A DNA stretch of 63,998 nucleotides, the filler included, from Aduncisulcus paluster (taxonomy: Eukaryota): NCBI GenBank assembly GCA_024181965.1. It is 16 parts of 16 records of this genome, joined end to end, with 100 filler letters (N's around TTAATTAATTAA, not from the genome) between each part and the next. Parts side by side here need not be neighbours in the genome. Positions count along the whole stretch, not along the records: positions 16,176 to 18,689 come from BQXS01000094.1; 15 more parts are not named here. One strand, given 5' to 3'. Within the stretch, counting starts at the first letter, position 1, and every line of letters begins with the position of its first letter. Below the pieces are notes generated by a model. That model was not told the DNA's origin and did no database searches. It worked only from the letters and a program-made list of their open reading frames with translations. The position numbers and the translations under genes are program-made. Below are positions 1-63,998 of this stretch, one piece after another.

Positions 1-222
1 GTACGACGAGAAAAATTGGACATCGGCGCTCAGCCGCCAACAGATTGAACAAGCAACTCTTCAATAGATGAGATTGGAAATTAAAAAAAATACATATAAA
101 CGAATTAAATGCTGGTAAATGATAAAAACATGTTTTATTTTCATTTCCATGCCATGGTGTTTATTCTCGATATCTCAGGCTTTTGGAGAACCCTCAGGAC
201 TGGATATAGTTCCATTTCACGT

Positions 223-492
223 GTTAAGAACATTTATGAACGATTTCAATGCTATTCAATAACATGGATATATTTCCATTTCATTTCTATCCTTATCCTT
301 GCCTTTCTGTTCATTTTCACTTGCTTTTGCTTACAATCAAAAATATCAAGAACTCGGAATATGATGGTATACATGTGTCTGTATACTGCTACGAATCTAA
401 TCCCCTGATGCTTCATGGAACACGACATTTCCCCGTAGTCAAATCCAACTCTAACTCCAACTCCAACTCTAACTCCAATGCCAGCTCCTGAT
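223..492. repeat. Dispersed non-coding repeat (copy 1), ending in (CCAACT/CTAACT)n
   Basis: Near-identical to 54018-54269 on another contig (gttaagaacattta.gaacgatttcaatgctattcaataacatgg...cttcatggaaca.gacatttc), both followed by ccaact repeats. Confidence 0.85.
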
Positions 493-793
493 TATACGAT
501 ACATTTAATCTGAGATTTGTGATCTGTGATCCTTGTCTTTGGAATGTAGGATCCTGGTCAGCCAACACTGACTGAAAGGGAGGCAGAGAATCGCCAACGT
601 GTTGGTGGCCCTTCTGCCATACTGTACTATTTATAATATAAATAAAAAAACTTTCTGTTCATTTTTTACTTCAAGTTGCTTTTGCACTCTGTAGTCATGG
701 TCGGACCACAGTCTGGAGAAAAATGAATTTGGCCAACGTCTTCTGAAAGTGAACAACAGAGAATTAATATTTCTCAAATGTCTCAAAATATCA

Positions 794-3700
794 TCATATC
801 TTCCCACTTTTCACCTTAAAGTATCCAACAATTATTATTTTAACGAGAGCAAGAGCCTCATGCAACTTCAAATTTCTTAACCAAGGCAGATGACGGGTAT
901 GCGTTGTAAGAAGAGCAAGAACGTCAATGGATGATCCAAATTTATCAGTTTTTGGGGAAATTTGAGACGGAGAGTTATCCTTTATCCTTCCTTTCCTTGA
1001 TTCAGAACTTGAACCTTTTGATTGTTTTGATGTCAATTTCATTCCTTTCTCACTTTCGCTATGTTTTGAACCTTTCCCCTTCTTAGAGTGCCCAGAGACA
1101 GACTTACGATCGTCAAATGCGCCAATCCACTCCATTCTCTCGAAGACCTCGATCCACAGTGCTGCCAGACCAAATATAACACCGACATCTCTGTACTCAC
1201 CAAGAGACACAGGGAGAGGAATAGGAGCCAATCTTAGGGCAAGAAGCAGTGAAAGGATTGTGGGATCAAGTGAACATAACAATATTGGAGCTGTCATATG
1301 AGGTGATACCACAACGGAACCTGGGAACCCAGAATGCTTAACATTATCCTTAATTCCTTCATACATGCAAGAGACACCTTCAATGAGAGACTGAGATAAC
1401 ACGAGAGCTCGATCAAGAACAATGGGTGCTGGGAGGGAAGAGAACATTGGATTGTTGGGTTGAATACCGGACTGGGGAATATCTGCCGGAAGTGATTTGT
1501 ACGACTGTGTGTGAGATATTCCAGATAACGATGACAACAGAACAGGCTGGCTATCATCAGATGAGAATGACTCTTCTTCATCGAGTAAATTGGGGGAATT
1601 TACACCTCGGCTATTCACGTGTTGTTGGGGATACGTAAACTCTGACCCGGATCCGTGTGTTCTGCTCGCCTCAGCCTGTCTATCCTCGTGAGGATCTTGG
1701 TCTGGTGGGGGGAACGATGGAAGAGAGTTGAGAGAACGTGCAGATGCAATTCCAGGCGAATGGAGAGGCGTATGGTGGAAAGATTTCCAATCCCCTGAGT
1801 AAAAAGCAGAATATGACGTTTGATTTGAGTGAATTCCAAGGGGAACTGTCTGTGGCGTTGAGAAAGGCTGGAACGGATAATGATATGACAATGAATGTGT
1901 CCTTGGCGTGTACATGTGGTGAGGATCACTAAACTCGCTCTCATGGGAATATGGGGAAGAGACTCGACTCTCCTGTTGCTGGTCTGACGTTGTTCCACTG
2001 ACCATCCCTGATCCCTTTGTAGACTTCATCGTGGGCATCTTCACGCTTTTCCCACTTCCTCCCTTGTTGTTCTCATCTGTCAACATCTTTTCTTCAGACC
2101 AACTGCGCTGGATATCAGCATATTTGGGAGATAGCGTATCTTTGCTGCGATCACTTCGGGCAGAAATGGCCTCGCGATGGGATACATTATCACTGTGTTC
2201 TTTCTCTTCATCAGCAAGGTCAAATGTCACAGATAAGCATGACCCACGACGAACATCACTGACAGCATCACTAAATCGAACGCTCTTTTCCTCATTCTCA
2301 GCATCCACNNNNNNNNNNNNNNNNNNNNGCGCTGGATATCAGCATATTTGGGAGATAGCGTATCTTTGCTGCGATCACTTCGGGCAGAAATGGCCTCGCG
2401 ATGGGATACATTATCACTGTGTTCTTTCTCTTCATCAGCAAGGTCAAATGTCACAGATAAGCATGACCCACGACGAACATCACTGACAGCATCACTAAAT
2501 CGAACGCTCTTTTCCTCATTCTCAGCATCCACTGAACGTTCAACCGTCACAACCATCCCATTGTCTCCGGGATTTTCATCGTTCTGATCTTGACGACCCT
2601 GTTCCAGATCATCTCCATCCTTCTCACGGCCCTGGAAATGGTGACTGCCTGATTCATGATGATCTTCTTCATCGTATCCATGGCATTTCCCTCCAATATC
2701 TTCTTCCTGTTGCTCTTCAATACTGAATCTTGTCTGGACAGGAGTTGGAGTGTATTGATCAAAGAGATCATCCTTCTCGAGCAAGACTGGAGGATCAACT
2801 GTGAGATTCTGGTTCTGATTGTTCTCTCTGGCTTCCTTTGAGATAAGAAGGATATCGTGACCCATGGGCATGTCATCCTCAATGGACGAAGAGATGTGGG
2901 AGGACACAGAGGCGGATAACTCTTCCATTGGGTCAGAACCATCCTCAGAATCATCGAGAGCAAACATCACATTTCTCCTTGAATCATTGACATCACCTGA
3001 CACATGGCCTCGGTCTGCTCCAAGAGCTTCTTTGAAACCCTTCTCTGATTCCTGCCCTAAAGAAGGGCGTTCTTGTCCAGCCTGTTGCTGTTGGATATCT
3101 TTGCGACCCTTCATGGTTCGTACACCATCGATACATATATGCTGGAAAGCAGAGGAACTTTTCTTCTCGTCGTATCCATCGTGATCGTCATATTCTGATG
3201 AGAATGTTGTGCTTCTTGTTTTCACGGAGTGAGGACTATCAAGATCACCTTCTTCCTCACTCACACTGACAAGCATGGCATTCTTACCAATATCACTCGC
3301 AGTGATAACATTATTACTGCTTCCAGGAGTGAGAATAGCCACTGTACGACCCTGCTGAGGGTTAGGACGAACAACAGGGATGGGAGGGAGACTACCAGGC
3401 GACGACATGTCCATTTGTGATGCACGCCCAAACATATTTTGATCACGGTCTTGCTCTCGGAACCGTATCCGTTCCTCCTCTCTTGCGTCCAGTTCCCTCT
3501 TTCTCTCCTCTTCATGTGCGTCAATGTCGTGTGATCCGAGTTGATGCCTTTCATCTTCTTCATCCTGACCATCAATGTCCTCAACTGGACCAAAACTTAC
3601 ACTTTTCCTCTTGGACCCCTCACTACCATCACCACTAAATCTTCTTCCTCCGTCTTGAGGTTTTGGAGGAATCCCAGTCAAGGAACCAAAGGGGGAACCT

Positions 3701-6078
3701 TTAACAGAACCCTTATCAACAGTCCCATCAACTCCTTGCTGAGCATGAGGCTTGTCAAAGCGTTGAATATTACCCCACGAGGGCTGTGATTCAAAGCTCA
3801 TGGACCTCGACTGTGGACGAGTCATATATTGTGATTTTATAGAGAGCTCTTGAGAACGGTAAGTTATGTTATTCGGTGGTACAGAAGATGAAATCGGATT
3901 CCGAAGTGCTGATGAATCAACAGAGGCAGAAACTCCTCCATATCCAGTACCAGCCAAGCTGTGGTGTGGGTGGAAAGGATTAGGTCCAGGAGTCGATGAT
4001 ATTGTCCCATCTTTCAGAGTAAATTGATATTCATCGCCTCCAGAGGAACTCGAACTATGGTGATGTTCTTTTGAATGATCAAGGGGATGTGATTCCCCAG
4101 GTGTTCCTCGATATTTGGGAGATGGCCCAATCCTAGTAACAGATATGGAGTCGTTATCCTCGGATTTCCTTCGAAAGGGAATCGGAGAATGACCACGGAG
4201 GATGACTTTCAAAAAGGGAACTCCAGAGGAACTCGAACTCTCCTGATCTTTATCTTCATCCAGATCTTGCTCTTGAAGCTTCTTGGCATGTCCGGATGAA
4301 GAAGAATGGCCAGGAACGATAGGATGTTGTTTTCGTTTTGTCGCCTTTTCTGATGAACTCAAAACATGAACTTCTTTCCTCACCCTTTCATTGCTACCAG
4401 TGACTGAATTGGATGCAACAAGAGAACGGTGTGATTCGTGAGATTTTGCAAAGGATGAACTCTCAGTCATCTTAGACTCTTGCTGAAGCTGTTTCTCTCG
4501 CTCACTTTCGAGTTTCATTTTCTTCAAGAGCTTGGCATCTCGTTGCTCCTTCATTTCAACAATTTGTTCTTTGGGGGTACTTGTTTTGACAATTGAATCT
4601 GTTGGATTCACTGGAGGTTCTGGATTCTTAATATTGTCTTCACTGACAACCCTTTTATCACTATACCCTATACTAATTGTGTGTTTTTTCTCAGTATTTA
4701 TCTTACTTTTACGTGCAGATGATGACTTACGCTCAAAGGAGAAGGCAGAACCCTGGACAGGATCATGGGAACACACGCCTCCACTCAACAGCCATCTCTG
4801 AAGCCTCAGATGGAGTGGAAGCATACTAAGAATAGTGGCGGTGAAAGGAGCGTGGGGGAATTGGGACACAAAGCTCTGGGGAGCCAAGGAATGAGCGGAG
4901 GAAAGGAGAGACTGGGAAGAATATCTACGGTGTAATTCAGCCTCTGAAGTGGCCGATAAAGGTTCCATTGGAGTGCTTGTGGATGATATTTTGCCCCGTT
5001 TCTTCCCTTTACGAAACAAATGAGACCCTGAACCACTCTGACTAAATCCATTCGATCCAATGGTGTCTGTTCTTCGCCCTACAGGATCGATATTATCGAG
5101 ATATTCACTGTGTGAAGGCTTGGGAATATCTGTGGCAGCCTTATCTGATGTTTCATGTGTGGAAGAACGGACAGACAGTAGCTCAGAGTGTTTAATCCTT
5201 TGGGCATCTTGAATAGCAAGTTTGAAGCCTGGATCTGGGATAATAGGATTAGTATTCTCACTTACAGGGCGAGATTCCATATTTGGAGGCTTTTTTTGGG
5301 CTCCAGTAGAAACAACATGAGGTGAAACGATTAAAGGCTCCTTTGGTTTCTTCTTTTGGAGTTTACCGGCCTTAATTTCACCTTTATAGACCAATAATGA
5401 ACTGGAAGAAGAAGAATGGAGACGTTTAATGGAGGGAGATTTAGTTTGGCGTTTTGGTTTCAAAGAATGTGTCTTTTTCTTACGTTTTTTCATTGGAACC
5501 ATCATAGAAGATGTTGTTAATTTAACATGTTTGGATGGATTCGAAACAAGAGCAGAGTCTGAAGTGAAAATTCGCCTAGGAGATACATAAGTTGTATTGC
5601 TGGTATTACTATGATTATGGATTTTAGAAGAATCTTTAGGTGTTTCTGCTGGGTCTTGAGGTTTAGATGGTTGAAAAACAGCAGCGATTACACGCATAAA
5701 ATTAATATAACACTTATGAGAACAAAATAACAGAGACGGCAAAGAATATGAGAGTCTTTTCTCTTTTTTAGCTGCACTAATAAGTTTGTGAGGTATTGTT
5801 GTTTCTAAAACGAAGCGACAAGAAGGATTAGCACACAAAGATAGCTCAGCACGAGCATGACATGCTTTTACGACATTTGAGAGTGTAGTTTTTGAGCACT
5901 AATAGTAAAGCAAAAAATAAAACGTCAAAAGTAAGAGAATTTATGAAAATAGTTGAGGGAGGGATGAAAAGCATTTTCCCTCCTTCTAAAGAGATAGAAA
6001 GCAAAATAAACAGTAATTGTTACATACAACAATGGCTATATCCTCTTTATCAACTCCTTCAATAAGTTGTTCTTGCAT
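794..6078 (-). CDS. Large protein with N-terminal Rtr1/RPAP2-like Zn-binding domain and long low-complexity tail; exons 6078-6028 and 5898-794 (spans gap 2309-2328 with duplicated flanks)
   Basis: ATG 6078 plus phase-0 GTATGT...TAG intron joins in frame to ORF 2227..5838. Motif RAELSLCANPSC...LFCSHKC resembles RPAP2 ER..CGYPLC...FCS..C. ORF 794..2308 overlaps the duplicated flank. Confidence 0.65.
5899..6027 (-). other. Spliceosomal intron (129 nt, GTATGT...TAG)
   Basis: Canonical donor, T-rich acceptor TTTTTTGCTTTACTATTAG; removal restores the reading frame to an upstream ATG. Confidence 0.8.
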
Positions 6079-6433
6079 TTGTTATTCAAATGATCGAAAA
6101 TAAAAATGAGCTCCCTCGATGAGGTATAACGTGTTCATGCAAATTAAACTAATAAAAATATCGTTAATGGGCAATTTCAAAAAATAATTTACCTTCTCTT
6201 TTATGTGAATTTTACATTCGTTTGGGGGCCATTTTTGGCTTGATCAGAGACCCTTGATTAGGTTATAAAGGATGAAAATTGACACATGATAAACCATTAA
6301 TTGGATATCAAATACATGAAATGATAAAAAATTTACTTAAAATAAACAATTAACAGATAGAATTATTACTTTTTCTTAAATTTCTTCCCACGAGAACTCT
6401 TCTTCTTCCTTGGCTTCTTACCGTTGATTTTCT

Positions 6434-6900
6434 TCAATGGGGTCCCTCTTTTTTTGGGGTGTCTTGATCTTTTTTTCCCTCGAGAACTTTTTTTTTTGGA
6501 GTTCTGGGGGAACTAATATCATCAGTAGGTTGTTTCTCAATACTACAACTATTTTTAGATTCAGGAGATTTACAACTTGCTTGGAGCACCGTAGCTTGTT
6601 CTTCTGCCGGCCTCTTGCTCTCTAAACCGTCATCTTTGGCACCCATTTTTCTCTCCACCTCCTCATGATTGCCGGAAAAATGTTCGTCGAGTGGGTGAGG
6701 TAATTGATCTAGCATAATATCTTGACTTTCTTGATCTTCCTCCTCCTCTTCTTCCCTGAATGTGTCAACAAAACATCTCCTACGGCCTTCCCATACACTC
6801 TTAACAAGATCAGACACCACTTCGATCAAACAGGCATTAAACTGTTCATTCCGAAGCCTTTCAACAGTCTCTTCTTCACCTTCTTCACCTTCTTCACCTT
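6434..6900 (-). CDS. C-terminal fragment of hypothetical protein (5' truncated by contig end)
   Basis: Open frame from the spacer to stop; E/K-rich protein-like composition. Confidence 0.5.
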
Positions 6901-7000
6901 NNNNNNNNNNNNNNNNNNNNNNNNNNNNNNNNNNNNNNNNNNNNTTAATTAATTAANNNNNNNNNNNNNNNNNNNNNNNNNNNNNNNNNNNNNNNNNNNN
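6901..7000. other. Artificial contig spacer N-TTAATTAATTAA-N. Also at about 13919, 16076, 18690, 27262, 29671, 34577, 36687, 39169, 43235, 53918, 56259, 58420, 60540, 62845
   Basis: Identical 12-mer with stops in all six frames, flanked by N runs. Confidence 0.98.
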
Positions 7001-7490
7001 ACTGTAGAGAGAAATTTCGCTTCATAAGTTGTACAGTCGTATCCTTTCCTTCATACTCTTTTGTGACCTTCATGCATTTCAGAGCACACAAGATAGAAGG
7101 TGAAGATGACTCAGGATAATCAATACGAGCAAGGATAACATCACCAAATCCACCACTTCCAATGATACAAAGTGGAGTTATGTCAGAATCAGATGTCAAA
7201 ATCTGAGGATTGGGAGTAATAGTCAAGGCTGCTGCTATATCTTTAAACTCCCTCATTTTCATCTCTTCCTCCAGTTTCCTTCTTCTTTCTGTTTCCGTCT
7301 TTTCGAGTTTTTCTCTCTTCCTCTTCTTTTCCTCCAATTTCCTTCTTTCAACTTCTTGCTTTTCAGGTTCTTCCTCTGAACGACTCAAACCATCACCCCA
7401 TCCTTTTGGAAGCACAACACTTGGAATTGAACCAATGATCGAATCCTCATCTTCTTCACCTTCAACAATACACCCAGATTGGAATCGAAT
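7001..7490 (-). CDS. Linker plus N-lobe of a second Ser/Thr kinase domain (truncated), probably the continuation of the upstream kinase across a frameshift
   Basis: IGSGGFGDVILA...CALKCM Gly-loop and VAIK-equivalent in ORF 6945..7532. Confidence 0.7.
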
Positions 7491-8769
7491 CTTCATCAAC
7501 AATGCTTCCAGTATCACCTTTATGCTTGGCAAGCTGAGCCTTCACAATATCATCAATGGATGGACATTTCCACCCTTCTCCAATCTTTGGAAGTAAACGT
7601 TTGATGGACTGAACTTTCTCACAGGCTTTCTGAACACTCATACGTTCATCGATATCCAGCTTTGTCAATCCTTGGAATATTTCATTCAAACAGGAATAAA
7701 CAGGCCTGAACTTACCACCTTCGATGGTCTTGAGGGTCCTGAAAAGACGAGAGTTGGAAAGTTTTGGGATCTTCTTTTCACTGATAAGCTTCATAAGAAT
7801 ATCGATGAATTCATACCTATCCGTGACTCCCCGGAAAATAGGCATTTGAAGAAAAGGGTCCTGTCCTTTGAACATGGCAAGGATTGTCAGACCGAGTGAG
7901 TAAGCATCGTTCTCTTGGCTCGGATCTCCTTCAAGAGCTTCATAGGACATGTACACAAGGGTTCCACGGATGGAGCGTTTGGGTTTGGATTTGTGTTTAT
8001 CTTCTGTAGTTTCAGACTTGGATAAATCAACAAAGGTCTTGGAAGTCGTGGAAGAGGAGATGGAGTCTTGGATCTGAGCAAGACCAAGATCAGAGAGGAC
8101 AATGGTGCAATCGATTGTCTTGGGTTCAACACGAACAAGAAAGTTGCCAGGCTTAATATCTCGGTGAAAAAGGTGAGGCTTGGCAGTGAACACCTCAGAC
8201 AGACACTCAATCATTCCAACACACAATGCACTCACTCTCAGAGGATCAAGAGTCATGGGGTTAATGCGAGTGGAGCTTGAGTCAGAGTCAGAGTCAGAGT
8301 CAGAGCTTGAGTCTTCAGATAAAGAGTCAGAGTCAGAGCTTGAGTCTTCAGATGAGGAGTCAGAGTCAGAGTCAGAGTCAGAGCTTGAGTCAGAATCGGA
8401 ACTTGAAGAGACACACCAACTCTTGGCAAACTCTTTCACACTGCCCCCGATACAAAACTCCATGCAAAACCCATACACCCCTTTATAATCCTCATCAAGA
8501 AGATCAAGGATGAATGTTGGACGAGGAATACGGTTGAAACATCTGGCGTTCGTAAAGAGCTTCATTTGGATCTTAAACTCCGAACGGCATGCTTCGATAA
8601 CTTTCTTGTCACCTACTTTAAGCAATTTCTTCAGAACACACGGTTGAGAAACACCCTTAATTTTTACAATGTAGATGGATCCGAATCCACCTTCTCCAAT
8701 GTAGCAGAGGGATTCCAAATCAGATTCAGAAATGAGAGTTTTATCATCTTTTTTGCGATGATGTCCCAT
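7462..8769 (-). CDS. Ser/Thr protein kinase of an expanded lineage-specific family
   Basis: IGEGGFG, VLKK, HRDIKPGN, DLG, GTLVY..E, DAYSLG motifs; SD-rich insert. Confidence 0.92.
   Translation of the reverse strand: MGHHRKKDDKTLISESDLESLCYIGEGGFGSIYIVKIKGVSQPCVLKKLLKVGDKKVIEACRSEFKIQMKLFTNARCFNRIPRPTFILDLLDEDYKGVYGFCMEFCIGGSVKEFAKSWCVSSSSDSDSSSDSDSDSDSSSEDSSSDSDSLSEDSSSDSDSDSDSSSTRINPMTLDPLRVSALCVGMIECLSEVFTAKPHLFHRDIKPGNFLVRVEPKTIDCTIVLSDLGLAQIQDSISSSTTSKTFVDLSKSETTEDKHKSKPKRSIRGTLVYMSYEALEGDPSQENDAYSLGLTILAMFKGQDPFLQMPIFRGVTDRYEFIDILMKLISEKKIPKLSNSRLFRTLKTIEGGKFRPVYSCLNEIFQGLTKLDIDERMSVQKACEKVQSIKRLLPKIGEGWKCPSIDDIVKAQLAKHKGDTGSIVDEDSIPIWVYC
8272..8407. repeat. (GAGTCA)n compound tandem repeat encoding the Ser-Asp insert within the kinase
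   Basis: Direct inspection of the sequence. Confidence 0.9.
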
Positions 8770-9519
8770 GATACGTGTCAAAACTCTGGATCCTCCAAAT
8801 TCGTCGTGTTACTTTCCATTTACTCGCAAATTTCAAATTATTCCATCATCAAGTAATAATTTATTTGGGAATATAAATTCATTCTTTCATACATATTCTC
8901 AAATTCCGATATAGACAGCCATTTTCGCTAATCTCCAAGTTAGAACATGATTTTATCAACTGAAAAATCGAAAATGATTATTGTATAAATTATTATGATC
9001 CCGATTAACGATTCCATGCACCAGCTTCACTTCATTGGTGAAAGCCATCTTCCAAAGTCCAATTTGAGGCAAATATTAGCGACAAGATCCTTTCATGTTC
9101 CATGAAACATTCATTAGGCATGCCATGAAACAAAGAACTGCGATGAAAATAATCTTTATCTTGCTGGAATGCACCTTTGTTATGATGAGATCGTAACCCA
9201 CTTTTAGATGCTCTCTATTCCACGATTATGCTTGTCACAATATTTTCTAATAATATATTCGATGATATATATCCTTTTAATTTATATTCTATATTCTTCA
9301 ACGGTATTGGTTCTCTAAAACCGATTACAAACCGATTATCGCTGAAATTTATTCCATACAATTCACATTCGATTATATATCAACACATCTACATATCAAT
9401 TCATCACTTGAAAGTGAAACAACAAGGAAAAAATGTGGTGAAGTGAAGTGAGATGATAAGCGAAGACTCGAGAAGCTGAAGAGATAACTCTGTTTTATTT
9501 CCATGTCCAATCATCTTGG

Positions 9520-9918
9520 TCAGCTATAGTAGGCATCTAAGACCTGGGCCATATGCACCAATGAACGAGATAAATGTGTCAATCCAGCATTTTGACATAT
9601 GATAGAATTACGAGCAGCACATAATGCACTAGCTCTTGCCAGCGATTGCAGAGCTACAATGTCACATTTATATATCCTTCCAATACTCCACAGTAAAGAA
9701 TCTATTGGCTTGCTATCATATTTAACTGTTTCTGACATTATCATGCAAGATGAACCAGATGCCAGACCTCGTCGTCTGCATTTCCATTGCTGGACTTGAG
9801 CTTGAAAACCATCGACGAGATCAGCAACAAGAAGAGCATTGAAGGCCACCAAGAGTGCATATTCTTTCTTAGGGTCTTGCTCATGTGTATTAGATATTTG
9901 AGTCTGTCTTTTGTCCAT
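9520..9918 (-). CDS. Hypothetical protein (~132 aa)
   Basis: ATG-initiated ORF, higher GC than flanks; no recognised motif. Confidence 0.5.
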   Translation of the reverse strand: MDKRQTQISNTHEQDPKKEYALLVAFNALLVADLVDGFQAQVQQWKCRRRGLASGSSCMIMSETVKYDSKPIDSLLWSIGRIYKCDIVALQSLARASALCAARNSIICQNAGLTHLSRSLVHMAQVLDAYYS

Positions 9919-10077
9919 AATAAACTGAGTATAGTAAACCATGTCTGTGTTAAATTTGATCTAATTATTTACAATTTTTTTTTGTCGCAAGTTTATCTCT
10001 AAAGTTTAGAGTCTAAACCATGCCAAGACAAGAGAGAGGGAGAGATGATATTCGAAGTTTTTTCTTTTTTTTTTAGA

Positions 10078-11400
10078 TTAGATTATAGTTTTTTCAAGAT
10101 TGTTTTTATAGACAAAAGTCTTCAAATTCAGAACGATCTTCAGAAGATCTCGGAGATGGACTCCTAAATATAGAATCTTTCTCAACAACAACGGTTCGAG
10201 GACGTGGTTTTGGATATTTTTTCTCACCTTCAATAATTTTTTTTGGCTTTGCCTCCAGTCTTTTCCCGCGAGAGTAATACTCATGAAATAAGTCAAAAAA
10301 GTTAATTTTTGATTTGGAATCCGAACAAGAAGAAACTATTTCATTCAAATTCTTCCAAACATCTNNNNNNNNNNNNNNNNNNNNAAGATTGTTTTTATAG
10401 ACAAAAGTCTTCAAATTCAGAACGATCTTCAGAAGATCTCGGAGATGGACTCCTAAATATAGAATCTTTCTCAACAACAACGGTTCGAGGACGTGGTTTT
10501 GGATATTTTTTCTCACCTTCAATAATTTTTTTTGGCTTTGCCTCCAGTCTTTTCCCGCGAGAGTAATACTCATGAAATAAGTCAAAAAAGTTAATTTTTG
10601 ATTTGGAATCCGAACAAGAAGAAACTATTTCATTCAAATTCTTCCAAACATCTATAACAGAATCACCAGCAAGATCTTTGGAAATGCTTTTCCAATTCTC
10701 TTGGATTATGGACATATGATATGGCGAGAGAATTAGTTGGAATTGAGGTTTATATTTCAATTCAATCTCATCAAACTCAGCTTCAATGCCTTTAATATAA
10801 TGAACGAGACGAATAGCACACATTTGAATAATCCCTTTCACAGTGTAATCACCATTTGAGGTTCCACAACCCCATAATCCACTCAATATAGGGCGTGCCA
10901 GAAGAGCGGATATGCTTGGCCTTTCTTCAAACGGGGAAACTGGAGGCACTTGACCTAATAAGGGCACCCAAGAAATTTTTGATAATAATCCCTTTTTATG
11001 TTTTGTAAACACATTGTTAATGGATATTGGGAATTGGAATAAAGCATCTTTTGGAGCTCTTGATGAAACACAATCCAGTGCTTTCAAAGGAGAACTTGGA
11101 TTAAGTTTGAGGCAAGATTTAGCTCCAAATGGAAGCCAGAGATATTCTGGTTTGTAACTCTTCTTATCGGCATCTGTAATACATTTCAACATTGTCTCAA
11201 TGAAGGGCATCGAAGGAGGTAAAAATGCAGCAAGGGCTTTAGCAAGTTCCCTTGTAAAATTTTTAATTTTAATTTGCTGTGTCAAACAATTACCAGAGTG
11301 TTTATCGTATGGTAAAGCATCGACAATACACGTAACATAAGGGAAGACTCCAATATGACGAGTTGTCGACTCGGAGGAACTATCAAAAGTCAGTCGGAAC
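10078..11400 (-). CDS. Hypothetical helical domain; probable C-terminal continuation of the upstream kinase gene after a frameshift near 11390 (3' end spans duplicated gap 10365-10384)
   Basis: Frame of ORF 10395..11285 stays open upstream past the kinase ORF stop and has no ATG of its own. Confidence 0.55.
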
Positions 11401-13918
11401 CAACATTATGAATGATAGAAGAATCCTGGAACTTTTTTGGTTCAACAACACCATCGCATTGGAAAGGTTGATCATATTTAGAGCATTGAGAAACAGGAAT
11501 TGCCCCAATCACCCAGATAGCATCATTGTCGACGAGTGAATTCGAACATAAGTATCTTGCTACAAGAAGATCGGGAGATCCCAACATCAAGGCTTCTTCC
11601 TGAGGTGGAGAAGAACAAGAAGTTGAACCAAATATCCCACCTCCAATCAGCTTATTGGCGAAATCAACAACATTGAATGCCTTTAGCATCTCTGGATCAA
11701 GCATGGATTTTGAAGGAATCAGAGTTTTGGTAACACGAGAATGTTTTCTCGAGAAAGTGAGTGATTTTCTTTGAGAAAGAGCATGTAAAACAGGAGAATT
11801 CCGACCAAACACAGTCGATGGACGATATTGAGATTCTGAACGAATGAATTTCTTCTTTTTACCAGGATTTAAAATATGTTCAAAATTTGCAGTGGCGACA
11901 TACTTATAAATGACAATGACACAGCTGTTCTCCAACATATCCCAATAATCATAGGCTTGGTGGAAATATTGCAAGAAACAAGCACACTTCTCAACAACAG
12001 GAATTCTATCTAATCCGAGATCAGGAACAACGGATTGTGGGGAAAAAAAGGATACATTGTTCTTGGGGTTTGAAAATAAACCAAAGAATGCACATGCATT
12101 CAACCCAACGCAAGCAGTTCTTGAGAGAATATATATAGGATTTTTAATACCGAGCCCCATCATTTCTTTTTCTGAGATACCCATGGCATGAAGACAGATA
12201 ATCGATTTCAAAGCAGCATAAATGGCATCACGGAAATATTTTTCAGGGTTGATCGACTTTATGCTCTTTGAAGGAAAACGTTTTATAAAAACTTTCAAAA
12301 TCTCCAAAAATATATCAGGTTGAGAAGCAGACACTAAACTACATAAAGAATCGGTATTAATTCTTGAATAACGTAATACAATATTTTGGATCTTTCGAAT
12401 ATTCATATCCCATTGAGCTTGAGGGCATATTGAAAATGGAACTGACTGGGTTATCTTCTTCTCCTTTCGTTCCTTCTCCCTTCGTTCCTTCTCCCTTCGT
12501 TCCTTCTCCTTTGGTTCCTTCTTATCCTCTTCATCACCTGAGATACGACTATCGAACTTACCCTTGAATGGGATCTCGGGAATTTCGGAAGGATCTTCAA
12601 TGGTTATGACATCCCCATATTCCTTGATATTGCTCCGAACAATATCGTCAATGGACGGACATTTCCACCCTTCTCCAATCTTTGGAAGTAAACGTTTGAT
12701 GGACTGAACTTTCTCACAGGCTTCATGAACACTCATACGTTCATCGATATCAAACTTTGTCAATCCTTTGAACACAGCTTTCAGACAGGAATAAACAGGT
12801 CTGAACTTACCACCTTCGATGGTCTTTAGGGTTCTGAAAAGACGAGATTCGGAGAGTTTTGGGACATTATTCGCTTTGATGAGCTCCATAAGAGTGCCCA
12901 TGAACTGAACTGTATCTGTGACTTCGCGAAAGACAGCCATATTAACAAATGGATCATGGCATTCGAAGAGGGCAAGAATAGTCAGACCAAGAGAGTATGA
13001 ATCGCTCTTGTCGCTGTGATTCCCTTTGAGAGCCTCATAAGAGTTGTACGCAAGTGTGCCACATACGGTTCGACCTTTACGCGCCTTCCTCTTTCCCCTC
13101 TCCTTTGGGCAAGAATACGAATCAACAAAGCTCTTGCTTACCGAACAAGAAGAAGAAAGAGAATCTCTGATCTGCACAAGGCCTAGATCAGCGAGAACAA
13201 CAGTACATTCTCCATCCTTGGGATCAACACTAATGAGGAAGTTGTCAGGTTTGATATCTCGATGAATAAGACTCTTCTTTGCTCTGAACACATCATTAAG
13301 ACACTCGATCATCCCAACACATAACGCTGCCACTTTCACAGGGTTCAGTGACATGGGGTCAACGGTGCTTTCTTCTTCGTCTCGAGAAGAATCTGAATAA
13401 CTTGAAGAGGATTCAGAGTCGTAATCACTCTCCTCAGCATCACATTTGGAGTCGTTACACCAATCCCTTGCAAACTTATCCACACTGCCTCCAGCACAAA
13501 ATTCCATGATGAAGCCATAAACACCCTTCATCTCTGCATCCAGTAGGTCAAGAATATACATTGGACGAGGTATACGTTTGGAACACTTGGGATTGATAAA
13601 CAGCTTGAGTTGGGTCTTGAACTCATTCTGACAAGCTTCGATAACCTTTTCATCGGCAACTTCAAGCATCTTCTTCAGAACACATGGGAAAGGAATACCA
13701 TCAATTTTAACAAGAAGAACTTCTCCAAACCCACCACGACCAATGATACACTGAGGAGTTATGGTTGAGCTTGAGGTTAGGGTGGTGGAATTCTTCCTGC
13801 GAATATAGGGTCTATGCTTCCCAGATTCTACTTTTGCCCTCTCTTTACGAGGTTTTTGTGGGCTTATTGGAGTTCCATCAATACGTGGTGAGGGAATTCT
13901 TGGAGGTTTATGAGGATA
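11390..13918 (-). CDS. Ser/Thr protein kinase (same family) with large C-terminal extension; 5' truncated
   Basis: Frame open to contig end, with IGRGGFGEV...VLKKM, HRDIKPDN, DLG, CGTLAY; 15-bp repeat encoding EKERR at about 12460-12520. Confidence 0.92.
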   Translation of the reverse strand, partial: YPHKPPRIPSPRIDGTPISPQKPRKERAKVESGKHRPYIRRKNSTTLTSSSTITPQCIIGRGGFGEVLLVKIDGIPFPCVLKKMLEVADEKVIEACQNEFKTQLKLFINPKCSKRIPRPMYILDLLDAEMKGVYGFIMEFCAGGSVDKFARDWCNDSKCDAEESDYDSESSSSYSDSSRDEEESTVDPMSLNPVKVAALCVGMIECLNDVFRAKKSLIHRDIKPDNFLISVDPKDGECTVVLADLGLVQIRDSLSSSCSVSKSFVDSYSCPKERGKRKARKGRTVCGTLAYNSYEALKGNHSDKSDSYSLGLTILALFECHDPFVNMAVFREVTDTVQFMGTLMELIKANNVPKLSESRLFRTLKTIEGGKFRPVYSCLKAVFKGLTKFDIDERMSVHEACEKVQSIKRLLPKIGEGWKCPSIDDIVRSNIKEYGDVITIEDPSEIPEIPFKGKFDSRISGDEEDKKEPKEKERREKERREKERKEKKITQSVPFSICPQAQWDMNIRKIQNIVLRYSRINTDSLCSLVSASQPDIFLEILKVFIKRFPSKSIKSINPEKYFRDAIYAALKSIICLHAMGISEKEMMGLGIKNPIYILSRTACVGLNACAFFGLFSNPKNNVSFFSPQSVVPDLGLDRIPVVEKCACFLQYFHQAYDYWDMLENSCVIVIYKYVATANFEHILNPGKKKKFIRSESQYRPSTVFGRNSPVLHALSQRKSLTFSRKHSRVTKTLIPSKSMLDPEMLKAFNVVDFANKLIGGGIFGSTSCSSPPQEEALMLGSPDLLVARYLCSNSLVDNDAIWVIGAIPVSQCSKYDQPFQCDGVVEPKKFQDSSIIHNVGSD

Positions 13919-14018
13919 NNNNNNNNNNNNNNNNNNNNNNNNNNNNNNNNNNNNNNNNNNNNTTAATTAATTAANNNNNNNNNNNNNNNNNNNNNNNNNN
14001 NNNNNNNNNNNNNNNNNN

Positions 14019-16075
14019 AATGTCCATCCATTGACGATATTGTGAAGGCTCAGGTTGACAAGTATAAAGGTGATTCACACATTTTGATAGAAAGCTATAT
14101 TTCATCCCATTCTATGATATCACCAGAAATAATGAGTTCTGTGGGTCTGAGTGATATTACACAAACCTTTACAATATCCTCTGCTGAAATTCCCCATGAA
14201 TCTTCCTCTTCCTCTTCTTCCTCCTCTTCCTCTTCTTCCTCTTCCTCTTCCTTTTCTTCATCCTTCTCTGAGATGTCACCCTCAGAGAGCGAACATTCAA
14301 GAGTGATTCATGAAGTAGAATATATGGATATTTGTAGATGTGAGCATTCTCATGATCGTGATAGCCAATATAAACGACAAGATATCAAGGGAATCGACCT
14401 AAGCAATATGAATAGAAATGAATGTGTCCTTAAGTCCTTTATTGATTCAATCAAAACAACCTCCTTTCAGTCTGCCATCATATCCCTTTTTAGAAGAAAA
14501 TCTCTTTATCTCAAGGCTATCTTTGATGAGTTCACCACTTCACTACCTGTCATCACATCAAATCGAGATCTCTTTGAGCTTTGTTTCGAATGTTTGTCGA
14601 TGTTCGTGAAGCATAAAGCTACAAAAGAAGACGGGACTCTGAAGGAAGATGATATTGAGATTATTCTTGATTTTTCCGTCATCAAGGAGATGATTGACTC
14701 TTTCTTACCTTCAATGATCAAAGTTGAAGCTGCTCTTAGAGAGAAAGAACAAGATGAAGAAGAACAAGATGAAGAAGAAGATGATGATGATGATGAAGAA
14801 ACTGAAGGAACTACCGTGAATTCCATCACAACAATGCTGTTTAGGATTCTCAATGTCGCAACAACAGATGAATCGTTATGTCCGACTGTTCTCGATCAAA
14901 GCTTTCGTCTTCTCTCTGACATTTTAAGTCTTGGTATATCTGAAACATTTGGAGATTCTTTTGTTAATGATATGTTCGGAATTTTTCGAAGTCTTGCATT
15001 TGCTGAGAATGATTCCACAAAGGATTCCCTTTTATCCCTTCTTTGCCCTCATATCTTACGTTGGATGAAGAAATATCCTGATAAGAAGTTCTTCATGCAT
15101 TGGTCCTGCATCTTGAAGAATATTACCAATAATGCTGATCAAAGTTTTAGTCCTCATGAAGGTCGTTCCTCTAAACTCTGGTTTGTGTTCCATCCTGTCA
15201 TACGTGTGATTAAGAATCCTGCTTTCAAAGATATTCCTGATGTAGATGCACTCATTCGATTTTTCTTGTTCTTCGCCCATCTAAGTTGTGTTCCTTCCCA
15301 AGCCATTGAAGTGCATGATTCTATTAAAGGTGATCTTCTTGATAGTTGGTTTATGATTGTAAAGAAGAAGAAAGAGGGAGGTGATAACTGGGGAACAATT
15401 CACTGGTCCAATCTCATCTCGATGCTCTCCACTGTTCCATCCATTGTTCCTCACATATCTCCCAAATATGATGCTGACATGGAATGGTGTTCAAAGAATG
15501 GAGGATGGGGTGATGATTATTCCAGATATATTCACAATTGTTATCCTTCTATCAAAAATGTATTCAATTTGGTCGAAATGATCAAACAATGCCCTGACTC
15601 TGAATCTACTTCTAGACTCTTCTATGAACATCGAGATGAGATCCTTTCGAACTTTCGTGAATGCCAATCCAAGAGTAAGATTGAAGAAAAAGATAAGAAA
15701 ATGATCACACTTTGTATTCAGTGTTTAAGATTGTTTGTTAATCATTTGTATTCCAGATCTGAAGTCTATCTCCCTATTCCAGTTCTGATTGATCTTGTTG
15801 ACACTTTTTTTGATCACTTGTCAAGAATTAAGAGATCCAAACCATTTCAGGCAGATTTTGATGAAGAGTATTTGTGTATTTGTGCAAATTATACATCAAA
15901 AGTTCACAAGGGATATATTGTGAGATTAGATTCATTCTATTCCAAAATTTCGGCAACTTTGCTCGACTTTTTCAAGAGAGGTACATCAATTTATTTCGAG
16001 GTCGAAATTGTTCAATTTTTTTTGTCTACACTCCAAAACATTTCTTTTGCCTCTTCCCCTGCCACTCGATCCTCT
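14019..16075 (+). CDS. Kinase-tail plus helical (ARM/HEAT-like) repeat protein, both ends truncated
   Basis: Begins CPSIDDIVKAQ..KYKGD (the family's kinase C-terminal motif), followed by the WSxLISMLSTVPS.VPHISPKYD..M.WC..NGG repeat unit. Confidence 0.8.
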
Positions 16076-16266
16076 NNNNNNNNNNNNNNNNNNNNNNNNN
16101 NNNNNNNNNNNNNNNNNNNTTAATTAATTAANNNNNNNNNNNNNNNNNNNNNNNNNNNNNNNNNNNNNNNNNNNNGACCGCATTATAGTTAGTTTGGCCA
16201 CATTTTGATCAAAATCATATCAAACTACCTTTACTATATAATTGACGCCAAAATTTTTCTGTTAAA

Positions 16267-17315
16267 ATGGTACAAACAAGAAGCCAATTGAAAAACGCCA
16301 ATATTGATAATAATGATGAAGAATTTGAAATTGTTGGTGATTTACAAACTGAACGCCATGATAGTGATGCCCACAGGGAAACTTTTTTTCGAGAATCCCA
16401 ACTCAGTTTCAGATTTCGGCAAAAAAATCTCCCAAGTCAGATTTCAAAATGATATCAATTTTGAATCAAAAGTATATCATAAATAAAATATTTAATAATA
16501 TAACCTTATAAAACTTAATACTTTATTTTTTTCCTTTAAATAACAATATATACTTTCTAATATGGCCACAAAAACTACTATCATTTTTGTATAAGAAAAT
16601 GGAAACGACTCATCATCAGCAACTCGTTAAGGTCAATAAGAACCTAAAAAGGGTCTATCAGTTAACAAAACGTAGGTTTTCTCAGATGGACACAATGATC
16701 CAGTCCACTATTCCAGCCCTCATAACTGGAGAGTTAACTGTTACTGCTGAGAACCTCGAAGCCTTCCTATCCACTGCTAAATCCTTCTTCACAAGCATCG
16801 AGCTCACTTCCAAAAAGATTGCTGTGAGATTACTCGATGCCCTCTGTCAGTATGAGTATGATAGAAAAGACGTGAAAAACAACCGCAGGTTGCCTGATAG
16901 CGAGAGGAAGAGGATAATATGTGAAGAACTTAGAGCTGATGAGAAGTTTAGAACTCGCATTGAGAGATGGCCAGATGTCAAAGTCCTTGAATTGTACACA
17001 TCCTACTTCGCCGTTCAGGCCAACAACAATCTTGCCCACATCAAGAAACATGAAAGTGCTCTCCGCTCCATGCTTGAAGAATGTACCGGCAGTTTCGCCA
17101 CGAGAGCGATTGTCTGTTCCATGCTACCCTACTACATTCCTAGTAGATGGAGAACAATTGTTCAGGAACAGTCTATTCTTCTCACACCGTCAACTCCCCA
17201 GGGTAGCCTCACTCTTATATCCCAGGGATCCGATTCTTCTGGCCAAGTTGACTCTCGCACTGGCCCACTGTTGCCTTCCGGTGTCGAAGAATCTTCATTT
17301 GAAGACCTCGAATAA
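16267..17315 (+). CDS. Orphan protein; main exon 16596-17315, probable upstream exon via intron 16472-16595, start uncertain
   Basis: 242-aa ORF; GTATAT...TATAAG phase-0 intron links the frame of ORF 16304 to it; the MVQTRSQ start at 16267 needs a +1 shift near 16380. Confidence 0.5.
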
Positions 17316-17392
17316 ACAATTACATTACAACTTTATTGTTTTGCTTCAGTAAATTGGAATTCGCTATTGTCTATGTAAATGTCGAATATGGT

Positions 17393-17968
17393 TTAAAATA
17401 TCTTTTTACTCAATTCAAGTGTTTTCAGCAACCTTTCGCGTGGAGTCTCACGGCATATACAGTAGAAACCACGGTGAACCAATTGTCCACAGCCGCGACA
17501 CTTATAGTACCAGCGTTTAAGCAAAGAACACTGCAGGCCATCCGGAAACCAGTTTAATAGTTTCCTGGCAAATACGGGCTCGGGGATGCGTATCTCGTAC
17601 GTCTTCAACCAAACTCCCCATTCAGCGAAGCTTAGTCCATATTTCGGACATCCACCCGCATTTATGGCCCTGGCACATCTACTCGCCACCTTCCCAAGGT
17701 GGCGCAACAAAGCCTCATCGTGCTTATTTTCACACGAATAAATAAACTTCATGGGTTCCCCGTGACACATTTCAACATGTCCACTCCATCTCACCAAGTC
17801 AGAACGACTTTCGAGGATGGTTTCCAGGGATGGGAAAACCGGCATCCTTATTATTTTCCGGCAAATTTTAGGGGGTGGAATATACCCTCTCATCTTTGCG
17901 ATGGCTGCGGCAGTAGTGCTAGTCTTTCTAGCACTTTTCACGGCGATTGGTCTACGAGGAGCAGCCAT
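17393..17968 (-). CDS. Orphan 191-aa protein with N-terminal histone H3-tail-like motif and C-terminal CxxC...CxC putative Zn finger
   Basis: MAAPRRPIAVKSARKTST vs H3 KAPRKQLATKAARKSAP; YKCRGCGQLVHRGFYCIC. Confidence 0.7.
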   Translation of the reverse strand: MAAPRRPIAVKSARKTSTTAAAIAKMRGYIPPPKICRKIIRMPVFPSLETILESRSDLVRWSGHVEMCHGEPMKFIYSCENKHDEALLRHLGKVASRCARAINAGGCPKYGLSFAEWGVWLKTYEIRIPEPVFARKLLNWFPDGLQCSLLKRWYYKCRGCGQLVHRGFYCICRETPRERLLKTLELSKKIF

Positions 17969-18285
17969 TCTCAGCGAAAGATAAACCCGTCTCTTATTCG
18001 TACCTAAATTACACATCACAAAATAAAACATGGCATTGACACTTAAACCTCTCTAGTTTATCCATCTTCTATTTTATTTTCTACCGGAAATTTTAAAATT
18101 CGCTCAGGCGACTAAAATGTTTCCAGCACCTCGTATAAAGAAAATTTACACATATGATCCGGGCGATAAATTATTGTTAAGACCTTTAACAAATATAACT
18201 ACTAATATTTTTTCGATTTGTGAAATGGACTCACGAAATTCGACGAACTAACCGAAATTCCTTTTTTTTGTTACGTTACAAAGCG

Positions 18286-18477
18286 ATGAAATCACCAAGG
18301 AAAGAAATAGCCTGTAAAAAGCCCCGTAAAACCAGCAGCACCCAGTCCGACCTGCAACATAGTGTTTTGTCAGGATATCATCAAGATGATGATTCTGAAA
18401 CATCTGGAAGCTACGAGTCCTCTTCCGACTCATATTCTGCCTCGGGAGAACAGCATAACCCGTCTCCCGAATTATGA
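18286..18477 (+). CDS. Small protein (or first exon) with N-terminal histone H3-tail-like motif and acidic/Ser-rich tail
   Basis: MKSPRKEIACKKPRKTSS vs H3 KAPRKQLATKAARKSAP; divergent from 17393..17968. Confidence 0.55.
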   Translation: MKSPRKEIACKKPRKTSSTQSDLQHSVLSGYHQDDDSETSGSYESSSDSYSASGEQHNPSPEL

Positions 18478-18789
18478 TCGGTATGGTTCGGAAACTCTGT
18501 TGACATTTTGAATAGTTCAACTCACAATAATAAAGCTTCTTATGGTTATAGATATATTAACTTAACTTTACTTAAGGTGACATTTAGCCATGCACTACTA
18601 TTCCGATCTGCAAAATGGACATATGGATCTCCGTGGACCAGTAGATGAGCATTGTCTACACACCCCCTTATGGCCTTTACATTTCTCATNNNNNNNNNNN
18701 NNNNNNNNNNNNNNNNNNNNNNNNNNNNNNNNNTTAATTAATTAANNNNNNNNNNNNNNNNNNNNNNNNNNNNNNNNNNNNNNNNNNNN

Positions 18790-21700
18790 GAAGCAGAAGA
18801 AAAGAGACCTAATGGAGTGAATTCCATCACTATGGCATTGTTTAGGATTATTAATGTGTGTATCAAGGAAGTTGTTTCTCTTCGAATCTCAGTCTTTCAC
18901 CGACTATCCACTATTCTCTCCAAAATATTATCGATCGGTCTCTCCAAGAGATTTGAGTCCGATTTCGTTGAGGATGCTCTTGGAACTTGTCGATCTCTTG
19001 CTTGTTCAAAAGATGATTCCACCAAGGATTCCCTCTTAGAGATCCTTCTTCCTCATATTCTGCCTTGGTTGAGGAAATATCCAGGTGAGACTTTCTTCTT
19101 CCACTGGATAAACATCCTGAAGAACATCACACTTGATAATGTTAATACCAACCCTCATAAAGGTCGATGCTTACAACTTTGGTTTGTATTCCCTCCCATT
19201 GTTGGTGCAGTGAAGGATAGCATTTCGAGAGGTCTTGGATTCAATTCTGCCACAAAAATTCGATGTATCATGTTCTTCTCCAATCTGTCCTGTATTCCCG
19301 ATTTTGCAGTAGAAATATTTAAAAACACAAAGCATATGATCGATAATTGGTTTATAATGGTCAAAGAGCAAGAAGAGGACAAACATAATTGGGGAATCAA
19401 ATATTGGTCCAAACTCATTTCCATGCTATCCACTTCTCCATCTCTTGTTCCTCACATTTCTCCTAAATATGATGCCGCTATGGCATGGTGTAAGGATAAC
19501 GGAGGTTGGGGCTCAGATTATTCTCGGTATTGCAAAAGGTGCACTTCTGATCATGTACAAAAGAAATTGGAATTATTGATAAACTACATTGAGAGATGTC
19601 CTTGTTTAGAGACATCCTCTAAATTATACCATGAGTATCGAATGAATATTCTATCTGTCTTTCTTGCATACCAATCTAGAAGTGAAATCGAAGAACATCG
19701 AATAGAGATTATTCTGTGTTGCCAGTGCTTAATTTGCTTTGCGAGACAAATTGATATTTCTAAAAATATCAGATTGCGTATTTCTGAATTTAATAATCTT
19801 ATTGACACTTTCATTGATCATTTATCAAGAGTTGAGTTGGTTTTGCAAGAAGATATTGATGAAGAGTATTGTGCGATTTGTGCTGGGTTTTCCTCCAAAA
19901 TCAAAGATGCACGAAACTCATTTTTTCCCAAGATTGCGCCAACTTTCCAACGAATTCTTGAGAGAGGTTGTAAGGAGAAGTTGGAAAGAAATTATCCAAT
20001 TAATTTGTTGTTGACACTGAAAAACATCTCCAATTCTAATTGTCCTTCGACTCTGTGCTCCATTTTTACCCTTATAAAACCGTATCTTGAAGATTGGTTG
20101 AGTTTATATCGAGATATCAGGTATTATGAAAATTGGATTGTTATCTTGTCGAAACTTACTTGGTCACCCACACTCCATGTTCCAAACAAGTCCATTTGTT
20201 CTGAAATTTGGCCATTCTGCTATCAAATTATTGATATGGCAAAGAAAAAGATTGTTGGTGGTAAAATTTTGGAGGGGGAAAATCGCTTTATTTTACGACT
20301 ATTTTCAAACTTCTGTTGTGATCCTTCTCATGCTATTGGAATATACAACAACACAAAACATCTTCTAAATGGCTGGCTGAAAGCTTTGAAGAAGAAAAGA
20401 CATTCTTGGGGTATCAAATATTTCTCTAACTTTGTTTCCATGCNNNNNNNNNNNNNNNNNNNNTGTTATCTTGTCGAAACTTACTTGGTCACCCACACTC
20501 CATGTTCCAAACAAGTCCATTTGTTCTGAAATTTGGCCATTCTGCTATCAAATTATTGATATGGCAAAGAAAAAGATTGTTGGTGGTAAAATTTTGGAGG
20601 GGGAAAATCGCTTTATTTTACGACTATTTTCAAACTTCTGTTGTGATCCTTCTCATGCTATTGGAATATACAACAACACAAAACATCTTCTAAATGGCTG
20701 GCTGAAAGCTTTGAAGAAGAAAAGACATTCTTGGGGTATCAAATATTTCTCTAACTTTGTTTCCATGCTATCAACAGTTCCTTCTCTTATTCATCTCTTG
20801 TCTCCAAAATTCGATGAAAGCATGGAATGGTGCAAGGATAATGGAGGATTACCCTTGGATTATTCACAATATTGTGACAATTGTAAAAATTATTTAAACC
20901 AAACGAAATTGGGAGATTTGCTAACTTCTATCAAGAGATGTCTTAATCCAGAAACCACTTCTGATCTGTACCATGAACATAGAAAATTCATTCTCTCTAT
21001 ATTCTTTGCATCACGATCCAGAGGTGAAATTGAAGAACATAAAATGGAGCTTGTATTGTGTTATCAATGCTTAAAAGGCTTTACTCATCATATTGCTTGT
21101 GGATCTTCAATCTTTCTACCTCGTATTGAGCTTGATAATCTCGTTGATTCTTTCATTGAGCATCTATCTCGAGTTGAAGAAGTATTGGGATCAGCTGTTC
21201 ATGAAGAGTACTGCCAGATCTGTGCTATTAATCCCCAAGTGCAGTTAAAACGGGGATCTTTCCTCGACAAGATTTCTTCTACTTTTCATCGAATACTTGA
21301 AAGAGGAACCCAGGAAAAGTTGGATACGGGGAGTATTCCAAAACATCTATTACAGACCCTCAAAAATATCTCCACATCTGAATCTTCATCAATTCGATCG
21401 TCCCTTTTCTCTCTCATTAAACCTTATATCAATGATTGGATGATTTTGTACCGAGATATTTGGTATTATGAAGAGTTTATTGTCATATTTGCAAACCTTA
21501 CTTGGTCTCTAAAATATGATTCCCCAGATAAAATAACATGTTCTGAATTATGGCCATTCTTTCGCCCTATTTTTGACGTTGTGAAGAAATATATTGTTGA
21601 GGATAAGATTGTTGAGAGGGAGTATTCCAAGGTTTTAGATTTATTCTCAAATTTATGCTGTGATCGCTTCCATGCTATTGAGATATATGAAAACACCAAG

Positions 21701-35465: not shown

Positions 35466-36034
35466 ATGATGATTGTGGGTAAAGAGATTATGAGTTTTGG
35501 AGGATATAGTGATATCTCACCAATGTACGTAGGTTCCTACCCTGTTGGTCATCCAGATCTAGCTGAAATTGATGGATCTATAGAGCATATGGGGATTATC
35601 ATCATGGTCATAATCATTCTAGTTTATTGCGATTCTTAAGAGGTGAAAGATACATCTATTTCTTTCCCAATTTACATCTCCCATTTATTACGCCACATTA
35701 TCTCGGTAAGTTTGTTGTAAGTCATCATAGTCGCCCATATGGAATCAAAGATTTCGATGCTACATTCACAACATCAGATGGCAAGAAGATTACAAAAGAA
35801 TATCAAATGGGAAAGATGCCTCCAGAGCATTATTTCTGGCAAGAGTTCCCGATAGATATTGATAATGTTATTTCTTGTGATATTCATGTTATATCATCAC
35901 TGGATGGAAAACAAGAAATGATTTATTTGTATGGCATCCGATTCGTGATTGACAAGAAGCAAGAGAAAATGAAAGCCGTCAAAGAGCATGGACCTACAAC
36001 AATTGAACGATTATCAATGCTTCCCTGGTTATAG
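35466..36034 (+). pseudogene. Lineage-expanded beta-sandwich (APC10/DOC-like) domain gene with 2-nt frameshift at about 35580
   Basis: Paralog 36424-36686 reads GSKAYG in frame; here tctATAGAgca shifts the frame. Homologous to the domain in 54807-55898. Confidence 0.7.
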
Positions 36035-36422
36035 CCGATTATTCATATCATCTTTACCACAAGGATTGAATACAACTTCTTTCCTGATAACAATCATATT
36101 GTATGAACCATCCCTTCCTGTCATGTCTTGAGATATGATGGATACCATGTGTATATTGTCACTTTCATGTTTATATCGCTGTATTGTCAATAATGTCAAC
36201 AATGTCTGAGTACGCCTTATTTGGAGAACAAATGTGTTTACAAAATAAATAATTTATTATCATGTATTCATATTAATAATGATAATAAACAACTATTTTG
36301 GATATTATTGTTCTGTTCCAAGACAATTATAAAAACGTGTTTTTCTTTGCAATTGGAAGGTTATTGGTGTTTATTATTTTATTTAATTTGATATTGGATA
36401 AACTATAGTTGTGTTATTGTTT

Positions 36423-36686
36423 ATGATGAGAATTATTGGCAAATGTATTCTGGATATTGGATCATATCGGGACTGTGACAAAGTGATTAAAGGCCCCTAC
36501 CCTGTGGGTCATCCAGATCTATCTGAAATTGATGGATCTAAAGCATATGGAAATTATCGTTATGGTCATAATCATTCTACTTTATTGCAATTCTTAAGAG
36601 GTAAAAAACACATCTTTTTCTATCCCAATTTACATCTCCCATTCATTTCATCTCATTATCTCAGTAAGTTTGTTGTAAGTCATCAT
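36423..36686 (+). CDS. Tandem paralog of the preceding gene (3' truncated)
   Basis: Shared YPVGHPDL.EIDGS...HNHS.LL.FLRG...PNLHLPFI. Confidence 0.8.
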
Positions 36687-36787
36687 NNNNNNNNNNNNNN
36701 NNNNNNNNNNNNNNNNNNNNNNNNNNNNNNTTAATTAATTAANNNNNNNNNNNNNNNNNNNNNNNNNNNNNNNNNNNNNNNNNNNNT

Positions 36788-37288
36788 ACTGCTGATGCTG
36801 GCCCCACGAGTGAGACGTTATCTGCTCTGATGAAATTTGTGGTACACCAGGTTGAAAAAGCGAGTAGAAGCTTAAATGAATGGCATAGAACCATGGGAGT
36901 GAAGCACCATGCTCCTGTTGTAAGACGCCAGACGCCATTTGTGAGTTCGAAGCCACATTATACCAGTAGTGGTCATTTGGAACAACAACCCCCTCCGAAG
37001 CCAACCACAAGTGCTGTTAAAGACCAAGTGTACACGCCAATGGAATTGAAGCCACGTTGTGTGTTCTGTGGACGCGCCAACCATTGGTGTTGGATGTGTA
37101 AAGATCAAGCTGGTAAAGGAAGAGGTTTGACGCCTCGTTTGCAAGTTACTGCTGATGAATGGAGACGATATGGATCTATTTTATTTCAACATCGTAATTA
37201 TACAGCGATGCAAGAGTTTGAAAAGTTTCAGAAGATGTGTGTTGCTACTGATGGTTACGCCATAGAGTTCCCTTTTTTGTTTTTGTGA
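36788..37288 (+). CDS. Gag-like protein C-terminus with CCHC zinc knuckle (5' truncated)
   Basis: CVFCGRANHWCWMC = C-x2-C-x4-H-x4-C; frame open from contig start. Confidence 0.65.
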   Translation, partial: TADAGPTSETLSALMKFVVHQVEKASRSLNEWHRTMGVKHHAPVVRRQTPFVSSKPHYTSSGHLEQQPPPKPTTSAVKDQVYTPMELKPRCVFCGRANHWCWMCKDQAGKGRGLTPRLQVTADEWRRYGSILFQHRNYTAMQEFEKFQKMCVATDGYAIEFPFLFL

Positions 37289-37520
37289 AATCTCGATAAT
37301 AACCAATAAAATTAATAAATAAATATCTCTAAATTAAATAATTAATAAATATTTTTTACTGACTCGGATTAATTGAGAACAAAAAGTCACTTTTTGAACT
37401 TTAAAGGTTTTGCTTCGAAAAATGTTTGCTTTCTCTGCGGTATTAAAATAATGAAGTGAAATTATTAGTCGGACATTATATATTTTACATTTTATCTTCC
37501 TTATTCTCTTCATAATTATT

Positions 37521-39071
37521 TTATTTATCTTCGTTATATTTTTTCATACAATTTAACATTAGGGTTTCGGTTGCTTGATGAGACCGATATTTAGAATTAT
37601 AACGGTGCACAATACTAAAAAACCTTTCGACTGCTGCACCACTAAATGGGATTGAACGGAAATAATCCCTTAATGGTACAAGATAATATAAATCCTTCTC
37701 AAAGATAATCTCTTCACCATTAACAAGCATGGCATGATACTGATCAAGTTGAGCCATTTGTTTCCTGTTAATTTCATATTTGCTTTGTTTTATATTTTGT
37801 TTTAGAGTTCTAAGGTCAAAATAATTGTCTTCGTCCCAATTCGTCTCATCGAGAGCAATTACGACATAATATAATTTTAAAGAGAATATCAAATGGTTAA
37901 ATGGTTCTTTGAATTCCGAAACTATTATTGGTGGAGTTTTTGTCCATTCAGTTTCCATCTTGATTGAGAACTTAGATATCGCATAATAGGCATCATAAGA
38001 TGGTTTTCTTAATTGAGAAGCTTCAAGGGCATTAATACAAATGGGAATGAAACTGTCAATCATAATCTCGTTGAACTGTTCATATTTTTCGTTTTCCAGA
38101 AATTCCAGAGCACTTGTACATTCATCAGATTTGGAAGCAAGCTTATTTAACACTGTCTTATATAATGTCCAGTTCTTACATATCATTAGATATGATTTGA
38201 GTAAAGAAGACCATCTAATAGGAGTGAATTGGATAATGGGTAATCCAAGACTTTTCGCGACGGATCTGTTTTCACGCTGATATTTTCCAAATACTCTGGT
38301 AATGTCATATAAAAATTCGGGTATTGCCGGAAAATAAAACTCAATGTAATGTTTTATAATTGAATTAAGAAGGTGTGACAGACAAGGTAGCCAAAAATCT
38401 CCACACAGATTATCATTTAATTCTTTACATACACGAACCATAAGTGGTTCTCGATCACTAATGATACACGATACATTGGTATTATTAATACCAATTTCTT
38501 TAAACTCGGCAAATAAACTCTTAAATAACGTTTCATGAGGGGGTGGAAGAATTCTCTTAATCCTATCTTGAGACCACGCTAATGAGTCTTTTAAATTTGA
38601 GACTAGTGCAGAAAACGTTAGATTTTTGTATTTTGAGGTAGATGAGAAACTAACTCCATACCTAGGTGGAACAAATTTATCATTTTCATATTCCATTGAA
38701 ATTTTCATTTCATTTTGTAACACTTTAAGAAATAATTCATCTTTTAGCTGGCCAACATTCACATAACCAACCGCATAGGTCCCAAAACAATTATGTAAAA
38801 TAATAGAAAGAACCGATTTATCGTGGGACACAGTCTTATCTAAAATCAATGAATACGGTGGTCGTAGTGCAACTTTTCGAGCCTTAATTAAGGATTTATA
38901 CCTTTCTTCTTTTGAAATACAATATAATGTTGTTTTGCAAAGAGGAACCACGCTTGGAAGATCCCTAATTTTTTCTTGCATCTCGATAGTTAGAAACTCA
39001 CAAATCGTACATATAGGAATTCCGCAAAGTAATGGCCGATTTACAACAAATTGTGGTATCCTTGCAGGTTC
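37521..39071 (-). mobile_element. hAT-superfamily DDE transposase
   Basis: LILDKT (D1), IISDREP (D2), WLPCLSHLLN (CxxH), TPIRWSS, SGAAVERFFS (E, dimerisation domain); frame open upstream to 39071. Confidence 0.88.
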
Positions 39072-39364
39072 TCAGAGGATCTATTTATAGAACCGACTAT
39101 GATGTGTTCGTTTATTAATAAATTGTACGTAAGCTTTATCGCATTCGACCATAAATTGATCAATTTTANNNNNNNNNNNNNNNNNNNNNNNNNNNNNNNN
39201 NNNNNNNNNNNNTTAATTAATTAANNNNNNNNNNNNNNNNNNNNNNNNNNNNNNNNNNNNNNNNNNNNAGAAACAAAAACAAACAGCTAAGAGGACGTGG
39301 GTCTAGAACAGTTATCAATGACAATCAATAAGTTACACCAACGACCTTCTTATCGACCTTCTTT

Positions 39365-39829
39365 TCACCCTTCTCTTCCAACACGATAAGCTACAATGCG
39401 TTCCTTGCCAAGAGCGCTAATAACAGTACACAACAGTTCCTCAGAATCTTCGTTGAGAGCTGAGAAAGCAGCACGGAGGTCCTCGCCGAGTTTGCCATGA
39501 GGAGCGTCAAGATCTTCGCGGAAAGAGCCATCCGTTCCCATGAGAATGAGATTATCGCTGTCATCCTCGATGTCTACGAGACTGAGCTCTTGACGTTCGA
39601 TGACAGGAACATCGACAGAATGGCTTGTGGAGTAAATATCCTCACGCTTGGCAGACCCAAAGAGGTCGACACCAGTAACACGAGCCTTGGCATGCCCATG
39701 CTTTCCAGTCTTATGAATTGTGATCTTAACGATCTTACAGGGGTTCCCGTCAATCATGACATAGCCTCCTTTACGGAGTTGGCCAGCAGCAACGGGATAG
39801 GTAAAGCTTCCATTAACTTGTCCTTCCAT
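39365..39829 (-). CDS. eIF5A: Eukaryotic translation initiation/elongation factor 5A
   Basis: TYP...LRKGGYVMIDGNPCKIV...KTGKHGHAK hypusine loop, full-length. Confidence 0.97.
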   Translation of the reverse strand: MEGQVNGSFTYPVAAGQLRKGGYVMIDGNPCKIVKITIHKTGKHGHAKARVTGVDLFGSAKREDIYSTSHSVDVPVIERQELSLVDIEDDSDNLILMGTDGSFREDLDAPHGKLGEDLRAAFSALNEDSEELLCTVISALGKERIVAYRVGREG

Positions 39830-41361
39830 CACATATATGTGGATTGAAGTCGTATCAACGAAGAGAAAACTTCATGTTGCGAGGCTGGTTGAGATGAAGG
39901 GGGTCGAATAAACTTGTCATCTTCAGAATAATATGTATCTGAATAAGGAAGGAAAATGGATTGGTTGGTAGAATGCTGAACAATTCGAAAAAGAATGATT
40001 AAAAGTGATGGCCATAAATGCGTAGTGTTTGGGTTATATGTTATATATGTTATAAATATATGATTGTAGAAAGATCATTGAAAAGCTCAAAACTTCGATA
40101 AAAGTGGAAAGAATGGATAAAAGAACTCTTCAAGAAAGTAATAGAATATAGGAAACGGATGTAACATATGTAAAATGAAACAATTAATCCCACAGTGGGA
40201 TTAACGGGACAAATCATAAATATTCAATTCTAGGACGTATATGTTCAATAATTCAGTTCAAAAAGACAAATAATCATCCATAATATGATTATAGTATCTG
40301 TATTAATGACATTGAAGGAACATAACAATTTGATTTCGACAGAAAAACGTATTTTCTTTTCATGACTTTTTTTTTGGAATCCTATTTCTCGTTCCCCTTC
40401 ATGTTACAAGGGGTGTGGATTTTAATTTTTTGATCATATCTTAAGAATGTACTATTATTTGATTCGTTTGTATATTTTTATTCGTAATAGCCCCCTTGAA
40501 CATAAAGAAACAATGATTGTTTCTCTCCCATTTGAATTAAGAAATTAGAAGTAAACCAACATAGAAAATGGAACAAATGGATAAGATTGATTGCAGTGTC
40601 AAATATGTGACTCATTGATAACATGTATCAAGAGTAGGAAATGTTTCTGAACAAAGTCACATTCAGATATATTGATAATGGAGTATAATATGATATTCCA
40701 TTCCAATATTATATACTACCGCAGCATTTAAAGAGCAAATAATGTTAACATATTAGATGGATAGCTTCCAAAACAGATGATTCGGTGATTTAGTTTTTAG
40801 ATTCTCGTGTAAACAGAGTTGTTCGCATTTTAATTGGAATATCCAATGTATATCTCTATCTTAACTCCACGAATCCCCATCTATACCTCTGGCAATGATC
40901 TTTATCAGCACAAAAAAAATGTTTTGCCTTTTTTGTTACAGTCTTAACACACTTCTTTTCTCTATTTTTCTTCAATTAATCTCATGTCAAGTGTTGTTGT
41001 TAAATCGGGGTATATCATCAAACAGGGTGGAACGATTAAGTCGTGGAAACAACGATTCATGATTCTGACTTCTTGTGGTACTATCCGGTATTTTGAGTCT
41101 CCATCTTCGCTTGCTCCAAAGAATGGATTTGATATNNNNNNNNNNNNNNNNNNNNTGATTCGGTGATTTAGTTTTTAGATTCTCGTGTAAACAGAGTTGT
41201 TCGCATTTTAATTGGAATATCCAATGTATATCTCTATCTTAACTCCACGAATCCCCATCTATACCTCTGGCAATGATCTTTATCAGCACAAAAAAAATGT
41301 TTTGCCTTTTTTGTTACAGTCTTAACACACTTCTTTTCTCTATTTTTCTTCAATTAATCTC

Positions 41362-41685
41362 ATGTCAAGTGTTGTTGTTAAATCGGGGTATATCATCAAA
41401 CAGGGTGGAACGATTAAGTCGTGGAAACAACGATTCATGATTCTGACTTCTTGTGGTACTATCCGGTATTTTGAGTCTCCATCTTCGCTTGCTCCAAAGA
41501 ATGGATTTGATATTCGTGATATCAACGATGTAGAGCTTGTTGAGAGTGGGGTTGGGCATGGCCCTGGTCTTATCTTGCACATGGACAAACGAGCCTTTAA
41601 GATCAAGACTTTTTCGGCTGAGGATGCATCAAAGTGGCATAAAGCATTTGTTGCGGTCAAAGAATCCATTACTTCAAAACCATAA
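41362..41685 (+). CDS. Single PH-domain protein (40984-41135 is a gap-flank duplicate)
   Basis: KSGYIIKQGGTIKSWKQRFMIL...YFE...SAEDASKWHKAF. Confidence 0.92.
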   Translation: MSSVVVKSGYIIKQGGTIKSWKQRFMILTSCGTIRYFESPSSLAPKNGFDIRDINDVELVESGVGHGPGLILHMDKRAFKIKTFSAEDASKWHKAFVAVKESITSKP

Positions 41686-42373
41686 AAGTTTGTTTACAGT
41701 GTAAACACTCTTGTTTATTCGTCGATCTCTAAATGATCTTTTGTATTGATTGCCACTCATATTATTGTGGAAGACTGGAATATAATTCACAACCTGCTCC
41801 AAATAGTTAATATATTTTAGAATTTCTGTTGACAAGAATCCATTGTTAGGTCATTTAGGTTAGGTTAAAATCTTTATTCTTTAGATTTCCTCATTATATT
41901 GTTTTTGCGATTCCTTGTGTGAAATGTATTTGCAATATACAATATTCACTTATTACGTGTGCTTAATGGCATTTTTCGATTTATGATTCGATAATACGAC
42001 AAAATTGTGAATCTGAGTGGACTCTGTGATTGATATTTATTGATTCCAATAATCGTTATCATTAATAGCAATTCTCTTCTTTTCAACCTTGACCATTGAA
42101 AAAGAAGTATCTCTCAAGTCCATTCATGCCCAAACAAAACACAAAAACATTACTGGTGTTAAATATAACCATTCTGTGTCTAATAAAACACTTCAACTGT
42201 CCTTTCTCATGTTCTTCTTTCTCAAAATGGCAACTAATACGTTTTAAATAGATCCATTTCAGACTTAGAACAATGACGTTTTCAAAACGTTTTTTGAACT
42301 TCAAAGGAAAGAACCATTTGAAATGGTTCTTTCCTCGTAATCTATCCAAGGAGCCATCATTTATAACTGTTAT

Positions 42374-43234
42374 ATGGATTTAGATGTTCCAACTGTGAAT
42401 GAATTTCTTGAAGATCCATCGGTTCTACGTGATGTTGTTGTTGTTGTTCCGACGAATGGTGAAAGGCAGCGAGCGGTGGCTGACGTGGTGATAGGGTGCC
42501 CATATCAGTCACAAACCAAACGGAAACCGAGGAGAGACCCGAGCCACAAAACCCAGAAAGCTGATACATTCCTGAACTCACTGGAGAGAAAAAAGATCAT
42601 TAAATATGGTCGATCAAGAGCAGCAGTCTTGACCAGGAGACAGAGAGAAAGGCAGGCTCAAGAAAGTCAGACCCAAGGTGAACAGAGCCAGAGTACCGAA
42701 CCGACCGTACAAAGACAGGATAATAATGATATTATTCTGCCAAATCCGAACATTACTGAAGTCGCTTCAGTGACCACTTCTGCCACCGATCCTGGTCAAA
42801 GGGATCAAAATGATGAGAGTGATATATCTCAGAAGGGAGAAAGTGAACCACAAGCCCAACAAATAAGTGAAGGGCAGAACGACGACCAGGCAGACTCGGT
42901 GACCCTTGAATCAATTGACTCTATGAGGAGGAGCGTAGCTATACAATACTTCGGAGTAATTCCGGTTGCTATCTCAACCCATGGAGCCATTGGTCAAGGA
43001 TTATCAGACCTGTTGAAAGAATTTCGCAGAAGAGACGTGACTGCAACAAGTGAAGTGGATTCATTTTCCGGAGACACTTCCAGCGAAGATAGCACGGTTT
43101 CTGAAAAATCCCTCTTCCAAACCTCATTCTGGAGACTTGCTCGCCTTGGCGCAGCATTGGCGAAAGGATATGGTTACTGTTTCTCCAAGTATTTGGCGAA
43201 GCTGGATCTAATGAGGAATCCCAGATGTGAAATA
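42374..43234 (+). mobile_element. Restriction-like endonuclease (RLE) C-terminus of a CRE-like non-LTR retrotransposon, with long polar inserts
   Basis: RDVVV...ADVVIGCP...ERKKIIKYG...VIPVAISTHGAIG...LARLGAALAKG. Confidence 0.6.
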
Positions 43235-43334
43235 NNNNNNNNNNNNNNNNNNNNNNNNNNNNNNNNNNNNNNNNNNNNTTAATTAATTAANNNNNNNNNN
43301 NNNNNNNNNNNNNNNNNNNNNNNNNNNNNNNNNN

Positions 43335-46300
43335 GTTTCTTGATCACCGAAGATGTTCCTCAATGGTCTCGTGTGGAGTCTGTGGGAAAGTCAACAAGAA
43401 GGACGCCCGAAGAGACACCTTTGGGAAATGTGTGTGTGAAGAACGGGAATGGGTCAAAACATTGGCTTCTCTTTGTAAGGAAACAGTTGCAATGAAGGAA
43501 GAAGAAGAGACGGAGAAGAGAGAGAAGAGAGAGAAGAGACGGGAACAACGGTTGAAACGATCTGAAGATCCTTCCTCATTGTCGGCTGAACCGGTCATGA
43601 CGGTTGAAAAACGAGAGAGATTGAAACAAGAAGCCACAATCAAGAAGAACAAACGAGTGGCCATGCTTATTTCGAATACACAGTTGTCAATGGCTTATCT
43701 ATCCACCCACGCTTTTTCTAACTCCATGGATGGAGGTTCTCCTTCTTCGATGGAAATCACACCTGATGAACTATTTTTAGAATGTGCTCTTGGATCTATT
43801 TTTAGACTTGAGCAAAGTACTCAAACTGGATTATGTTCCTTTTTATTCCCTCTTTCCTGCTCTTCCCTTCTTCGCAGTCATTGTGTCTGGCCTTCTCTTT
43901 GTCATTTACAAAAGGATACCTCCTTAACCGATGATCAAGATGTGGAGCATTCCACTGCCTTCCGATCTCTCTCGCTCTCCTTGACGCTATCTCGTGTGAT
44001 TTTATCCCTAATTGGTGCTTCCTCACTTCGCCTTCCATTCACCTTTGTGTCGATCTCTCCGAGTGAGAAAGAGTGTATTCGAATGAGTGAGTGTTTGTAT
44101 AGCGTTGCTGCTGTGTGTGTTTGGGAAGGCTTACTTAGGTCATGCAGATCACACATCTTCCAGAAAGAACACAGTCGCAAAGTGGGAGTATTTAAGGTTG
44201 TAATGGATGAGATGAGTCAAAGGTCACAGGCTCAGAGATTCTTACATTTGTGTGCTGCCATATCGCCCTTGTTATCTGTGTCTTTTCCTCTAGCGTTCAA
44301 ACCCGCGGCCTTCTTCGCTAGATCAGTTTCCCTGCTCTTCTCTTCTCTATTCCACACTCATATGCGTATTTACATCTGTAAAGGCACATCGGGTCGAGTG
44401 AACTATCCTCTCTTACCTCTTCCATCAACCCTGGCTCTGTTCGGATCTTTGTTCAACTCTATGTGTCTGTCCATGTGCGGTAAACACGTGTGGGGTGCCC
44501 GTGAAGAGAAGGAAATATGGGTTGGTATTTCAAGAGCTTGGATCACCTGTGCTGCAGGTTGCATCTGTGGAATGTGGTCTGAGAAACAATCCTCAGATGG
44601 ATGTTCGTGTAAATTGCCCTGGATCGGTAATAATAACTCAAAGGGGATATGCAATGTTTGTGGTATGAAGATGAAATACAGATCGGCATCTGCATTGTCA
44701 GCTTCAAATCCAAGCGATGGCCATGGTTCAAATTCCAACTTGGGATACATTTCTGTGTGTTCATACCCCGTTATGGTAAAGGGGAATGTTTCTCAGGGTT
44801 CTATTTATGGAATAGAGTGTGGTGGCAGTGGTGAGAAGTGGGCAGCGTGGGCTCTTGGTGGCGAATCTATGTTTCAGCCAATTGTGTTTTCTTCCCGTGG
44901 TATGGATTTATTCCCTTCCCTTGCCCTCCTTGGTTCATTGAATGAATGCTGTTGTGAGAAGGAAAAGGGAATATTAACAGAAGTTCAATCCAAGATGAGA
45001 ATGTTCAGGTCTATAATTAGAGAGAGTCTGGATAGTTTGCCACCAAGACCAACAACAAGCTCCAAGCATCATCATAAAGGTGATCATTCTTTTTCTTCGG
45101 AGATCTCTGAAGAGTCGAGGATAATCAAACAATTGTTCCACCTCTCTCCTGCTTCACTCTCTTCTTTGACATACATGGACCTCATCTCTCTTGTAACCTC
45201 ACCGAACTCCATCATCCCCCCCCATTTGCACCATCATTTCTCTCTTTTATTCTCTCCCTTGCTCTCATTGGTGCATAAATCCTCACATTTGGCCAGGTCT
45301 ATTCCAAGAGAGTTGGAAGTCGGGAATCTGTCTTCTCTTGCTTCACTCTGCTCCAAGCATCATCATAAAGGTGATCATTCTTTTTCTTCGGAGATCTCTG
45401 AAGAGTCGAGGATAATCAAACAATTGTTCCACCTCTCTCCTGCTTCACTCTCTTCTTTGACATACATGGACCTCATCTCTCTTGTAACCTCACCGAACTC
45501 CATCATCCCCCCCCATTTGCACCATCATTTCTGTTGTGAGAAGGAAAAGGGAATATTAACAGAAGTTCAATCCAAGATGAGAATGTTCAGGTCTATAATT
45601 AGAGAGAGTCTGGATAGTTTGCCACCAAGACCAACAACAAGCTCCAAGCATCATCATAAAGGTGATCATTCTTTTTCTTCGGAGATCTCTGAAGAGTCGA
45701 GGATAATCAAACAATTGTTCCACCTCTCTCCTGCTTCACTCTCTTCTTTGACATACATGGACCTCATCTCTCTTGTAACCTCACCGAACTCCATCATCCC
45801 CCCCCATTTGCACCATCATTTCTCTCTTTTATTCTCTCCCTTGCTCTCATTGGTGCATAAATCCTCACATTTGGCCAGGTCTATTCCAAGAGAGTTGGAA
45901 GTCGGGAATCTGTCTTCTCTTGCTTCACTCTTATCTCACTCTTCGGCTGGCTCTGTGACATCCCATGTCTTCTCTCCCTCTTTCTCCAGCCAAGGGGAAG
46001 ATATGGGTCCAAATTCTATCATTTCTCATGATGAAATGCAACGTGTGGCCGGTATTTGTGAGATATTGGGATTATTTGTGAATGTTTCTCATGTTATTGG
46101 CATCTCAGATATCGTGAAAGCCTGTGAAAGTGAGTATTTTGTCCATAAGTTTACTCATGAATCTATTTTTAGAGATGCTTCCTCCATGAAGGGTCAGAGT
46201 GAGGATTGGATTGTTGAGTGGGTCAGAAGAGAGTCGATACGAAGAGAAATTCAGAAGACTGTGACACATGATTCTTCTGCTATGGAACAACATGAAGAAG

Positions 46301-46941
46301 AAGAAGAATATGTACCTCCATTGCCTTCATTTATATACATTCCTGACTCATCTTTCTTCTCAGAACTTAAGAATATACCAATTGTTCCTTCCAGATTTCT
46401 TGATGACTCTCCCGAGGCTTCAAGCAGTGTTGTTGACACCTCATCTCTCTCTCCTCTTCTTCCTTCTTCTTTCTTACATACAGAGTCATCCTTGGGTGCT
46501 TTCTTCGGTGTGGTATCCCTCCACCCCTATTTAAGTCTTGGAATATCATCTGAGATGGTGCTAGATATGTGTTCCGGTAAATTTAATCCCATTTCCCATC
46601 ACAAGAGTAGTAGAGCTCGTATGAAAGATATGGGAGTTCAATACTCTCCATCCGCTATTATATCCGACATATTACTTGGGCTAACTAAGTATTTCTGTTC
46701 TGATAAGGGTTTATATGCCTTTAATATTGTTAATTCAATTGGGTCACACTCACACCTTGGTATCAAGACATCTCATCACCACCAAGACATGACGTGTTGT
46801 CACGTCTGTGGTTGTCACTCTGTTAAGGGATCTACCTGTCTTTGTGGCTTTGATTGTGTGAAGAGAGCCATTAGAATAACTGATGGACTCAAACGAGGCA
46901 TTCAGGCCATGGATAATGGTCTTTTGGATAAACTTCGCTGA
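43335..46941 (+). CDS. Hypothetical Cys/Ser-rich protein (5' truncated), containing exact internal duplications
   Basis: 1192-aa ORF; CxxC pairs at both ends. Confidence 0.7.
44948..45930. repeat. Exact in-frame duplication/triplication within the CDS
   Basis: 44948-45348 repeated at 45531-45930, with a partial copy at 45350-45531, apparently without mismatches. Confidence 0.85.
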
Positions 46942-47644
46942 GAGGAATTGACAAAATAATTATTTCTAGAACTTCTTTTGTTTGTTGTACAAATATTATT
47001 ACTTTGGATTATATTTATTTTTATTATTATTGATATCTCATGAACTATTTTTCTACACACATATTCCGTTAACTCAATATAAACAATTATGTTATCTATT
47101 AAATTTAAATTCTCAGAATATCCATTTATATCGAAATGAAAGATAACCATCCTATCTGTTTCACTTTTTCTTTCTCTCTACCATTTTTCTACTGTTTCCG
47201 TTAATAAATGCTGAGATATTGACTTCATATTCATGATTTATCCCAGAATTATAGCTATATTATACTATACTATACATGCTCAAAGTCACTTGACTGCCAG
47301 AAGTGACTTTACTTAGTAATTCGGCAAAGCAAAATTACTGGAATCGGCTATAATGTATACATTGAACAATATTACTGAAATTTGATTATTTCATGTTGTT
47401 AAACAAACAAATTTTGAATATTTTAAGAGGGAAAATAATGCGAAAGCAGAGAAAATATCAGAAAAATCTTTGACTTGAAATTTAAAGAGAATCTTGTGTA
47501 ATATCAAATATATTAAATATTTCCTGCTGACTTTAAGCAGAAAATGAAATCCATATGGGGAATTATTGCGGTGATTCGCGAGTAAAGATAGAAACTGTCG
47601 TTTTTGGATGAGGCCAATTGCTTAGCAATTTTATTAATTTAAAT

Positions 47645-50600
47645 ATGAATTTTCAATTTCAAATATATTGTCCGGATGATGGTAGTATGTTATTTTTTCT
47701 TGTTTTTCTTGCCAATGAAAAATGCTTTCTCTAGAGATGTTATCTAACCTATTTTTCAAATATTAGCAAACTTTTCGGAATTTATGGAGATGCTAGAAAC
47801 TGTGATTGGGAAAAATTGCCAATTTTCTTTTATGCACAATCAAAATATTTCTTCCATTTCATTTTATCGGGTAGATAACTTTACAGCACGAAAACTTTCC
47901 ACATCAACAAAGTATACGCCATGTCAATTTTCAAAAAACCCACATGGAGCGATTTTTTTATGTGAAACTGAGAATCATCTTGAGTTTCTAACATCCTTAC
48001 TGGATAATCAATATATTCGGGATATTCAAGTTATTCTTTTCATTATATTAGATAATCCATCTGAAACTGATGGTTTATCTTCGCGTATTTCCACATCTAG
48101 AATTCTTAAACTTAGAAAACTTTCTCTTCCTCGTAGAACTGATATAAAAACTTTTTCCGTTGATTTATCCGGGGAAACTGCGTCATCTAGCATTATTGAA
48201 ATCAAAAAATATGTCAAAAGTAGGATACTCTCCATTATCGACGAGGATGTTGCTGGTGGAAGTCCTATTCCCGAATATTCTGCCGAAGATGACGATAATG
48301 GGAGTGGAATGGTTTCTGATGAGATTAAAACCGTTCCATTTTCTCAAGTGGGACCACAAAAATCTCCTTCTATTCCCACATCTGGAAAACTCTCTCTTCC
48401 AAAATCCCCAAGGACCAAGGATATACTCTTGCAAAAAGACCAATCGAGAGGAGAGATTGGTCAAAGAATTGAATCTCCACATTCTCCATCTGTGCGACAA
48501 GATATTAGAGCTTCAAGGGAATCTATTGATCTATCTCATGGTAGAGTTTGTGATAAAGAAGATGATGAAACGGAAGAAAGCAGCAAATTTGAACCCCAGG
48601 AGCAGGTTATTGATGAGATTATCTCGAAATCTCCGTGTGGTCGGCCATCGTCTCGTCCTTATGTTGAGCGCCAAAGACGTTCGCAGGAAGAGCGAATGCG
48701 GAAACAGTTGGAACAATCATGGGTCAAACGCTGGAAAAAACACAAGCACCGTGAATTTCTTGAGACCTTGCATAATCCAGAAATGCAGAATGTCTCATTT
48801 GATGGTCCAAAGGATTCACATGTATTCTGGAGACACACAATGAGCAGTGAGATCAGAAATGAAGCCATTAAGCAGGAAAATAAGTGGAGATCGGAGAGGG
48901 GTGTTGTATTTCCAAGTATGAGTCAGTCTATGGTTCTAGAATGGAACTATCTTGCTCGAAGCTCTCTTATGAGACAATGGGATGAGGAGGAAAGAATTAT
49001 TCGTGATAAAGAGGTTCAAAAGGATCTTGAGTCAGGGTCTGTGCCCAAGGAATCCACTCCAACCATCGTTCGCTCTTCTCCTCAGCTTTACCAACCTCCT
49101 CAAGCATCACCTCAAAAATGGGGGGAAGATACTGTGACATTGCAGGCTGGGTGTGTTGGCTATGATATGAAGAGAAAGTTGAGTGATTCTGAGCTTGCAA
49201 GAAGGCATCAGGAAAATATGAAAGATCCTCATTATCGTCGTTTAGTAAGGTTGAAGGAAGAGAGATTAAAAGCATCTGAAAAGGAGAAGAAAGAAGCTCA
49301 ACAATATAGACAAAAACGGTTAATAGATATGGGTTATGGGCCCTATATTAGTCCATCTTTATTCATATCTGGACAAGAAGATGATGATCTTTCCCCATCT
49401 AGCGGTCGGAATCTTTCATTCACAGCCACAAATGGAGGAAGTGGATGTGAAGATCAGCATGGAAAACAACACTTGAAACGTGTTGACAGTAGCATTAGAG
49501 TTGGTGGTAGTGTACTTCAGATGACATCCTCACGTGATGATCTAAATTTAGATCTTCATGCTTCTCACTCCTCTCTTCTTTCCTCACATCGTCACTCTTC
49601 AGAACAGAAGGGACCAAGGCATGGAAAGAAGAAGAGAGATTCCGAGGCTGAGGGAAGGAAAGTTATTTGTGAAATCAAGCAAGAAGATCATGAAGAAGAG
49701 AAACACCATGAACTAACTTCCACTTCCGAGAGAGTTGAAATTGAGGAGCCTAAATACTTACCGTCTGATGTTCATCAACGGCATGGTTCTTCTTTTGACG
49801 ACAAAGCAGATATCTCTCTTCATGTTCATTCAAAAATACTTGGAGAACCCTTGAAATATTCAGCAGATTCATCACATATTCATATTGGTGTCTCCAGTCA
49901 AGCTCCTTCAGATGAGATATCGACTCAACTTTCTCAAATGTCTAAAATTATCGAGGAGCAAAAGAAGCGTATTGCCAGATTGGAGGAAGAAGAGAAGAAG
50001 AGAGTATCTGAACAACGAGAAGTCCACGGAATTTCTGAAGATACCAAGTCAATTGATGTCAAGAAAGAAAAAGAAGGCGAAAAGGGAGAAATAGAACAAG
50101 AATTATCTCAGCAAACAACTTCGGAGAAGAAAGGAGATATAAATAGCACCGGTGATACTTCTGAGAAAGTTCCTCCTGTTGTTCGTGATGGAGATGTCGT
50201 CAATAACGAGTCTGTTCGGAGTGAGATTTCACGTGAAGAAGTCAGGAAAACTGAGATTGCCGGAAAAGATCAACCTCAAACCGATGCTACAACAAGACAA
50301 CAACAAGAGTATCTCACTCTTCGGCTGGCTCTGTGACATCCCATGTCTTCTCNNNNNNNNNNNNNNNNNNNNCAAGAGGAGTTATTTTTAGCTCAACTTA
50401 GCGCGCAACTTTTATCGTCTCTCCAACCTTCATTATCCACTCTTCCACAACAGCAACAAAGCATAGGTCTTCTTGGTCCTGCTTCTGCTGCTCTCCAAAC
50501 ATCATCTTTTCCTGCCCCACCGCTGGCCTCTCTGCCTCTCCCGTCATCGATATCACCTAGCACCATGACTGCACTGCTCCAGCAACAGAGAATTGCGCAA

Positions 50601-51302
50601 CTCCAACTTGATTTGCGCGCGCAACAGGAAAGGGAGAGAAAAGAGCGGGAGCGTGAAGAAAGAGAGAGAGAGCGTGATCGTCTTGAACGCCATCAGGAGA
50701 GAATGGAACGCAACACTGTTCTTATGATGAGAAACATGAATGGAATTACACAACAAATGTATGGAACAACTGGACACGTGTCTCCTTCACATCTTCAGAG
50801 TTCTGCTTCCGGGGGATATCCCGTCATGACACCTCAATCTGGGCCCAGAAAATCTTTTCTACAGAGAGATGAGAGTGTAACCATGGCTGAGTTTGGTTGT
50901 GTTGATACTGGGTCTGTTCTTCAGCGTTCTCATGAGCATGTTCCACGTCACTCTTTCTCTTCGCTCAAACGATCATCAAGACGTGGAAGTGAAATTTATG
51001 AAAGAAATGCATCGACAGAAACAGCTCACTCTCTTGTGTCCACTGGTGTTCCACAATCTTCTTCTCAAACCTTCATGTCATCACCCTCGAAAGTTCCTCC
51101 TCCACTCAAGAAGAAATCTATGAGTTCTAGTATTGTTGACGGCAGTCCCACCCCTGCTTTGACTCCATTTGCCAAAAGAAGGGCTTTGAAAACTGTGAAC
51201 GTTGTCACTGTTGAGAAGAAATTGGAGACAACTGGTGAAGATCATGAATTGTCTGTTCCCATTGAATCTTCGAGGGATGATTCTTCTTCTCATTTTGAAT
51301 GA
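47645..51302 (+). CDS. Hypothetical coiled-coil/low-complexity protein; exon 47645-47684, intron 47685-47766, then ORF 47784..50336 continuing after gap 50353-50372
   Basis: GTATGT donor, CTAAC branch-like motif and TTAG acceptor give MNFQFQIYCPDDGTNFSEFMEML in frame. Confidence 0.65.
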
Positions 51303-52165
51303 TCCCCAATTTGTTATTTTTTTTGAATTATCTATTTTTTTTATTGTAAAATATATCTGCATATCCTATCTTCAGGAATGCAATAATTTTTATTTTAATT
51401 TGATCTTTGTTTTTTTTTTTTTTTTTTCTGTGGGAGGTTTGTTTTTATTCCTTTTCTTTCTTCGTCTTTCGCCAAATTTTGTATTTTTTAGTTTTATTTA
51501 TATTTATTATTATCATGAAATAATTGGGGTGAATATTTCTCAAATCACTTTATTTTAAGATTGCAAAGGTAGATAATTAAATTTCTTACATTATTCTTCT
51601 GATTCATCATGGGGTGATATTGTTCGTATCCATCGAATGTTACAATGATATTGTTTTTGTAGATCATTGTGCATGTTTCATTTCATTTTATAGATCATCA
51701 CGTGGTTTGTTGGAAATCCTTTATATATATATATATATATTGATATATTGATATGTATCATATATATTGATATATATGTAGTATTACGATGATTAATGAA
51801 TCATTGGTCAGGAAATGCATTTATCTGAGAAATAGCCATTGTTTGTTTCTTTGTACTTTGACAAAAAAGTCCAATAGTAAATTTAGATTTTAAATCTCAG
51901 GATGCAAAATCAGTGAAAGTGAATTCTGGAATTTTCAAAGTTTCTTTCTTGGAAATTTGATAAAATCCTTCTTTAAAACTGTTAAATATGCAGTTTTAAT
52001 GACATTTTAGAAATGATAATTCTAAAAATAGATTTTCTAAAAATAGAAATCAAGGAATTACTTCAATTGAAATCATCACGCATTTTTAAACACAATGGTT
52101 CAATGATGATATATTTGAGAGAGATTTGAGAAATAAGGCTTCGTTATTGTCATAAAATATATGAA

Positions 52166-53740
52166 TCATAATTCAATAATCTGTTGAGAAGGTTGTTTTT
52201 GTTTATCATCAGAACAATCAATATATTCCATTATTCCTCGTCTTTTTCCAGTTTTGAGAGTTTCGCCACGATGTTTCTTCTTCCATTTCTTTCTTTCTTC
52301 CCATCTCATTTTCAGTTCTTCTTCCAGAAATTTGGCTTCCTTCTCTGTCGAAACAATCGAACTTTTGACTTTACACTTCAATCCAAACAATAAATCACAT
52401 ACAGCATCAAGCTCAAAGGGGGCATTATGTTCGCTATACGAGAAATTGAGCTGATAGAGAGGTATATCGGTGTGGGTTTGCTTGTGACCTTTTCTGATCA
52501 TTCGAATAACATCGAATACCCACTTAAAATCATCTTTATCGTCAAATTTTTCTTCCCAACCACGTGGCAAAGTTGCCTCATACTGTTTACAAATTTCACT
52601 ATAAATAGCTTTTCTTCTCAATTTCTTCCTTTCTTTCTCTTCCTCTTCTTCATCTCTTCCTCTCCTTTTACCATCAGGAGATCCCTGGTTGGCTCGCTGA
52701 TCTTTAGAGGAAGAAGAGGAAAAATTTGGACCACCGGTTCCAGCCGACCACCCACCGCCCGGTGTCACTGCCATCCACCCTGTTCCCATGACACTTACAA
52801 CACGCTGATAGCCCTGTTTATGCGCCAGGAGAAGCGTGCTTGTCAAGGATGGAGGAGATACGGATTGGAATGGTACTATTCGGACACGAGGAATTGAATC
52901 GGGGGCCGATCGTTGGCTTAAAGTATTTTCCAAGGATGAGGTTGGGTCGGATGATACTAATTTCTTTATATATTCACTTGGAGTATGAAATCCAAGTTTG
53001 GTATGAGCATATTCTTCTTCCTCAGAACATTTTGGGGTTGATTCTATTTTTAGAGCCATTTTCTGGTATGATCCATAAATAGAACATTCAGACCAATCAA
53101 ATTTACCCCTCTTTTGTTCGAATTCAAAGTGTTTTTGTGGGAAAGGAATATCCTCAATCGTCACAGAATATGACTGCTTTTTATCAGATTTCTTATGTTC
53201 TTTTGCACAAAGTCTGCTTCTTCTAATCATAATTGGACAAGATTTTGGGGAAGATTGATACGAGGAAGATGAAGAAGAAGAGGAAGATGAAGAGGAGGAG
53301 GAGGAGGAAGATGCAATTGGGGAGCCAAATACGAGAGATGGTTTCGATTTAGTTGAAAATCTATCTGAAATCATTTTCATAACTACTTTATCATCATTTA
53401 ACGAATTTTCTTCTTCTTCACCTTCTTCCTCCTCTTCCTTCTTTTCTCCAACATCTTCTTCTTCGCCTTCCTTCATACTTCTTATACTTATAGAATGTGA
53501 AGATTGAGTGGAAATATCTTCTATTTCTATTTTGGATGGATTACACATTGAAAGTTCTTCGATCAGAGCATTTCGACGCTCGGAATCCCAGACTCCAACT
53601 TTTTCACCCAATCTCTCTGCTATATGAACGGCAATGCACTCTTTTCCGAGCGAATATGAAGGAGTTAGGATAAGAGTATCAGGTGAGGAAAGAAGAGAGC
53701 AGAAAGAGAGCAGAGTCCGCGAGGCAGGGGGGAGACGAGA
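52166..53740 (-). CDS. SNM1/DCLRE1-family (metallo-beta-lactamase/beta-CASP) DNA-repair nuclease, C-terminal part
   Basis: Frame open upstream of the listed ORF: LILTPSYSLGKE; then GTGW and FSYSEHNAPFEL (DRMBL motifs). Confidence 0.8.
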   Translation of the reverse strand, partial: SRLPPASRTLLSFCSLLSSPDTLILTPSYSLGKECIAVHIAERLGEKVGVWDSERRNALIEELSMCNPSKIEIEDISTQSSHSISIRSMKEGEEEDVGEKKEEEEEGEEEENSLNDDKVVMKMISDRFSTKSKPSLVFGSPIASSSSSSSSSSSSSSSSSYQSSPKSCPIMIRRSRLCAKEHKKSDKKQSYSVTIEDIPFPQKHFEFEQKRGKFDWSECSIYGSYQKMALKIESTPKCSEEEEYAHTKLGFHTPSEYIKKLVSSDPTSSLENTLSQRSAPDSIPRVRIVPFQSVSPPSLTSTLLLAHKQGYQRVVSVMGTGWMAVTPGGGWSAGTGGPNFSSSSSKDQRANQGSPDGKRRGRDEEEEEKERKKLRRKAIYSEICKQYEATLPRGWEEKFDDKDDFKWVFDVIRMIRKGHKQTHTDIPLYQLNFSYSEHNAPFELDAVCDLLFGLKCKVKSSIVSTEKEAKFLEEELKMRWEERKKWKKKHRGETLKTGKRRGIMEYIDCSDDKQKQPSQQIIEL

Positions 53741-54017
53741 GAGGAAGATGAAGAAGAAGAGGAAGATGAAGAGGAGGAGGAGGAGGAAGATGCAATTGGG
53801 GAGCCAAATACGAGAGATGGTTTCGATTTAGTTGAAAATCTATCTGAAATCATTTTCATAACTACTTTATCATCATTTAACGAATTTTCTTCTTCTTCAC
53901 CTTCTTCCTCCTCTTCCNNNNNNNNNNNNNNNNNNNNNNNNNNNNNNNNNNNNNNNNNNNNTTAATTAATTAANNNNNNNNNNNNNNNNNNNNNNNNNNN
54001 NNNNNNNNNNNNNNNNN

Positions 54018-54269
54018 GTTAAGAACATTTACGAACGATTTCAATGCTATTCAATAACATGGATATATTTCCATTTCATTTCTATCCTTATCCTTGCCTT
54101 TCTGTTCATTTTCACTTGGTTTTGCTTACAATCAAAAATATCAAGAACTCGGAATACGATGGTATACATGTGTATGTATACTTCTACGAATCTAATCCCC
54201 TGATGCTTCATGGAACATGACATTTCTTCCTCCCCAACTCCAACTCCAACTCCAATGCCAGATCCTGAT
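54018..54269. repeat. Dispersed non-coding repeat (copy 2)
   Basis: Matches 223-492. Confidence 0.85.
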
Positions 54270-54404
54270 CATCCAATACTGAGCTTTGCGCTATTTCACC
54301 CTAGATTGACAACGTGGCAATCATGGAAAGTGATATCGTTAGTTTTGAATCCGCTCCAACTCCAATTCCAACTCCAACTCTATATCCAATGCCAATTCCT
54401 GATT

Positions 54405-54578
54405 ATCAGTGGTTGGGATGAAGCCTTTCTTACATTAAGTGTTGGTGAAAGAGCCACGATTGTAATCAAATCGATCCTGATTATGGTTATGGTGCCCATG
54501 TCACAGGCCGTGGAGCTGGCGATTCCACCTGATTCCACTCTCATATTTGATGTTGAATTATTAGGAATCAAGAAATAA
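54405..54578 (+). pseudogene. FKBP-type peptidyl-prolyl isomerase 3' fragment, rearranged
   Basis: ISGWDEAFLTLSVGERATIVI...IPPDSTLIFDVELLGIK; DPDYGYG lies in a shifted frame; N-terminal half absent. Confidence 0.85.
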
Positions 54579-54806
54579 CGCCTGAAAAGAACAAACGAAT
54601 TGATTTTATTGGTTTTTAGATTTATTTTCTCTTGCTCAGAAATCAAAGTTCTCAAAACCAGTTTGAGAATCTCTTTCCAAGACAATACATTGAATGCATT
54701 GCATTCGACTTCTGTTTCCAACTCATAGGCCGTATGACATAGGGATTTTGTCCAACAATCTAGAATAAAGACCCCGAAATATAAACAGGCACTTTTTTTT
54801 GATTCT

Positions 54807-55898
54807 TCACACAATATCAGCTGCAATGGTTTTCCTTGTTTCCTCTGACATAGTAAATACAAGGGAGTGGATGCAGAAATATCGATTATTATTCCCAAAC
54901 CACCTTCCTTTCCCTTCAATCTCACACGATACAATATTATCCAAATCAATAGGAAGGAAGTGCCATTCATATCTATGTTCAGGTCTTGAAAATTCATACT
55001 TCTTGAATGTCTTCTTACCATCACAATCAGTGAAAGTGAAGAGAAGAGAGGGTGAACTGCAATTCTCATCCACACAGATATAGGCACCCTTCATTGGACT
55101 AGGTGGTGGGAAAGGGATGGAAAGATGGGAGAAGTAAACACTACATTCTCCTTTTAACATCCTTTGTGCTTCTGAACTCTGATCATACTCCTTAGATTCC
55201 CTACTAAACGAATCATCCTTGCACTTAACCATTGAGAATGAAGGATCTACAAACTTTGGATCATCTCGTGGAATGGGAATAGAATCTCTACCATAAGATT
55301 CTTCATCTCCTTCCTTAACAAACTCTGGTTTCACAACTGGAGTTTCAGACCATAGTTTCTCTCTGGCTTCACGAGATGTGATTTCTTCAGGGGTTTCATC
55401 TCTAATGAAAACGAGGGAATCGATTCCAAACCACTCTTTCTTTCTTCCTTTCCCTGTAATCTCACACAGAACAACATCAGGGAGATCAACAGGAAGGAAA
55501 TACCAATTCCCACTTTCAAATTCAGGAAAGTCGTATTTCTTGGATGTTTTCTCACCCTTTGAAGATGTGAGAGTGAAGAAAATGTGTGATGGAGGTGAAG
55601 AATAGATAAATAGACATATATAAGCCCCCTTCATTGGGAAAGATGAAGAGAAAGGAATGGAGATATGGGTAAAGAGTCCATTATTCGACTCTCCTTTCAT
55701 CATATATTGTGCTTCAGAAGTCTGGTCATACTTTGTTGTTTTCACAAACAGTATTTTCTTGGTTTGGTCCTTTGCTTTCAAAAAATCAAACTCTGCACTC
55801 TTAATATTGGGGGAATCTCTAGGAATTGGACTGCAACCCTCATCTCCTTCATGAACAAACTGAGGCTCCACAGTTTGAATCACAGGGGATGAAGTCAT
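54807..55898 (-). CDS. Protein with two tandem lineage-expanded beta-sandwich domains
   Basis: Duplicated P.FV.EGD...PIPRD...SIPF...MKGAYIC...KKY.F...W.FLP.DL...CEI.GKG...I.SLVF. Confidence 0.85.
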   Translation of the reverse strand: MTSSPVIQTVEPQFVHEGDEGCSPIPRDSPNIKSAEFDFLKAKDQTKKILFVKTTKYDQTSEAQYMMKGESNNGLFTHISIPFSSSFPMKGAYICLFIYSSPPSHIFFTLTSSKGEKTSKKYDFPEFESGNWYFLPVDLPDVVLCEITGKGRKKEWFGIDSLVFIRDETPEEITSREAREKLWSETPVVKPEFVKEGDEESYGRDSIPIPRDDPKFVDPSFSMVKCKDDSFSRESKEYDQSSEAQRMLKGECSVYFSHLSIPFPPPSPMKGAYICVDENCSSPSLLFTFTDCDGKKTFKKYEFSRPEHRYEWHFLPIDLDNIVSCEIEGKGRWFGNNNRYFCIHSLVFTMSEETRKTIAADIV

Positions 55899-56008
55899 TT
55901 GAATAGAATATAGAATTTCTTATCTAAAAAATAAAACCAAACAGAAAATTAATAGTATTTGTGAACAAACAGAATAATTGCGAATTTCAAGGAGAACAGT
56001 CCGAGAAA

Positions 56009-56055
56009 CAAAGACAAAACGAACAAAACGAACAAAACGAACAAAACGAACAAGA
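56009..56055. repeat. (ACAAAACGA)n short tandem repeat
   Basis: About 4 copies visible. Confidence 0.8.
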
Positions 56056-56358
56056 CACGACCACACAGCACAATATAGTGAGTATAATTGAATGGATCCG
56101 GTTAAAATATTTCTTAATGTACATTTAATAAAAGATGCGACATATAGTAAACATACGATTTGCTCTAAAAGCGGGAAAAGATGGCCACCAAACTTACAAC
56201 TCTCAATTGACAACCTTTGAAATTGATATCGCATAATATATACATAAAAATATATGAANNNNNNNNNNNNNNNNNNNNNNNNNNNNNNNNNNNNNNNNNN
56301 NNTTAATTAATTAANNNNNNNNNNNNNNNNNNNNNNNNNNNNNNNNNNNNNNNNNNNN

Positions 56359-58419
56359 GTAACAAGCGTATCGACACACGATGGGGCAGAAGAGACAGAT
56401 TGTGAAGCATCGAGGGAAACACATGTCGGTGGATCAGACGAAGAAGAGTTATAATCACGATAACTGAACAGGGCACACTCGACCTGATACTCATCCGTCC
56501 ACACTTCACGACACACGACATTGTCCGACGGTGTCATGGAAGACAGAGCTTCGGAACAGTGTGCACAATACGACGAATCTTGGTCAATCAAAGAATCACT
56601 GCTACCCACATTCACGGAGAGAGCTGGCGAAAGAGGGAACAGTGCAGCATACACAGTGTCGGACACATTGCACAGCTTGTTATCACGCACGTCAAGCGAA
56701 GACAGACCAGAGATCGGGAACAAGAGCGAGATGTCTGTGAGACCATTCGAACGGATGGACAGGGTGGACAATGCAGGGAACATGCTCAGCGAACGCAAGG
56801 AAGTGTTACACAATCCAACAGAATCAAGGGTTAATGTCGTCAGAGATGGCAAGGAGGACAATGTTGTCAGGGAGGAAGACATGGTCGTGGATAAGGGGTT
56901 GTTGCTGAGGTTCAGAATGGACAAATCATTCATGGATGAAAGGAAAGAGATGTCTGAGATATTGTTGTAATGAAGATATAAATCTGTTAATCCGTACATT
57001 CCAGCTAATGGTGAAATATCTGAGATATTGTTGTCGTAGATTGATAAATTGGTAAGATCCTTCAAATTGGAGAGAGACATAATTGAAGATATTTCATTAG
57101 ATCCAAGATCAAGATATTTGAGCTTAGTCATGTTGCTGAGAGATGAAATATCTGAGAAATTGTTTCCTTGCAATCTAAGATCGATAAGATTCTCCATTTT
57201 AAAAAGAGCAGAGATATCTGAGATATTATTTATATAGAGATACAACTCAACAAGATCTAACATTTTAGATAAAGGGGAAATATTTGAAATGTTATTATAT
57301 TGAAGTCTAAGCTCTTCAAGATTAACTAAACCAGAGAGAGAAGAGATATCTGAGATATTGTTTTCGTAGAGATATAAAGAAATGAGATCGGATTTTCCTT
57401 CAAACACAGTGATATTTGTAATATTATTGTTGTTAAGATACAAATATTTGAGATCAGACATTTCGGATAATGAATTGATTGATGATATTTCATTTGCTGC
57501 AAGATGTAGATATGTTAACTTTTTCATTCTATTCAAATGGGAAATATCAGAAATATTGTTGTTTTGGAGCTGCAAAGTCACTAAATCTTCAATCTCTGAT
57601 AAAGGAGATATATCTGAAACAGCATTATTATAGACTTCTAAACTTATCAGTTTTTTCATATTGTAGAGAGGGGTTATTGATGAAATTTGATTATATCCGA
57701 GATTGAGAAAAGTTAAATTGGTCAGGTTTATAAGAGGCGAAATATCGGAAATTTCATTATAGTAAAGATACAAATACTGCAATTCCACCAATCTTTCTAG
57801 AGGGGTAATAGTAGAAATTTTGTTATATCCAATATTTAAATATGTTAAGTGAACTAAATTCTGCAAGGAGCTCACATCAGAAACATCATTTTCCCATATA
57901 CTCAATACGTTCAAATTCACCATCCCAGATAGAGGTGAGAGATCTGAGATACCATTTACATTTAGTGTCAACTCAACAAGCTGCTCCTCAACACCACTCA
58001 AAGAACCAAGAACAATGTGAGAATCAGTCAGACCAGTGTTTCTCAGATCAAGCTTCGTCAACATCGTGAATGCGGATAAAGACACATCCTCAGATAATGC
58101 AATGTTCTGCAGATACAACGTGGATAGGGAAGACGTTGGAAGATACCCAATCTCTGTCGAGTCAATCTCAAGGTCAGATGTGGATGTGCCATCGATGGTG
58201 AGTGATGCAAGTTCTGTAGCACAAGACAATCCCTCGAAGGTGTCAACAGAGGATGCACTTAGAGTTGTCAACGACAGCATGTCAATGTTGGTTATGGTGG
58301 GACAATCGCCAGAGAGAATGAGAGACGCAACGAGAGCAGAACACACAGCAGCTCGAAGGTTTGCATCGGGGATTAAAACATCATGGTATTCACAATCATC
58401 GCCATACCAATCTTCAATA
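56359..58419 (-). CDS. Internalin-like LRR protein (fragment) with Cys-rich cap
   Basis: About 17 22-aa LxxLxLxxNxISDISPL repeats; VCREVW...VEC cap. Confidence 0.93.
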
Positions 58420-58519
58420 NNNNNNNNNNNNNNNNNNNNNNNNNNNNNNNNNNNNNNNNNNNNTTAATTAATTAANNNNNNNNNNNNNNNNNNNNNNNNN
58501 NNNNNNNNNNNNNNNNNNN

Positions 58520-59711
58520 GCTCGAGGAACAGAGAGCACAGAGAGAGAGAGGCAAGGATTGAGTATGACATGGATAATTCCCTCAGAAGTTGGCATATGG
58601 AGTGCATGTGAGAGAGTATCTGGACTCTGTGGTATGTATGCAGCCACCATAGTTCTGTATAACATGCAAGAACAAAGGATACAGTCGATGAGGGATCATC
58701 ACCTGTTACAGTGGAGGGATCATCCATGAAATCTATGCTCTCCGCATCCTCGTTGCACATGAACGATACAAATTTACCAACTGATCTGGCACTATGCTTG
58801 GCACAGAGTTCTGTGGAATCATTGAAATGAGAAAGAACTTGGAGAACGACAGGCTTGAGGGTGGCCATCGGTTGTGAGGGTGATAGATCAGATAAGGACA
58901 CAGCAGGGGATAGCTGGGAAGAGAGAGAATGCCGGGAAAGATGTCCAGGAGTTAGTTTCATTTCATGAGAGAGTTTAACAGCAGTCGATTTACAATGCCT
59001 CTCAAGAGTAGAAAATCTATCACAAATGGCACCACAAAACTCATCAATTTTTGATTTTGAGGATAGTTTGACCATATCTTCAAGGAAAATAATATCTTCT
59101 GAATAAATATGATCAGGGGGAGGAAGAGGAGGAGGTGTGGCGGTATTTTTATGAATTTCATTCCATATCTGCTCAATTAGAATCTTATCATCAGTTTCTT
59201 GGGTTTTAATATCACAAAGAAAGGCGAATAGAGAGATAATGCATTTGTCACAGCTCTTTCGTACAGCAATAGCTCTATCCTCTGCTTTTTTAATTGATTC
59301 TTCACTCAACAATGAAAATACTGAACGTGCATCCTGTAAATGACCCACTAAGGCCATTGAAGAGGGCTTGAACTCTGACTCAGGAGCGGGGGTAGGATAG
59401 ACGAGTTGGAATTGATCTTTGGACTCTCGAATAGGAGATAGAAATGGGTCTGGAGAAGAATCTAGAAAAGATTTATCCCCATGAAACACTCTAAGAGAAA
59501 GAGGAGAGAGTGGAGTAGTTGACACAGAATCACCAAAAGCAAAAACACCAAAAACGGACCTCTCGATATCTTTTTTGTTGGGTAAATCCCCAAGGACATG
59601 TGATTGAATTTCATATTCAGGCAATGCTGGCAATCGAAGCTGCTTTCTTGATCGCCTAAACCGAACTCGTGATAATAGGCGACATAGAGATGAAAGATCA
59701 ACTGAAAGCAT
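58520..59711 (-). CDS. Hypothetical protein (3' truncated)
   Basis: About 400-aa ORF, no recognised motif. Confidence 0.6.
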
Positions 59712-60191
59712 AACTATATCAAACTAAAAAGAAATTATAAAAAACGAAAAGCGTTAGATTGTTTCTAGTATGACTCAAATGTTTCTTCGACGGTGACTCC
59801 TTGGGAGTGGTATTATATTCATCTTATTGAAACCATTACGATCATAAATAACTTGAATAAATTTCATTTTGATTTTCGTAATAATGAATAATGAAGAAGG
59901 AAACTTATCACCGAAACGGTTTCGTTTGCTGTAGTTTAGGAAGCCTTCCTAAATAAATGAGTCATTTGAAATGAAAAATAATATGAAAAGAACGAACTTT
60001 ATTTTATACTATGGGAGGAATTTAGCTGTTTGAGAACCATAAATCAACTCTTTATTTATATGACGGCAAGCTCTGCTTTGTGCGAAAAGAAATAAACAAC
60101 TACTTCCTTTTGATAAGTAATATTTTGCTATATAAATTTTTCTTTCAGAAAAACTTCAGTTTTTGGTTTAAAACAGAGGTCTCCAGACACG

Positions 60192-60539
60192 TCATACAGG
60201 CGGTCTGGGATCAGTTTCCAAAGTCTTCATTTCATAATCCTTGAGACAGCACAGCTCTCTGCGACATAATGCACATCCGAGCCGGACCAGGAGTCTTTCT
60301 TTCCACCTCCTGCTCCTCTCACTCCTAGAGTCCCCAGGCGTGTTGAAATCAGATGCTTGCATTGCGATTCCATGAATGAATTTCAGAGCATAAGTGCCCA
60401 TGAACCCGTTTGATAACACAGCGAAAGGTTTAATTGGTAAATGCCGAAGGTCAGCATAGCTGCAATTAACAAACATTGAGTTTAATTCATCCGTAGACAT
60501 CTTTTCCGCACTTCGGGGATTATCCCGAGTGGGATATAT
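60192..60539 (-). mobile_element. 3' remnant of CRE-like non-LTR retrotransposon RLE domain
   Basis: YADL...IKPFAVLSNGFMG..AL.F...RWKERLLVRLGCALCR, similar to the end of 42374-43234. Confidence 0.55.
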
Positions 60540-60639
60540 NNNNNNNNNNNNNNNNNNNNNNNNNNNNNNNNNNNNNNNNNNNNTTAATTAATTAANNNNN
60601 NNNNNNNNNNNNNNNNNNNNNNNNNNNNNNNNNNNNNNN

Positions 60640-62555
60640 TTGGGGTTTCTTTCACATACTTGGAGACGAATGGAATCGTCAACATCTGAAGCAGCTGTTA
60701 TGCATGTATATGGTGGGGTTCCACTGGAAGTATCAAGCTCAGACCCACTCGCACATACCTCAAGACACTCTCCACTGGCGTTGTCAAGATAGTACCCATT
60801 CCAGCACTCGACAGCCCAACGATCAGGATACACTTCACGACACACTTGGTGAGCTGCAGAAGACACAGATGCAGAACAATGGCATGTTTGGTCAGAATAT
60901 TTCAAGGTTGATAGGGTTGGGAATTCGGTTTGCAATTGACTCACAATTCCTTCAATGTCACAGATGTTGTTATCACTGATGTCAAGAGTTGTGAGAACAG
61001 CATCAGTATCATCAGGGAACATGGAAGATGTGATGAGAACAGATACATCAGAGATGGAGTTGTTTGAGAGATCTAGGGATGTCAGTTTGAATTGGTCTGT
61101 GGTTGAGTCTCCAGAAGCAATGGGAGTCAAGTCAAGCACATCACTGATAGCACTCAATCCACATCCACTCGCAGATAATATCCTCAGACCAGAATCAATG
61201 GTTCCAGACGTCACAGCCTTTGCCAAGATCTGAACAACCAACTTATCATACTCAGCATTGGAATTAATATCTCCACTCAAGTCATACCCATCAATGGTCA
61301 GAGAGGTCAGTGAAGTGGCATACTCAAGACCTTGCAGGGTTGTGATGGAATTCAAAGATATCCCCCTATCTGTGGCAATGGAAGGAAGCGACAATGAAGT
61401 ACATGTCAAATCATTCCTCATCGTGGCAACACTGATGACACCATTTGATTCAACATCACTCGTGGAAAGACACTGATCTTTCAGATATTGTCGAATTGAA
61501 TCATCATGAACAGTGTAACATTTACCATCAGAAGACCTGGCAATGAAAGCACATTCTTTGACTGCTGGATCAGCAACACTATTGTACACTTCATTACGAA
61601 TTATTGAAGGGCATGAAGCATTTGAAGTATTACAGTTATATGGGGAGTTTCCAGGATCAGTATTAAGAGGACAGCTATTTGGAAGATAGTGTCTATCCTT
61701 ATAATCTGAGTTTGAGGAATGAATTGGAAAGACAGTCGTTATAAATGTCCAATAATCGGTATCATCTTCTGATCTACAGAGAGGTATGAATGCAGAATAA
61801 TTTGTATTCGCAATAAACAAATACTGCAATCCAACATTCCTAAATGAGACAGATATATCATAGATTTGTTCATTCCCATAAATAGCCAATCTATACAATC
61901 TATTCAATGTGAACAAGGATTTGAGATCATAAATATTGTCATTAAAGGTAGTTGAAGTTTGATGAAAATATAAGTGTGATAGTTGTTCAAGGAAAGAAAT
62001 AGGATAAACTGATGTTACATCTGTATTTTGTCCACCGAAATAATAAATGTTTATCAAATACTGAGCACCTTCAAAGGACGTAATATGGGAACTATATGAG
62101 TAAAATTCCCCATTTATACCAGCCATTTCAAACTCTGACACATCACAAAGAGGATCACTATTGCTTATAGCATCACACACTTTACCTCTGAACAACTTAT
62201 CAGGGATATGCATGGAATATAACTGGTCACAATCATCACCATACCAGGCAGATCGACAGTCAGATGTAATAACGTCACCATTTGCTGTTTTGACACACAT
62301 TTTATGATCATTCATATCACTGGGACAATCAGTATAGGTATCATAAACACAAGAATACTCTCCTTGGTCATAATAATACCCATCCTCACACTCGGCTGCA
62401 TAACGACCAGGATATACCTCATTGCACTCCAAATGGTCGTCTTCAGAGATATACATGGAACATTCATTGGACAAATATCCATCACAAAGGACAGACTGGA
62501 AGGACAGACTCAGAACAACCAAGAAGATGAGGATGGTGGGAATAGAAGACCTCAT
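60640..62555 (-). CDS. Secreted/surface LRR and Cys-rich protein with signal peptide (3' truncated)
   Basis: Hydrophobic N-terminus MRSSIPTILIFLVVLSLSFQSVLC; CxEVYP.R.AxEC repeats; LTSLDLSNNSISD. Confidence 0.88.
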
Positions 62556-62989
62556 TCTAACGACCAGACCAATGACAACAAGAGTGATGGAGAGAGCAGC
62601 AACAAGGAAAAGAAGAAAGGAGAGAAGGAGAAGTGAATTGCCGCCAAGTGGATGTGGCAGTAAAGAATGTTGATGATAGCCACATTCTTCACGTGTTGAT
62701 GAATATTGAAATGGGAATGGGAATAGAGATTTATCAACAGAAAGGTTGGTAAAACCAGAACTGTGACAAGAGTTAAGAGTTAAGGAAAGTCCAATGTCGG
62801 CATTAGAGACAGAGATATCGGAATCATAACGCCAGATATGAGAANNNNNNNNNNNNNNNNNNNNNNNNNNNNNNNNNNNNNNNNNNNNTTAATTAATTAA
62901 NNNNNNNNNNNNNNNNNNNNNNNNNNNNNNNNNNNNNNNNNNNNGTGGTAACTTTCAGATTTCCTGTTTGGTGACGATTTGCAGCAATG

Positions 62990-63998
62990 TTATCTTTTTT
63001 GGAATTGTATAAGTTTTCGAGCCCAGTTAAGGACAATAGCACCAACAACAAATTCCACTTTATCTAGATGTCTTGATGTGAGTCCGATTTCCTTTAAGAA
63101 GTTCAACGATTCTTTCATAATAATTCCTGAATGGCCAACCACCACAGCAGAACCATTCTCACCATATTTTTCGGCTTTCTCATTTAGTCTTTTTTCGAAT
63201 GAGCTCAGAGATGCGTCTTCGTAAGTTACAGTCACATCAAGCCAGTACCGTCTTTCTGATATTGTGATTTGGATATCATCCCTCAGATCTCCTTCTTCTC
63301 TTATGATTTCTTGCTCGACTTCCCATCCAGGTTTTGCCTCTTTAATCAGCTTGGTAATATTATCCCTGATATCGTGATGGCGTTGTCTGTAGAGACCCAT
63401 CATTTCATGGCAACCACCGAGCAAGTGGGTTTGGGTATTCTGGCTCCTACACAGAGGACACATCCCCGGCAATCCTCTCTTTGTTAACATATGCATTCTG
63501 ATTCTCACTGATTGAGGGAATGCATGGAGGAGACGAGTGCATACGGTTCTTCCCTTATAGTATAATGCAGCTCTTCCAGCGCCCGGATGTGCCATCCATG
63601 AAGAAGTTACCATTTTTGTTTTCAACGTCTGGAGTTTGGAGGATATATCAAGGTAGTTCGCTTTCCATCCGAAACCATGGATTTCATAGCATGTCGAGGT
63701 CTTAATCAACTTGAGGGAGAGTCTACGAAGGGCTTGCAGACCTGGGATCCAATTGATGTTACGCATCCTTTTTCTTGGGTGTCTTGGATGGTCACCAACT
63801 CTTGATACATCTCCGTTACCTGTATATGTAAGTTCGAGTTGTTTGAAGTTTTCTTGATCAATCCATTCATGTTCACAAACATCCAGGAATTCCAAGAACT
63901 TTTCTTCGAGAGACGGATAAGAGAGGGCAGATAGAAGGGCAATGCACCTGAATCCATCTGTTTCCTGTTGAATGTCTGTCAAGCCAATTCCTCCATGT
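62990..63998 (-). mobile_element. RLE-type (R2/NeSL-like) non-LTR retrotransposon ORF, C-terminal part
   Basis: HGGIGL (post-RT GGLG motif) at window edge, CPLC..NTQTHLLGGC zinc knuckle, RHHDI, RDDI...LDVTV, KAEKYG, VVVGHSG. Confidence 0.9.

What the first reader, a model, noticed from the sequence alone, without database searches (positions are those of the whole stretch)
17393..18477. Divergent gene pair, each beginning with a histone H3 tail (K14-S28) mimic
Seen: two head-to-head orphan ORFs 317 bp apart start MAAPRRPIAVKSARKTST (17968, minus) and MKSPRKEIACKKPRKTSS (18286, plus). Both align without gaps to canonical H3 KAPRKQLATKAARKSAP, keeping P16-R17, the hydrophobic-Ala pair, K23 and R26-K27-S/T28. 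Neither has a histone fold, and they are otherwise unrelated to each other: one ends in a CxxC..CxC motif, the other is acidic/Ser-rich. From memory, Giardia H3 reads KAPRKTIARKAARKTAS, an even closer match; this should be verified. Known: histone mimicry occurs in influenza NS1 (ARSK) and SARS-CoV-2 ORF8 (ARKS), and EZHIP inhibits PRC2 through a K27M-like peptide. Inference: a co-regulated decoy cassette, probably of viral or transposon origin, that titrates H3K27/K9 writers or readers to escape silencing in a metamonad.
Basis: partly seen in the sequence, partly recalled or inferred. Interest (0 to 1): 0.9.

Follow-up and report, generated by a model that had tools for sequence, protein, structure and literature searches.

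The report
Histone H3 tail copies on orphan genes
Two neighbouring genes of unknown function in the free-living protist Aduncisulcus paluster begin with a stretch that clearly copies the middle of the histone H3 tail in the version used by Giardia and its relatives, but whether the cell uses this copy is untested.

Summary
The window is a string of small Aduncisulcus paluster contigs. Both ORFs lie on one 2,514-bp contig, 317 bp apart and head to head.

**H3 likeness.** Their first 18 residues are the two best matches to H3 K14-P30 among 60,323 peptides of the window. PDB searches with them return only histone H3. Identity to the Giardia tail is 10 of 17 (A) and 11 of 17 (B). In A the likeness runs on to about H3 residue 53. 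Neither ORF has a histone fold.

**New facts.**
- A is a divergent member of an A. paluster-only, many-copy family. All four annotated paralogs that keep their N-terminus start MARKT... and lack A's 11-residue extension.
- B is annotated as 69 aa with a short 5' exon, so its motif sits at residues 8-24.
- Variant copies of both 5' ends keep the motif core.
- No RNA contig covers either gene.

**Reading.** I read these as H3-derived tail segments on non-histone genes in repeat-rich DNA, possibly acting as an import or enzyme-docking peptide. The "anti-silencing decoy of viral origin" idea is unsupported. E(z), the PRC2 enzyme, was not found in the metamonads one survey studied.

This scan noted H3-tail grafts before on other DNA (Naegleria, giant viruses).

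The parts
16176..18689 (.). The real 2,514-bp contig that carries both genes. The rest of the window is other contigs joined by N44-TTAATTAATTAA-N44 linkers.
   Evidence: Searches show the linkers and contig limits. Searches give a longest contig of 2514 for both annotated proteins.
17393..17968 (-). Gene A, 191 aa (P0001), annotated as a hypothetical protein of Aduncisulcus paluster. It has a basic N-terminus (pI 11.9 for residues 1-40) and a Cys/His-rich body.
17915..17965 (-). A residues 2-18, AAPRRPIAVKSARKTST. This is the H3 K14-P30-like core: 8 of 17 identical to canonical H3 and 10 of 17 to Giardia H3.
17846..17965 (-). The full stretch of A that aligns with H3 (A 2-41 to H3 14-53, register n+12), including K37, Y41, P43, R49, I51 and R53.
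   Evidence: A 3-38; A 3-41; hhalign 3-39, P 0.006; A 19-41 in the fixed register, 38 of 20,000 shuffles reach the score; best tblastn hit of two real H3s in the window.
17396..17935 (-). A residues 12-191, the part homologous to the many-copy A. paluster family (P0002, P0008-P0013). The paralogs' start codon aligns with A's S12.
17453..17500 (-). C157-x2-C160 ... H165 ... C170-x-C172, a possible zinc-binding end, conserved in the paralogs.
   Evidence: Pfam gives only a sub-threshold CxxC match.
17969..18116 (.). 148-bp spacer between A's ATG and the ATG of B's annotated first exon. The part 18024-18107 is shared with many other copies in the DNA run.
   Evidence: (summed word depth 128,868 against about 1,150-1,200 for single contigs on A's 5' end).
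18117..18132 (+). Annotated first exon of B (MFPAP + 1 base).
   Evidence: Exon 1 plus exon 2 translate exactly to P0014.
18133..18283 (+). Annotated 151-nt intron of B, GT..AG with a T-rich tract before the AG.
18284..18477 (+).
18289..18339 (+). B residues 2-18 of the ORF (8-24 of the annotated protein), KSPRKEIACKKPRKTSS. This is the H3 K14-P30-like core: 8 of 17 identical to canonical H3 and 11 of 17 to Giardia H3.
18343..18474 (+). B's acidic, Ser-rich tail (pI 4.1). One variant contig differs here by small deletions that add up to 9 nt.
16599..17315 (+). Neighbouring 238-aa orphan ORF (P0003), itself one of 5 near-identical annotated copies. The block 16371-17013 is identical to an RNA-run contig that has other flanks.

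Best explanation
Shown: two adjacent, lineage-specific genes of Aduncisulcus paluster carry, at or near their N-terminus and in the same register, a segment that copies histone H3 residues 14-28/30 in its fornicate (Giardia-like) form. In gene A the likeness continues to about H3 residue 53. The rest of each protein is not a histone. A's body is a Cys/His-rich domain of a many-copy, species-restricted family. B's body is a short acidic Ser-rich tail.

Inferred: the segment descends from the 5' part of an H3 gene that was joined to other coding sequence in repeat-rich, rearranging DNA. A and B share that origin, because both reading frames start at the H3 G13 position.

Inferred, weaker: the segment is kept because it works as a histone-tail-like peptide. 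All the residues that are modified or bound in real H3 are retained in all four sequences seen: R17, K18 (or R), K23, R26, K27 and S/T28. The peptide would therefore carry the proteins into the nucleus through the H3-type import signal, and/or make them substrates or competitors for enzymes that act on the H3 K18-S28 stretch. B, a basic H3-like head on an acidic tail, would be the simplest such competitor.
For: 1. The likeness is far beyond chance. A and B are the top 2 of 60,323 peptides in the window. Tail probabilities against the Giardia tail are 1.7e-10 and 4.9e-11 per position, or 3.7e-7 and 1.4e-7 under their own basic composition.
2. The PDB returns nothing but H3. For A's first 40 aa there are 78 hits, and all 60 listed are H3 or a Cse4 entry. 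For A's first 24 aa, 2 of 2 hits are H3. For whole A, 2 of 2 are H3. For B's first 30 aa, the 1 hit is Giardia H3.
3. The Ile at position 20 and Thr at position 28 are those of Giardia H3, a relative of the host.
4. A's likeness extends in the fixed register: for A 19-41, 38 of 20,000 shuffles reach the score, and none of the 77 other registers scores above 6 against 14.
5. A and B share 10 same-residue codons, of which only 4 are identical, and both Arg codons come from different codon families. So the peptide, not the DNA, is what is alike.
6. Variant copies in the DNA run keep the core. A's variant has A3P, R6K, S12C, T16S and a one-codon deletion. B's variants have P13A and T16S.
7. The H3 import signal lies in residues 1-28, with K14 and K23 as the contacts for Kap123 (PMC5677370, passages). 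ARKT motifs of non-histone proteins are methylated like H3 ARKS (PMC2175347, passages).
Against: - The E-values of the database matches are marginal: 0.2-8 in the PDB, and hhalign P 0.006 and 0.02 with probabilities of 6% and 2%.
- The organism's own H3 was not seen.
- The search for proteins of 105-335 aa that share words with A's first 40 residues found only A. So A is no recent copy of an annotated H3.
- The 4 annotated paralogs that keep their N-terminus (of 7) start MARKTYLQNAREAKRRGYIP and lack the 11-residue extension. They do not hit H3.
- All 4 coding differences between the two copies of A's 5' end change an amino acid, and all lie in codons 3-16. This does not look like strong constraint.
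- A lacks K14 and has R at position 18.
- In the deposited model, B's motif is not at the very N-terminus.
- The structure model is useless (pLDDT 36).
Confidence: 0.42

Rival explanations
1. Dead relics. Fragments of an H3 gene's 5' end were shuffled into repeat-rich DNA. They happen to lie in open frames that the gene finder called, but they are not expressed or have no function. The likeness is history, not use.
For: - The contig is a mosaic of repeated blocks. Summed word depth is 40-150 times that of the single contigs over 17268-17687, 18024-18107 and 18444-18689, and there are joints to other arrangements (16401 to 17256; 18148 to 17393).
- The neighbouring ORF is also a mosaic copy.
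- The paralogs lack the extension.
- All 4 coding differences in A's motif are non-synonymous.
- Both proteins are orphans.
Against: - Both frames stay open: 191 codons for A, and 63 or 69 for B.
- A and B keep the same 9 residues after the Met while their codons differ, including both Arg codon families. Neutral decay would not give this.
- The changes seen at modifiable residues are conservative (R6K, T16S), and one (P13A) moves towards H3.
- The indels seen are multiples of 3.
Confidence: 0.3
2. One reading: a co-regulated decoy cassette of viral or transposon origin that soaks up H3K27/K9 writers or readers so that the element escapes silencing.
For: - The head-to-head arrangement has a 148-317-bp spacer.
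- A belongs to a many-copy family.
- The ARK[ST] core is kept.
- Viral and cellular precedents exist. For ORF8 and NOP16 I saw only the search listing and the start of the abstract. For G9a I read passages.
Against: - No mobile-element or viral hallmark was found.
- E(z) was not found in the studied Metamonada (PMC9018016).
- The many-copy paralogs, which would need the protection most, lack the motif.
- K27 is not replaced, as it is in EZHIP-type inhibitors.
Confidence: 0.1
3. No link to H3 at all. The two genes share a basic N-terminal signal (for instance an ordinary nuclear or nucleolar targeting peptide) through a local duplication, and its likeness to H3 is coincidence.
For: - The N-termini are K/R/A/S/T/P-rich, a composition in which H3-like strings are about 1,000 times more likely (3e-6 against 6e-9).
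- The paralog start MARKT... shows that ARKT arises in this family without the rest.
Against: - Even under their own composition the probabilities are 1e-7 to 4e-7 against the Giardia tail.
- Shuffles of the same residues reach the score 8-20 times per million.
- The lineage-specific I20 and T28 are matched.
- A's likeness continues for 23 more residues in register.
- Only H3 is returned from 177,635 PDB sequences.
Confidence: 0.1

Closest known systems
Histone H3 itself (Giardia lamblia H3, PDB 7D69 chain A; canonical H3.3/H3.2 in the PDB)
   Same: Residues 14-28/30 align without gaps: P16, R17, K18, I/L20, A21, K23, R26, K27 and S/T28. In A the alignment also covers K37, Y41, P43, R49, I51 and R53.
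   Different: H3 residues 1-13 are absent. There is no histone fold. A continues into a Cys/His-rich family domain, and B into an acidic Ser-rich tail.
Short histone mimics in non-histone proteins: the G9a ARKT automethylation motif (PMC2175347, passages), SARS-CoV-2 ORF8 ARKS and NOP16 (search listing and start of abstract only), influenza NS1 ARSK (recalled)
   Same: An ARK[ST] core in a non-histone protein. G9a's motif is literally ARKT, as in A.
   Different: Those mimics are 4-8 residues long and mostly copy K4 or K9. Here 17 residues (A: about 40) copy the K14-S28 stretch, and no binding or modification is known.
H3 N-terminal mimicry proteins (H3TMs, e.g. VRK1; PMC8166343, abstract)
   Same: Cellular non-histone proteins whose N-terminus imitates H3.
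   Different: H3TMs imitate A1-R2-T3-K4 after Met removal and bind PHD fingers. A and B imitate residues 14-28. The paralogs of A start M-A-R-K-T, which is not ARTK.
EZHIP / H3K27M-type PRC2 inhibitors
   Same: A K27-region-like peptide in a non-histone protein.
   Different: Those carry Met in place of K27, whereas A and B keep Lys. E(z) was not found in the studied Metamonada (PMC9018016).
Kap123/Importin-4 histone H3 import signal (PMC5677370, passages)
   Same: B has K at the K14 and K23 positions with the same 8-residue spacing. A has K23.
   Different: The published consensus wants small residues (Gly/Ala) on both sides of the first Lys. B has Met/Ser there, and A has no first Lys. Nothing was tested.
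Earlier notes of this scan: H3-tail grafts in Naegleria/Willaertia proteins and H3 12-23/12-27 copies on giant-virus HMG-box proteins
   Same: A host-type H3 tail segment on non-histone proteins. The viral cases copy nearly the same stretch (residues 12-27).
   Different: Those copies are reported as exact or nearly so and conserved within families. Here identity is 10-11 of 17 and the paralog family lacks the segment. These are unchecked AI notes and I did not re-test them.

Membership tests
Core histone H3 (Pfam PF00125, histone fold) | Histone fold (alpha1-L1-alpha2-L2-alpha3) after the tail | tested here: not met
   Pfam gives no histone match for A, A 1-125, P0008 or B, even at E up to 10. 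hhalign of family alignment A2 against 10 natural H3s (A4) gives probability 0.1%. For A 42-122 in the H3 register, 1,040 of 20,000 shuffles reach the score and other registers score higher. The family profile finds 0 hits in the PDB.
Core histone H3 | N-terminal tail sequence | tested here: inconclusive
   Residues 14-30 (A: 14-53) are clearly alike. Residues 1-13 are absent, and the in-frame sequence upstream of both ATGs is not H3-like on reading.
Histone mimic (short linear motif in a non-histone protein) | H3-like motif that includes the modifiable Lys, in a protein that is not a histone | tested here: met
   ARKT (A) and PRKT (B; ARKS in a variant) lie within a 17-residue H3-like stretch. 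Neither protein is a histone.
Histone mimic | Bound or modified by histone writers, readers or importins | not testable with these tools
   No partner sequence of this organism was at hand, and I ran no complex prediction.
Histone mimic | Motif conserved among homologous copies | tested here: inconclusive
   The motif is kept in the close variant copies seen in the DNA run. Its first 11 residues are absent from all 4 annotated paralogs that include an N-terminus; the other 3 of 7 are cut short.
EZHIP / K27M-like PRC2 inhibitor | Lys27 position replaced by Met (or Ile) | tested here: not met
   Lys is kept at that position in A, B and both variants.
EZHIP / K27M-like PRC2 inhibitor | Host has PRC2 | not tested
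   I have only the literature: E(z) was not identified in the studied Metamonada (PMC9018016, passages). The species list is in supplements that I could not open.
H3TM (H3 N-terminal mimicry proteins) | Mature N-terminus A-R-x-K after Met removal | tested here: not met
   A starts MAAPRR, and B starts MKSPRK or MFPAPPMK. The paralogs start MARKT.
Kap123-type H3 import signal | small-K-small, 6 or more residues, then K (PMC5677370) | tested here: inconclusive
   B has M-K-S then 8 residues then K, so the spacing is met but the flanks are not. A has no Lys at the first position.
Transposon or virus-derived cassette | Transposase, integrase or capsid gene, terminal repeats, or relatives in viral sequence | tested here: not met
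   No Pfam domain was found in A, B or the 238-aa neighbour. There are no terminal inverted repeats on the contig. IMG/VR holds no relatives of P0008 or of the neighbour family. The contig is only 2.5 kb, so a larger element cannot be excluded.

The most novel reading that the evidence does not exclude
A. paluster keeps a low-copy, head-to-head gene pair whose products are true stand-ins for the K14-S28 stretch of its own H3 tail. The small acidic-tailed B would be a soluble competitor. A would be a tail-bearing zinc-binding protein. Together they would tune import, acetylation or phosphorylation of H3, or mark the chromatin of the roughly hundred-copy family from which A arose. This would be an endogenous, long histone-tail mimic in a deep-branching eukaryote whose group appears to lack PRC2.
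Probability: 0.12. Interest if true: 0.8.

Novelty: new variant of a known kind. Interest (0 to 1): 0.45.

Why it matters
Histone mimicry is known mainly as 4-8-residue motifs in viral and mammalian proteins. A host-type copy of 17-40 residues of the internal H3 tail, on two orphan genes of a free-living relative of Giardia, would show two things. Pieces of histone genes are recycled into new proteins in protists. The K14-S28 stretch (import, K18/K23/K27 acetylation, S28 phosphorylation) can be a portable module.

It also gives a concrete test object for chromatin biology in fornicates, where little is known and where PRC2 seems absent. If the genes turn out to be silent relics, the case is only a neat example of gene-fragment shuffling in repeat-rich DNA.

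Tried and rejected
- **Whole genome.** None is held for this window, so no proteome-wide scan was possible.
- **The organism's own H3.** I could not fetch it. The word-based search with A's first 40 residues found only A. A 23-residue Giardia H3 piece was too short for the tool. A handle search was not possible.
- **RNA.** No RNA holder is listed for the contig. The run guessed to be RNA (X2) gave contigs only over 16189-17013 and 18599-18636, and none over A or B. This says nothing about expression.
- **Structure.** The AlphaFold2 model of A has pLDDT 36, so I ran no fold search. The ESM Atlas gave no usable hit for P0008.
- **Remote homologs of A.** Only its own paralog cluster appears among 1.84 billion representatives.
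- **Metagenome scan.** It gave 3 loci. Two are bacterial UvrD-like helicases that share the 8-residue search pattern CDNEHDEA, and one is an out-of-frame chance match. I rejected all three as relatives.
- **Full divergent H3 idea.** By eye, A seemed to line up with the H3 fold (LVR, EA.L..L, CA). I tested this against real H3s and rejected it.
- **Inverted DNA repeat between the two 5' ends.** None was found. The upstream regions are no more alike than shuffles.
- **Other scans of the contig.** Rfam gave 0 matches. The tandem-repeat scan found only a 19-nt TTAAC run.
- **H3 remnant in other frames next to B.** None was seen on reading.
Full report
**What the window is.** The 63,998 bases are 16 separate contigs joined by N44-TTAATTAATTAA-N44 linkers. 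Protein matches name the organism as Aduncisulcus paluster, a free-living fornicate metamonad. Its draft genome is highly fragmented: 25,863 contigs, N50 4.6 kb, 15,316 predicted proteins, BUSCO 40% (PMC9933649, whole text read). The finding lies wholly on one real contig, 16176-18689 (2,514 bp). The head-to-head arrangement is therefore not an artefact of the joining.

**The observation.** Their first 18 residues agree at 10 positions without gaps. tblastn finds each with the other, at E 7e-4 within the window.

Scored without gaps against canonical H3 K14-P30, A and B reach 43 and 44. They are the top two of 60,323 stop-free 17-mers in all six frames; the third scores 30. Exact tail probabilities are 6e-9 and 3e-9 per position under the amino-acid composition of the window's 33 long ORFs. 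They are 3e-6 and 2e-6 under the basic composition of the two N-termini themselves. Shuffling the same 17 residues reaches the score 20 and 8 times in a million.

**Comparison with solved structures.**
- A's first 40 residues against 177,635 distinct PDB sequences gave 78 matches at E up to 10. All 60 listed are histone H3 variants or one Cse4 entry, with E 0.2-1.1.
- A's first 24 residues gave two hits, a histone H3.3 chain (7ux9_E) and Giardia H3.
- Whole A gave two hits, both H3.
- B's first 30 residues gave exactly one hit, chain A of 7D69, at E 0.6. This is the Giardia lamblia nucleosome (PMC8421212, passages).
- Whole B gave none.

Against it, A has 10 of 17 and B 11 of 17 identities, with tail probabilities of 1.7e-10 and 4.9e-11, or 3.7e-7 and 1.4e-7 under their own composition. 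The two residues that set Giardia H3 apart from canonical H3 in this stretch (Ile for L20, Thr for S28) are the ones that A and B have. Each E-value is marginal on its own. The specificity and the lineage match are what make chance an unlikely explanation.

**How far the likeness goes.** To obtain real H3 sequences, I back-translated a 12-residue H3 peptide shown and scanned IMG/VR. This gave 20 loci. I aligned 10 ORFs of 134-157 aa that start MARTK (alignment A4). I left out the other 10 because of odd lengths, N-terminal extensions or duplication.

hhalign of A against A4 aligns A 3-39 with H3 16-52 (P 0.006, probability 6%). B aligns only over 16 columns (P 0.02).

In the register fixed by the tail match (A residue n to H3 residue n+12):
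- A 19-41 scores 14 with 5 identities. 38 of 20,000 shuffles reach this, and none of the 77 other registers scores above 6.
- A 42-122 is not significant. 1,040 of 20,000 shuffles reach its score, and other registers score better.

Pfam finds no histone domain. The family profile against H3 gives probability 0.1%. So A resembles H3 from about residue 14 to 53, meaning the tail and the start of the first helix, and not beyond. B resembles it from residue 14 to 30. Neither is a histone or a decayed whole H3 gene. With two real H3s as tblastn queries, A's start is the best hit in the whole window (E 0.013 and 0.058). No true H3 gene is present in the window.

**What A is.** A is annotated exactly as the 191-aa protein. 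Its only relatives among 5.8 billion clustered proteins and 1.84 billion representatives are one cluster of 7 A. paluster proteins. Each sits on its own contig of 605-974 bp.

Aligned with A, these paralogs are 64-92% identical. Four of them include an N-terminus (P0008, P0013, P0011, P0010), and all four start MARKTYLQNAREAKRRGYIP.... Their Met aligns with A's S12. The other three are cut short. So the family keeps ARKT, K, Y and P in the H3 register (score 16, P 5e-4 in the fixed register), but it lacks A's AAPRRPIAVKS. Alone, the paralogs do not hit H3.

In the DNA run X1, 774 short contigs lie on the contig at 80% likeness or more. The summed word depth over A's 3' half (17268-17687) is about 97,000-181,000. 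Single contigs over A's 5' end have about 1,150-1,200, and up to 15 different contigs share a variant letter. The tool warns that this is no copy number. Together with the seven separate annotated copies, I read it as many near-copies.

One contig joins 18148, through 30 other letters, to 17393, which suggests head-to-tail units of about 0.8 kb. A's C-terminal CxxC...CxC is conserved in the family. The structure model is useless (pLDDT 36).

**What B is.** B has no relatives. It is annotated on the same contig as a 69-aa protein (ADUPG1_000272). Slicing 18117-18132 plus 18284-18477 reproduces that protein exactly. The implied 151-nt intron has GT..AG and a T-rich tract. In that model the motif sits at residues 8-24, behind MFPAPPM. 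Whether the model rests on spliced reads I cannot tell. B's head is basic (pI 10.6) and its tail acidic (pI 4.1).

**Variation.** The DNA run holds a second version of A's 5' end (17871-18004) at about the same depth as the first. It has five substitutions and a 3-nt deletion. In the protein these are A3P, R6K, S12C, T16S and the loss of one residue near position 23. The fifth substitution lies upstream of the ATG.

For B, variant contigs show a silent change in codon 9, P13A (2 contigs), T16S, S26R, V27L, and deletions summing to 9 nt in the Ser-rich tail. Eight further differences on the contig were not listed.

The positions equivalent to P16, R17, I20, A21, K23, R26 and K27 are unchanged in all four sequences. 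Position 18 is K or R, and position 28 is T or S. On the other hand, all four coding changes in A are non-synonymous and fall within the motif, so constraint is not strong.

A and B share 10 same-residue codons in their first 18. Only 4 of these codons are identical, and both arginines use different codon families. Overall nucleotide identity is 29 of 54. No inverted DNA repeat links the two 5' ends. This pattern fits an old shared origin with selection on the peptide, or capture from different H3 genes. It does not fit a recent neutral duplication.

**Surroundings.** The 238-aa neighbour (16599-17315) is another orphan with 5 near-identical annotated copies. The block 16371-17013 is identical to a 1,975-nt contig of run X2 (guessed to be RNA). 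Beyond 17013 that contig reads like the paralog P0007, not like the window. No X2 contig covers A or B, and this carries no weight either way.

There are no Pfam domains, no terminal inverted repeats, no Rfam match, and no relatives in IMG/VR. Three metagenome loci are chance hits in bacterial helicases. The adjacency of A and B crosses the stretch 18024-18107, which is shared with many copies. A long-read check is therefore desirable.

**Mechanism.** What is shown is a real, fornicate-type H3 14-28 segment, in the same register, on two neighbouring non-histone genes.

I infer that it descends from the 5' part of an H3 gene. Two things point this way: A's likeness runs on into a region that no known reader motif needs, and both frames begin at the H3 G13 position.

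I further infer, with less confidence, that it is used as a histone-tail-like peptide. Published work places the H3 nuclear import signal in residues 1-28, with K14 and K23 as the contacts for Kap123 (PMC5677370, passages). B has both lysines at the right spacing, and A has only the second. ARKT motifs in non-histone proteins are methylated like H3 ARKS and then bind HP1 (PMC2175347, passages).

E(z) was not identified in the Metamonada examined in PMC9018016 (passages; the species list is in supplements I could not open), and K27 is not replaced as it is in EZHIP.

**Comparison and novelty.** Known histone mimics are short and mostly copy K4 or K9. H3TMs copy the extreme N-terminus (PMC8166343, abstract). 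A full-text search for 'histone mimic' with 'Giardia' found two papers, and by title and abstract start neither describes such a protein. A wider search with protist and metamonad terms listed none among its top 12 that holds the phrase.

Earlier notes of this scan report H3-tail grafts in Naegleria and in giant viruses, the latter copying residues 12-27. I did not re-test these notes. I rate this case a new variant of a known kind. It is an internal-tail copy of 17-40 residues, paired, in a metamonad, with its function open.

**Verdict.** Interest is moderate (0.45). The sequence signal is solid and lineage-matched. Against that, the genes are orphans in repeat-rich DNA, the paralog family lacks the motif, and neither expression nor binding is shown.

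Noticed in passing
whole window; linkers at e.g. 16076-16175 and 18690-18789: The window is not one piece of chromosome. It is 16 contigs (1.0-10.6 kb) joined by N44-TTAATTAATTAA-N44, plus 20-N gaps inside scaffolds. Any finding that spans a linker would be an artefact.
   Followed up: yes
14114-16075 (+), 18832-20529 (+), 20561-22861 (+): At least the first two of these long ORFs, on different contigs, are paralogs. They share stretches such as ...LISMLST.PS.VPHISPKYDA.M.WC..NGGWG.DYSRY... Pfam gives no match above threshold. This is a large orphan family of A. paluster.
   Followed up: no
16371-17013 (+): This block, which holds the first 138 codons of the 238-aa ORF, is identical to a 1,975-nt contig of the run guessed to be RNA. 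Beyond 17013 that contig continues as in paralog P0007 (...DLPWLAYKQ stop). The window's ORF is therefore a mosaic copy, and the transcript may belong to another locus.
   Followed up: partly
17393 / 18148; 16401 / 17256: Contigs of the DNA run join 18148 to 17393 through 30 other letters, and join 16401 directly to 17256. Other copies of this DNA are arranged differently: possible head-to-tail units of about 0.8 kb, and copies without the 238-aa ORF.
   Followed up: no
17683-17721 (+), antisense to gene A: This frame reads SPPSQGGATKPHR, which is 8 of 13 identical to H3 residues 29-41 of a real H3 (tblastn E 0.34-1.1 with relaxed settings). The frame upstream is not H3-like and a stop follows 7 codons later. 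It is probably chance.
   Followed up: partly
L004-L023 (IMG/VR contigs): Twenty viral or giant-virus-bin contigs carry H3 genes with a canonical HRYRPGTVALRE. In the 10 that I aligned, the tail is canonical up to about residue 23. None keeps the full K23..RK[ST]28 pattern; they read for example ATMAARKAAP, AARTSAP and ASRMTAP.
   Followed up: no
L001 5001-5117; L003 1347-1457: Bacterial UvrD-like helicases share the 8-residue string CDNEHDEA with the A family. This was the search pattern itself and is not evidence of kinship.
   Followed up: yes
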